Part shown: positions 1 through 64,000 of the stretch, one piece after another | Numbering within the stretch: the stretch's first letter is position 1 | Layout of the letters: each line of letters begins with the position of its first letter | Assembly (NCBI GenBank): GCA_951406725.2 | Contig: OX597829.1 | Span: 58,280,001 to 58,344,000 of the forward strand | Source: Octopus vulgaris | Lineage: Eukaryota | Reading direction: 5' to 3' | Length of the DNA stretch: 64,000 bases | Made by a program: the position numbers and the translations under genes | The notes under the pieces: model-generated | What the model saw: the letters and a program-made list of their open reading frames with translations, nothing else | What the model was told of the DNA's origin: nothing | Database searches by the model: none

Positions 1-419
1 CAATTTTTACTTTTTTCCCCAACATTAACCCTAAAACCCTAATTTTAACCCTTAAACCGTAACCGTAAGTACAGAAATGCTTTGAAATTTTTGTCCGAAT
101 CATAATGTCCGTATTTTTCCGCGTGGTTAGGAAAAAAAGAATTCTTAAAAAAAAAAATTTTACAAAATTTTTGTAAATTTTTTTCAGAATCATAATCTCC
201 GCATTTTCCTGCCTATTTTGAAAAAAAAAAAAAAAAGATTCTGAAAAAAGTTTAAAATTAAGGAAATGGGGGCAGGAGTGATAATTTAGAAATGTCGATT
301 TTTGCCAATTTTTTTGCAGATTCGTATTCCCCGTAGTCGAAAAGGTGGGAGGGGTCGAAAAAATGTTTTTAAGGGTGGTTTTGGGGGTGGGGACGGGCGG
401 AAGTCTTGCCAATCACAGA

Positions 420-1319
420 ATCATACAGGCCTGTATTCTGGATCACCAAGAAAGACTCCACTATTAAAACGTAAACTTGTGCAAAGACCTTTTGAAATTT
501 GTTAAAAAGTATGAACATGAATCAGATGAATTCTGGAAGAAAGTTATTTGGTCAGATGAAACGAAAATTGAGCTTTTCGGGAGAAACGGGTGCATCCAAG
601 TATGAAGAAGAAAAGGAACTGAATACAAACCCAGTAAACACTATTCCAACAGTCAAATATGAGGGTGGATGGAAGTGTAATGATTTGGAGTTGCTTGTCT
701 TATAATGGAGTTGGAGAAATGGAAGTCATCGAAGGAAGAATGAATGCAGCAAAATACATGCAAATCTTATCAACCCATCTATTAAAAAGTGCAACAGCTT
801 TGGGGCTTGACCGAGATTTTGTATTCCAGCGGGTCAACGATCCAAAGCACAGGGCTAAAACAACATTGGCGCAATGAAAATGGAATTGATGTTCTGGAAT
901 GGCCTAGCCAGATCTCAATCCAATAGAAAATTTATGGAAAAAGTTGAAATTGAGAGTACACGCAAGAGATCCCAAAAATATCAAGGAACTGAAGAAAATC
1001 TGTGAAAAAGAATGGGTGAAATTGTCAAAATCTTCATGCAAGAAGCTCATTGAAAACTACAAAAAACAACTAGAGGCTGTAAGGCAGAACAGAGGATATG
1101 CTACAAAATATTAACAATCTCGTTAAATACTTTTGCACGCAGTCAAATTCGAAAAATGGCAATAAAAGTACTTAAAAGCAATGTTTCTCAATTTTCCTCT
1201 GTTTTGTTAGACAATGTTCATTAAAATATTTGAAAAATCATTCAAATTGAACGATATTTTTATTGTGAAATTTATGAAAAAAAAAACGATGTGTTAAATA
1301 CTTTTGCTACACACGGTAT
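420..1319 (+). mobile_element. Decayed Tc1-family (DD34E) DNA transposon, 3' part with right TIR
   Basis: Frameshifted pieces: W.DE.K, GSVMIWSCLSYNGVG, FVFQ..NDPKH, WPS.DLNPIENLW. AAATACTTTTGC repeated at ~1125 and ~1297 (IR/DR-like); ends in TA. Confidence 0.85.
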
Positions 1320-1365
1320 ATATATCATATATGTATATAATGTATATATTATGTGTATATAATAT

Positions 1366-1975
1366 ATCTATCTATATATATATATATATAATTTAATATA
1401 AAATCCGTTCTGTCTGTCTGTGTGTACCTTCTAGGATCTCGGGCGTCCTCCATCTGATTGCGCTCAAATTTGATATGTAGATACCGACGGTATCAGGGCG
1501 TGTATACGTCTTGAAAAAATTACAAACATCGATTCCAGGTGAGAATGCGATCGATAAAGCCGGGGGAACGTGCATTTGTACGAGCAAATACATCAGCTGT
1601 TGCGATCGATACTACGCGTACGCGAGAAAAATGCACGTGCAGATGACGCAGAAAAAGCCTGCCGACTTGAAATAATGTCACAAAATGCATTATTATTGTG
1701 GGCAATAAAGAAATAACGCAATGCAGTATATTTAAGAGACCAAGAGAGTAAGATGCAAAAGAGATATTTTGTTCAAACTTGGCATGAAGGAAGGAAAGAC
1801 TATTTGGTTTCCCAAGAAGTTGTTTTTTTTTGCCTTAAGTTTGTTTAACAAAACCCAAAATTTTATTGAAATAAAGGCATGCTTAATTATTTTTAATGAA
1901 AAGAAAATACTGATTGCTTTTTATTCAGCAGATGTGATTCAGCACCGTCCATTGAACGGGGGGCGTTTTGCTCGT
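1366..1975 (+). mobile_element. Non-autonomous Helitron/HINE-like element
   Basis: 5' TCTATCTATATA..AAAAT..CTGTCTGTCTG, 3' GC hairpin CCGTCCATTGAACGG then CTCG|T (CTRR-like). A related 5' segment lies at ~27495-27730. Confidence 0.4.
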
Positions 1976-1982
1976 AGATATA

Positions 1983-2033
<51 letters not shown>

Positions 2034-2070
2034 TATATATATATATACACACACACACACATATATATAT

Positions 2071-2133
<63 letters not shown>

Positions 2134-2984
2134 AATATAAGGCGGAGGTAAAGTACATGCACGCCACCACTTTTCGGCGTAACAAAAACCCTAATCTTAA
2201 CCCTAAATCCTACCCCCATCCCTAAACACTGAGTGTGCGTATTCTTTACCTTCGCTCTAATCTCCACCTTAGAGTGACAACGCTCTGCCAGAATTTAAAA
2301 TCAGTCCACAGAGTCAGAGAGAGACAGACAAAATGATAAGCGAGTGAAACATGGGAAATGAAAGAAAGAGACAGAGTGCAGAAAAGAGAAATAAGAATAA
2401 GACAGAAACAGGAGAGAAGGACATACAAAGAGGGAATGAGAGAGAGAGAGAGTTACTTCTCTCTCTCTCTCTCGCCTGTGTCTGTGTTTCTCCTCTTTAT
2501 CTAAAGCAGGGCAAAGCACAAGTGTCCGTCTATCTAATTCCGCACCGTTTATATATTTGTTTCTTTCTGTAGGAAAGTCATGTTTAAATACTTCAAAATG
2601 TATTGCTGTCGTATTGTTATTACTGGATACAAATTTTGTTTAACTTCGCTTTACACAAAATGTAACAAAAACGCTATTAAGATTGTAGAGCAAACCGAAG
2701 CTGAGAAATCATAAAGTATCTCCACGTTTTCGGTACAATAAAGTTGCTTTGGAGGAAATATGAGATGTAAACCAGTATAAAATACATGGGCAATGTGGGT
2801 TTGATTCCTGATCATGGCGGACCAGGTTCTTCTTAAATCCAGGCATAAAAACAAACGGTCCAAGAATTAGTTTGTGTGCGTGCGTATATGTACGTTTGTG
2901 TAAATATGCATAGGTATATATATATATATGTGTGTGTGTGTTTATATAATATATACATAATACATATGTATTATGTAGTTGAAA

Positions 2985-3860
2985 ATCAAAAGAAGACAGG
3001 TGTATGCACAATAGGCAGGTGTATTAGTTTGACGCTCAGGAAAGTGAAAAAGTCTTTCGTGTTTCGAGCCCACGCTCTTCATCAGAAAAGAACAGGAGAA
3101 AATAAACAGAGAGGGAATAAAATGATGAAGAGAGAGGTGGGTAGGAGTGAAGAGAGGAAGTAGGTGTGAGTTGAGAGGAGGGGAGTCAGATGAAGAGGGG
3201 AGTTGAGCCCATATGGTACAAAGGAGTGAAGAGAGAAGATTAATTCTTGTTCACGGCGAAGGCGCGAGTCCGGATGGCCCCTGTGCAAAGACAATCCGAA
3301 CTCAGACGGGTGTTGTAATGAATGACTGGTAGAGCGGGACTGGGGTGTTGTTGTCGAGTCTAATGTCTCGGAGGTGCTCTGCAAACCGGTCAGCGAAGTA
3401 GCGTCTCGTTTGACTGATGTACAGAGAAGGACAGAAAGAGCAGGAGATACAGTAAGAGACGTTTCTAGACTTGCATGTAAAGAAGTTAGTAATATGATAG
3501 GCACGATGATGGGTGCCTGTGAGGATGGTGATGTTGGAGAGGTAGGGGCAAGTGCGACAGCGTACGTGGAAGCAGGGGAACGGGCCAGATTGGGAGATGG
3601 GGTTAGGGAAGAAACTGTGGACCAGAAGGTCACGTAGGTTGTTGGCTCGTTTGTAGGAGTGGAGGGGTGAAATGGGTAACGGCAGGGCAAGTGTGGGGAG
3701 AGAGAGCAGAGGCACGGTCCACGGAAGTGCTCTGGCAAGGACGGTGTGGATGTTGATGAGGAGATATCCACAGAGGATGAAGTGGCAAACCATGAGTTGA
3801 GACTGAGTCTCAGAGTCATGAATGTCACTGCAGAGCCTGCGCAGACCGAGGAATTGGGAG
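2985..3860 (-). mobile_element. Penelope-like element 3' end (Neptune-type GIY-YIG with Cys-rich linker) plus pseudo-LTR
   Basis: ORF 3302-3793: YKRANNLRDLLVHS, PCFHVRCRTCPY, NVSYCISC..C.SLYISQT.R..RF.EH. HHR-like motif downstream at 3053-3091. Confidence 0.85.
3053..3091 (-). ncRNA. Minimal type I hammerhead-like motif in PLE pLTR (degenerate cleavage site)
   Basis: Minus strand: TCTTTT CTGATGA A GAGC-GTGG-GCTC GAAAC ACG AAAGA. Confidence 0.55.
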
Positions 3861-4020
3861 TATATATATATATATATATATATTATATATGAGTGTATTT
3901 TCCCTCGTTAACAATTAACAGGGGAAAAATAGATAAATAGTTTCCAGGGTAGCATAAATCACACTTGTTTTTAAAGGTAGAAACTTCGGGTATACGTGAA
4001 TTTTTTTGTATAATATACAA

Positions 4021-5447
4021 ATAAATAAATGGAGTTTAACGCAGGTATAATTGAAATACTTTTACTTCCGACACATGTTTAAATTTTTCCGTAGAATGGG
4101 CTTAGGCATCGTTTTTGATAATGATATGACGAAGGCTAACTTTTTAGATATAACGCTGAATTTTATAACTCTACCTTACTTAAAGCAGGTTATACAGAGA
4201 AAATTTTCTACATTGATTCTATTCAGTCTTATTCTAACTTCAATAATGTAGATATGAAATCTAGTTGTAAAGGAATTATCGATAACAAGCATAACTTATG
4301 CACCGATACAAAGCAGAGGAAGGGAGATAACCCTTATTTAATCCCCTATTATCATTCTAAAAGTAAATGTAAGACTTTCAAAAATAATTACACTAAAAAT
4401 AAGATAAATAGTAGTAAAACTATTCGGTTCATTATTCCATACGGGAGACAAATTAAATCTAATCTCCCATTGCAATTTGTCAACCTATTGTTAGGAATTT
4501 TCCTAAGAATTCAAAGTATTTCTCTATTGTCAATTCACATACGGTTAGGATTGATTTTTCCAACACAAAAATAATCTCTTACAAATTATCTCTTCACTAA
4601 TAACAACCTGTTAAATATAAATACATTTACTAATACTAACCTTAATTTAGCTAATACCATCCATCCCTCCAGAAATGTTAATAACAAGGTTATTGTATCT
4701 GAAGTCAATTCCAACAGAATTAAATTTATGTCAAGTAACTCTAAAATAAAAAATTCTATATACCAGTGTATAATCAGTACTCGTAATAAAGTACGATTTT
4801 ACATTGGAAGCACATCATTAGAGTTATCTAAAAGAATTTCTATCCATTACTCAACATTTAAAGATAGAAATAAACGTAATAGTACCGGTCTCAGCAAACT
4901 GATTTGGGATTTAAAAGACCACAATGAACAATTTCATTTAGAATGGTTGATTCTTTCAATCTCGATACCTTATGACAAAGGCAAGGAATTCTATCTTCTC
5001 TGTAATTCTGAACTATTTTTCATTATTTTCTCTAAAAATCCCCTAGTAAACATGGTTATAGAGCATGCATACCGATGTAAACATTGGCAAAAACATACAT
5101 TTAGTTCATATAAGTAATCTCTATCATTATAGACAATTTAAACATTTTCTTTTTATATTTAACATTCACTAAAAAAATATCCCTCCTCTTTCTATAGGCT
5201 ACTTCTGACATTTTATCATATAACGTTTTTCAAACAATATTAATAGCGTTCAGTTAATCACTATACATATCCACCATTTTCTGTTAAAATGTCTTATTGA
5301 CGAGTTTCATTTCTTCACTTCCCTGAAGAGAAGATTATATTGCTTTACACCTTTTATTCTTTTGAATAATTTCAGTGATATCTTCGAAGCATGTGTCGGA
5401 AGTAAAAGTATTTGAATTATACCTGCGTTAAACTCCATTTATTTATT

Positions 5448-5448
<1 letters not shown>
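4021..5448 (+). mobile_element. Penelope-like element (Naiad-like), 5'-truncated, with inverted pLTR fragment at its 5' end
   Basis: NFLDITLN (RT end). ORF 4728-5117 is a GIY-YIG: IYQCII..FYIGST..R...H..TF..STGLSK.IW.LK..LC.SE..CKH. 4021-4080 is the reverse complement of ~5388-5448. Confidence 0.85.
5314..5406 (+). ncRNA. Type I hammerhead motif with extended stem II in Naiad-like pLTR
   Basis: TTCACTTCC CTGAAGA GAAGAT...ATCTTC GAAGC ATGT GTC|GGAAGTAAA. The inverted copy at 4060-4080 retains AAAC at this position. Confidence 0.7.
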
Positions 5449-5510
<62 letters not shown>

Positions 5511-5511
<1 letters not shown>

Positions 5512-5956
5512 GCGGCAGCTTTAGTCTTATATTTATAGACTGCCATATTAGTATGTCGATAACTATTAATATCCAGTAACGCTGCCGTAATCTCCTTTAG
5601 AGAGACTTAGTAATTTCAATATTTCTATTATTGAAAACAAGTGGATGTATTCCACTGTAACTAGGTAAATAAAATCTTCGAACAGACTGGTTCTGACTAC
5701 GCTGCATTGATAAAGGGCAACAACCCTGAAACATGTCTGCAGATGTCTGACTAGCAAGGTGAAGCGGCTGACCTCTCCTGTTCGAAGGTCGTAATGGACG
5801 CAGGTTCGTGTGTCATATAGCTAGCTAGAGGCGATGGCCTCTTGGAGCTAATCAGCGACAGCTTTAGTCTTATATTTATAGACTGCCATATTAGTATGGC
5901 GATAACTATTAATATCCAGTAACGCTGCCGTAATCTCCTTTAGAGAGACTTAGTAA

Positions 5957-5963
<7 letters not shown>
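5511..5963 (+). repeat. Partial tandem repeat (343-bp unit, ~1.3 copies) containing one hammerhead
   Basis: 5511-~5620 recurs almost identically at 5854-~5963; flanked by (TA)n/(CA)n. Confidence 0.9.
5702..5742 (+). ncRNA. Type I hammerhead, U3-A8 core variant
   Basis: CTGCA TTGATAA AGGG-CAACAA-CCCT GAAAC AT GTC|TGCAG: perfect stems I and II, palindromic ACATGT stem III. Confidence 0.7.
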
Positions 5964-6019
<56 letters not shown>

Positions 6020-6159
6020 ATACATAAATATACATTGTATGTATGTATTCTTTTATTTGTTTCAGTTATTTGACTGCGGCCATGCTGGAGCATCGCCTTC
6101 AGTCGAGCAAATCAACCACAGGACTTATTCTTAATAAGCCTAGAATTTATTCTATCGGT

Positions 6160-6570
6160 CCGTATGACATCACGACAGTATTCAAGAGTAATAAAGCACT
6201 TCGCAAATATCTCCTTCGGGTAAAACCACCAATAGAAGAGAATATAACCAAAGACTGCGTGTACTCCATCCCATACAGCTGTGGTAGGTTATACAAAGGC
6301 GAAACATGCCGCCCCCTCAAAATAAGGGTAGAGGAACATCGCAAAGAGGAACATGAGGAGATATTGATAAATCGGGTATAGCTGATCATGTATGCAAAAA
6401 TGGAGACCACCTCACCCAGTGGGATGAAGTTAAAATAATCGACAGAGAACATCACTGGAAAAAGAGGCAGCACATATGCTAGGACACAATAACGTCCTAA
6501 GCAGACCGAGTACGGATATGAGCAGCATATGGGAACCGGTATTAAGGAAGGATAGGGAAATATTAGATTT
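6160..6570 (+). mobile_element. Penelope/Poseidon-type GIY-YIG endonuclease fragment
   Basis: VFKSNKALRKYL..K..CVYSIPYSCGRLYKGET.R.LK.RV.EH, followed in another frame by ADHV...H..W..VKII..E. Confidence 0.8.
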
Positions 6571-7374
6571 ATAAACCCTAAAATTCACTCTATAAATATC
6601 CACAGGTATAGTGGTTAAGAGCGCGGGCTACTAACCCCGAGTTCGATTCCAGGCAGTGACCTGAGCTATATATACATATGGAATTTGCTGTTGGCGGATT
6701 GGGTGTTCCGTCGGAGAACCTCAGATTTAACGGATGCATAAGTCGCGTCCGGACGTGGGTCAATGGAACGTGCAAGAGGAGCAGGCATCCCACAGTACAA
6801 AAGACTTAGTTGCTGTTGGAGAATTTTGTTGTTATTTAGCCTCAAATCAACCCTGATACAGCAAATCTATGTTGCTATAAAAATATCTCTGGTTATTGAA
6901 GAAGGGTTTTGTTAGGGGAGTGGACCCGGAAGTTGTTCGCAAACATCAGCAGTAATTTTCTTCAGTTGAATACACGTCATTGATTGGTTAAAATTACCCA
7001 AATACGACAATTTTAACACGAAATAACTTCTAAAATATAAAATTTTGTCAAAAACGTTAAGAGTAAACCCTGTTCTATGTGTCACGTTCTGCCAGTATCC
7101 GAAGTTTCAAAGTGTTTAGTTAAAAAAAGAAACAATTAAAAATTAAAAATCTGTCGGTCAGATTGAAAAGATCCCAAATATCTCCTTAGTATATAATGGT
7201 GGCAAGTTTTACATCACCTGAAAAGTCATTAGTTGAACTATCTCTTGACAGACATTTCAACAGACGCCCATAAATTAAATGCAACGTGGCCTGTCGACCT
7301 GTGCCTGATGGCCACAATCGTGGTCCGTCTCGTTTTCTGTTAACACCCAGACACCAAAAAGAAAAGAACGAGCG

Positions 7375-7816
7375 CAATAGGTGTAAACAAATGTGTATTA
7401 AACGAATATGAAAACAAAAATTTACGCCAACGAACCGGAGGGGGGGGGGGCAGGAGGGAACTTTCGGAAAATTCCCAACATCCGATTTTTTTCCTCGTAA
7501 CTTTTAGGAAAATGGATATCTTTTAATGAAATTTTATATAAATACCTTTCAAACAGTATATATTATGAATTTCTTTCTTTTCCAAAGTCCTCTCCCCACC
7601 CCCTCGGAAAAGAATTTCCCCTCAAATTACTTTATAATCGTAATCGTTGCCGTTTGAAAGGTATTTATATAAAATTTCGTTAAAAGATATCCATTTTTCT
7701 AAAAGTTATGAGGGGGAAAAATCGGATCGTGTGAATTTTCCGAAAGTCCACCCCGGTTCGTTGGCGCAAATTTTTGCTTTCATATTAGTTTAATACCCAT
7801 TTTTTAACACCTATTA
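7375..7816. repeat. Foldback/MITE-like inverted repeat (~170-180 bp arms); related modules at ~12360-12410 and ~12790-13100
   Basis: 7375-7555 is reverse-complementary to ~7650-7816 (e.g. TTTTATATAAATACCTTTCAAAC / GTTTGAAAGGTATTTATATAAAA). Confidence 0.8.
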
Positions 7817-9889
7817 CTCTTCTTTCTTTCTTTTTTTTTTACTTTGTTTTGGTGGCCGGGTGTTGAAGTAGTAATTATCTTTTTTTTTTTTTGGTGGTGG
7901 TGGTAGGGAGATTTCTACTGAGAAGATCAAAGGACCTGTTAACGTTGTCGCCATCTTAGAGAGAAGGCAAAGGCTAAAATGCGGATCAAGTCAAACGAAT
8001 GACGAAAATTAAGGCAAGTCTTAATAAAGTTTTGCTTTTCAACAGCAATAGTAATAAAAAATATTCTACACATCTGTAGTTACATCTGTTCATAAATATG
8101 GGCACGTATTTTGCAGACGTCGGAGTCAGTAAGTTTCAAATTGGAATATTTCCGTTCTATCGGGGATTTTTCTGATTTTACTTTTTTTCACGGTGCCCTT
8201 GGAAGTGCTGTGGACTATCTTTTTAGCAAAACAATTTGCGAAAATGATTTTTTATTTCACCCTACCCGGACTTTTGGAATTTCTCCGTTTTGACGGGAAT
8301 ATTTTCACGCTCCTTCCATTCCCGGCCGATTTTGTTAGCACTCGCTCGATGCTTCCCCCCATCCCACCTCTGTGGACAGATTTTGCGGCCACTACTCTTA
8401 AAAATGATGGGAGAGAAACCTTTTCGTTAAAAACAATTTTCACTCCTATCTTTATCAATTTCTTAATGATACATAGCATTTTTTCTTGTTAAACCTTTTT
8501 CCATTACTCAAATGGGTTTGTGGGGAGAAAGATATTCTTTTCGTCGAGTTGTAAACATTAACCTTCTTTTCTTGCACAAGGCCCGAAATTTTGGGGGAGA
8601 GGGCACCCAGTACGCAACTAGTACTTAATTTATTGACCCCGAAAGGATGAAAGGCAAAGTTTACATGGCGGAGACGTAAACGGACTCCAATGAGGGTAAC
8701 CTGCTTGAAGGCCAAGGCCGTAGAATCGGGTGGGATCTTTATTTATTTATTTTTTTGCAAAATTGAAATTTTACAAACAGTTTTCTTTTTTCAGAACCCT
8801 AATTAGCCATGTGCGCCCCTAAAACTAACCCTAACCCTAGGGAGTGTGCATAGTAAAAAAATCTGATTAGAAGCAATCAAGAATGTGCAAACGATATTGT
8901 CGGTCTCCTCGTATCATTATCGGAAAAAGTAAATTACCGCTCTTCATATCGAGTGTCCGTTTTCCGTGTTTTATTTTTAAGTATAAAATATTTTAAAATG
9001 GATGAATCTTTCTAATTTTTTTGCATACATCATTTATTTTGTATATATTTTCCATTTTCACAACTTTTTGTTTTTAATTGCATTTCATTTTATTGGAGCT
9101 CCAAAAACTAACTTGCGATTTTCTTTCTCTTACTATTGCCGTTGAAAAGCCAAAAATTATTGAAATTTAACTTTTCCGGCATTCAATCGTTTTGAGCACG
9201 TGTTGTCAACTGTAAACACATGAAATATTATCACTAATAATGGGGCTTTTTCGACGTCGATTTCGTTTTCTTCTTAGGATACACAAATGAAGCAGGTAAG
9301 AACGAATCCTAGCCGCATGCACATACATGCACAAAAATGCATATATAACTTGCACTTTATAAATATGCAAGACATCTCTTAAGTTTAAAATGCGACCTAC
9401 ATTCCACATACAGAAAAGAGAAGTATGTCACACACGGAAACTATCGAAAGAATCTTGACAAGCCTGAAACGCCAAACGATTGAATGTCGCGGGGAAATCT
9501 AACTTCCGGTTTCAATATTAAATTCTAAGCGTTTCTGATTTTTACTCCGAAGTGAATAGTGTTTCATTTGCAGGAAACTGAACATTTTTTAGTGACATAT
9601 CTTTTAATTCGTACTCCAAAGTGAACTAAAAAAAAACTTGCTGGAAGATTTTTTTAGTTCAATATGGATATTCCTAGGCTATCAGTTACTTCTAGATTAA
9701 GCCCAGAAAACATCATAGATTCGTGAAGTATATTTGCCACCTAAATGTGGCTAACCCTTATGGGTTGATGCCACTGTAGCTTGTAGCCCCAAGAAGACAT
9801 CTCCTCCAGCTGGCTATTGACACACTTATTGTGTCCTATCAGTATTTGCAAAGGGAAGTCATCGTTCCCATCTCCAGCCTGACATGATA

Positions 9890-9934
9890 CACACAGACCC
9901 GAGTTTCTGAATATTGACCCGTCATCAGCGTATG
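9890..9934 (-). ncRNA. Type I hammerhead motif
   Basis: Minus strand: CATACG CTGATGA CGGGT-CAAT-ATTCA GAAA CTCGGG TC|TGTGTG. Confidence 0.75.
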
Positions 9935-10313
9935 ACAACCACTGGTTGGCGATGTGAAGTGGTTCCCAATGCAAATATATATATATATATATATATTATA
10001 TCCTTTTTCCTGTGACTTTTCGTTACTGATCTTGAAAAGGTGTAAACAAGCAATAATACATCTCTGAACGAGGTATAGACATTAACTGCACGACAACGTA
10101 AAGTATAATAGCCGTCTCAATATGGCTAACCACTAAGGGTGGGTGTTACTGTAGCTTTTAGCCCCAGGAGAACATCTTCTCCAGCTGGCTTTTGACACGA
10201 GATATAAACTGTAGCTGCACGACGAGATTTATTATTGCTTGTTTCCACTTTTTCGAGATCAGTGACTTTTCGTCACTGGAAAAAGTATATATATATATAT
10301 ATTTGCATTGAGA

Positions 10314-10358
10314 ACTACGCTGATGATGGGTCAATATTCAGAAACTCGGGTCCGTGTG
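10314..10358 (+). ncRNA. Type I hammerhead motif
   Basis: ACTACG CTGATGA TGGGT-CAAT-ATTCA GAAA CTCGGG TC|CGTGTG; predicted cleavage after 10352. Confidence 0.75.
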
Positions 10359-11370
10359 TATTACGGCAGGGTGGAGATAGGAAAGACGACTTCCCTTTGC
10401 AAATACTGATAGGGCACAGTAAGTGTGCCAATGACCAGCTGGAGGAGATGTCTTCCTGGGACTACAAGCTCCAGTAGCATCAACCCTTAGAGGTTAACCA
10501 CATTTAAGTGGCAAATATACTTCACGATGTCGTGCAGCTACTGTGTATACCTCGTTCAGAGATTTATTATTACATTGTAGATTATTTGAAAGAGGAAGGA
10601 TTACTTTTTAAACAGAAAAGATGTACCCGTAATACATTTATGAGTTTCATAAAATCACCGAGGAGTAATGACAGATATTCATGGAAATGTCCATCTTGTC
10701 GAAAAAAGAAATCAATCAGGAGTAACACGTTTATGGAAAGATCAAAATTATCGCCTAACAATTATTTTTCATATCGTTTATCACTTTGCCAGTGGAACCC
10801 CAGTCACTGCATGTATGAGTCGAGTTGGTGTATCACGTGTGACAGCTATTCAATGGTACGCATATTGTAGAGAAATTTGTAGCAGCAAGTTACTCAAAGA
10901 CAGAACAAAATTAGGAGGTGATGGTCACGCGGTACAGATTGAGGAATCACCGAGTTTAATAGAAAGTTTAATCTAGGTAAGATTAAAGAGAAAATTTGGA
11001 TTGTTGGTTTCTTTTGTTTCAGTATGCACCGGACAAAAGTGCTGAAACCTTAGAAACAATTATACAAGAAAATGTTTTACCTGGCAGTACACTGTATACT
11101 GATAAATGGGATAGCTATAAGAATCTTTCATCTTTAGGTTATAACAGCCAACCAGAGTCGTGTTAAACAAAAAATTTAAAACATTTATGGTTCAGAAGGA
11201 GAACTGAGATGGGACCACATAGATGAAGGCATTTTCAGGGAATATTATAAGTTCAATGCATCAACATTTATACAAAACTCCCAAACTTCCCTGAAGCACA
11301 TTGCAGGAATTTATCTGCAGGTATGTAATGTTATATACATTCACATTATATCGTTTCATACTATAATATG

Positions 11371-13328
11371 GGCGGAGGTGAAGATCATGGACCGTGCCCG
11401 CTTTGGGATTTGTTTTTTACGGGAACACACTATATCGGGCGATCTTTCGTTTTGACTCGGAAAATGAGTTTCCGTGACCACTTGTCTTGTCAACTGTCAG
11501 TTGACATATCGAAATGGGAAGAGAAAGCCAATGGATCGTGCGTGTTTGTTCCTCTGTGTGTTATATTTACATTCCACAACCCATAAAAATAGAACAAGCA
11601 CTTACACACACACACACAAACAACAAGCACACACACCCACACAACCCATTACCTTTCAATACGTCAACTGACGGTTGGTCACGGAAACTAACGAATTCAG
11701 TGTTTACCTCTTTCGAGTCAAAACGAAAGAATGTCCTATGTCGATGGCGGAGATTCCGAATCTACAAAAAAAAAAAAGCATTTCAAAATTTTAATCCCCC
11801 ACTCCCATTTCTTAGATTAAAAAAAAAATTTCTTTTGGCAAAAAACGTAGAAAAATACGGAGATTATGATTCTGAAAAAATAATTTGTAAAGTTTCAATT
11901 TTTCAAAGACCCCCCCCCCCTTCTTCCTTATGACATGAAGTGAAATTAAAGTATTTTCTCTAATGTTTCCTGACGAACATAACAACCGAACATGTTGTGG
12001 TCAGGGTCTTTTGGAATTAAAAGAGGTACGAAAAAATTAAATTTTTTGCACACACACAACAAAATGACATTAATTTTTTTTTTTTTCCTTTTTTTGGAAA
12101 TTCGTATTTAGAAATTTGATACTCGGTTTGGCTGTTGTTTCTAGCTTGTCAGATTTCCGGTTGGGGCGTACTTAGAAATCGAAAGTTTTTGAAATCCCCA
12201 AAATACGTTTTCATTCTCTGGCAAAGAAAAAAAGGGGTTGGGTGGGTGAAATTTCACTTTCTGTCAAAGGGTGCAGGGGAGGTACTTCTTTTTCTTTTTT
12301 TGAAAAATTGATACATTACCATTATGAAGTAATTTATGGGAAAGTTTTGGTGGGGGAGAGGACTTTCGGAAAATTCCCAAGATCCGAATTTTTCCTCGTT
12401 ATATTCCGAAATCACATCCAACTTTCTACAGATACCCTAACGTAATACTTCTACCCTACGTAGTGTTTATTTCTACCCACTTTCAATAATTTTTAATGTT
12501 TTGGCTTCAATTTTGTTTCATTTTATCTTCCAATTATTTTTTTACCCTTCTGTCGTTATTCTCATTCACTCGTTATTACTTTCTCTGTATATATATATAT
12601 ATATTGTAAATATACATACATCTATATACAGACACGTTATATTTTTACAAACGCACTTCACTGAAGTTACAAAAATTAGTGGAAACGATATCTTGACAAA
12701 AAACCATGTTCGTTTTTGTGGGAAATAAGTCAAAGAGTATTAAAACAAAATATCTTTTGCTAAAATTACTATATATATATATAGATCCCAGGATATATAT
12801 AAAATTTCATTGGAAAAAACACATTTTCCTAAAAGTTACAAGGGAAAAACTCGGATCTTATGAATTTTCCGAGTTACTCACCCCACCCCCTTGGAAAAGA
12901 TTTTACCCACAAATTTCTTCATAATCATAATGTATGCCGTTTGAAAGATATTTATATAAAATTCCGTTGAAAAAAACCCTATTCTCCTAAAAGTTATGAT
13001 GGAAAAACTTGGATCTTGTGAATTTTCCGAGGTTCCCTCCTCCACCCTCCTGTTGCTTTGCGCGCAGTTTTTTTTTTCCCTATAGATTTTTAACACCCGT
13101 TGCACGATTTTATTTCTGATTTTCGTTTCTGGGTCAAGTTGTAAACATTAACAAATTTTTTTCTTCAAAAGTGAAAATTTAAGAAATTGGGGAGGTGAAT
13201 TTAAATTTTCAAAGGCAGATTTTTTGCCGATTCAGATTCTCCGCCCTCCATATAGGACGTTCCTGTCGAAAAAAAAACAACAACAACAAAAAATAAAACG
13301 AATTGGGGTGCGGTCCTTGATCTCCGCC
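11371..13328. mobile_element. Putative non-autonomous TIR element bounded by GGCGGAG..GATCA(T/A)GGACCG(T/C)RCCC inverted ends
   Basis: 11371-11399 vs reverse complement of 13305-13328; internal modules shared with 1-420; no TSD seen. Confidence 0.35.
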
Positions 13329-15167
13329 GAATTTAATGTCTGTGATTACCATGAGTTGTCATTCACGCTGTAAATTCCTCTAATACGTAATCCTGTTTTT
13401 CTTCACAAGCTGATAATATTATCCGGAGTGTATATATTAGCAATAATTATAACAATAGAGAATATGGAAACCGATACATCCTCAATTTATTTCATTTTGC
13501 TTTACAATATCATCAAATTTATTTTAAGGTCACGATGGCCTATATAAAAATATACTAGATGAATCATACAGTATCTTTTTATATAGGTCGTCGTGACCTT
13601 GAAAATAAACTGTAAAAGAAAAGGAAATAAATTGAGGATGTACCAGTTTCCATATTCTCTCTCATCGTCATTTAACGTCCATGCTGGCATGAGTTGTACA
13701 ATTTGATCAGGGCTGGCAAGGCTGGAAGTCTGCCCCAAGTTTGATTTGGCATGGTTTCTACAGCTGGATGCCAACCACTCAGAGTGTAATGGGGTGGTTT
13801 TACGTGCCACTGGCACCGGGGCCATTTTTACGACATCAGCATCTTTCATGAGTGCAGTTTTACTTCTCAAACATGGTATGATGCCAAATGGACGCAATCA
13901 TTGCTTGTGTGTGTGTGTGTATATGTGCAGAAAAACTTGTGTGTGCTTATATAATTGTACACATATCTTTATCAATTGAAGAATATCATAAAAGAATACA
14001 CCAGCAGATATACATTGTCTTAACTTCATACACAGCAAAAACATACAAACACACATGTAGTGGATCTCTTCATGGCATTTCTCCTCACCTGCAAATGCTT
14101 CCATGTCAATCATGCACATATATAAAATAGATGTCACTCATACAACACCTGGCTGCAGCTCTAAAACATACCAGCCCTGTCTATGGTAAATAATAAAAGG
14201 AATAGTTGAGGAAACATGTTAGTTGATTCATTTTATACAAAGTTGCAGTTCTTCTGGAAAATATTCCTCAAAAACATAATGCCAATAATTCCTCACTGCT
14301 AGTTTGTGTAACTTATTTTCAATATTAATTGTTCATTCATGCTTCTTATTTTTCTCCTTTTTATTCTTCATGCGTAGGGAAAACAGTCGAAGACAGTTGG
14401 GATTATTCAGTTTAGAAATATTTTATATCTTATAATAGCCTTCTCGTTATCTTTCTGCTGCTAGTGAAGAAGATCAAGCAGCAGTAGGACAGACAAGATG
14501 AAGAACCTTGCAATTTGAAACTCTATCGATATTTTCTGGCTGCCAGTTTCGCTATTAACTATTTTGAATAAACAAATAAAATCTGCTTCCTTACTACAGT
14601 CTGGTTTTCACTTTAAATACTGTAATATTGCACTTTATGATCAAATACTGCATTTGGTAGGGTTGTACTTAAATTTAAAGGCAATGCTCAGGGTCATGTG
14701 CTGGAATTGAACTGTAATCTTAGATGTTGCCTGGTTTGTTTGCATGTGTGTATTCTTCCTTTATTTGTTAGTGATTGCACTATATTTGTGGAGTGGTTGT
14801 GCTGTTATTTCTAGCATTTCAAGTGTTTCCAGATATGTTCTACTCTCATAGCAGCAAAGAGAAAGAGAGCCAGAAAAACAATCTATAAATATTCTATAGA
14901 AACAGTTAGAGACAGTAAAGCCTACAACTCAAGGGAAAGAAGCTTACGTCTCTTAATCTAAAGTTTCATTTTTGGAATTCATAAAGATTAATAAATATCC
15001 CCAAAAAACAGAAATGACTTGTACATAACAGCTACAGCTGTTAGAAATAACAGCCAAATGCCCCTCCAATTAGATAGGTATTACATGTTGTGCAACTCCC
15101 TCTGTCTTTCTGCCTGCTAACCACGTTAGAAAATCTAGATATATATACACACACACACACATTCATA

Positions 15168-17153
15168 TCATCATCATTGTTTAACATTCCATGGCTTGGA
15201 CGGTTTGACTGAGGGCTGGCAAGCCAGGAGGCCTCACCAAGCTCCAGTCTGATCTGGCAGTGTTTCTACAGCTGGAAGCCCTTCCTAACACCAACTACTC
15301 CGAGAGAAGTGGGTGCTTTTTATGTGCTACTGACATGGGAGCCAATCAGGCAGCACTGGCATTGGCCACATTCAGATAGTGCTTTTTACGTACTACCAGC
15401 ATAGGGGCCAGGTGGGGTGGGCGGCGGTAGGGGGCTGGCATCAACCACGTTTGGATGGTGCTTTTTATGTGCCACCGACACAGGGAGGCACTGGCAATGA
15501 CCCACTCATGTTCAGTGCTTATTGCGTGCCACCAGCACAAGAGCCAGTCAGGTGGTACTGGCATTGGACACAACTATTTCCATTTGATTTTCATTTTACT
15601 TGACTCAATAGGTCTCCTTGAGCATGGTGTGTCACCATACTTTTTAAATGGGTTGGTTTTTGCAACACTGGTGTAGGCTACAGCTGTGGACTCACTTTAT
15701 TTGCCGGGTCTTCTCAGTCACATCATATCTCCAGAGGTCTTGGTCTTTCAGCATTGCTTCTGTGAAACCTAATGTTTGAAGGTCATGCTTCACCCCCTCA
15801 TCCCATGTCTTCCTCTTCAACAGGTTCCTTCCAATGTTAGGGAGTGACACTTCTTCACACAGCCCTCCTCATCCATATGCAGCACATGACCATACCAGAA
15901 CAGTTGTCTTTCGATTTCACTTGCCTCAAAAGGTCTTCGCAAGCAGAGTTTAGTGTCCAAAGAAGGAAAGGGTACGCATAAGTGGGATGGTTACGCCCCT
16001 GGCACAGACCACGAGGTTATGGTTTCACTTGGCTTGCTGGGTCTTCTCAAGCACAGCATATTTCCAAAGGTCTCGGTCACTAGTCATTGCCTTGGTGAGG
16101 CCTAATGTTTGAAGGTCATGCTTCACCACCTCATCCCAGGTCTTCCTGGGTCTACCTCTTCCACAGGTTCCCTCAACCTCTAAGGTGTGGTACTTTTTCA
16201 CACATCGATCCTCATCCATTCTTACCACGTGTCCATACCAGCGCAGTCGTCTTTCTTGCACACCACATCTGATGCTTCTTAGGTCCAACTTTTCTCTCAA
16301 GGTACTTACACCCTGTCGAGTATGAACACTGACGTTACACATCCATCGGATCATACTGGCTTCATTCCTTGTGAGCTTACGCATGTCCTCAGCAGTCACG
16401 GCCCATGTTTCACTGTCATGTAGCATGGCTGTTCGTACACATGCGTCATACAGTCTACCTTTTACTCTGAGCGAGAGGCCCTTTGTCACCAGCAGAGGTA
16501 AGAGCTCTCTGAACTTTGCCAAAGCTATTCTTACTCTAGCAGTTACACTTTCAGCGCACCCACCCCCACTACTGACTTGGTCACCTAGGTAACAGAAGCT
16601 ATCAACTATTTCTAGTTTTTCCCCCTGGAAAGTGACGGAAGTTGTTTTCTGCATATTTTCAGTGTTTATTGCTCCTGAGCATCTGCCACATACAAAAACT
16701 ATTTTCCTAGTTAGCCTTCCTTTGACATTGCTGCACCTCTTATGTGTCCATAACTTACACTTGGTGCATCCTATAGAGTTTCTACCTACGCCCTTTCTAC
16801 AGATTGAGCAGGGCCATCTACCCGAAGGCGTTTGTGATTTGTCTACCTTCCTACTTATTAGGACTTTGGTTTTAGCTAGGTTGACTCTAAGGCCCTTCGA
16901 TTCTAATCCTTGCTTCTACACCTGAAACTTCTCCTCCAGGTCTGATAGTGACACAGCAATTAGAGCAAGGTCATCAGCATAGAGGAGCTCCCAGGGGCAT
17001 CCTGTCTTGAATTCCTCCGTTATTGCCTGGAGGACTATGATAAATAGGAGGGGGCTGAGGACTGAGCCTTGGTGGACCCCAACCTCTACCCGGAATTCTT
17101 CACAGTACTCGTTGCCAACCCTCACCTTACTGACAGTGTCCCTGTACATGGCT
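15168..17153 (-). mobile_element. RTE-clade LINE, 5'-truncated (two stacked 3' fragments, junction ~15912)
   Basis: GVHQGSVLSPLLF, LLYADDL, F.YLG, RRLRWYGHV.RM, GRGRPRKTW; 3' tail ends in (GAT)n. Confidence 0.93.
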
Positions 17154-17159
17154 TGTTTC

Positions 17160-18090
17160 AGGACACTTCAACATCAAAGGAGATGTAGACAGGCTATGCT
17201 TCCCATTCAGGGATGGTGGTCATCGTCTCACATTGGTATTGATGTCATATGAAGCACGGATTGTGACACTGAAACATCTGCAGCAGGAGGAGACCAGTAA
17301 CTATCTTACCGAAGTTTGTGACCAGTAAATGAAAAACATAATTAGCTAATTAATAAGAGGAGAGATATGAAATAAGAACTGATACAGATCTCTTGCCAAG
17401 TAGTATTGGTAAAATCTACTTATCAGAACAACAGAAGACAAAAATGAACCAGTTCACAGAGAAAACAGTACATGGATACTTCAAAGGCTACATCCATGTA
17501 ATCCAAGAACCAGAGATCCCCACCAAGTACCAACAACATAAAAAGCAGAAAACGTTGACAGACAAATGTAGGCAGCACAAGATCAAAACTGAAGACATCA
17601 ACCACATTATTTGCAACTGTGAGAGAATATCTTCCCATGAGACAATGGTGGCGAGAACAGCTTAGAACAGGCTTACAAAAAAGAATACCCAAAGATGAAG
17701 TTGATTATATTGAGACTGATGGGTCAAAAGAATATTAAAGAAACTTAAAAATTAAAACAACCAGCCAAATATTGTTGTGTGGGAGCACAAAGAAATATGT
17801 TCTATTGTGAAAATCAGCTGTCCCTTAAACATAAATGTGGTTAGAAAAATAGAGGAGAAAAAGGACATCTATGGACCATTGGTAAGGAGTTTGCAAATCT
17901 GGTACCCAAGATACACTTTCAGTTTCATGCTCATTATTATTAGAGCAACAGGATACATACCAACCAGTCTGGAGCAAAGTATGGCTGAACATGGAATCTT
18001 GGGGTGAGAATGCAAATCATTAATTCGTAAGCTACAAATGGTCATGATAGTTGGGATTATAAAAATCTGTAAGACCTTAAGATTTAAAGG
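17160..18090 (+). mobile_element. Degenerate restriction-like-endonuclease non-LTR retroelement (R4/Dong-like) 3' part
   Basis: DKCR....EDINHIICNC (CCHC-like); P.IVVW...C.IV.ISCP..NV..K..EK...Y..L; IIIRATG.IP. Confidence 0.6.
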
Positions 18091-19784
18091 ACAACAGTTA
18101 AATCAACACACACACACACAAGCAACAACAATTATCAAATCATTTTCTGACAGGAAGAAAACACCCAACATCAAAGGTGAAGGATATTAATTTAACAGTT
18201 CAAGGACAATAACTCTTGTAGAATATGACGTGTTACTTCCCTTTATGCTGTTAAATTCATTTGGTGCGGCACAATTTTGAATTGAAATCATTTTAAGTCA
18301 ACTTTGTTTTTTGTCCTTCAGTTGACAATAAAATAAAGCAGCAGTGGTCGCTTCTCGTGTGTGTTTGTAAAAGAAGTTTAAAGAATTTCGTTAAAAAACA
18401 AAACAAAACTGTAATTAGAATATCGATATTTTGAATAAAATAAATTTATTTTTGCATTATTTCAATTTTTTTCTTTTTAACATAGATGCATCAATATAAA
18501 CAAAAGCATAAATTCATAATTAATATGAATAATTCAAAAAGAAAAACTAATTAAATTGTGTCCAAATAGTTGACATGATATCAGTAATTCTTTTTTTGTT
18601 TTGTTTTTTTAATTTTGTAGGTTTGATGGCTTGACAGGTTCCAATGTGTCCAAGGACTGCATCATGTTCCAATGTCTGCTTTGGTATGATTTCTACAGCT
18701 GGATGCCCTTCCTACCACTTTACATCTTCCTTTCATGCTGGCATGGGGTTGGATGGCTTGACAGGAGTTGGCAAATCAGAAGAATGGACTAAGCTCTGCT
18801 TTGTGCTTTGGGTAGGGTTTCTAAGGCCGGATACCTTTCCTAATGCCAACCACTCTGCAAAGTGGACTGGGTGCTTTTCATGAGGCACCTGCACTATTGA
18901 AGTCACCATAAAGCTTGCAGAGCTTCAAGCCCTGGGAGGGAGTCAGCTTCATGCTAGGGAATGAAGGGACTGAACTATGAGAAGGGGGTTTGGTAGGGCA
19001 GGTCTTGTAAGGGATCTCTTAAGGCTACTCACACTTAGCAAGGGAAGGAGAGAGAAAGAGAACATGAAAAGTAGGAGCTGCAAGAGACAGATAATGGCAA
19101 TGAGGTACCTAAGTGGTCCCACAAGGCACAAAGTGAATTGAAGAATTAGTTTGCAAGATTGTATGGAGGAGGAGAATGAGGCGATGGGGGTAGACTGCTC
19201 GAATGGATAGAGTTGAAGGGTGAACGAGCAAAGTTTTACAAGTTAGAGGAGAGAGAGAGAGAGAGAGAGCGCGGGATAGAAAAGAGTAGGTGATATATTT
19301 GCTGGGGCAGAGGGTAGACAAGAAAAGGAGACAGCATGGGTTGTCTGTAGGCATCCAGCAAGAAAGAGAATTAGTTATCTTAAGATTTTCAAGCTTTGGT
19401 CTGGAATAATATCTTACAAAATGAAACTCATATGTAATTGTTAAAAAAAGAAAAATATTAGTTTTTTTTTCTGTGAAACATAAACTGCATTAAAATTGCG
19501 GAATGAAAAAAAGACAATCTTAAATGTTATAAAACAAAACGAAAATAGTTAATTGAATTAAAAGTGAGAAATGTTGAAGGAATACAAGTTTAATAGCTCT
19601 GTGGTCCCTTTTTCAACCTTCAATTTTCTTTCATTTCTCATGTATGAAAAAAAGCAAAAAAAAAGTGGGGTTTATGAAGTAAATATGAATGTTGTTATTA
19701 TGTTATTATTCGAATGGGAAAAAAGCTTCATCTTAACATCTGTATATGGATGCAATATTACTTTGCTAGAATGATTTTCAATGA

Positions 19785-20485
19785 GTGGAATTATGCTTCA
19801 AGCATGCAATATAACCCCTCACTTTTTTACTTTTTCAGAGTTTTCAGAAAATTTTTGCATATTTTTGTTCTACACATGGGAATTCATACCATTATGAAAA
19901 AATCCTAGCAAAAAAAGGGGTATTTAGCAGTTATTTTCAGCACACCTCGCAATTATCTCACACCATCCTTATTTGTTTGTCAGTATTGATATTTGTCAAC
20001 ATCTTTCTCTCCACAAACACATTTAATTGTCTATTGTTGGAATTTAAGCCAAAAATTTGGACTGTCAGTATATCAAACTGATTTTCTAAAAAGAATTAAA
20101 AAAAAAAATTTCACCAAATTTTAAAAAGGTTTTTTTTTTCATAGTCATGTGAATTCCTATGTGTAGAATACAAATTTGCAAAAATTCTCTGAAAATACTA
20201 AAATCTAAAAAAAGTTATGAGGAGTTATATAGCATGCTGAACCCTTTAGCATTTAAATTGGCCCAATCAAGCCCAAATGACCTGGCTGTTTTATGCTCAA
20301 GCTGACTGGTTCTGTCCTCTTACCCCTCCCCTACAATGTCATTCTAAAACTAAACAATCACATCCTTGAAATCTTGAAGTTACAAGATAATGCACAATAA
20401 ATTCAAAACAACTTTTAAATGAATGAGCACTGCATTTGCTAGAGTAATCCGAATGCTAAAGGGTCAAAGCAGAATTCTGCCTTTC
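19785..20485. mobile_element. MITE family A (~110-bp TIRs) with a nested piggyBac-like MITE in its right TIR
   Basis: 19785-19905 is inverted to 20135-20240 plus 20467-20485; an uninterrupted relative lies at ~32298-32748. Confidence 0.7.
20240..20466. mobile_element. piggyBac-like MITE (AACCCTTTAGCATT...AATGCTAAAGGGT ends)
   Basis: Same ends at ~32787-33101, ~25003-25108 and ~42345-42376; CCC/GGG termini next to TTAA-like sites. Confidence 0.6.
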
Positions 20486-20524
20486 AACTTGTGTGTGTGT
20501 GTAGGTGTGTGTGTGTGTGTGTGT

Positions 20525-20960
20525 AATTTACTTTTCCTTAAAGTAAGATCAGCAAAAATGTACTCTGTCCAGTGAGAGAAAAATATCGTTTGATGTACAC
20601 AGTATTGTACATTAGAGATGTGGTCTAGGCAACTTGTAATAGATGCCTAGCATCTCCAAGCAATCCATAGGCTCTGAGCACATGGTCTATACAAATCAAG
20701 AGGATAGAATGAAAGAAATCATAAGAAAAAAACAAGAGGAAGGTGGATACAAAATATGGAAGGGCAAAAAAAGCAGAAAAAAGAACAAAAAAGCAATTAG
20801 AGTTCTATCATCCTGATTTGTAACTGCAAGCCATGTACTCAGAGCCAGAGGATTGCTTGGAGACATTAGGTATGTATTAAAACCTGCCTAGATCACGTTT
20901 CTAATGTTTGAAACTTATAAGTGGCTCATAACTTCATACTGTGTACATTAAATGATATAT
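20525..20960. mobile_element. Palindromic MITE family B, beginning 57 nt past the myophilin stop codon
   Basis: 20583-20685 is inverted to 20831-20960; a relative lies at 36131-36420. Confidence 0.75.
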
Positions 20961-21017
20961 ATGAAAAGAAGAAAAAAAATTTTTAAGTCACATTTAAGAA
21001 GGTAAGAAGAAATATCT

Positions 21018-21200
21018 TCAGTCAACAATGCTTCGTGATTTGCCAAAATTCATTCCTGCTTGAGAAGCACCTTTATTGGTGCCCATTTGAAGACTTATAA
21101 TATTGTTGCCAGCCATTAACTGTTCATCTGTAAAACTCCGTTCATTTTTCTCTGCTTCCTTTGGTCCTATACATGGACCAGGATATCCCTTCTGACGTGC
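21018..21200 (-). CDS. Myophilin-like last coding exon: ARQKGYPGPCIGPKEAEKNERSFTDEQLMAGNNIISLQMGTNKGASQAGMNFGKSRSIVD* (single calponin/CLIK repeat); full protein 195 aa
   Basis: T-rich tract and TAG acceptor; 183 nt ending in TGA; ISLQMGTNKGASQAGM is the calponin-family repeat. Confidence 0.96.
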   Translation of the reverse strand, partial: ARQKGYPGPCIGPKEAEKNERSFTDEQLMAGNNIISLQMGTNKGASQAGMNFGKSRSIVD

Positions 21201-21244
21201 CTAGTTAAAGAGAAAAAAAAAAATCAAAAATTAAAAAAATTAGT

Positions 21245-21712
21245 TATTAGTGGTTGAAGTAGACATCAAGATTAGAAAGACAGAAGCATGGACAGTCTGT
21301 CACAAACTAAAGGAAGTCTGGAACTCCAAATTGCCCAGGCAAATTGAAATCTAACTCTTCATTGCAAATGTCATGGCATTGAAATATGGACAGTGACAAA
21401 GAAGTTGTCAAACAGGCTAAATAGATGCTAGGAATAGCCCTAAATGTGAAATGGGAGACAATTTGTAGCGTGTGAAATGGCAGAAACATATAACAAATGA
21501 ATGCCTTTATGGAGAACTGCTGAAAGTTAGTGAGAAGATCAGGCAAAGATGGCTGCAACTGGTTGGTCACTGGGTGCACCACCCTGAAATAGAAGCATCC
21601 AAATTAAGTCTTGTGGAACCCACGTCATGGTGATGTAAGATGAGGGAAAAGTCGTCACATACACATTGATAACTTGATTGCAGATGCTGGCCTAGAATTT
21701 ATCTAGGACCTC
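21245..21712 (+). mobile_element. Old RTE-like LINE C-terminal fragment (homologous piece at ~38960-39105, minus strand)
   Basis: DIKIRKTEAWTVCHKLKEVWNSKLPRQI; R..LQLVGH. Confidence 0.6.
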
Positions 21713-21714
21713 GA

Positions 21715-23920
21715 GATAAGTCGAGTACATTGACCCTAGTGCACAACTGGTACTAATTTTATTGAACTGAGAACACAAATACAGATGAAATGCTGCTGTT
21801 TTATTGACTCCATAAGGATGAGTGGCAAAGTTGATCTCGGTGGAATTTGAACTGGGAACATAGACTGACAAAATACTGCTAAGCATGCTAATCGTTCTGC
21901 CCACTCACCACCTAAAATAAAAATAATAATGGTTTCAAATTTTGGCACAGGGCCATTCAGATGACAGGGTAAGTTGATTACATTGACCCCACGGCTCAAC
22001 TGATACTTATTTTACCAACCCCAAAAGGCAAAGTCGATCTGAATTCAGAACAAATAAAATACTACAACTAAGCATTTTGCACCGTGTCCTAATGATTCTG
22101 CCAGCTCATTGTCATAATGATGATGGTCAATCCTATCGATTTTGATTCATGAGTGATTAAAGATGATTTAAAAAACAAAACAAAAACAGGAAAAAAACAA
22201 CAATCATCTTTAAAAAAAAGAAAAAGCTGCATCTATTTGCAATGGACGTGTGAATGTAATTTGAGTCGAGGAATGGATTTTGCTTTGAAGTCACATTGGG
22301 AGACATTAATGATCTTGATTTTGCCTGGGATTCGCTGTGTCTGTTAGTGGCAGGATAGAATTCTTTTATTGTTCTGATTCTTCAACTCAAATTGTTTTGG
22401 TACATCATGACACATTTTATGCCAAGCAGATCAATCAAGGCAAAGATTTTCCAAAAATGTCAAATAATAATAATAATAATAATAATAACAACAATAATAA
22501 TAATCCTTTCTACTATTGGCACAAGGCCTGAATTTCTGAGAAGGGGTAAGTTGATTATATTGACCCCAGTGCACAACTGCTACTTATTTTATCAACCTCA
22601 AAAGGATGGAAGGCCAAATCAGTCTTGGCAGAATTTGAACACAAAACATGAAGACAATGAAATGCCACTAAGCATTTCACCCAGCACGCTTCCTTAAAAT
22701 AATAATGGCTATGAAAAGTTTCTCTTTCCGAGTGAAAGGAATATTGTATGATGCATGTATACAGACAGCAGTTCTACACGCTAGAGAGACGTGGGCCCAG
22801 AATGCAGAGGTCATGCAAAGGTTAGAAAGGAAAGAAGCTAGTATGCTCTGCTGGATGTGTAATATAAGTGCACATGTTTGACAAAGGGCTAGTGCTTTGA
22901 GAGAGAAGTTGAGCATAAGAGGACTTGGTTCTTGTGTGCAAGAGAGAACACTGCACTGGTTTGGTTTGCTCCATAAAGAAGAGCCGATCTCTCAAAGGTG
23001 ATGGAACATGTGAAAGTGGATGCCATGGGTAGACGTTGGATGAAGTACTAAAGAACAACCTGAGGATGCTGAACCTTTCAGGTGAGATGACAAAGGACCG
23101 AGATGCTCGGTGCCTTGCTCTACTCAAGAATATAGTCTGCAGCAGAAATGTTAAGACCAGTGCCACTGGTGGAGAGGATTGCAAAAATCCTGTGTGGGTG
23201 CCGCATGAAAAGTACTCATGCCAGTGTCACATACAAGTCCTCATGGGATATCATGTAAACACACTCATGCAATATCATATGAAAAGCACCCAGCACACTC
23301 TGTAAAGTGGTTGGCATGTTAGGAAGGGCAACCAGTAATAGAAATCATGCCAAAACAGAATGGAGCCTGGTGCAACTCCCCAGCTTGCCAGCTCTGGTCA
23401 AACCATCCAACTTGTGCCAGTATGGACAATGGATGCTAAATGAAAAAGCAAAATAATAATGGTTTCAAATTTTGGCACAAGGCCAGCGATTTTGGCAGGG
23501 AGGGGTTAGGACAGTTACATTGACCCCAGTGTTCCAATGGTACATCGACCCCAAAAGGATGAAAGGCAAAGTCAACCTCGGTGGAATTTGAACTCAGAAC
23601 ATAGTGATGGGTGAAATACCACAAAGCATTTTGCCAGGCAAGCTAATGATTCAAGCAGATTGCCACCTTAATAATAATAATTATAATAATAATTGCTTCA
23701 AATTTAACCACAAGGGCAGCAATTTTGGAGGAGGAGATGAGTCAATTACATCAACCCCAGTATGTAACTGGTACTTATTTTATTGACCCCGAGAGGATGA
23801 AAGGCAAAGTCGCCCTTGGCGGAATTTGAACTCAGAACAAAGGCAGACGAAATGCCGCTAAGCATTTTACCTAGCGTACTAACAATTCTGCCAGCTCGCT
23901 GTCATAATAATAATAATATT
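21715..23920 (-). repeat. Cluster of ~5 head-to-tail SINE-B copies with (AAT)n tracts, interrupted by an old RTE (22705-23440, +)
   Basis: Recurrent GACCCC.AAAGGATGAAAGGCAAAGTC.ACCTCGG.GGAATTTGAACTCAGAA; best copy at 48222-48450 (+). Confidence 0.75.
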
Positions 23921-23924
23921 GTTA

Positions 23925-24190
23925 ATTGAGAAAGAAAGTAAACTATACTGGATTGTAGATATAGCATGCCCAGCTGACAACAAGGTAAGTCGAGAGATAT
24001 GACAGGTTAGCTTGGGAAGTTAAGCAGTTGTGGTTGATGAAAATGGTAGCAGTAGTACCAATAATTATCGGAGCCCTGGGAACAGTGAGCATTAAATCTG
24101 AAGAAGTGTGTGGAACAAATAGGGGCTGCAATAAGGGTGAAGCATTTGCAGAAAACACCACTGCTTGGAACTGCTCGATAGTGAACAGCT
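23925..24190 (+). mobile_element. R4/Dong-like RLE retroelement 3' fragment between (TAA)n tracts
   Basis: WIVDIACPAD, VVVPIIIGALGTV, LQKTPLLGTA; (TAA)n on both sides. Confidence 0.7.
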
Positions 24191-24197
24191 GACAATA

Positions 24198-24230
<33 letters not shown>

Positions 24231-24233
24231 TAC

Positions 24234-24438
24234 CTTTCTTCCTAAAGCATGTAGAGTATTAACAACTTGTAGCATATTCGTGTTGTCATAAAGATCAACA
24301 GTCTGAAATAGATCATTCTTCAGAACACCATAAGATTCGATGGCTTTTAAAAAGTTTGCAATATTCTCCATCATGTAAAAGGCAGATTTATTTGTGTTTA
24401 CCTTCCTAATGCTGTTTGGAGATAACTGATTCATTAAC
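24234..24438 (-). CDS. Myophilin-like coding exon 4: (K)LMNQLSPNSIRKVNTNKSAFYMMENIANFLKAIESYGVLKNDLFQTVDLYDNTNMLQVVNTLHALGRK
   Basis: CAG acceptor; first G completes the AAG split codon; 205 nt; GTAATT donor. MENI..FL and DLFQTVDLY motifs. Confidence 0.96.
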
Positions 24439-24463
24439 CTGGTAATATAAAATGAAATACAAA

Positions 24464-24935
24464 GTGCAATCCAGAAGTTTTGAGACTCTTGTTAGCAGAG
24501 GCAGTTATAAAGATTCTACATTATTGTAATTTTAGTATAACTCTACTATACATCAAATAAGCTGACCTGCCAACTTTTGTTATTCCAGATGGAAGAACAA
24601 AGCTGTAACAACACACCCTATTAATAGGCTGACCTGCTAACATTTTTTAAAACTCCAGATTGAAAGAGATGGCTCTAACTGCATTTTGACCACACCCTAC
24701 TGCTAATAAGCTGGCCTGCCATCTTTTATTATTCTAGACTAAAAATGACAGCTGTAATAGCATTTTGAACACACTTTACTAAACACTGCTTTTTATAACC
24801 ATGAGGTGCATTTCAGAAGTTCTGAAACTTTTCTTAGCAGAGGCAGTTATAACAATTCTAGATTATTGTAATTTTGGTTCAACATTATTAAATATCTAAC
24901 AAGCTGACCTGCCAACTTTTGTTATTCTACACTGA
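24464..24935. repeat. Intronic direct repeat (342-bp period) built from ~70-85-bp subrepeats
   Basis: GTGCA..CAGAAGTT.TGA.ACT at 24464 and 24806; AAGCTGACCTGCCAAC-like motif at ~24559, 24627, 24708, 24901. Confidence 0.75.
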
Positions 24936-25232
24936 AGGAGAATGTTTTATGTTTAAAATGGTCATATCTGGCCTCTCACACCAACCCTACAATATCAATT
25001 GTTCTTAGCATTTAAAATATTCAACCTGTTTTATGTTTAAACTGACCAGATCTGGCCTTTCACACCAAACTTAGATTTGACAGAGTAATCTAAATGCTAA
25101 AAGGTTAAGAAAAATCTAAAACAAAGATTTTATTGCTTAAAGAGAAAAACTTTGATGCCAATGTTATGTAAATAGGGACCCAGGAGTTGACGTCACAAAG
25201 AAGCAATGAAAGCTTTTAAAATTTTGACTTAC

Positions 25233-25306
25233 TTGCAAAGTATTACTCCATCTTTCAACTGTTGATGAAAACCAGTTTCTCCAAGTGGTACGCTACTGTC
25301 TTCTCC
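25233..25306 (-). CDS. Myophilin-like coding exon 3: GEDSSVPLGETGFHQQLKDGVILC(K)
   Basis: CCACAG acceptor, 74 nt, GTAAGT donor (phase 2); LKDGVILC is the CH-domain signature. Confidence 0.93.
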
Positions 25307-26248
25307 CTGTGGAGTAGATAGATTAAATAAATAATTTTAGTTCTGTAAAGTGGTTGGCATTAGGAAGAGCAGCCAGTCATAAAAGTCATACCCAAGCCGA
25401 CAGCAGAGCTTGGTGTAGTCCTCTGTCTTGCCAGCCAGGTCCTGTCAAACCATCCAACCCATGCCAGCATGGAAAATGGATATTAGATGATGATAATGTT
25501 AATCAAATTATATAAATATATATCTAATATAATCTGTCCAGCTGAGATAGCCTTGTATCTCCTCTACTGCAAGACACCCTATTTCCTCCCCATCATCATC
25601 TGGCACAAAGCCATCTTCCTCAATACTACTTCCCCTTTCAGTCAAAAGGTCCTTTGTTTTGCAAAGTATTTGGCAACCTCACTGATGCTGGTGCCACTAC
25701 ACTCTGTTAAGTGGTTGGTGCTAGGAAGTGTATCCAGCAGTAGAAACCATGCCACATCAGGTTTATCAGCTTATGATGATGATGTTGGTGATGATGACAA
25801 TGATGATGTCATTGATGATAATGATGATGATGACGGGAGAATGAGATGTGGCTCTTACAAAGACCATTGGACAAATGCACGGTGCTACATGTAGGTGCTA
25901 CATGTAGGTGGAAGATGACAACTCATGAACGGTGTGAAAAAAGACAGAAGCTCATCTATTATGGCCACATTTGAAGAAGCAAACATTATCTGAAAACATT
26001 AACATAAAAGGAAGAGCAGAGGGAAATGATATGAGATGTGAAGAGCTGGATGGAACAAAAGTGGGAGGGTGTCCCAATTCATTGCAGGGAATCAGGAAGA
26101 CTTTCATTCTAACGTCATCGAAACAATGCAGCAGGGTACATCACAATGTCGACTCTTTTGGTCAAATTATAGAAGATTGATGAGGACAGGCAAACAGGAT
26201 TGAATGTAATAAACCATTCCACTGTACAACAATTGAAAAGATACATAC

Positions 26249-26323
26249 CAACTGTTCTCCAATAACACCTTCAATCCAAACTCTGGCTTGCTGCTCTAAC
26301 TCTACATCATACTTTTTCTTCAT
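26249..26323 (-). CDS. Myophilin-like coding exon 2: MKKKYDVELEQQARVWIEGVIGEQL (start of CH domain)
   Basis: TTTCAG acceptor, 75 nt, GTATGT donor; phase 0/0; KYD..LE..AR.WI motif of calponin-homology domains. Confidence 0.93.
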
Positions 26324-26695
26324 CTGAAAGGGAGAACAAGAGAAATACATGAGGACGAGTGTCATATATATATATATATATATATAAACACATACACAAA
26401 CACACATATATATGTACATATACATATATATATACACATACACACATGCACATAAATATATATACACATACATATCAATAATATAATTTAAGAACAAACA
26501 TTGAATTCAGGTTAACAAACTTTATACATCCATGCTTCTACATTTCATTACATATAAATGATTCCATGCCTTTTAAATGTAAAAAAGAAAACACCAGGAA
26601 CAAACAATATATATAAAAAAATATAAAATATGAAAGAAACGTAATTTGTAATTTATTTCTTGCTATACATAAATATATATATAAACACATATACA

Positions 26696-26747
<52 letters not shown>

Positions 26748-26858
26748 ATATATATATATATATAGCACAACTACAATAAGGAAAACAACAAGAAATTGTC
26801 AGGTAGATAGCGTGAAAATCGGCTTAAGCGGGCAGGGTGTTTATTTATGATACATTCA

Positions 26859-26904
26859 GGCCTGCTGATGAATACGTAAGTATGAAATCACTGTGATACA
26901 GGTC
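26859..26904 (+). ncRNA. Type I hammerhead motif with intact core, antisense to the host intron
   Basis: GGCCTG CTGATGA ATAC-GTAA-GTAT GAAA TCAC-T-GTGA TA|CAGGTC; GNRA-capped stem II; predicted cleavage after 26898. Confidence 0.8.
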
Positions 26905-27060
26905 TATATTTTTAAATGTCTTACTTTGAAAAATTGCATTCGGTGGGATTAGTAATATTTTTGGTAGAAATGACTAATTGTCCCTCTTAGCGTGTGGCAT
27001 GTATGTATAATGCCCTCTGGCATGTATATAATGCCCTCTGGCATGTATGTATATGCCCTC

Positions 27061-27092
<32 letters not shown>

Positions 27093-27099
27093 AATAAAG

Positions 27100-27446
27100 T
27101 GAAGGCGCATGGCTCAGTGGTTAGAGCGTCGAGCTTACGATCGTGAGGTTGTGAGCTCGAATCCCGGACGGGGCTGTGTGTTGTGTTCTTGAGCAAGGCA
27201 CTTTATTTCACGTTGCTCCAGTTCACTCAGCTGTAGAAATGAGTTGCAACGTCACGGGTGCCAAGCTGTATCGACCTTTGTCTTTCCCTTGGATAACACT
27301 GGTGGCATGGAGAGGGGAGGCCGGTATGCATGGGCGACTGCTGGTCTTCCATAAAAAAACAACCTTGCCCAGACTTGTGCCTCAGAGGGTAACTCTCTAG
27401 GTGCAAACCCATGGTCAGTGCCTGACCGAAGGGGGTCTTTACCCTT
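27100..27446 (+). mobile_element. tRNA-derived SINE, full length
   Basis: A box TGGCTCAGTGG; B-box-like GAGCTCGAATCCC; central GTGTTCTTGAGCAAGGCACTT domain; inserted in (TA)n. Confidence 0.8.
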
Positions 27447-27729
27447 TATATATAAATACGTATATATAAATACACATATATATATATACATATCAACTAC
27501 ATATGTGGAAATTCTGTCTGTCGTTGTGTTTGTGGCGTTGTTAGCTAACTCCTCCTACATCGTTTTATTGATTTTGATGAAACTTGATATGTGAGTAGAA
27601 CTCATGTCTGGAAACCTTGTGAGATACTTAGATTGTTGAAAAAATTGATAATACGGCCTCTGGAAGGGACCTTTATATCTAACTCATATAACTAATTTTT
27701 TTAACACCCAAAAGAAATAACCTATAGCA

Positions 27730-28618
27730 TCTGCTGAGGACATGTGTAAGCTTGCAAGGAATGAATCCAGTATGATCCAATGGATGTGTAATGTCAGTGT
27801 GCATACTCGACAGTGTGTAAGTACCTTGAAAGATAAGCTGGACCTAAGAAGCATCAGATGTAGTGTGCAGGAGAGACGTTTGCGCTGGTATGGTCATGTG
27901 GCGAGAATGGCTGAAGATAGGTGTATGAAAAAGTGCCACACCCTAGCGGTTGAGGGAACATGTGGAAGAGGTAGACCCAGTAAAACCTGGGATGAAGTGG
28001 TGAAGCACGACCCTCGAACATTAGGCCTCACAGAGGAAATGACTAGAGACCGAGACCTTTGGAAATATGCTGTGCTTAAGAAGACCCTGCAAGCGAAATG
28101 AGACCATAACCTCGTGGCCTATGCCAGGAGCATAACCAGCCCACTTACGTGTACCTTTCCTTCATTGGACACTAAACTCTGCTTGCGAAGACCTGTTGAG
28201 GCAAGTGAGAATCAGAATTGAAATCAAATTCGATGACTGGCACCCGTGCTAGTGGAGCACTAAGAGCACCATCCGAGCGTGATCATTGCCAGAGTGGCTA
28301 AAAGGCATTCGTGCCGGTGGATCGTAAAAGGCACCTTTCAAGCGTGATCATTACCAGTGTTGCCTTGCTGGCACCTGTGCTGGTGTGCAGGTGACACGTA
28401 AAAAAAAAAAAACATGATTTTCCGTGACTGTTGCCAGTACCACCTGACAAGCCCCACTACACTCACGGAGTGGTTGGTGTTGGGAAGGGCATCCAGCTGT
28501 AGAAACTCTGCCAGATCAAGATTGAAGCCTGGTGCAGCCATCTGGTTTGCCAGCCCTCAGTCAAATCGTCCAACTCATGCCAGCATAGAAAGCAGATGAT
28601 AAACGATGATGATAATGA
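27730..28618 (+). mobile_element. RTE LINE 3' end with full 3'UTR and (GAT)n tail
   Basis: ORF 27742-28101 nearly identical to the C-terminus of the 16025-16654 ORF. Confidence 0.92.
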
Positions 28619-29290
28619 CATATATATACATATACATACATATATACATACATATATATATACACATACATATATATATGTATATACATATATAAATATA
28701 TATATATACATATATAAATATATATATATACATATATAAATATATATACACATACACATATATATATGCATATATATATCCATATCCATATACATATATA
28801 TATATATATATATATACATATGTATATACATACGTATATATATGTATATTTACATATGAATATACATATATATACATATACATAAATATATATACATATA
28901 CTAACTTGGAAGAGAATGTGTGGCATTCAATCATATAATATATATATGCATATATACATATGTATATGTACATACTTACATGTATACATATATATACGCA
29001 TGCACACACACACATATATGCATATGTGGGCACAAGAAGTCAATGAAACATTTACAACAAAAAAAGTTCAAAGCACAAATACATGGAACATGAATTATTC
29101 TTTTGAACAATGAAAGACACAAAAGACACAAATGGAAAACAAAACAAACAACATAAAGAACGACCCCTCATCAGTTGTTGGCTGTTTTTCTAGTCTCGTA
29201 TTTCAAACATTTAATAACATTATACGCTTTCGATAAAACAGTTGCTTCCACAAAGTGAATTAAATAACTATACATACATACATATATATG

Positions 29291-29322
<32 letters not shown>

Positions 29323-29827
29323 TATATACATATAAATATACATATATAAATTTACATACATATACAGATATATACATACATAAATTTACGTCGGTGGCAC
29401 ATAAAAACACCATCCGAGCGTGGCCGTCTGCCAGCCTCGTCTGGCATGTGTCGGTGGCACATAAAATCACCCACTACACTCGGAGTGGTTGGCGTTAGGA
29501 AGGGCATCCAGCTGTAGAAACACTGCCAGATCTGACTGGCCTGGTGCAGCCTTCTGGCCTCACAGACCCCAGTTGAACCGTCCAACCCATGCTAGCATGG
29601 AAAGCGGACGTTAAATGATGATGATGATATACATATATTTACATATATATATTTACACACACACATATATAGATACACATATATATACACATATATATAT
29701 ATATACATATATATATACATATATATATTCACACACACACACATATATATATACACACATATATATATATTCACACACATACATATATATACACACAAAC
29801 ATATATATACACACAAACATATATATT

Positions 29828-29883
<56 letters not shown>

Positions 29884-30012
29884 CACACATCCAGCTGTAG
29901 AAATACTGCTAGATCAGACTGGAGCCTGGTGCAGCCTCCTGGCTTCCCAGACCTCAGTGGAACCGTCCAATCCATGCCAGCATGGAAAGTGGGCGTTAAA
30001 AGATGATGATGA

Positions 30013-30051
<39 letters not shown>

Positions 30052-30254
30052 ACAAATATTTTAAAAAGTATATGTAAAGTGTGTGCATTTTCCTTCTTTA
30101 ATTTCTTATATTTATTAAAACCATGAGAGGATAATTGAAATTCCTCCCTTTCTGTTACTATATAAAGTCAATCGAAACAAGAATAAGTAAGAAAAAACAA
30201 TAACGCGAGTACTTGTACTGTGTTATTGGATGCTCAGGAAAGGAAAGAAAGAGG

Positions 30255-30289
30255 ATTTCACGTTTTGAGTGGAGTTCTTCATCAGAAAT
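30255..30289 (-). ncRNA. Degenerate minimal hammerhead in solo PLE pLTR fragment (~30170-30355)
   Basis: ATTT CTGATGA A GAAC-TCC-ACTC AAAAC GTG AAAT; GAAA changed to AAAA. Confidence 0.4.
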
Positions 30290-31237
30290 ATAGAAAAAGT
30301 CCAAAGAAGGGAAGACGGAGAAAGAAAATTGCCAACGATACACATGAGGTCACATACACATAAACATATATAATGGGCTTCTTTCAGTTTCTATCTACCA
30401 AATCCACTCACAAGACTTTGATGAACTTGAGGCTATAACAGAAGACACTTGCCTAAGGTGCCACACAGTGGGATTGAACCTAGAACCATGTGGTTGGGAT
30501 GCAGCCATGCCTGCACCATAAGTGATTATATTTCATTAAAAAGAATATTTGTGTTGCGTGAATAGCAAAGCAAACGAGCTGAAAGGTTGTTGTGTTAATT
30601 TGTACGAGTGTTGTTAACTGTTAACTAGATATGGATTGTAGACAATGAGTTATTTGAAAGCTGTGGTGAGGAAGCAGGAGGGTGCGGAAGACACAATACT
30701 ATTTAACTTAAAGAGTTGTTAAGGTTTTATCTGAAGATATTGTCATTGAAATACATAGAAGCACGCTCCTCACGTATACACTGGCAAAAACACACACACT
30801 ACACACTTAGCTAAACAGCAAGCTTAAGGACAGATGATTTTTTGTGATAATGAGTCACTTGACAAATACATGCCCTCCACACACACACACACACACACAT
30901 TCTTATAGTTTTTATATACTTTTACTAGTTTCAGTTATTTGACTGTGACCATGCTGGGGCACCACCTTGAAGAATCTTTAGTCTAATGAATCAACAGCAG
31001 GACTTAATCTTTTTAAAGCTTGCAACTTATTCTATCAGTCTCTTTTGGCAAACAACTAAGTTATGGTGATCTAAACAAACGAACACCAGTTGTCAAGTGA
31101 TGGCAGGAGACAAACATGGACACAATGACACACAGATTACATATAAACGTAGTGAGAATTCACAAAAAAACAAAAGACGAAGTTGGGTGTGTAAACATCA
31201 ACAGATGTATTGGTTTAACACTTGGGAAGTGAAAAAG

Positions 31238-31275
31238 TCTTTTACGTTTCGAGCCTACACCCTTCGACAGAAAGG
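31238..31275 (-). ncRNA. Minimal hammerhead-like variant in solo PLE pLTR fragment (~31150-31500)
   Basis: CCTTT CTGTCGA A GGGT-GTAG-GCTC GAAAC GTA|AAAGAC; same family as 3053-3091. Confidence 0.5.
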
Positions 31276-31813
31276 AAAACAGAAAAAGGTTTAGTGGCAA
31301 GCGATCTATCATGGCGAAAGCTGGACAGAGGTGGTCAGACAGGAGAGCTAGGAAGAAGGGGAGATAATAAAGTAATGGTGATCCCAAAACGAAGGTATGC
31401 ATGCATGTGTGTGTGTGTGTGTGTGTAGAAGGGGGCTGGTGACATTGACGTTGTGTGGGTGCATGTGTAGATGTGTGGATGATGGTGTAGTGCTATGTAT
31501 ATGTATGTATGTATATATAAATACACATACACACATACATGATAGGCTTCTTTCAGTTTCCATCTCCCAAATCCACTCACGAGGCTATGGTCAGCCTGAA
31601 GCTATAGTAGAAGACAGTTGCCCAAGGAGTAATGCCGTAGACTGAACCCGGAACCATGTATTTGAGAAACCAGTTTATTACTACACAACCACTCCTATAC
31701 ATACGCAGATACACTTGTATATAAACAGTGAATTTATGAGCGGATGGTTTTTTGTGATAACGATTAATCCCACAAGTATATATATACATAAATGGCGAGG
31801 AAATGAGAGTGGG

Positions 31814-31850
<37 letters not shown>

Positions 31851-33211
31851 TACACTTATGCATAAACAGTGAACTTATGAACAGATGAAGTTTCATGATA
31901 ATGATTTAGTTCCACAACTTTATGCACATGTCTATGTGTATATAAGTAGATATATACACACACATAAATGGTGAGAAAATGAGAGTGAAGGAGTGAAGGA
32001 AAATGTGTGACTGCACAATGGAGAAATAGAAAGAGAGCAAGAAAAGAGAGAGAGAGGGAGAGATTGATAGGATGGGAAAGATGGCGAGGACAAGAAACAA
32101 GGATGCTGATGTGTAGGGAGTAGTGATGAGAAGTTGGGGAGAGCTGGCAGTGTACAATGGGAGCAGATATAAAGTAACTTGAGATTTTGCGACATTTACT
32201 GCCGATTCTAATTTATCAGAGATTCTGGAAGTGGTGAAAAGAGAGGGGGAAATTCCTTTCATACTTAAGACCAAGTCTGAGATCTTGCAGCCCTCAAAAG
32301 GCAGAAATCTGCTTTAAGCACCCCATATAACCCCTCAAAACTTTTTATTTTTTGGAATTTTCAGAAAACTTTTGCAAATTCGTGTTCTTCACACAGGAAT
32401 ACTGGAAAAAAAAATTTTCTTGAAATTTAAAAATTTTGATATTTTTAAACTACAGTTTGAATTTTTGCTGAAATCCCAGCAACAGACTATTAAATGTGTT
32501 TATGGGGAGAAAGATGTTGAAAAGCATCAATATGTCAAACAAGAAAGATATCAAGTGGTTGTGAGATGTACTAAAAATAACAGTTAATAGCCCTTAAGTC
32601 ACACACAAAAATTTTGTTAGCTTGGTTCTGCATAATCATATTCCTGGGTGTAGAACACAAATTCACAAATATTTTCTGAAAATTCTGAAAAATAAAAAAA
32701 CGTATGAGGGGTTATACAGAGTACTTAAAGCAGAATTCTACCTGTGAAGGTACCCAAAAGTCAGAGGATTAAATAGTGTAACAAATTTAATCCTTTAGCA
32801 TTTAAACAGCCATCACTGGCCCTAATATTCTGTTTTATATACAAACAGACCAGATTTGGTCTCTTACACCTACCCTGCAATGTCATTTGTTTTCACCATT
32901 TAAAGCGGCCATATCTGGCACAAATATTCTACCTGTTTTATGTTCACACAGGCCAGATCTGATCTCTCACACCTACCCTACACTGACATTATAAATATAA
33001 ACAATCACATCATTGAAATTCCTAAACTACAACATTAATTGAAAACAATGTCAATATATAAGCATTGCATTTGACAGAATAATTTGAATGCTAAAGGGTT
33101 AGATGTATGCACACACGCACACATATGTATACATATAAACACACACATATATATGTATGTATACACACACACACACACGTATATTTATGTATGTATATAC
33201 GCACACACACA

Positions 33212-33619
33212 TTCTTTTACTTGTTTCAGTCATTTGACTGTGGCCATGCTGGAGCACCAGCTTTAGTCGAGCAAATCGACCCCAGGACTTATTCTTTGTA
33301 AGCCTAGTACTTATTCTATCGGTCTCTTTTGCTGAACAGCTAAGTTACGGGGATGTAAACACACCAGCATCGGTTGTCAAGCGATGTTGGGTGGTGAGGA
33401 CAAAGACACACAAACATATACACACACACACACACACATATATATACATACATATATACGATGGGCTTCTTTTAATTTCCGTCCACCAAATCCACTCACA
33501 AGGTTTTGCACGGCCCGAGGCTATAGTAGAAGACACTTGCCCAAGGTGCCACGCAGTGGGACTGAACCTGGAACCATGTGGTTGATAAGCAAGCTACTTA
33601 CCACACACCCACTCCTGCA

Positions 33620-33622
<3 letters not shown>
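33212..33622 (-). mobile_element. tRNA-like SINE-A with internal microsatellite (other copies ~30370-31110, 31540-31705, 33700-33865, 34940-35125, 36436-36820, 42040-42190, 57790-58085, 58888-59225)
   Basis: Head GCAGGAGTGG..TGTGGTAAG..CCACATGGTTCC.GGTTCAGTCCCACTGCGTGGCACCTTGGGCAAGTG; tail CCAGCATGGCC.CAGTCAAATGACTGAAAC. Confidence 0.8.
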
Positions 33623-33671
<49 letters not shown>

Positions 33672-35244
33672 TATATAAATATATATATATATATATATAC
33701 GCACAGGTGTAGCATGTGTTAAGAAGCTTGCTTCCCTTCCCAACCACATGGGCCCAGGTTCAGTCTCCCTGTGTGGCCCTTTAAGCAAATTTCTTCTACT
33801 ATAGCATTGACCCAAATAAAGCCCTTGTGAGTGAATTTGGTAGACAGAAACTGAAAGAATCCTGTCATGTGTGCGTGTGTGTGTGTATATATATATATAT
33901 ATATGTGTGTGTGTCCATGTTACTCCACTTTGGACTGATTTTGGCACTACGTACTTATAAACCATGGGAGAAGCCTGAAACTAGAGAAAGAAAAAGAAAT
34001 TTGTGCAAAAAGGTGTGAGTTAAGTTAGATTTGGCTATTATTTCTAGCAAATCTTATGACCAGCTTCCTCGTTTCTTTGTTACTTTCACATGTATTGATG
34101 TCTTTCAATATTTTTCTCCTTATAAACATATTTATACTATTAAAAAACAATTTGAAGATTTATGATTTTTTCAACCCCCTTCCTACCCTTGATTGTTTCT
34201 GTTTATAATTTTATCATATTGGAGAGCCTGAGAAGGTCATTACGGGAATTTATCCACAGTGATTTAAAGAAGCTATTTAAAAGCTAATTTATTTTAATAA
34301 TGTACTTTTCTGTTAGTAAAGATGTCTTTTCTTTCTTATACACCCCCTGCTTAGTTGGGATGGGGAGTTAAAAACATGTGGTCGTAGGATGTACTACAAA
34401 AAAAAACAGCCAAATCTCCCTTATATCACACACCTTCTCATCTGAAAATATTTACAAAATTTTCATTTATTGGAAAAATCCCCTTCAAAAGAGAGAAAAT
34501 CCAACTTATGTGGGCGCCCTTATTTGAAACTCTGCCTCATGATTAAATGATAAAAATGAATCAAGTCATTTGCCTGATGTTCCATGCAACAGAAACAAGC
34601 ACGTAATCTAGTATTGAAGTGATACTCGAAAGGAATACGGCCTTGCATGGAAACGAGAGTTGACAACAGGAGGAGGGGGAGCAATTTGTTGTAGAAAAGC
34701 TACCTCAGTAAAGTATGTCCAACCCATACAAGTATGGAAAAGTGGATTGTTAGAATGATATCTGTTGGTTGCAAACAGGGGAATGTTGGTAAGAGGAAGG
34801 GCATCCGGTCATCACACAACTGTTTCAACATACTCTGCCCAGCCCATACAAGCATGGAAAATGGGCATTAAAATGATATCTGTTATATATTGCTTAGAAA
34901 TAGGTGAGGGAACATCAACTTGTATCTTGTACCTTTTAATCTTTACTTGGCTTAGTCATTGCATTATGGCACCACCTTGCTATGGCACCATGCTGGGGCA
35001 TCACTTTGAAAGTTTTAGTCAAATACTTAAACCCCAATATTTTACTTATTCTATCTGTCACTTTTTGTCAAAAGTGCTGAGTTACAGGGATGTAAACAAA
35101 GCAACACTGCTTGTCAAGCAGTGGTGAAGAATGGACACAAAGACACATACAGATAGAAAGATATACTGATAGATAGACAGACAAATAGAGAGATAAACAC
35201 AGAGAGACAGATAGACAAAAAGATAAATAGACAGACAGATAACC

Positions 35245-35822
35245 GACATATGCTTCAACCGAAGATTGGTCCAGGCCCAGCACCACCTGATAGGATTATC
35301 TAAATCCTTTTTAAATCAAGTTTTGTTTATGGTCCATTCAAGTAGTGAGTTCTTGTTGGGTGGGCTGTATCCAATTATGGGTGGCTTATCTGGTATTCCT
35401 TGAAGGAATCTATCCAGACTCCGTTTAAAGGTGATGGGATCCTTTTCCTCTTTGATCTCTTTCGAGACAATGTTAAATAGGGCAGGGCCTGTTGAGGAAA
35501 AGAAATTATGTTGCAGTGTACATGTATGCTGTGATCCTGAATTGGGCAGGAGACGTATGGCCCGTGGTCCCAGTCTTGGATGAACCTTGAAACTAATGTT
35601 CAGGTCGTTTGGGCAAAGTTGGCGGTATATTCTCCACATCGTACAAATGATGTTACGCTCACGGCGACGCTGGAGAGAGTAGAGTTTCAAGGCTTTAAGG
35701 CGATCCCAATAATCGAGAGCAGCCATGCCTTCAATTCGTTTAGTGAGTGCCCTCTGGGGTGATTCAATCCTTGAGATGCTTTGTCTTGTATGGGGAGACC
35801 ACAGTGGGCAGCAGTATTTGAT
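35245..35822 (-). mobile_element. CR1/L2-group LINE 3' end
   Basis: YCCPLWSPH..IE..QR..TK.I.GM..LDYWDRLKALKLYSLQRRRER; FK..LD.FL..IPD.P. Confidence 0.88.
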
Positions 35823-35930
35823 AGATAGAGAGATAAAGAGAGAGACAGGCAGACAGACAGACACAGACATATATAGATACATAGATAGACAAACACACAG
35901 ACAGACGGAAAGGTAGGCAGGCAGATAGGC

Positions 35931-35965
<35 letters not shown>

Positions 35966-35980
35966 AAGATAGATAGATAA

Positions 35981-36020
<40 letters not shown>

Positions 36021-36130
36021 GTAGGTAGGTAGGTAGGTAGGTAGGTAGGTAGGTACTTATACACTCATGTTGCAAGTTCTATTTTTCTTGCCTGCATTGC
36101 CAACACTATAAACACACACACACACACACA

Positions 36131-36355
36131 TTGCTTAATACATACAGTATACAGTTATGAACTACTAAAAGTTTCATACATTGGAGATGTTTTCTAGGCA
36201 GGTTTTAATAACACCTGCCTAGTTTCTCCAGGCAAATTTCAGGCTCAAGATTACTTGGAGACATTAGGCAGGTGTTATTAAAACCTGCCAAGAAAACATC
36301 TCCAGTGTATGAAACTATTAGTAGTTCATAGCTATATGCTGTGCGCATTAAGCAA
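36131..36355. repeat. Near-perfect ~225-bp palindrome (MITE family B)
   Basis: TTGCTTAAT...GGCAGGTTTTAATAACACCTGCCTA / TAGGCAGGTGTTATTAAAACCTGCC...ATTAAGCAA. Confidence 0.85.
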
Positions 36356-36978
36356 TATTTATCTCTTACTGAATGGATTATTTTTTTTGTTGATATTACC
36401 TAAATGAGAAAGTAAAATAAATATATATATATATATCTTCTTTTACTTGGTTCAGTCATTTGGCTGTGGCTAAGCTGGGGCACTGCCTTGAAGGGTTTTA
36501 ACCAAACAAACCGACACTAGAACTTAATATTTTTAAGCCTAGTAATTATTCTATCGGTCTCTTTGCCGAACCACTAAGTTACGGGAACAAATGCACCAAC
36601 ACTGGTTGTCAAGTGATGGGGTGTGTGTGTGACAAACACAGACACAAAGACACACATATATATACATATATAATGAGATTCTTCCAGTTTCTGTCTACCA
36701 AATCCATTCACAAGGCTTTGGTCAGCCTGAGGCTATAGCAGAAGACACTTGCCCAAGGTGCCATGCAGTGGGATTGAACCTGGAAGTAAACTTCTTATCA
36801 TACACCCATGCTTGTTCCTACAGAAGACAGTTTCAGAGAACCAAATATTCCATGTGAAATGTGGCAGGATTTGGAAAATAGTGATATTTGAATGTCTACA
36901 CTACATGTATCAAATGTCATGCTGAGAAATACATTATTCATAAAATTTTATACACAAAGTGATAGAAGATCAACTTAC

Positions 36979-37029
36979 TTTTCTAGTAATGTCTGCACTT
37001 AGACCAAAACCTCGAGGTCTATTTGCCAT
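36979..37029 (-). CDS. Calponin-family (myophilin/Mp20/transgelin-like) gene, coding exon 1: MANRPRGFGLSADITRK
   Basis: Read manually. Polypyrimidine tract and TTAG acceptor; exon starts 37035 (GTCATA-ATG); 51 coding nt, then GTAAGT donor at 36978 (phase 0). The N-terminus M-A-N-R-P-x-G-F-G-L-S is typical of transgelin/myophilin. Confidence 0.9.
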
Positions 37030-37292
37030 TATGACCTAAGAAGTAGAGGAAAAGAAAACATTAGTACATCTCTGTAATTAGTTTATTTTGTTTTAGGGAT
37101 TAGGAGAAACATAAAATTCTCATACTCTTTAAAGAATGATAAATAAAAGTACATTTATGGATGTAGAGGCTTTTATGCTTCTCTCAAGGATATTTAACAG
37201 TGTAAGTCAACAAGAATGGTTTCAAACAAGAAATTAGGATTTGGTTACACAAAATACTGCAGCTGCATGTTTTTAACAACACTCATGCATTA

Positions 37293-37820
37293 AGTAGGTT
37301 TGATCAAAAAGTAATTGGACTGTTGCCATGGTAATAGAGCTAAAGTATGCAGAGTAAAGCCACTTAGCACAAAACGACCTTGAACTCTGTCATGCATGCA
37401 CCCTCAGTCACGATTCTCCCATTCACTTCTGTTGTTGGAAGTAAAGTGCTTGGAAGTAAAGTGTGGCCATCTCAAAAAGAGAATCAGGTTTCAGATGTTC
37501 AGGATCTCCTTGATTGAATTAAAAAGTGTAACAGGAGACAATTCATGGATCTATAGTTGTGACACTGAAACTAAGGCTCGGTCTCTGCAGTGGAAGATCT
37601 CAACAAGATTTCAAGATGTTGAAGAAATCCAAGAGAATGTGAAAAGGCAGTTGCTTGCTATCATTCTCCACTGGAATGATTCTGTTGATGGAAATGATGC
37701 TGGATAAAATATGTAGCTTCAGAAACAGGTCATTTTGAAGGAGATTAGCTGCTGAATTGACATGTGTTGTAATTTTCTTTTTATAGAACCACTTCCTGAT
37801 AAATTCTGATCAGGCCTCAT
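37293..37820 (+). mobile_element. Internally deleted mariner (DD34D) relic
   Basis: VTGDNSWIY..D.ETK..S.QWK fused to RFQDVEEIQ; inverted ends AGGTTTGATCAAAAA / AATTCTGATCAGGCCT. Confidence 0.7.
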
Positions 37821-39528
37821 CATCATCATTTAATGTCTGTTTGCCATGTTGGCATGGATTGGATAGTTTGATAGGAGCTGGTCAGTCAAAGAGCTGTTCA
37901 GGCTCCAATTGTCTGTTTTGGCATGGTTTCTATGGCTGGATACTTTTCCTAATGCTAACCATTTCACAGTGTGGGCTGGGTGCTTCTTAAGTGGGAGTGG
38001 CATGGGTACTTTATACATGGAACCAACATGGATTTTTATAAGTGGCACTGACACAGGTGCCTCATATGTGGAAGTGGCACAGGAACTTTTTATATGACCC
38101 CGAATGGGAGCATTACTATGTGGCATCAGCACAGGGGTATCTTATGTGGCACCAGCAATGGGTGCATCTTATGTGGCACTAGTACAACTGACATGCTTGT
38201 ATATATGGATGGCCATGATTTTACTTGATGTGTTTTCTCAAGCACAGTAAATCACCAGAAGTTGTGCTCCCTTGTCATCTCAGTGATGATGCTTTCTCAC
38301 CACTTCATCCCACATCTTTCGATTCCACCCCTTCCACATTTGGAGATCAGCATTTCTTCACACAGCTGTCCTCATCCATATGCATCACATGACCAAAGTA
38401 GCACAGTCTTTCCTCTTGCACTCTACATCTGATGCATCTTATACCCAACTTTTCTCTTAGGATTGTCTGTGTAATTCAGAGAGAACCAGCATCACAATTA
38501 ACTTCATTTGTAATATAAGTTTTTTCACCAATATACATTACATCTTTTTTTTTTGTTTTTTTTGTGTGACCAGGGTTCCAACCTGGGCTGTAGCAACAAA
38601 GTTCACCTGCCACCTTTCATCGTTATTACCTCAAGGAGTCCTGGATACATTCCAGGCCAGTGTCTGCAATCAAATTGTCAATGTAAGTGCGATGACGTTT
38701 TCCTATTCTTACGTCACCATGAAGTGCATTCCAGCTTAGGGTGGCACATGCAGTGACACGGTAGTCGCAGCTGTCTTTACCTGATCTTGTTGATAAATTT
38801 CAGCAGGTCTCCATAAAGTCATTCATTTGTCATATGTTGCTGTCATTTCACATATAGAGTCATTCGTAGAATCCTTGTGTAGCATCAATTTAGCTCACTT
38901 GACAATTTTTTTGTCACTGCCATAGAATAGCTCTGATTCAACAGTTGTAATGAACAGTTAGATTTCAATTTGCCTGGGCAATTTGGAGTTCCAGACTTCC
39001 TTTAGCTTGTGACAGACTGTCCATGCTTCTGTCTTCCTGATCTTGATGTCTGCTTTTTAAACTGCTCGCCCAACCACCTAAGTACTTGAAGTTCCAAGTA
39101 CTACTATAAACAACAGAAGAGATTGAGAACATTTTAACTGTGTATGTACAAAAGAGTTCAAGGTCAGTCTGTGCCAAGTTGCTTCACTCTGCATACTTTA
39201 GCTCCATTACAAAAGCAAAAGTCCCAATATTTTTTGACCAGAACTTGTATTTCTTGTTATGCATTAATTTCTCTAGTGGAGCCTACTATCCACTAATTAT
39301 TTTTTTGTTTTTGTTTATGTATGAATGAATGTTTATTAATGTAGAGAGAAAATACAGTTGTATAGATTTTCTTGTCTCTTTTCCTAAGCTTGAATTCATT
39401 TGAATATATTACAAGTCCATTATTAATTTTTGTATTTTCATCGACCTTGGAGTAAGTCAAGGCACTAAGAAGTTTACTTCCCAACCACTTCTACCATAGC
39501 CTTGGGCCAACAGTTGTGTGTGTGTACA

Positions 39529-41300
39529 CAGTGGCATACCAAGAGGTGGGGGACAGTCTGCCCCAAGCGATACAATTTATTTGTATCAATATATGCAGTA
39601 TAAATATTATAGACTTTAATAATGTATAGTAGCTATTAAAATTTCCTTAAAATTTAGTAAACTTGTATTGTTTGTTAATATTGTGTAATATACAGTATAA
39701 TGTTGTTAATACAGTAATATTGTGGATAAGACAGTGTGTCAATGATATTCAGAAAGCTGGTTATTTTTTAGGCTGGTCTATATTCTCATATATTTATGAT
39801 ATCACTGATATAATCTGAGATGAAGTGAATTAAGGACAGCAATGCAGCATTTTGAAAGAAAAAAAAAGGAAAAAGAAAAACGAGAGAAGAAAGGCAAAAT
39901 GAAGGTGCCATAATTAAATTTCTCATCAGACCCGACCATCCAGACGAAACTGGTATTACAGTAGAAGGTCATGGAGATGATGCTGATCCACCACAAACTA
40001 CCGAAGAACAAAACTCTTATATTAATTTGAAAGACATTGGGATGTGGTTTGCTTAGTTTAATCATGGTGACGGTATTCGGGAAATCCTTGTACAACAAGG
40101 ATTGAAGGCTGTGCAAAATATTGACTGTGAATTCAAAGAAGTTGTATGTCCAGGACTGGAGAGACTAGAAGATTGTCAAAAAAGTAGTTTTTTTCAAATT
40201 CTACAAAATGGGGGAAAAAATCTTGAGAACTTGGGTGATATACTCTTCATTGAAAGAAGCTGTGTTTTGTTTTGTTGTAAGCTATTTTCAAGTGGAAACT
40301 CAAAGTTCTGCTCAGTTGATGATTTCAAATCTCAGTGGAAGTTGAATCTTAAGATAAAAAAAAATATGAATCTAGCCCTGCACATGAGAATGCATTTTAC
40401 TCAGTGGAAAGAGTTAGAAATTTGCCTTTCCAAAGGCGATGTAACAGACAAAGAACAAACCTAAGTTGAAAATGAAACAAAGAAATGGAAGCAAATCTTG
40501 ACTAGATTCTTGGATATAATTATGCTTCTTGATAAGCAAAACTTAGCTTTATGAGGCCATAGAGAAGATATTCTAGTTGAGAAGGCAACTGAAAGTGAAG
40601 GAAATTTTCTGGAGCTTGTTCAATTGACAAAATTCGACCCAGTGCTACGTGAACATTTGGTGAAAGTAAAAATTGATAAGTTTGCAATTTCCTATCTCTC
40701 ACCAAAAATTCAGAATGAATTTATGAACGCCCTGGGAGGATCAAGTGAGAAAGGAAGTTATTGATGAAGTGAAACAGAGTAAATACCATTGCATTATTTT
40801 TGATAGTACTCCAGACATTTCTCATATTGACCAAAATCCCCAGGTGCTACATTATGTTAAAATAGATGAAAAGGAAGTAAAAATAGAAGAATCCTTTCTT
40901 CGCTTTATTGAGATGAAAGGCAAAAATGCTGAGCAAATTACATCAATGATTCTGAAACAATTAGAAATGGATGACATTAACATTCAAGAGTGTCGTGGAC
41001 AAGCATTTGATAATGCGGCAGTAATGGCAGGTCATCGATCTGGTGTTCAAGCACGCATTACAGAAGTTAATCTAAAGATTGTATTTGTGTCATGCGTCAA
41101 TCACTCTTTGAATTTAGCAGCTGTGCATGTAGCATCAATGGGTGCAGATTCAGCTACATTTTTGGGGACACTGGATCGTTTATTTTCATTCTTCTCAGCC
41201 TCAACTATCAAACGGGCAGGTGCAGTGAAAATTGTACATAGAAAAATTCACGGAAATCATCACTGCGCTAGAACGGTTGATGGAAGATGCAAAAAATGTA
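39529..41300 (+). mobile_element. hAT transposase pseudogene (ZMYM1/Tip100-like), 3'-truncated
   Basis: CAGTGGC.TA-type left end; FCCKLF; YLSPKIQNE; IIFDSTPDISHIDQ; CRGQAFDNAAVMAG; CVNHSLNL. Confidence 0.88.
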
Positions 41301-42390
41301 TATATATATATAAAATCAAACAAAAAAATGGAACAAGAACATAACAAGCCACAACAAAACATTCAAACAGTTAGAGAGTACAAAAAAAGGACAGGGAAAA
41401 ACAAGGACGGGTCATTTGGAGCTGTCAAACATCAGTCAAGAAGCAGATTGCCTTTGCAGTTTCGGGCTGTTTCTCTCAAGATGCTCTCATCTGGCCAGCC
41501 CCAAGAAAACCTAAGCTAAGAGGACTAGATTCTTTAGAAGAAAGCAAGCGAATGTATATGAAAACAAGGATGAAAAAAAAACCGGAGAAATGGTACACAA
41601 ATACAAAAAAACAAACAACAAGTGTCTTTTGACTAAGGACGACTTAAATTAAGCTGGCATGTGTGGAAGTGAAACTTTATGGCAGGGACATAGAAGATGA
41701 AAATCATGGGAAGGAATATGGGATGCTACACGGATGGTAGTCAAACCAAGAAAGAAAGGTCAGAACACTGGTCATGCGGAAGGAGAGGAGAGAGGTAGTG
41801 GGCAGAGGGACTAAAGAATTAGGGAAGGACGAGAGAGAGAGAAAAAAAGGAAAGAGACAGAGTGAGGGAGGAGGGAAACATCATTATTTAATGTCTGTTG
41901 TCTATGCTGGCATGGGCTGGATGGTTTGACCAGGGCTAGTAAGCTGAGGGGCAGCGCACCAGACTCCAGTCTGATTTGGCAGAGTTTCTATGACTGGAAG
42001 CACTTCCTAACACCAAATATATATATATATATATATGGACACAGGTGTGGCTGTACAATAAGAAATTTCCTTCCCAATCACATGGTTCTATGTTCACTCC
42101 TACTGTTGGTATATTGGGCAAGTGTCCTCTACTATAGCCATGGATCACCCAAAGCTTTGCGAGTGGATCTGGTAGACAGAAACTGGGAGGATGAGAGACA
42201 AACTTCCACCAGGATAGGACACCAGTCTAACACAGGTAATATTACCAGATGATCTGGCACGACAAAGGTGGACTGTGACAATGGAGAATATAGTGTTGTG
42301 TACAGAAATGCAACAAAAGAGATGAGAGATAAACAAGAATTAAATTTGACAGAAAAGTTTGAATGCTAAAGGGTTACATAGTTATAGAGG

Positions 42391-44390
42391 ATCATCATCA
42401 TCATCATCATTTAGCATCCGCTTTCCATGCTAGCATGGGTTGGACGATTCAACTGGGGTCTGGGAAGCCAGAAGGCTGTGCCAGGCCCAGTCTGATCTAG
42501 CAATATTTCTACGGCTGGATGCCCTTCCTAACACCAACCACTCCGTGAGTGTAGTGGGTGCTTTTTACGTGCCATCGGCACAGGTGCCAGACGAGGCTGG
42601 CAAACGGCCACGATCGGATGGTGCTTTTTACGTGCCACCGGCACAGAGTCCAGTCGGGGTGGCACTGGCAACGGCTACGTTCGGATGACTCTCTTACGTG
42701 CCACCGGCACTGGTATCACAGCTACAATTTCCATTGATGTTGATCGATTTTGATTCTGATTCTCACTTGCCTCAACAGGTCTTCACAAGTAGGGTTTTGT
42801 GTCCCCAGAAGGAAAGGAATGCATAAGTGGACTGCCTACATCCCAGGTAGAGGCCATGGGTGATGGTCTCACTTGTCCTGCCGGGTCTTCTCACGCACAG
42901 CATACTTCCAAATGTCTTGGTCTCTAGTCATTTCCTCGGTGAGACCTAAAGTTCGAAGGTTGTGCTTCACCACCTCATCCCAGGTTTTCCTGGGTCTACC
43001 TCTTCCACAGGTTCCCTCAACCGCTAGGGTGTGGCACTTTTTCACACAACTATCTTCAGCCATTCTCGCCACATGACCATACCAGCGCAAACATCTCTCT
43101 TGCACACCACAACTGATGCTTCTTAGGTCCAACTTTCCTCTCAAAGGTACTTACACTCTGTCGAGTATGAACACTGACATTATACATCCATCGGAGCATA
43201 CTGGCTTCATTTCTTGCGAGCTTACGCATATCCTCAGCAGTCACGGCCCATGTTTCACTGCCATGTAGCATGGCTGTTCGTACTCATGCATCATACAGTC
43301 TGCCTTTTGTTCTGAGCGAGAGGCCTTTTGTCACCAGCAGGGGTAAGAGCTCTCTGAACTTTGCCCAGGCTATTCTTACTCTAGCAGTTACACTTTCAGC
43401 ACACCCACCCCCGCTACTGACTTGGTCACCTAGGTAACGGAAGCTATCAACTATTTCTAGTTTTTCCCCCTGGAAAGTGACGGAAGTTGGTCTCTGCACA
43501 TTTTCAGTGTTTATTGCTCCTGAGCATCTGCCACATACAAAAACTATCTTCCCAGTTAGCCTTCCTTTGACATTGCTGCACCTCTTATGTGTCCATAGCT
43601 TACACTTGGTACATTTTATAGAGTTTCTACCTATGCCTTTTCTGCAGATCGAGCAGGGCCATCTACCTGAAGGCGTTTGTGATTTGTCTACCTTCCTACT
43701 TATTAGGACTTTTGGTTTTAGCTAGGTTGACTCTAAGGCCCTTCGATTCTAATCCTTGCTTCCACACCTGAAACTTCTCCTCCAGTTCTGATAGTGACTC
43801 AGCAATTAGAGCAAGGTCATCAGCATAGAGGAGCTCCCAGGGGCATACTGTCTTGAATTCCTCTGTTATTGCCTGGAGGACTATGATAAATAGGAGGGGA
43901 TTGAGCCTTGGTGGACCCCTACCTCTACTCGAATTCTTCACTGTACTCATTGCCAACCCTCACCTTACTAGCAGTGTCTCTGTACATGGCTTGCACAGCT
44001 CTCATTAACCATTCATCTATCCCTAGTTTCCTCATTGACCACCAGATAAGGGATCGGGAGACCCTGTCGAAGGCTTTCTCCATGTCAACAAAAGCCAGGT
44101 ACAGGGGCTTATCTTTGGCTAGGTATTTCTCCTGCAGCTGTCTTACCAGAAATATGGCATCAGTAGTGCTTTTCCCTGGCACAAACCCAAACTGCATCTC
44201 ATCTAAACTAACTCTCTTTAATTAGTTGGGCTATGACCCTCTCCGTAACCTTCATTATCTGATCCAACAGCTTGATACCTCTGTAATTATTTGTATATAG
44301 GGCATCACCTTTACCTTTGTAACAGTTGACTATTATACTGCTACACCAGTCATTGGGAATGACTCCTTCATGTATCACCTGGTTAACTAT
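42391..44390 (-). mobile_element. RTE LINE, longest copy (~2 kb; RT through 3' tail), frameshifted
   Basis: QFGFVPGKSTTDAIF, AFVDMEKAFDRV, LLYADDL, GRGRPRKTW; (GAT)n tail at 42391. Confidence 0.95.
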
Positions 44391-44999
44391 ACTATACTAT
44401 ACAAGGATGATTGTTAATAACCTGTGTTAGTATTTAATGTCCTGGGCATGATGTTAAACTGCACCCAGGGGTCCCTTGAGTAAGGAAAGCACCATGTAAG
44501 TTCCCTATGTCATAGTTACAGTGAAGCTGTTGGCAGCTGTACTGTAAATGTGTTTACAGAAATTTCCCTCATATGGCTTTTATGGTCAATGACTGATGTA
44601 AATACAGTGTAGTTAAAGTGTATATATATCAGAGGTTAACTGCCTAATTAATTGATGTTGTGATTGAAAAAGGAAAATTCAGGACTCCACCTCTTTCAGA
44701 TTTTTTTTCTGCTCACCCTCTATGGCATGAGAGCACAAGACAGACACAGGTGGAGGGCTGCATTGACTCAATTATTTGAGCCTTCTGTCTAGAGAAGAAG
44801 AGAATCATCCCCACCACCCTTTAACGTCCATTTTCCATGCTGGTATGGGCTGGACAGTTTAACTGCAGCTTGCAAGATGCACCAGATTCCACTGGATTAC
44901 GGTTGGGTTTTTTTTGGTTTTACAAAAGCTGAACTTATATATATGTGAAATGACATAACAATGCTCAAATTTATTCAGCAAATGTAAAAATATTGTAGA

Positions 45000-46160
45000 A
45001 AGAGCAAACCGTACATCTGGAAAAACCAATCCTAACCGGGTGCAAGTTGATAATAGAGTAATACCTAGAATTCTTTGGAAAATTCCTAATAATAGCTTCC
45101 CAAAACTGCAAAGGAAGATTAGATTTAGTTTGTCTCCCATAGGGAATAATCAACCAAATAGTTTTACTATTAGTTGCCTGATTTTTAGTTTAACCATCTT
45201 TAAAAGACATCGATTTACCTTTAGAATGAAACAAGGGGTTTAAATAAGGGTTATCTCCCTTCCTCTGTTTGGTGTTGGTGTATAAATTAAAATTGATATC
45301 GTTTATATCGTTACAACTAGATTTCATGTCTCCATTAGTAAAGGTAGAATAAGATTGAATGGAATTAATGCAGGTAACTTTATCTGTATTACCTGCTTTA
45401 AGTTATTGAAAATGTCAACATTGGCAGATAACTTAGACAATCTAAATGAAATATCCTTAACTAAGTTCTTACTGATTGCCCTAGAATGATTACTGAATTG
45501 GCTAATATACTTAAGATTGGTCGATGGTTTGTGGTATAGGAAGTACGAATTATTGGGTAAGTTAAGTGTAGCATCTAAAAAGTTGGCCTTCATTACATCA
45601 TCATCAAAAACAATGCTTAAGCCCATTCTAGAGAAAAACTTAAACTATTCTTAACCTTTTGTACTTTTTGGTTAGAAACATTTTGAAGATAAAGTAAACA
45701 ATCACCATGATATAGACCTCCATTTATGTTTGGGAACTGGTCTGCCATTTCATAAAGTGTATATATATACAGACTAAATCAGCTATTTGTGCTGAATCAG
45801 AACTTCCTGTCGTAACATCAAAACCATCGTGTGTGTCTTTATGGACCCACATCTTATTGTCAAACTTTATGATAGATTTTCTGGCAGCCAACATTAATTT
45901 CTTCCCTGGTGAGACCAGCTTTGTTATGAGCAAGCCAAAGTACTATTGGGTTGATGGAGGAATAAAAACTAGAAATGTCCAACTGGACAAACTTAGTGCT
46001 CCTCTTATTAGTAATAGAACTAAACCAGTCAACGACTTGGAATGAATTGGACCATAAACTAAGCTTTAATTATTTTTAACTAATAAGTACACTGATGTCA
46101 GAGCTAGAAAGACAGATAAGCCTCAAGGATGGGTTATTAAAAAAATGTTGCTTATGATCT
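45000..46160 (-). mobile_element. Naiad-like Penelope element RT fragment, same family as 4021-5448
   Basis: GFDVTTGSSDSAQIADLV..Y; NFLDATLNL...Y..YHKP....YI...SNH; IIPYGRQ.KSNLPLQF shared with the 4254 ORF. Confidence 0.85.
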
Positions 46161-46395
46161 TTCCGTTCATCATTATGCATATATATATATATACATGTAC
46201 ATATATATATATACATATATATATATATGTATATATACATATTTATATGCATATATATACATGTACATATATGCATATACACACGTATATATATGCATAT
46301 ACATATATATATAAATGCATATACATATATATATGCATATATATATATGCATATATATACACATATATATTTTTGGTTTTGAATTTGTGTGAATG

Positions 46396-48085
46396 TCATC
46401 ATCATCATCGTTTAACGTCTGTTTTCTGTGCTAGCACGGGTTGGACAGTTCGACCGGGGTCTGGGAAGCCAAGAGGTTGCACTAGGCTCCAGTCTGATCT
46501 GGCAGTGTTTCTACAGCTGGAATCCCAACCACTCCATGAGTGTAGTGGGTGCTTTTTCGTGCCACTGATACAGAAGCCAGTCAAGGCGGCGCTGGCATCG
46601 GCCACGTTCGGATGGTGCTTTTTACGTGACACCAGCACAGGTATCACAACTACAATTTCCATTTTATATTTATTTTGATGTTGATGTACTTGACTCAATA
46701 GGTCTCCTCAAGCACAGCAGGTCACCCTACGATCCAAGGTAAGCACAGCAGGCCGTCCTGCGATCCAAGGTACTTTGGATGGGCTGGGGCTATGTGAAAC
46801 TGGTGCAGGAAACAGCCATGAACTCATGTTATTTGTTGAGTCTTTGCAGTCACAGCATATCTCCAGAGGTCTCGGTCTTTTGTCATTGCCTCTGTGAGGT
46901 CCAGCGTTCGAAGGTCATGCTTGACTACCTCATCCCATGTATTCCTGGGTCTACCTCTACCCTGGATTCCTTCAACTGTTTGGGAGTGGCATTTCTTCAC
47001 ACATCTCTCCTCATCCATCCGTAGTACATGACCATACCAGCACAGATGTCTCTCTTGCACGCCACATCCAATGCTTATTATGTCCAGCATTTCTCTCAGG
47101 TTGCTTATATATTTATTTATATGTATATAAATATGTGTATATATATATATAAGTATATGTAAATATATAGCGGTTGAGGGAACCTGTGGAAGAGGTAGAC
47201 CCAGGAAGACCTGGGATGAAGTGGTGCAGTACAACCTTCGAACATTAGGCCTCACCAAGGCAATGACTTTTGGAAATATGCTGTGTTTGAGAAGACCCTG
47301 CTAGCCAAATGAGACCATAACCTCGTGGTCTATGCCAGGGGTGTAACCAGCCCACTTACGCATACCTTTTCCTTCTTTGGACACTAAACTCTGCTTGCAA
47401 AGACCTGTTGAGGCAAGTGAAATCGAAATCAAATTCGATGACTGGCATCTGTGCTTTGGAGCGCTAAGAGCACCATTTGAGTGTGATCGTTACCAGCGTT
47501 GCCATACTGGCACGTGAAAATGCATTCGAATCAGGTCACTGCCAGTGCTGCTGACTGGCTCCTGTGCAGGTGGCATGTAAAAAACACTATTTGAACATGG
47601 CTGTTGCCAGTACCGCCTGACTGGCCCTTGTGCCAGTGGCACATAAAAGCACCCACTACACTCTCAGAGTGATTGGCATTAGGAAGGGCATCCAGTTGTA
47701 GAAACTCTGCCAGATCAAGATTGGAGCCTGGTGCAGCCATCTGGTTTTCCAGTCCTCAGTCAAATCGTCCAACCCATGCTAGCATGGAAAGTGGACATTA
47801 AACGACGATGATGATGATGATGATATATGCCGTTTGCCAGCTCTGTCTGGCCCCGTGCCGGTGACACGTAAAAGCACCATCCGTTCGTGGCCGTTCGCCA
47901 GCTCTGTCTGCCACCTGTGCAGGTGGCACGTAAAAAACACCCACTACACTCTCGGAGTGGTTGGCGTTAGGAAGGGCATCCAGCCGTAGAAACACTGCCA
48001 GATCTGACTGGGCCTGACGAAGCCTTCCAGCTTCACAGACCCCAGTTGACCCATCCAACCCATGCTAGCATGGAAAGCGGACGCA
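46396..48085. mobile_element. Back-to-back RTE 3' fragments (46396-47100 minus; 47170-47825 and 47828-48085 plus)
   Basis: GRGRPR.TWDEVV; CCATGCTAGCATGGAAAG tails with (GAT)n. Confidence 0.85.
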
Positions 48086-48221
48086 TCTATATATGTATAT
48101 ATATGTAGATATAGATATATATATGTATTTATATATGTATATAGTTATATCTATATGTATGTATATATATATATATAAATGTATGTATGTATGTATATAT
48201 ATATATGTGTGTGTGTGTATA

Positions 48222-48450
48222 TTCTGCGAGCTGGCAGAAACGTTAGCGCACCGGGCAAAATGCGTAGCCGTATTTTGTCTGCCGCTACATTCTGAGTTCA
48301 AATTTCGCCGAGGTCGACTTTGCCTTTCATCCTTTCGGGGTCGATAAATTAAGTACCAGTTACACACTGGGTCAACGTAATCGACTTAATCCCTTTGTCT
48401 GTCCTTGTTTGTCCCCTCTGTGTTTAGCCCCTTGTGGGTAGTAAAGAAAT
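48222..48450 (+). mobile_element. SINE-B, near full length
   Basis: GCGAGCTGGCAGAA head; B-box-like GAGTTCAAAT; GTCGACTTTGCCTTTCATCCTTTCGGGGTCGATAAA body. Confidence 0.75.
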
Positions 48451-48853
48451 ATATATATATGTGTGTGTGTGTATATATATATATATGTATGTATGTATAT
48501 AATTTAGATAGGGTAGAAAAAACTATAAAAATTTTTGGTACTGGTGGCCTAGTATGTATACAAAGTCAATAGACATTTTTCATATAAAAATTAGTGTACA
48601 TTTATATACAAAGAAGCAAGCCTTTAACAGGTTGCTTAACATACTAGAAAGAACAGTCAAAAAGTCCAATTTCTATAATTTTTCCTACCCTATATACATT
48701 TAAAAAATGATTTTAGCAATTTCTGAAGTTTAATCAGAATTTTTATTTGCTGCTGATTGAAACTACGCTTACATGGTGGATTTTAAAAAATTATAAAATA
48801 TAAGTATGAGACGCGTGCTATTTGGTCTCTAATTTATATGTTATTGTTTGGGC

Positions 48854-48930
48854 ATATCCACTGATGAGAACTTTGCCTTGCAATTTATTTTATTTGCTAA
48901 TTAAAGTTCAAAATCTGAGGTCCGGCTGTA
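48854..48930 (+). ncRNA. Degenerate hammerhead-like motif
   Basis: CTGATGA GAACTTT...AAAGTTC AAAA TCTGAGG TC|CGG; stem II intact, GAAA and stem I damaged. Confidence 0.4.
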
Positions 48931-49064
48931 AAACATTATAAATGTTTATATTTTTCATTCCCTTCGAAATGTATATATATGTATATCTGTGTATATATAT
49001 ATATATGTGTGTGTATTTGTATATATACATGTATATATATATGTGTGTGTGTGTATAATAATAA

Positions 49065-49707
49065 TAATATTAGGGAGTATAACTCCAAACTTACAGGGAA
49101 AAATTCAATTTAGTATTAAATCAAATTTCACAATATATATATATAAAATATAAATTAGAGATAAAACTACTATTATGCAACTCAAACAGTGATAGACATA
49201 AACCTAAACATAAATAACAATATATATTTTTATAAAACAAATATTTAGATCTCAAAAAGTATAAAAATGAATGATCAATATATAACAGGTAAAAAAAAAC
49301 ATATCATAAATTTAATGAAAACCTTAGATATATAAATGCTAATAGTAATCACTCACCATCAATTAAAAAAATCATTGATGAATAATATTAGTAAATGAAT
49401 ATCATTACTTACTTATGATTTAGAAATTTTCAATAAACATGCACCTTATTATAATGAAGCCCCGCAAGAGGCAGGATATAATAATAATATTAAATTCTTT
49501 GATAATTATTATAATAGTAATATTAGTAGTAATAATAAAAATAGTATTTATAATAATAATAATAATAATATAAATAAAAATAAAAGTAGAAATAAGACGA
49601 ATTTTAATTTTAATTCAATAAATGATAATAATAGTTATAATTATAATTTTAATAATATTAAAAAGAAATATAATAATAATAATATGATTAATAATAATAG
49701 TGTTAAT

Positions 49708-49742
<35 letters not shown>

Positions 49743-51017
49743 TATAAATAATAGGAATAAAATTTGGTTAATTGTTCCTTATGGGGCTCAAGTTAAAACT
49801 AATATTATTAAAGAGATTTTAAATATTATTGAACAATTCATTCATGATAATCGTAAATATAAAAAATATTTTCTCTAGTAATAATTTTGGAGTTGGTTAT
49901 TCTACCACTAATAATGTAGGTAACATTATTTCTTCTTTTAACAAATTTAAGTTGAATAATTTTTATAAAACGAAATTTTATAATCATACCAATAATAATA
50001 CAGATAAGGCACTCATATTGTACATGTAGAGATAAAACTAATTGTGAAATTAATAATAAATGTGATTTAAACAATGTTGTATATAAATGTATAGTTACTT
50101 GAATTAATGAGAATAATAGGAATAATAATAACTTAAATACCATTTATACAAGGTTCACTTCCTCTAAAATTAAATTAAGAGTAGCTCAGCATATGCATTC
50201 CTTTAAGAATAGAAATCTTATGAACTCTACTGGGCTTAACAAATATACATATGAGAACTTAAATCCCAATGAATTAAGTATAATTTAAAGTGGAAAGATA
50301 ATTTGTAAGACGAAATCATATAGTATAGGTAGTAATTCTCGTTTTTTATGTTCTAGTGAATTTAAAGAAATATGCTGTGCTTGAGAAGACCCAGCAAGCC
50401 AAATGAGACCATAACTCGTGGCCTATGCCAGGGGCATAACCAACCCATTTGTGTGTACCTTTTTCTTCTTTGGACACTAAACTCTGCTTGCAAAGACCTG
50501 CTGAGGCAAGTGAAATGGAAATCAAAATCAAAGTGAAATTCGATGATGGGCACAAGCACCATATGAGCATGATCGTTGACAGAGCGGCTAACCGGCTTCT
50601 GTGCCAGTGGCACATAAAAGGCACCATTCAAGTTTGATCATTACCAGCTTTGCCTCACTGGCACCTGTGCCATTGGCATGTGTAAAAAGATTCGAGCGAG
50701 GTCATTGCCAGTACTGCCTGACTGGCCCCCATGCCGGCGGCATGTAAAAGCACCCCTTACACTCTCAGAGTGGTTGGCGTTAGGAAGGGCATCCAGCTGT
50801 AGAAACTCTGCCAGATCAAGACTGGAACCTGGTGCAGCCGTCTGGCTCGCCAGCCCTCAGTCAAACCGTCCAACCCATGCTAGCTTGGAAAGTGGACGTT
50901 AAACGATGATGATGATTATTTGATAATCATAATAAATTAGTTAATTCATTGGACGAGCATAAAATTAAATGTAGACACAAATTACTTTACTTATATAGTA
51001 AATTTTTAGATGAATAG
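49065..51017 (+). mobile_element. Very AT-rich, Asn-rich Naiad-like PLE relic, interrupted by an RTE tail at ~50367-50916
   Basis: VPYG.Q.K.N; NVVYKCIV; R...H..SFK...NSTGL.KYI; LKW; FLCSSE | insert | KLVN...KCRH. Confidence 0.75.
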
Positions 51018-53009
51018 CAACTATATTTAAACCTATTTTGTTTCTAATTTGTAGTAATATTTTGTACTAGCATTAATTCTAAAATTTAGCATGTGATTTT
51101 ATATTGTATATTACACAATTTAATAAGTCTAATTTAATATTTATTATTAAATAAATAAATTAATTAATTAATGATAGTAGTGTTGTGATTGCACTTCTAT
51201 AGGTGGTTTGAGTATAAATCAATAAGAGTGAGTAAAGGTTCTTTAAATACTTATAGTTAGATTATATTTAGATGTTTATTTTATTACTAAATATATAATT
51301 CATTTAATGAATATAGATTAAAAGATAGTTATTTTTTTTGTGGTTGATATTGTTATTATTATTATGATTATTATATGTCTACTAAAATTAATAGTATTAA
51401 GTATATATAACTTTTTTGGTAATAGTTTTAGTATCGTTAAATAAATCATTTTGAATGTGTAGTAAAATAATTTTTTCTTTATGTACTATTTATTTATAAT
51501 CATAATATGTACTTTATTTATTCAATTAATGAGCGAAGTATTTGATCTAAATATAAATTACTTTACCTATATAATAAGTCTAATTTATTATTATTTTAGC
51601 ATTTGTTTTGAGTATTAATATGATATATAAAATATATTTGTTATAAATGACAGTTACGTTTATAGTTTGTAATAAATTTTTTTATATTAATCAAAATGTA
51701 TTTATATTATATATTTCGAAGTAGATTTATTTAGATGTTTATTTAATTAATTAATATTATTTATTAATGAATTTAATTACATTATAGTTTTAAAATTAAT
51801 TCAAGTTTATTAATTAGTGGTTATAATATAATGATTGAATTACTACTGAGTTAATATTGAATGTGTCTAAAAGCTTTATTTAAATAAAGATTTGACTCCA
51901 ACATAACCATATTTTTTTATATATATGAAATAAATTTATTTGTATAAGATTATTAGAGAATATAAAGTAAATGGTAGTTATATAAATTATTTTAATTTAT
52001 GGAGTTTTGAGTATAATTTATCGTAGTTAATTATAAATTTTAGGTTTATAATGAAAGATATTATAGTGTATAGCAATTCTATTCTCTATTAGTGACTTTG
52101 TTCTTTTTATCTATTAAAGCTAAAATATATTTGTAGTTTTCATTGATAAATGAATATTTCCATCTGTTTGTTCTATTTCTGTTGATAATGTAATTCCTCG
52201 AGTTTTCTTATAAACTCTTAAAAAGACGTTTTCCGTTTTGAAATTTTAGTTTCGAGAGTTAAGTAAACTCTTTTATTTAAGAAATTTTATTGTATTCTAT
52301 ATTGATTGTCAAATTTGAATTTATAATTATTTTAGTTGTTAATGATAATTTAGATATGTACATTTATTTAATTATTTCTAGTATATAATTATTATAACTG
52401 AACGTAAATTTTAAGATATTAGTTAATCACTGTGGTATATAGATTATAAAAATGTTTTTGATAGTGATGATAATAGTAATAAGATTTTTTTAAAGATAGG
52501 TTATATGTTTTTAATTTGATTTTTCAATTTTTAAATTGTATTTCATAAATATATTCTATTGATATTTACAATATTTATGTAAGTAATAATGGACTAATTT
52601 ATTTTTGGTTATATGTTTAAATATTTATTGATAGAGAAAATTTTAGATTTTTAATTACTATATTTGTTGAGTATAATTTAGATACTTATTTTTACGTATT
52701 TACTATTTTATAATTATTATATGCAAACTTAAATCTAAAAATATTAATAGTGATTATTTTGTTAAATAATTTGGTAATTAAATATTGAAGTATAACTAAG
52801 TTAAAGATATTCGATAGTTTATTAATGTCTTTTTAAAGCCAAATTATATCTTCAAAGATAAATACATATTTCTATCTATTTTTTTACCTTAAAAATTAAA
52901 AATTAAATATTTAACATAATAAATGTGTTGTAGGAAATAATCCTAATGTTTTAAGTTTCAAATTTAGTTAATGGAGTTTTTTTTTATAAGAAAAATTATT
53001 TTATTTCTT

Positions 53010-53511
53010 TTTTATCGAGTTTGGCCATTGCACGAAGCTTAATCAGTGTTGCTATCGTGCAATTCCTGTGCAAGAAGAGTCAATCCCACTCACTAAGCAA
53101 CAGCAGCCATAATCCGAAAAGAGGAACAAGTCAACATCATCGGTAACCACTGAGCCACAGGTTTTGTGTCGGAGTTATCCAAGTTACCTGAGTTACTTTC
53201 TCCTAGAAGGATGCCCTAACAAAGGCTAGGAGTCCTTCACTCCCAATGGTTTAACCACGCGATCGGGTATTCAGTCCGATTATTTCTATGTCCCTTCGCA
53301 TGATACAGCCTTAAGGCATTTATTGGATGGCCGTTGACTCTCAAGAGTTCCTCCGCCCTTTGACGAGTTTTGTTTTTCATCCTGCAGGGTTTCCAATAAA
53401 CACCCTCCTCACCAAGCAAGCTTGGTGGGATTGCCGGTTTAGTCGCCGATAACCTGACCATGCAACAGGTTGTACTGGGTTACATGTTACCAGTAGCACT
53501 CAAAAGTGACC
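53010..53511 (-). mobile_element. Probable 5' region of an RTE-clade element or RTE-derived SINE
   Basis: GC-richer island; minus strand CTAGCCTTTGTTAGGGCATCCTTCTAGGAGAAAGTAACTC resembles RTE 5'UTR motifs as recalled; not verified. Confidence 0.4.
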
Positions 53512-53542
<31 letters not shown>

Positions 53543-53738
53543 CACCCACTACACTCGCGGAGTGGTTGGCGTTAGGAAGGGCATCCAGCTGTAGAAACAC
53601 TGCCAGATCTGACTGGGCCTGACGAAGCCTTCCAGCTTCACAGGCCCCAGTTGACCCGTCCAACCCATGCTAGCATGGAAAACGGACGCTAAACGATGAT
53701 GATGATATATATATATATATATATACATATATATACAT

Positions 53739-53770
<32 letters not shown>

Positions 53771-54713
53771 GTATGTATGTATGTTCTACTGGCAAGCACT
53801 GCTTGCCTGTAGAACTTTGAAAGCACCATTCAAGAGTGATCGTTGCCAGTGCCGCCAGAGTGGCTTCTGTGCAGGTGGCAATTGAAAAGCACCATTTTAG
53901 CATGGTTGACGTCAGTACCGGCTAACTGGCCCTCGAGCCGGTGGCATGTAAGAGCACCTACTACACTCTCAGAGTGGTTGGTGTTAGGAAGAGCATCCAG
54001 CTGTAGAAACTCTACCAGATCAAGATTGGAGCCTGGTGCAGCCATCTGGTTCACCAGACCTCAGTCAAATCATCCACTCCATGCTAGCATGGAAAGCGGA
54101 CATTAAACGATGATGATGATACACACACACACACATATATATATATACACACACATGTATACATATATACTCATATATAAATACACACATATATAAATAT
54201 ATACACATATATGTAGCTATACAAACATATATATATATTTATAAATACACACATATATAGACATATATACATACACATTTATATACACACACATATATAC
54301 ACACACATATATACATGTATACACACACACATATATATACACACACACATATATATACACAGACATACACATATATATATACACATACATATATATACAT
54401 GTATACACACATATAAACACATGTATACACATATATATACTTACACACATACATATATACACATTTGTATATATATACATCAGCCCCGGGCCGTTTGCCA
54501 GCCCCGTCGGACGTTTGCCAGCCCCATATGGCCGTTTGCCAGCCTCGTCTGGCGCGTAAAAAGCACCCACTACACTCATGGAGTGGTTGGCGTTAGGAAG
54601 GGCATCCAGCCATAGAAACATTGCCAGATCAGACTGGGCCTGATGCAGCCTTCTGGCCTCACAGACCCCAGTTGAACCGTCCAACCCATGCCAGCATGGA
54701 AAGCGGACGTTAA

Positions 54714-54747
<34 letters not shown>

Positions 54748-54769
54748 CACATACATATATAAATACATA

Positions 54770-56600
54770 CAGGGATTATCAATGTCTCCTTTTCTCTTGT
54801 TTTGAAAGTTCGGAGCATCCATCCAATCAAACATCTGCATTTTATTACCAAATTGGTAATATGTACTTGGGAGCATGCATCATTGCTCATGTCAATGCCT
54901 AGGTCGCACACTGCTTTTGATTCAGGCATTTCAATTCCTCCTGGGCCAGTGTATCCTGTCTGCATGTCATTAAGCATTGTGTGATAGTAGTGCAGAGCCC
55001 GGAATTTTCCTGCATTAAACATTAAACTGCATGTTGTTGTCCTCAGCCCACCTGTATATTGCATCCAACTCCCGCTGCAGATGTGCAATATTTCCAGGGT
55101 TTTGTATTGTCTGAGAGACTTTTGTATCATCTGCATAGCTAGCAAGGGTGGCTGAGGGCCACTATCAACAGTAGTGGCCCCAAAATATATATATATATGT
55201 ATGTATTTATTTATTTATTTTTATTTTATTTTATCTAGTTTCAGCTCACGAGCTGTGGCCATGCTGGGGCACCACCATTTGGTGTTGCTACATGATTTTA
55301 CTTCACGAATGCTTTTTAACAGTTGACATTTGGTGCATGAGAGAGTTTGATGCAGCTGCCCTCTTCTGCACCTTCTGCCATGAAGTTGGTTCATCTGGGA
55401 CACCTGACAGGAAGAGATTCAGTCCTACTTTAAAGACATCTGCATCCACCCCATGCAGGTACCTCAGGTTCTTTGGGAGGATATTGAAGAGCTGTGGGCC
55501 TCTGAAGCCCAGGCTATCACAGTATCTTGATGGCAAATTTAGAGTCCTTGGCACTATGCAGTGGCGCCCAGTTCTGGCATTTGTGTAACTCTCGATGCCA
55601 AAGTTTGGGACAAGTCCTTCTAAGATCTTCCAGATGTATATTATGGCATATCTTTCTTGCCTACGCTCCAAGGAATAGAGTTTTAATCTCTTGAGTCTTT
55701 CCCAGTAGCTTATATGCTGCACAGAGGCTATCTTCTTCGTTGGATCGCCTCAAGTTCTGTGATCAACTTGACACTGGATGGTGACCATAGCTGAGAGCAA
55801 TAGTCAAAGTGGCTTAGGACAAGTGTCCTCCAGAGGACCATCATGGTTTCTTGGTCTCTTGTTCTGAAGGTTCTAAGAATCCATCCGGCCAGCCGTCTAC
55901 ATTTCATTGCCAATTTAGCAACATGTACATGAAAGGTTGCGTCATCACTCATGTAAATACCCAGGTCACGCACTGATTGTGCCTCTGGAATTGCAATTTC
56001 TCCAGGTCCTGTGTATTTATTGGGTATTGCATTTAGTTTTTCATGCTGATAGCATAAAGCTTGAAACTTTTCAGCATTGAACTGCATGCTATTCTTTTCA
56101 GCCCACTTGTATATTTTGTCCAGCTCACATTGCAGGTGCTTAGTGTCTTCAGGGTTCTGTATTGCCTGTGAAACTTTTGTATCATCTGCATAACTTGTGA
56201 TTGTGGCTCTCTGCATGGCTGAGGGCATGTCTGAGAGGGCCATTATGAACAGTAGTGGTCCCAAAACAGTGCCCTGCGGAACACCGCTCACTATTTGCGT
56301 GTTAATGGAAGTGGCCCCATTGGCTACTACCACCTGGCTTCTATCCTTCAGAAAGTCATGAAGCCATTCTCCCAATTTTCCAACTATGTCAAGATCACGC
56401 AGTTTGTGACATATCATTCCATGATCGACTTTATCAAAGGCCTTTGCAAAGTCAAGATATGACTTCCACATTTGAGTGGTTGAGCAGTCATTTCAGCACC
56501 CAGTCATAGTGTTGTAGGAGTTGAGTTAGGCAGCTTCTTCCTGGTCGGAAACCATGTTGGGTGTCAGGCAGCAAGTCATTTTCTTCAAGGAAGGTGATTT
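54770..56600 (-). mobile_element. CR1/L2-group LINE RT and 3' end (55221-56600) plus a second RT fragment (54770-55185)
   Basis: YLDFAKAFDKVDH, SGVPQGTVLGPLLF, SYADDTK, VRDLG, DYCSQLWSP, LKLYSLERR. Confidence 0.95.
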
Positions 56601-57427
56601 ATATATATATATTTTTATTTATTCATTTTTTAATGTTTTTTTATTTTATTTTTTATTAAATATATAACTATAAAAGTATTAAAAAGTTTAATATAAGATA
56701 TACTTTTATCTTATATAAAACTTTTTAATACTTTTTGATAGTTATATATATTTAAAAAAAAATTTTTTTTAATAAATAAATAAATAAAAAAAAATAAAAT
56801 AAAAAATATATATATATAAATTAATAATTTAAAATTTTTACTTTAAATTTAAATAATTTAAATTTTAAATTTTATATATTTTGTATATTATATTAATTAA
56901 TTGTTGTTCTATGTTTTGATTTATGTTTTTCACTTTGATTTGCCTAATAGTGGTTTTATCTCTAATTTAATTTATATTTATACTGTAAAATTAGATTTAA
57001 TCCTAAATCTAATTTTTCCCTGTAAGTTTGGATTTACTCCCTAATATCATTATTATACATATATATATATTTATATATATATACATATAGATATACATAC
57101 CTATACATATATAGACATATATATATACACACACATATATACTCAAATATACATATATAAACATATATATATATATATACATACACACACATATATATAT
57201 ACATATTATACACATTTATATATACATATATATGCACATATATGTACATATATATACTCATATAGATATATATATATATATACAGATATATACATACATA
57301 TACACACATATGTATATATACACACTTATATACATACATATATATATAAAATTATATATATATATATATAAACAATTGCATATATATATATATATACACA
57401 CACAATTACATATATACACACATAATT

Positions 57428-57474
<47 letters not shown>

Positions 57475-57934
57475 TTTATATACATGTGCATATGTACATA
57501 CATGTTCATGTAAGTGCTTTGTATATATATACGTAAGCATAATTGTATATGTAGACATGTATACATATATCCACGTATAGCTTCCTGGTTAGCGCCATTG
57601 AAGCGTTTAAGTTTTGATAGCTATCTTTCTGTATATGAATATATTTGTAACTATATTTTCCTGGTGCAGCAATTTTCTTGCTGAAGCACTTAGTGGACTA
57701 CTTCTATAACTGTGTGTGAATCTATATTTTCCTCTATGTGTGTGTATGTGTATACACACACATATATATATATATAATTTTGATATATGTTGGTTGAGTG
57801 ATAAGAAACTGGCTTCCCAACCACATGGTACCAGGTTCAGTTCCACTGCATGGCACGTTGGGCAAGTACTTGTTCTATAGCCTCGGGTCAACGAAAGCCT
57901 TGTGAGTGGATTTGGTAGACGGAAATTGTGCGTG

Positions 57935-57986
<52 letters not shown>

Positions 57987-58570
57987 CGTGCGTGCGTGAG
58001 AGAGTGAGAAAGATTCTCTATGTGGGTGGTTGTACTCCAGCATGGTTACAGTCTGACGACTTGAACAGAATAAACGATTCATAAGAGATATATAGAAGCC
58101 TTCGCGCACGCGCTCGTTCACACAAATGAGAAAGAGAATGAAGACGAATTAAAGAAGACGGTTTTTCAGTTGGGCAGTTTATTTTTAGCTGTCCCAGGAC
58201 AGCTCCCCCGGCCGCTACCTACATACTTACGAATGACATATGAGACAAATGAACAAGAAACAAGGTCAATTAAGACAATGTACAATTAAGAAGGCCAAAA
58301 TGCAATGCGACTTTTGGGAAGATTTAAGAGCTTCTTAAAAGCAAATATATAAAAGGAAAACTGGGGAGATTTAAATAATAATTAGAATAAAAAGTAGAAG
58401 TTATGTAGTTAATTTGTTGCTGAGGTCCATGGTAGTAATATGTATGTGTGTGTGCGTGCGTACATATATAGTTATCTACGTACTTGAAGATATATTATAT
58501 ATGTAAATACACATACACACACATATATATATACACACACAATACTATATATATATATATATATATATAG

Positions 58571-58742
58571 TTATAATTAGGATTCAGCAAAGATTTGCTT
58601 TACCACATACCGAAGTTTAGAAATAGCAGCCAAAGAACCTTAGCTATTTTCTTATAGTAGAAGAAATAGCTAAGGTTCTTTGGCTGCTATTTCTAAACTT
58701 CGGTATGTGGTAAAGCAAATCTCTGCTGAACCCTAATTATAA
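58571..58742. repeat. Near-perfect hairpin: 79-bp arms, 14-nt spacer
   Basis: 58571-58649 vs 58664-58742, two mismatches; single-arm relative at ~59758-59820. Confidence 0.95.
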
Positions 58743-59353
58743 TTACACACGTAATTATAAAATATTACCTAAGTTTACCGAAAAATGGTCTTTTTTCATG
58801 CCGAACTCTACTTGGTGAAATTATTGATTACTAGTTAATTAACTGATTTTAACCTTTATTATTATTGAAATATATATATAAACAAAATGTGCAGGAGTAG
58901 GTGTGTGGTCAGTATCTTACTTTCCAACCAAATGGTTCCGGTTGAGCCCCACGGCGTGGTACCTTCGGCATGCGCCTTTTCCTATTGCCTTGGGCCAAAT
59001 AAAGCCGAACAAAATGGGTTTAGTAGACGGAACTGATATACATGTTTGTGTCTCGTTTGACAACCGATGCTGGTGCATTTACGTCCCCGTAACTTGGTAG
59101 TTCAGCGCAAAACGGTTAGAAGAAATAAGTACTAGGTTTATAAAGAATAATTCCTGGGGTCGATTTTCTCGAATAGAAGCGATGCTCCAGCATGGCCGCA
59201 GTCAAATGACTGAAACGAGTAAGAGTAGGATGTGTGTGTTTGTGTGTATATATACATGTATGCATATTATATGAGTGTGTATATATAAATATGTGTGTGT
59301 CTATGTACATATATGTGTGTATATAGACGTGTTTATACATTAAATATATACAC

Positions 59354-59397
<44 letters not shown>

Positions 59398-60124
59398 CAT
59401 CATTATTTAACGTCCGCTTTCCATGCTAGCATGGGTTGGACGGTTCAACTGGGGTCTGTGAGGCCAGAAGGCTGCACCAGGCCCAGTCTGATCTGGCAGT
59501 GTTTCTACAGCTGGATGCCCTTCTTAACGCCAACCACTCCGTGAGTGTAGTGGGTGCTTTTTAAGTGCCACCAGCACAGAGGCCAGGCGAGGCTGGCAAC
59601 GGCCACAATCGGTTGGTGCTTTTTACGTGCCAATATATATATATGAATAAATATATGTAAATACATATATATATATAAATAAATAAATATATATAAATAA
59701 ATATATATAAATACATATATATATGAATAAATTAAAAATGCTATAATTATAAGCATAATTATAATTAGGGTTCAGCAAAATTTGCTTCACCACATACCAA
59801 AATTTAGAAATAGCAGTTAAATACTATTCTGCTACCATAAGATATCTCCCAGACAGCAATATCCTACAACTCATGCAGGCAAAGAGAAAAAAATAAGGAA
59901 TCCACCCGGCTTTGATCAACTATATACGTGTTTGTGGATTAAAGAGATGTAAAGTTTATCCTTCCTCACTTATTTCCATCTTCAGTATAATATTTCAATT
60001 ATAAATTTGAGAGCTCTAATAATTAAGATATTCATTTGGCCAAGAGCCATCAAATAGACTAATATCCAAAAAACAATACTTCCGAATTTATATTATATTA
60101 TATTTATATATATGTATATATATG

Positions 60125-60166
<42 letters not shown>

Positions 60167-60199
60167 TATATACATATACATATGTGCACATATATAAAT

Positions 60200-61055
60200 A
60201 TACTGGGAGTAGTAATCCAAGCGGCTGAGGATGAATGTCTTCCAGAGGACCATCATGGTTTCCTTCTCTCTGGTTTTGAATGTTCTCAGGGTCCATCTGG
60301 CCAGTAGTCTGCACTTTGTTGCTATAATGGCAATGTGCACTTGGATATCCAGGTCCTCACTGATTTAGGCTCTGGGATTGTAATTCCCTGTGGACCAGTG
60401 TTACCCTGTAAGTTTCATATACAGTTTTTGATGCTGGTAGCACAGGGCCTGGAATTTTTCAGCATTAAGCTGCATATTATTATCCTCAGCTCATCTGTAA
60501 ATTGAGCCCAACTCCTGCTGCAGGTGTGCAACATGGCTGGGGTTCTGTATTTTCTGTGATACTTTTATATCATCTGCATAGCTAGCAAGGGTGGCTATCT
60601 GGGCAGTTGAGGACATATCTGAGAGGGCCACTATGAAAAGCATTGGCCTCAAGAGGAACACTTCTCACTATTTTTGTTTTCATTGAGATGGCTCCATTGG
60701 CCATTACTGCCTGACTTCTATCTTTCAGGAAGTCATGAAATCACTCTCCAGTTTCTAGCATATCATACCACAATCCACTTTGTCAAAAGCTTTTGCAAAA
60801 TCAAGGTATATTACGCTCACATTTCAGATGTTGAGTAACTGCCTCAACACTCAGTCATAATGCTGTAAGAGCTGGGTCAGACATCCCCTACTTGGTTCAA
60901 AGTCATGAATGTCTTCCAGAGGACCATCACTCAGCAAATTATTTTCTTCAAGGAATGCGATTAGCTTCCCTCTGACTATCCGTTCCATGATTTTGCTGAT
61001 GTGTGAAGTCAGAGAGATAGGCCTATAGTTTTTGGCATCTGCTCAGCTAACCCCT
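60200..61055 (-). mobile_element. Decayed CR1/L2 RT fragment
   Basis: NYRPISLTSHISKIMER, YLDFAKAFDKVD, YADD, LRTFKTREKETM. Confidence 0.85.
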
Positions 61056-61129
61056 TTATGGATTGGGCATATCAAGGTCTCTTTCATTCCTTTGTTGTTT
61101 TACCTTTGCTATCAATATATATATATATG

Positions 61130-61182
<53 letters not shown>

Positions 61183-61458
61183 TCATCATCATCATCGTTG
61201 TTTAACGTCCGTTCTCCATGTCCAACCCATGCTAGCATGGAGAACGGACGTTAAACGACGATGATGATGATGATGATATATATATCATCATCATCATCAT
61301 TTAGCGTCTGCTTTCCATGCTAGCATGGGTTGGACGGTTCAACTGGGGTCTGTGAAGCCGTGAGTGTAGTGAGTGCTTTTTACGTGCCATATATATATAA
61401 ATATAGATATATATAAATATAGATATATATATAAATGTATATATATATATAATATATA

Positions 61459-61499
<41 letters not shown>

Positions 61500-61901
61500 T
61501 ATAATATAAATATATATATATCAATATATATATATAAATATATATATAAATATATATATATATAAATATATATATATAAATATATATATTTATATTATAT
61601 ATAAATATATATAAATATATAATATAAATACATATATTTATATTATATATAAATATATAATATATATATATATATTTATATTATATATAAATATATAATA
61701 TAAATATATAATATATATATATATATATATAATATATATATATATATAACATATATATATAAATATAACACAAAGTAATTTAGGGATTATGGGTACAACC
61801 TACTAAGGGATAGTATTTATCCATATATGAATATATATATATATATTGATAGTAAAGGTAAGACAACAAAAGAATGAAAGAGACCTTGATATGCCCAATC
61901 C

Positions 61902-62499
61902 ATATCAAACTCCATTCTTCACCAAGTGCCACATATTAGAGGAAGTTCTTAGTAATAACAGTGTAGCACAAAACGGCGGTGCACCAGCATGGCCGCAGCT
62001 TTGAGCTGAAACTAGAGAGAAAATAAAATATATATATAAATTTTTTTTTTCTTGTTTCAGCTCAGGGCTGTGGCCATGCTAATGCACTGCCGTTTTGTGC
62101 TACACTGTTATTACTAAGAACCTCCTCTAATATGTGGCACTTGGTGAAGAATGGAGTTTGATACAGCTACCCTCATTTGCACCTCTTGCCGTGAGGTAGG
62201 TTCATCTGGGACCCTCGACAGGAAGAGTTCCAGCTTTGATTTAAAAACCCTTACATCTACTTTGTGCAAGTTCCTCAGACTCTTTAGGAGAATATTAAAA
62301 AGCTGTGGGCCCTTGAAACCCAGGCTGTTGCAGTAACTGGTCCTGAAGCATGATGGCATTGCTGGGATCTTTGGCACTATGCAGTGTCGTCCCGTTCTAG
62401 CATTGGTGTAGCTTACAATGCCAAATTTGGCACAATTCCTTCCAGGATCTTCCAGACATATATTACTGCATACCGCTCCAGGGAGTAGAGTCTTAGCTG

Positions 62500-62500
<1 letters not shown>
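61902..62500. mobile_element. CR1/L2 3' end (62045-62500, minus) with an inverted duplicate of its terminus (61902-62030)
   Basis: ORF 62114-62377 SLGFKGPQLFNIL..VPDEP; 61902-62015 is reverse-complementary to ~62053-62163. Confidence 0.85.
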
Positions 62501-63467
<967 letters not shown>

Positions 63468-63554
63468 AAGATAGATAGATAGAAAGATAGATAGATGAAT
63501 ATATATATATAGATAGATATATAAATATATATATATAAATACATATATAAAACT

Positions 63555-64000
63555 TAGATATGTTTCGACCAAAGATAGGTCCAGGCCATGTCTAACTTGA
63601 CAGCACCACCTGATAGGATTATCTAAATCCTTTTAAAGTCATGTTTTGTGGTATTATATTCGAGTAGTGAGTTCTTGCTGAGAGAGTTGTATCCAGGTAT
63701 GGGTGGCTTATCTGGTATTCCTTGAAGAAATCTGTCCAGACTCCGTTTAAAGGTGATGGGATCCTTTTCCTCTTTGATCTCTTTTGGGACAATGTTAAAC
63801 AGGGCAGGGCCTGTTGAGGAAAAGAAATTATGTTGCTGTGTACCTATATACTGTCATCCTGAATTGGGCAGGGGACGTATGGCCCGTGGTCCCAGCCTTG
63901 GATGAACCTTGAAACTAATGTTTAGGTCATTTGGGCAAAGTTGGCGGTATATTCTCCACATCGTACAAATGATGTACCGCTCACGGCGACGCTGGAGAGA
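63555..64000 (-). mobile_element. CR1/L2 3' end, same subfamily as 35245-35822, runs off the window
   Basis: High identity to 35280-35680. Confidence 0.88.

Follow-up and report, generated by a model that had tools for sequence, protein, structure and literature searches.

What is a short non-coding unit that begins to repeat itself between AT-rich microsatellites of the octopus genome, carries a hammerhead ribozyme motif with an exchanged core pair, and how could it have come to lie there? We addressed this at positions 5511 to 5963 of a 64,000-nt stretch of Octopus vulgaris DNA (the window, numbered from its first letter). We lean towards reading the locus as a damaged, dispersed copy of a many-copy octopus family of ~362-nt units with a U3-A8 core, likely a non-LTR retrozyme mobilised by the enzymes of Penelope-like elements (PLEs).

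Anatomy of the repeated unit

Comparison of the window with itself gave 343 as the strongest period of the repeat, with positions 5510-5620 and 5853-5963 being 97.3% identical (108/111 nt, three mismatches). The 343-nt periodicity and ~110-nt redundancy reported in a first-pass annotation of this DNA are thus borne out. No further copy of the 5510-5620 repeat lies elsewhere within the 64-kb window. The annotation had also placed the element inside (TA)n, which holds for the TA or AT tracts on both sides but not for the left junction, formed by a short CA run rather than pure TA. The features of the locus are as follows.

5454..5510 (unstranded): left flank, (TA)23 at 5454-5499 and then the CA run; likely target microsatellite
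5511..5853 (+): one retrozyme-like unit, 343 nt here, 41% G+C, highly self-paired
5511..5620 (+): redundant segment, copy 1, 110 nt; holds all three differences between the copies
5676..5701 (+): predicted 5' arm of a long rod extending hammerhead stem I; 19 nt lost after 5686
5702..5742 (+): type I hammerhead motif with U3/A8, a descriptor match; predicted cut 5737/5738
5743..5787 (+): predicted 3' arm of the rod; includes 5756-5774, with which the missing 19 nt pair best of all window tiles
5854..5963 (+): start of another unit, the terminal redundancy, with the family-majority letters where the two copies differ
5962..6032 (unstranded): right flank, an (AT)n microsatellite from about 5962

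The longest stop-to-stop frame inside the unit spans 84 codons. At 343 nt here and ~362 nt in the family, with 41% G+C, the unit lies within the bounds of a retrozyme (150-450 bp, non-coding, G+C below 50%, one type I hammerhead). Viewed at this locus, the A-B-A layout also looks like two short terminal repeats, as in a TRIM (a miniature LTR element, here with 110-nt terminal repeats), and SINEs, in which a hammerhead-like motif could be incidental, are abundant in octopus (PMC13282606, available text). We find either assignment scarcely credible. By eye the unit has no LTR, primer binding site, polypurine tract or TG...CA ends and no convincing Pol III box pair; it has no tRNA or 5S match in Rfam at E<=10; fixed terminal repeats are contradicted by ends that vary between copies (5572, 5620, 5631); and the hammerhead motif lies beyond chance, as described below. 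A plant-type LTR retrozyme, with type III motifs in paired LTRs, was rejected: the motif here is type I, single and outside the repeated segment.

A hammerhead with a U3-A8 core

The motif is exactly as first quoted, with perfect stems I and II. Stem I consists of five Watson-Crick pairs (5702-5706/5738-5742) and stem II of four (5714-5717/5724-5727). U3 is at 5707, A8 at 5712, GAAA at 5728-5731 and C15.2 at 5732, and G16.2-U16.1-C17 at 5735-5737 set the predicted cut at 5737/5738. Three helices surround the core with helix I open, the type I layout, and the core follows N3-UGAN-N8-A, GAAA and UH with a Watson-Crick 3-8 pair, here supplied by U3-A8. Helix III is reduced to two base pairs closing a 2-nt loop, AT, inside the palindrome ACATGT (5731-5736). 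Judged by its sequence, such a helix III with a palindromic 2-nt loop would be feasible only as a dimer.

The motif at 5702-5742 exceeds chance: a strict descriptor admitting any of the four 3-8 pairs matched nothing in 2,000 dinucleotide-shuffled units, and nothing in 30 windows shuffled by blocks. The fold of the whole unit was better than those of 100/100 shuffles, with z=-4.05 as a linear and z=-4.98 as a circular molecule. For the isolated motif, a non-catalytic shape is predicted to be preferred (-10.2 vs -8.8 kcal/mol).

Rfam returned no hammerhead in the window at the gathering threshold or at E<=10, in keeping with the earlier statement that a standard search would miss the motif. However, the Rfam search has little sensitivity here, for the C3-G8 motif that lies at 5317-5403 escapes it as well. 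The Rfam output otherwise consisted of microsatellite-driven miRNA-type noise and one weak snoRNA match overlapping the unit. Five metagenome loci carrying the core plus stem II pattern were set aside as chance, none having a flanking stem I complement or wider similarity. A CATG-centred palindrome occurs at helix III both in the unit hammerhead (5731-5736) and in that of the relic to its left (5388-5394), a likeness that might reflect convergence or cross-pairing of the two families.

A dispersed family in public sequencing runs

Part of the unit is present in 20 of the 24 public runs listed, under four organism labels; none of the 20 is listed as RNA. Contigs from four of these 24 runs were aligned, namely X1 and X13 (organism A), X3 (organism B) and X7 (organism D), with organism C outside the alignment; cut-offs were a likeness of at least 80% and a variant share of at least 3%. 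Of these four, X13 is a putative RNA run (X1, X3 and X7 are not RNA-flagged), and it was not counted as a sign of transcription. Molecule ends shared between contigs are absent from the listings for the four runs. At the 80% cut-off, 3,969 contigs aligned from X1, 3,211 from X3, 1,344 from X7 and 132 from X13; the summed contig depth of the family does not equal copy number. The contigs are short and none spans the whole unit, so arrays with two or more hammerheads could not show in them. The locus itself has one hammerhead in 1.3 units.

All four runs contain the joint from 5853 to 5511-5516, that is, head-to-tail continuity. Loose ends running into (AT)n occur at 5572 (24, 23 and 21 contigs) and at 5631 (one contig). 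The copy in the window ends at the equivalent of 5620. Each of the three ends comes directly after an AT dinucleotide, and the cut site is not among them. The circular permutation of copies, raised as a check in the first-pass annotation, is supported. By these contigs, the unit is a member of a many-copy, dispersed, ORF-less and circularly permuted family.

The same data bear on whether the unit is instead the pseudo-LTR of an autonomous PLE, here solo or as a truncated partial tandem. A U3-A8 core has been published for pseudo-LTRs of the Schistosoma Cercyon PLEs, mostly as single motifs (PMC4209133, available portion), and in the accessible text of Li 2026, 24 of the 57 retrozyme families in Xenopus correspond to known elements, which are almost always PLE ends. 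Among the loose ends listed, one from X13, at 5792, is long and does not resemble the unit. Against this, the unit joins back onto its own start, with a period of 343/362 nt, in four of four runs; the share of aligned contigs continuing into unlike sequence is 0-0.02 in X1, X3 and X7 (0.1 in X13); upstream loose ends, among those listed, are mostly diverged pieces of the unit; no frame exceeds 84 codons; and the adjacent PLE ends have no match to it. We regard a present-day pseudo-LTR as improbable, and an ancestral origin of the unit from one as likely.

U3-A8 as the family form

Is the altered core a property of the family or of this copy? T>C changes reaching 3% all lie elsewhere than 5707 (6/6 in X1, 6/6 in X3, 7/7 in X7; X13 has additionally one T>C counted without a position). 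Core and stem II are free of variants among the 40 of 56 variant rows listed. A>G changes counted without position number one per run in X1, X3 and X7 and three in X13, and because one A>G per run lacks a position, G8 in a minority of members is conceivable. Every listed variant row attains 8.9% in at least one run, so any G8 among the rows beyond those listed would probably be a small minority, although the rule that ranks the rows is not given. Bar an insertion of 19 nt, one contig from X13 agrees with 5628-5721 at every letter, and TTGATA persists in a divergent loose end of that run. Variants near contig ends go unlisted, and the alignment of many contigs breaks off shortly upstream of the motif, near 5707; the 80% cut-off means that a C3-G8 sister family less than 80% alike would not appear. 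With that scope, U3 reads as the family letter, and A8 as slightly less certain. The proposal that the core reflects covariation and not decay in a single copy is upheld by the per-run tallies, in which U3-A8 is family-wide.

Behind 5672, a loose end in X13 comes from a divergent member that apparently has lost much of the 5' rod arm with TTGATA kept, which hints at a shorter subfamily. RNA editing was considered and rejected for X13: A>G changes affect 10/44 places there vs 4/32 in X1, yet other change types rise too.

Damage in this copy

The first-pass annotation gave the unit as 343 nt, which is correct for the copy at 5511..5853 but not for the family. Other members carry 19 extra bases after 5686, bridged in one X13 contig and seen as loose ends in X1, X3 and X7. 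Because these 19 nt are absent here, the family unit is ~362 nt and 343 is the length of this copy. Among 12,794 window tiles, the best pairing partner of the missing 19-mer is 5756-5774 (-24.6 kcal/mol; next elsewhere, -23.6), an energy matched by 2 of 5,000 shuffled motifs. In the modelled fold, the missing bases would complete the long rod that prolongs stem I.

Further differences mark this copy. Its letters at 5556, 5617, 5776 and 5790 are unlike at least 96.7% of the family, those at 5556 and 5617 being private against at least 98.8%; position 5515 was judged by loose ends. Since the differences between the two redundant segments are private to the first copy, the segments probably did not differ when the element was inserted. 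Having a single ribozyme and a rod that is broken, the 5511..5963 locus would not release a monomer alone and is likely dead offspring. On account of this damage it is the wrong construct for cleavage assays.

Variation and probable selection on the fold

Within the family, the stronger evidence for selection comes from loop III, where two matched pairs of changes occur. The first, 5733 A>T with 5734 T>A, gives ACTAGT (15/14, 19/17, 11/10 and 2/2 contigs in the four runs), and the second, 5733 A>G with 5734 T>C, gives ACGCGT (9/6, 5/3, 3/4 and 2/2). Both preserve the palindrome; linkage of the changes is inferred from their matching counts and depths. Such palindrome-keeping double swaps are what the dimer cleavage model predicts (Cervera and de la Pena 2014, PMC4209133, available text). 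Loop II is freely variable, with 5721-5722 changed at 42-74%, and in stem I pairing survives both 5740 C>T and 5741 A>G. A 358-nt X13 contig and a loose end with CACA before the core suggest full stem I compensation in a divergent member. Taken together, the double swaps, the stem I changes, the free loop II and the member that keeps TTGATA point to selection on the dimer fold.

An opposing reading is that the family is a dead relic, in which a single master copy had acquired both changes and its amplification spread them, without selection on cleavage. Letters common to the family may indeed stem from one master copy, a single founder being able to explain family-wide identity; the monomer is predicted to misfold, and its activity is putative. 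That no listed change falls in the 22 positions of core and stem II carries little weight by itself (~0.09 by hand). Of 36 family variants placed on the circular fold of the 343-nt copy, 8 keep pairs, 10 break pairs and 18 are unpaired; this whole-unit mapping lends no support, and the fold of the 343-nt copy is distorted because of the 19-nt loss. Against a relic stand the two distinct palindrome-keeping doubles and the pairing-compatible changes in stem I, a loop II free to vary beside a divergent member that retains TTGATA, U3-A8 cores reported active in vitro (PMC3088659, accessible part), and a probability of ~4e-5 for two chance changes restoring the pair in one copy. We consider a dead relic very improbable.

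Proposed mobility

How might copies such as this one have been inserted? Because the insertion crosses the cut site and amounts to 1.3 units, the template would have been a circle or an uncleaved tandem RNA. The annotation had favoured a circle; the insertion of more than a unit across the cut site agrees with it, but an uncleaved tandem precursor leaves the same footprint. The last letters of the 5854..5963 segment, AAT, are joined to (AT)n, and this junction is likely the start of reverse transcription.

In the mechanism that we think somewhat the better supported, source loci with at least two units would be transcribed, and two hammerheads would join via the palindrome and cut after C17. 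The released monomer would be ligated into a circle, a PLE endonuclease would nick (TA)n, and the PLE reverse transcriptase would initiate internally at an AU-rich point and proceed for more than one round.

For an anole PLE in vitro, reverse transcription starts internally, nicking is AT-rich, initiation does not require target homology and the main substrate is unprocessed RNA (PMC11167929). These data support mobilisation by PLEs and also sustain an account with the same family and the same enzymes but no circle. Here the template would be uncleaved tandem RNA, and the U3-A8 ribozyme, slow or protein-assisted, would act at another step. Besides the dominance of unprocessed RNA and the internal start, hammerhead mutants of the anole PLE had no effect on insertion and cleavage needed protein (PMC11167929). 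PLE hammerheads are described as poor cleavers in the available text of PMC4209133, and a 1.3-unit insertion over the cut site fits equally well. In Xenopus, only 1 of 9 retrozyme dimers cleaved in vitro (Li 2026, accessible text). Three points speak for a circle, none decisively: the whole unit folds compactly as one (z=-4.98), the redundant segments were apparently identical at insertion, and mussel, coral and axolotl retrozymes yield abundant circles (PMC7229834, available part). We hold the no-circle account to be unlikely but serious, and continue to prefer dimer cleavage, a circle and PLE-driven priming in (TA)n.

Among the joints listed, at least four connect opposite strands, each in one contig per run. 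By analogy, these resemble the inverted copies typical of PLE insertions, where inverted truncated copies have been described (Craig 2021, bioRxiv 10.1101/2021.04.23.441226, accessible text). In one X3 loose end before 5516, the reverse complement of 5559-5570 is joined to the 5841-5853 segment, an inverted junction.

Neighbouring Penelope-like relics

The first-pass annotation named PLE relics on both sides as candidate mobilisers. GIY-YIG relics are indeed present on both sides; as mobilisers they find no backing, having no sequence in common with the unit beyond shuffles. The relics are as follows.

3305-3907 (-): GIY-YIG-type endonuclease relic; 3305-3589 scores 0.95, in a cluster partly annotated GIY-YIG
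4017..5450 (+): decayed PLE with reverse transcriptase, thumb and GIY-YIG pieces; protein match to RT-GIY-YIG; separate insertion
6163..6584 (+): decayed GIY-YIG-type endonuclease fragment, likely another PLE

In the right-hand fragment, 6163-6378 has a feature score of 0.95, the matched cluster having PF01541 in 16% of its members; no Pfam match was found at 6163..6584. By their motifs, we take the relics at 3305-3907 (-) and 6163-6584 (+) to be Neptune-like and Penelope/Poseidon-like, respectively. With three types of PLE in less than 4 kb, this is a local hotspot of insertion. Compared with the unit, the three PLE ends gave no score above shuffles in 6/6 comparisons, the window yielded no partner PLE whose pseudo-LTR matches it, and the PLE pieces within the window are all decayed. 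The neighbouring relics thus show PLE insertion here, not that they moved the unit.

The left relic, a separate insertion with a hammerhead of its own, is not supported as mobiliser. That hammerhead (5317-5403) is a C3-G8 type I motif with a long loop II and GAAG replacing GAAA. The relic has a 64-nt inverted terminal copy (4017-4080 vs 5387-5450), and 4017-4080 has A at the GAAG/GAAA place. It resembles the Hydra clade as described in the available text of Craig 2021. Around 45018-45900 (-) there is a copy related to it. For Octopus vulgaris, the accessible part of PMC13282606 reports Penelope-like families with recent activity.

Other features of the window were recorded alongside. At 6850-6960 (+), one or two degenerate hammerhead-like motifs are visible by eye, which descriptor scans did not recover. 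A short interspersed repeat family occurs at 6047-6160, 30915-31040, 33211-33324, 36417-36559 and 59124-59225, its first copy sitting between the right (AT)n and the right relic. LINE-like 3' fragments recur at 15650-16915, 27721-28158, 42827-43721 and 46782-47300; a 343-nt spacing at 15807/16150 belongs to such a fragment and was rejected as unrelated to the retrozyme family. Exons of a calponin-like gene lie at 23946-26506 (-), of which 24234-24440 (-) is calponin-1-like, 99% identical to the protein in Octopus vulgaris / O. sinensis and, at 90%, less close to that in Argonauta hians; this exon identifies the host as Octopus. A 205-codon frame at 40727-41341 (+) resembles a DNA transposase fragment.

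Significance and comparison with known systems

Each ingredient of this account is already published; what is new is an octopus family with a U3-A8 core. The first-pass annotation treated the U3-A8 covariation and the step from circle to more-than-unit insertion as its own inferences. The former already appears in PMC3088659 and in ~1,300 Schistosoma PLE hammerheads (PMC4209133), and the latter model comes from PMC4209133, in the text available from each. A literature search that covered open papers found no retrozyme from octopus or any other cephalopod, nor an ORF-less one whose consensus core is U3-A8; Repbase, subscription papers or preprint supplements may hold one. The word 'ribozyme' has 0 occurrences in the available text of PMC13282606 and PMC9699675, and the main text of PMC7229834 does not use 'cephalopod', though its supplement may list one.

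The family extends retrozymes to cephalopods. Across a whole family in nature, it supports the tertiary pair between positions 3 and 8 and, through its palindrome-keeping double changes, dimer cleavage, and it illustrates that a whole many-copy family can escape both descriptor and Rfam searches. Its permuted (TA)n insertions form a data set for the question of whether PLEs copy circles or uncleaved tandem RNA. A stronger version, which we put forward tentatively and with more doubt than confidence, is that octopus holds a large unreported family built wholly on a U3-A8, dimer-only rod hammerhead, invisible to Rfam and CUGANGA searches, that produces abundant ~362-nt circles and enters TA tracts by internal priming. 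If this were true, the sites where PLEs prime could be mapped from thousands of permuted insertions, which would also test the circle as template directly, and animal retrozyme counts would be underestimates.

The closest relatives in layout are the retrozymes of the mussel Mytilus galloprovincialis, likewise a mollusc (Cervera and de la Pena 2020, PMC7229834). In the available part of that paper, these are 350-390 bp long with one type I hammerhead, as in the octopus unit, and the two are further alike in G+C below 50%, high self-pairing and many copies; the mussel family coexists with PLEs, and decayed PLE pieces lie near the octopus unit. The octopus unit differs in its U3-A8 core and in being seen only as a 1.3-unit copy. 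Its (TA)n insertion with permuted ends is not described for mussel in that text. Circles and cleavage have been demonstrated for mussel, whereas the octopus unit is known from sequence alone.

With respect to the core, the nearest case is the Cercyon PLE of Schistosoma mansoni, whose ~1,300 hammerheads have the same U3-A8 covariation and are missed by the standard descriptor (PMC4209133, available text). Cercyon and the octopus unit share a dimer-type design and the same proposed circle-to-more-than-unit mechanism. Cercyon motifs are minimal hammerheads in the pseudo-LTRs of a coding PLE, typically with a helix II of 7-8 bp, whereas the octopus unit is ORF-less at ~362 nt, with a 4-bp helix II, a palindromic 2-bp helix III and a long rod. 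Perreault et al. 2011 (PMC3088659) give the C3-G8 to U3-A8 exchange in several natural hammerheads, stated to be active in vitro; in the accessible text, these cores are not described as the consensus of a many-copy animal retroelement.

For Li, Clavereau and Pollet 2026 (bioRxiv 10.64898/2026.07.22.740005), the available text covers 35 species with no mollusc named. It describes dispersed monomers unable to transpose and a link to PLE pseudo-LTRs, as proposed here. Active elements are defined there by two consecutive units with hammerheads, and the octopus locus has one hammerhead. Finally, (TA)n insertion, inverted truncated copies and pseudo-LTR hammerheads are combined in PLEs that target (TA)n, the Hydra clade among them (Craig et al. 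2021, accessible text). These PLEs encode a reverse transcriptase and an endonuclease, whereas the octopus unit encodes neither.

Follow-up and report, generated by a model that had tools for sequence, protein, structure and literature searches.

The window, the whole 64,000-nucleotide stretch of Octopus vulgaris DNA analysed here (assembly GCA_951406725.2, contig OX597829.1, positions 58,280,001 to 58,344,000 of the forward strand), contains a block of two arms on opposite strands, each with a hammerhead motif, set between the copies of a 12-bp target duplication inside the remains of a transposase gene. Positions within the repeat unit are counted on the plus arm, with P1 at 10224, a period of 335 and P348 at 10571, and the subfamilies of the repeat are called A, B and C. 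The features, in window coordinates, are these:

9664-9721, plus strand: 5' piece of a dead Merlin/ISXO2-type transposase, its first 19 codons (tblastn to residues 4-23 of L037; DNA match to L033)
9710-9721, plus strand: left copy of the 12-bp target-site duplication, a 10/12 match to the right copy, single in the relative L033
9722-9965, minus strand: outer part of the inverted arm, subfamily A, with its 3' end at P304 and no tail
9890-9934, minus strand: type I hammerhead, minus copy; helix I 6 bp, helix II 4 bp including two G.U pairs, helix III 2 bp; predicted cut after 9896
9966-10010, minus strand: zone of the in-register switch from A to non-A, containing a (TA)n run (from alignment and identity comparisons)
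10011-10198, minus strand: inner part of the inverted arm, of a different subfamily, P201-P335 and P1 to about P55, with a B-like body and a C-like tail and head
10197-10223, minus strand (read 10223 to 10197): 27-nt centre piece P306-332, joined to P201 via a 2-nt overlap and missed by the original prediction
10224-10571, plus strand: direct arm of subfamily A spanning P1-P348 (1.04 units); a 29-nt deletion private to this copy precedes the ribozyme
10316-10356, plus strand: type I hammerhead, plus copy; helix I cut to 4 bp by this deletion, helix II with two G.U pairs; predicted cut after 10352
10528-10571, plus strand: 44-nt tail that ends the plus arm and is missing from the outer end of the minus arm
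10572-10583, plus strand: right copy of the target-site duplication, matching the left copy at 10 of 12 positions
10574-11325, plus strand: remainder of the dead transposase; the reading changes frame four times, which leaves five pieces free of stops

The block interrupts a Merlin-type transposase, as had been predicted from the sequence: the flanks align next to each other on the intact ISXO2-type open reading frame L037, the left one covering residues 4-23 and the right one residue 23 onward. The L037 frame matches PF12762 (ISXO2-like transposase) at 3e-12. The class of the host is assigned indirectly, as the window pieces align to the L037 and L039 frames, both matching PF12762, and three of these pieces searched alone gave no PF12762 match. 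Merlin/ISXO2-type DNA transposons carry terminal inverted repeats and make a target-site duplication of their own; no terminal inverted repeats were found between the left and right flanks of this decayed host copy. An uninterrupted relative of the host, L033, shares 76-83% DNA identity with it and carries the target motif once, so that the check proposed for the duplication, comparison with an uninterrupted Merlin copy, yields an empty site. Each window copy of the duplication has one private difference from the last 11 letters of the L033 motif, and a 10/12 flank match has a probability of 0.0002 against random 12-mer pairs drawn from 8000-13000. The host cannot date the insertion, because the search for close uninterrupted Merlin copies gave just three partial DNA relatives. 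Just past the transposase end, 11434-11739 holds nested short inverted repeats of MITE-like appearance (11434-11462 with 11711-11739, and 11491-11514 with 11654-11677). Elsewhere in the genome, L039-L054 include several intact ISXO2/Merlin-type frames of 270-320 codons, and L050 has a long inverted duplication.

Both hammerhead cores foreseen on opposite strands are intact, with CTGATGA at 10320-10326 (plus) and 9928-9922 (minus), GAAA, and GTC ending at 10352 (plus) and 9896 (minus), and both agree with the canonical core CUGANGA, GAAA, UH. The predicted palindromic stem III, ACTCGGGT, is self-complementary only if G.U pairs are counted. Across 28 copies of the family all three helices are kept, with 93% of cells paired against 6-54% in slid controls, and 7 of the 14 hammerhead pairs show two-sided change, a covariation that stems from three related subfamilies and thus from few independent events. 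Rfam gives no hammerhead match in the block at gathering threshold or at E<=10, so the motif call depends on sequence and covariation; the weak Rfam matches were put down to chance. A more stable hammerhead fold than that of the block's two copies is formed by 50/59 and 43/59 other copies, and both ribozymes of the block are predicted to be weakened, by the two G.U pairs in helix II and, in the plus copy, by the short helix I.

The block is an old member of an abundant family of non-coding repeats that bear a hammerhead. The unit measures about 356-376 nt, and two family searches gave 3984 and 4908 first-look candidate relatives in the 2.8-Gb genome, 40 candidates being scored in each. Exact-motif searches returned 66 matches for the A core and 600 for the B motif, and none for the controls. 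Two sets of loci describe the layout. Among 57 distinct loci selected by rank, the block included, the head-to-head form is seen at 21, the direct form at 36 and the tail-to-tail form at none, a set ranked for full-length matches and hence biased in its end positions; among 26 distinct subfamily B loci sampled by position (the first 30 of the 600 B-motif matches), 16 are head-to-head, and 13 of these 16 have the tail on one arm only. Outer 3' ends fall at two preferred places 44 nt apart, P299-308 (31 ends) and P344-352 (35 ends), which account for 66 of 78. A (TA)n run adjoins an end at 35/57 loci against 16/228 background windows, and perfect non-microsatellite duplications of 9-15 nt occur at L011, L076, L145, L146 and L171; slack in the boundaries and the unit's own TA run inflate both counts somewhat, and the target-site searches tolerated 6-10 nt of slack, so that some duplications are chance. 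Non-majority alleles are shared at 30% between the arms of one locus and at 12% between loci. Of 75 loci, 10 have one ribozyme on each strand (the block included), 56 have one, 8 have none detected and 1, at L086 1282-2011, has two on the same strand, 357 nt apart. Dropped before counting were L055 and L085, which are this locus again, and L060, L083, L102, L147, L162, L166 and L168, each the same place as or a duplicate of another locus; the A reference set excludes L007, L010, L030 and L076. L101 and L102, which lie 5.6 kb apart and are 98.8% alike over 3.1 kb, both carry a subfamily B copy; being a segmental duplication, they were rejected as a pair of pLTRs.

Against this family background the anatomy of the block can be read more closely. 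The plus arm does start and end with the same 13-mer, as the original prediction of a 335-nt monomer had it, but the 335-nt length reflects the private deletion, absent in 13/13 other aligned rows, together with a shorter TA run, the family unit being longer. The 13-nt repeat was considered as a target-site duplication of the plus arm and rejected, as it is unit sequence that also occurs inside the minus arm. The minus arm, from 10198 to 9721, aligns to the plus-arm unit as P201-P335 followed by P1-P304 at 78% identity with gaps; the tandem of about 1.3 copies is thereby borne out as an alignment, whereas its two copies belong to different subfamilies. By tblastn the block has no reverse transcriptase or GIY-YIG match and so is not an autonomous Penelope-like element (PLE), and two open reading frames of 84 and 89 codons that span the ribozymes match none of four PLE ORFs. 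The outer junctions are both bridged by contigs of two other sequencing runs, with 2 and 4 differences, possibly from the same source as the assembly.

The head-to-head block likely entered the broken Merlin-type transposase gene in a single event, through the action of a Penelope-like reverse transcriptase and endonuclease. Both arms lie within a single target-site duplication and terminate, on their outer sides, at the two ends preferred by the family. With the empty site of L033, this upholds the earlier view that the block is a non-autonomous hammerhead retro-element whose insertion was most likely a single event that left a target-site duplication; the idea of a special bidirectional cassette, by comparison, fails, head-to-head being the commonest layout of the family among position-sampled loci as well as a published layout of Penelope-like elements. 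The A-type parts of the arms lie each 4-9% from the column majority, where the family median is 5-6.5%, and since each diverges from the majority like other copies, the 10-12% by which they differ from each other is ordinary decay. They share four non-majority alleles, which 312 of 1547 unrelated pairs equal; this is not significant, and because unrelated pairs often share as many, the sequence is no proof of a single template.

In the proposed course of events, the enzyme would cleave the two strands of an AT-rich target with a 12-nt stagger, and unit RNA would be copied into cDNA with each free end as primer, starting at P348 (the end of the tail) from one and at the inner start P304 from the other. 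During synthesis of the left arm the enzyme would likely have passed, without losing register, from an A-type to a B/C-type template close to the (TA)n run, with a later conversion as the alternative. A second jump, from P201 to P332, would have followed, and the head-to-head arrangement would result from the subsequent joining of the far ends of the two cDNAs. That each arm was primed from one target strand is suggested by the anatomy; PMC3846280, in its available part, proposes self-priming on an antisense template instead. In the source elements the ribozyme would have been under selection, likely cutting as a dimer in tandem transcripts. It is the layout that points to a Penelope enzyme, since no autonomous partner was found in flank scans or in three regions with spaced motif copies. 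The genome does contain intact ORFs that combine RT and GIY-YIG. The unit sequence had no match in 30 GIY-YIG loci (of at least 150 listed, from 6136 candidates) or, among the matches listed, in 8 longer regions, and no Penelope ORF adjoins the unit at 75 plus 33 loci. Many of the RT plus GIY-YIG ORFs have 781 codons (for example L136 1245-3590 and L137 1164-3506), some pairs being 98-99% alike, which suggests a recently active PLE family in the genome; a pattern search found no canonical hammerhead near these 781-codon ORFs among the matches listed. The PLE copy L140 contains a perfect inverted duplication of 766 bp, and within the window a remnant of a Penelope-type GIY-YIG endonuclease lies at 3287-3658 on the minus strand (tblastn E 4e-8 to the L140 ORF, one stop).

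What sets the block apart is its left arm, a chimera of two subfamilies about 20% apart and the block's only unusual feature. A and B are separated by about that distance in P201-348, with C copies intermediate; several of these C copies (L088, L095-L098, L104) are A/B mosaics at the diagnostic columns, which hints at recombination among source elements. Subfamily A makes up the right arm and the outer part of the left one; this outer part is 88-94% identical to A copies and 73-81% to B copies. At the diagnostic columns the inner left-arm copy is B at 13/16, the outer copy of the same stretch A at 16/16. The inner piece falls inside a B clade of 19 with support 0.96 and is 92-94% identical to its best genomic matches compared with about 80% to A. 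The non-A sequence stays in register to at least P48, and the change to A falls in the 9966-10010 interval that holds the (TA)n run; the non-A piece thus extends past the tail end, and a nested canonical B insertion was rejected on this ground. A literature search found no two-subfamily chimeric PLE arms, a result that does not establish their absence. The origin of the chimera preferred here, though with somewhat less than an even chance, is that one Penelope-type integration drew on RNAs of two subfamilies by multi-template double priming, the enzyme passing from one to the other in register close to the (TA)n run.

Long inverted repeats and (TA)n runs break easily, and the chimera may instead have arisen after the insertion, a substantial but lesser possibility: an all-A Penelope-type insertion would later have had its left arm repaired or converted from a B/C copy, so that the two accounts differ only in where the chimera comes from. 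The converted piece would be in register at one end, near the (TA)n run, and joined through 2 nt at the other. Taken without the foreign piece, the left arm is exactly one A unit, from P306 to P304, and the centre piece P306-332, A-like at the sole informative site, would run into the A part. Among the other multi-segment loci painted, A and B are nowhere divided as sharply, which further indicates that mixing at integration is at most rare. The foreign piece, however, matches its nearest relatives at 92-94%, a distance similar to that between the A arms and their own closest copies, leaving no age gap, and template jumps have been proposed for Penelope-like elements in the seen part of PMC3846280.

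Two independent back-to-back insertions, the second targeting the first, are very unlikely. They would fit the 10-12% difference between the arms where both are of A type, a finding in PMC11167929, as far as its text was available, that PLE enzymes can nick their own pLTR, and the few neighbouring independent copies known, which lie tail-to-tail at L030 and L175. Yet the one target-site duplication surrounds both arms and neither arm has a separate one, the 13-nt repeat around the plus arm being unit sequence; the divergence of the arms is ordinary family decay, and the head-to-head pattern with and without tail recurs in 13 of 16 inverted loci.

The block was originally thought to have been copied from one circular RNA replicon and to be now a two-way self-cleaving cassette, which is very unlikely. 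Each arm is longer than one unit and runs through the unit join as well as the cut site, which calls for a circular template or a multimer left uncut; animal non-LTR retrozymes of 170-400 nt form circles (PMC7229834, part of the text), and a circular template has been proposed for PLE tandems (PMC4209133, likewise in part). But because the overlapping copies of the minus arm belong to different subfamilies (16/16 A against 13/16 B), the left-arm tandem is not one circle copied past its start. With one ribozyme on each strand, moreover, no unit-length RNA can be excised from the block, and two ribozymes on one strand are seen at only 1 of the 75 loci; the block itself is predicted to yield no circular RNA. 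The ribozyme would also be masked on read-through, because the head-to-head geometry puts the antisense arm first in the transcript: folding predicts pairing of each ribozyme to the opposite arm at 0.97 in both directions, also for transcripts that end 60 nt past the ribozyme, although such models disregard hammerhead tertiary contacts and protein help. Hammerheads with a short helix III, the type present here, need a dimer according to the accessible text of PMC4209133, and in cofolding the hammerhead dimer is not the lowest-energy form. Self-cleavage in either direction is accordingly not to be expected of this copy, likely inert as a ribozyme by these models, and most other copies fold into the more stable hammerhead noted above. 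Nor is cleavage required for insertion of the PLE PAc in vitro (PMC11167929, in the part available). Circles made by source elements elsewhere would remain compatible with all of this.

The long hairpin expected on transcription is supported by folding, the whole block reaching a z of -23.7, so that read-through, if any, would yield a hairpin RNA of about 850 nt, a long double-stranded RNA and possible source of small RNAs. Low-depth contigs from two runs guessed to be RNA, possibly with DNA included, cover 10183-10275 (1 difference) and 10520-10700 (3 differences). Of 24 runs, none of which is recorded as RNA, four were examined, and their contigs, which show no read starts or ends, are silent on cleavage and circles. 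The junction-read test put forward earlier is not diagnostic, because the unit-to-unit join is present in genomic DNA.

An assembly artefact or simple local inverted duplication is scarcely credible: inverted repeats are indeed hard for assemblies (PMC8557442, portion seen), but the arms differ by 10-20% plus indels, contigs of two other runs bridge both outer junctions (with a source possibly shared with the assembly), and an empty site exists in L033.

The locus is, then, a non-autonomous hammerhead insertion of known Penelope-type layout, a decayed repeat in a decayed transposon. Twin-primed 5' inversions of LINE-1 arise when both target ends prime cDNA, the inversion lying within one target-site duplication. 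The proposed model resembles them in that both target ends would prime cDNA; unlike LINE-1, both arms copy overlapping sequence from two fixed starts, so that an inverted repeat results rather than an inversion of distinct parts. The nearest likeness is to endonuclease-positive Penelope-like insertions, which have in common with the block a partial tandem with an inverted head-to-head copy, a tail at one end, a target-site duplication, AT-rich or microsatellite targets and a hammerhead in the repeat. Such insertions are described, in the sources as far as seen, with partial tandems, a neighbouring inverted copy truncated at its 5' end and a tail of 30-40 bp on one end (PMC8557442), with an 8-10-bp duplication and mostly head-to-head arms (PMC3846280), and with a purified protein that cuts both strands at AT-rich targets and has two internal starts of reverse transcription that define the tail (PMC11167929). 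The tail of 44-47 nt here compares with these 30-40, and the duplication of 12 with the 8-10 of rotifer examples. Unlike them, the block has no RT/endonuclease ORF, and its unit is unmatched to an autonomous element here.

Schistosoma mansoni has pairs of opposite-strand hammerheads 100-700 bp apart, read as truncated PLEs in the part of PMC4209133 available; those of the block are likewise on opposite strands, about 420 bp apart, but have canonical motifs where the Schistosoma ones are minimal with a long helix II. Animal non-LTR retrozymes, as described in the available parts of PMC7229834 and bioRxiv 10.64898/2026.07.22.740005, the latter arguing that they are non-autonomous PLE derivatives, share with the family a non-coding unit of 150-450 nt, head-to-tail joins, a type I hammerhead with helices I of 6 bp, II of 4 bp and III of 2 bp with a self-complementary loop, a target-site duplication of more than 4 bp and the presence of PLEs in the genome. 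The block differs from an active non-LTR retrozyme in lacking two consecutive ribozyme-bearing units, so that the definition fails at this locus, and the family, known here from genomic sequence, differs from animal retrozymes in that dispersed inverted inserts predominate over arrays in the loci seen. Through insertion anatomy the family ties canonical retrozyme-type hammerhead units to Penelope-type integration, in agreement with the same 2026 preprint, whose argument, in the portion seen, proceeds from vertebrate distribution and phylogeny. The fixed tail/no-tail asymmetry and the chimeric arm bear on how the inverted PLE structure is formed, and if the multi-template reading is true, the hundreds of head-to-head inserts with and without tail constitute a natural data set on the origin of such structures.
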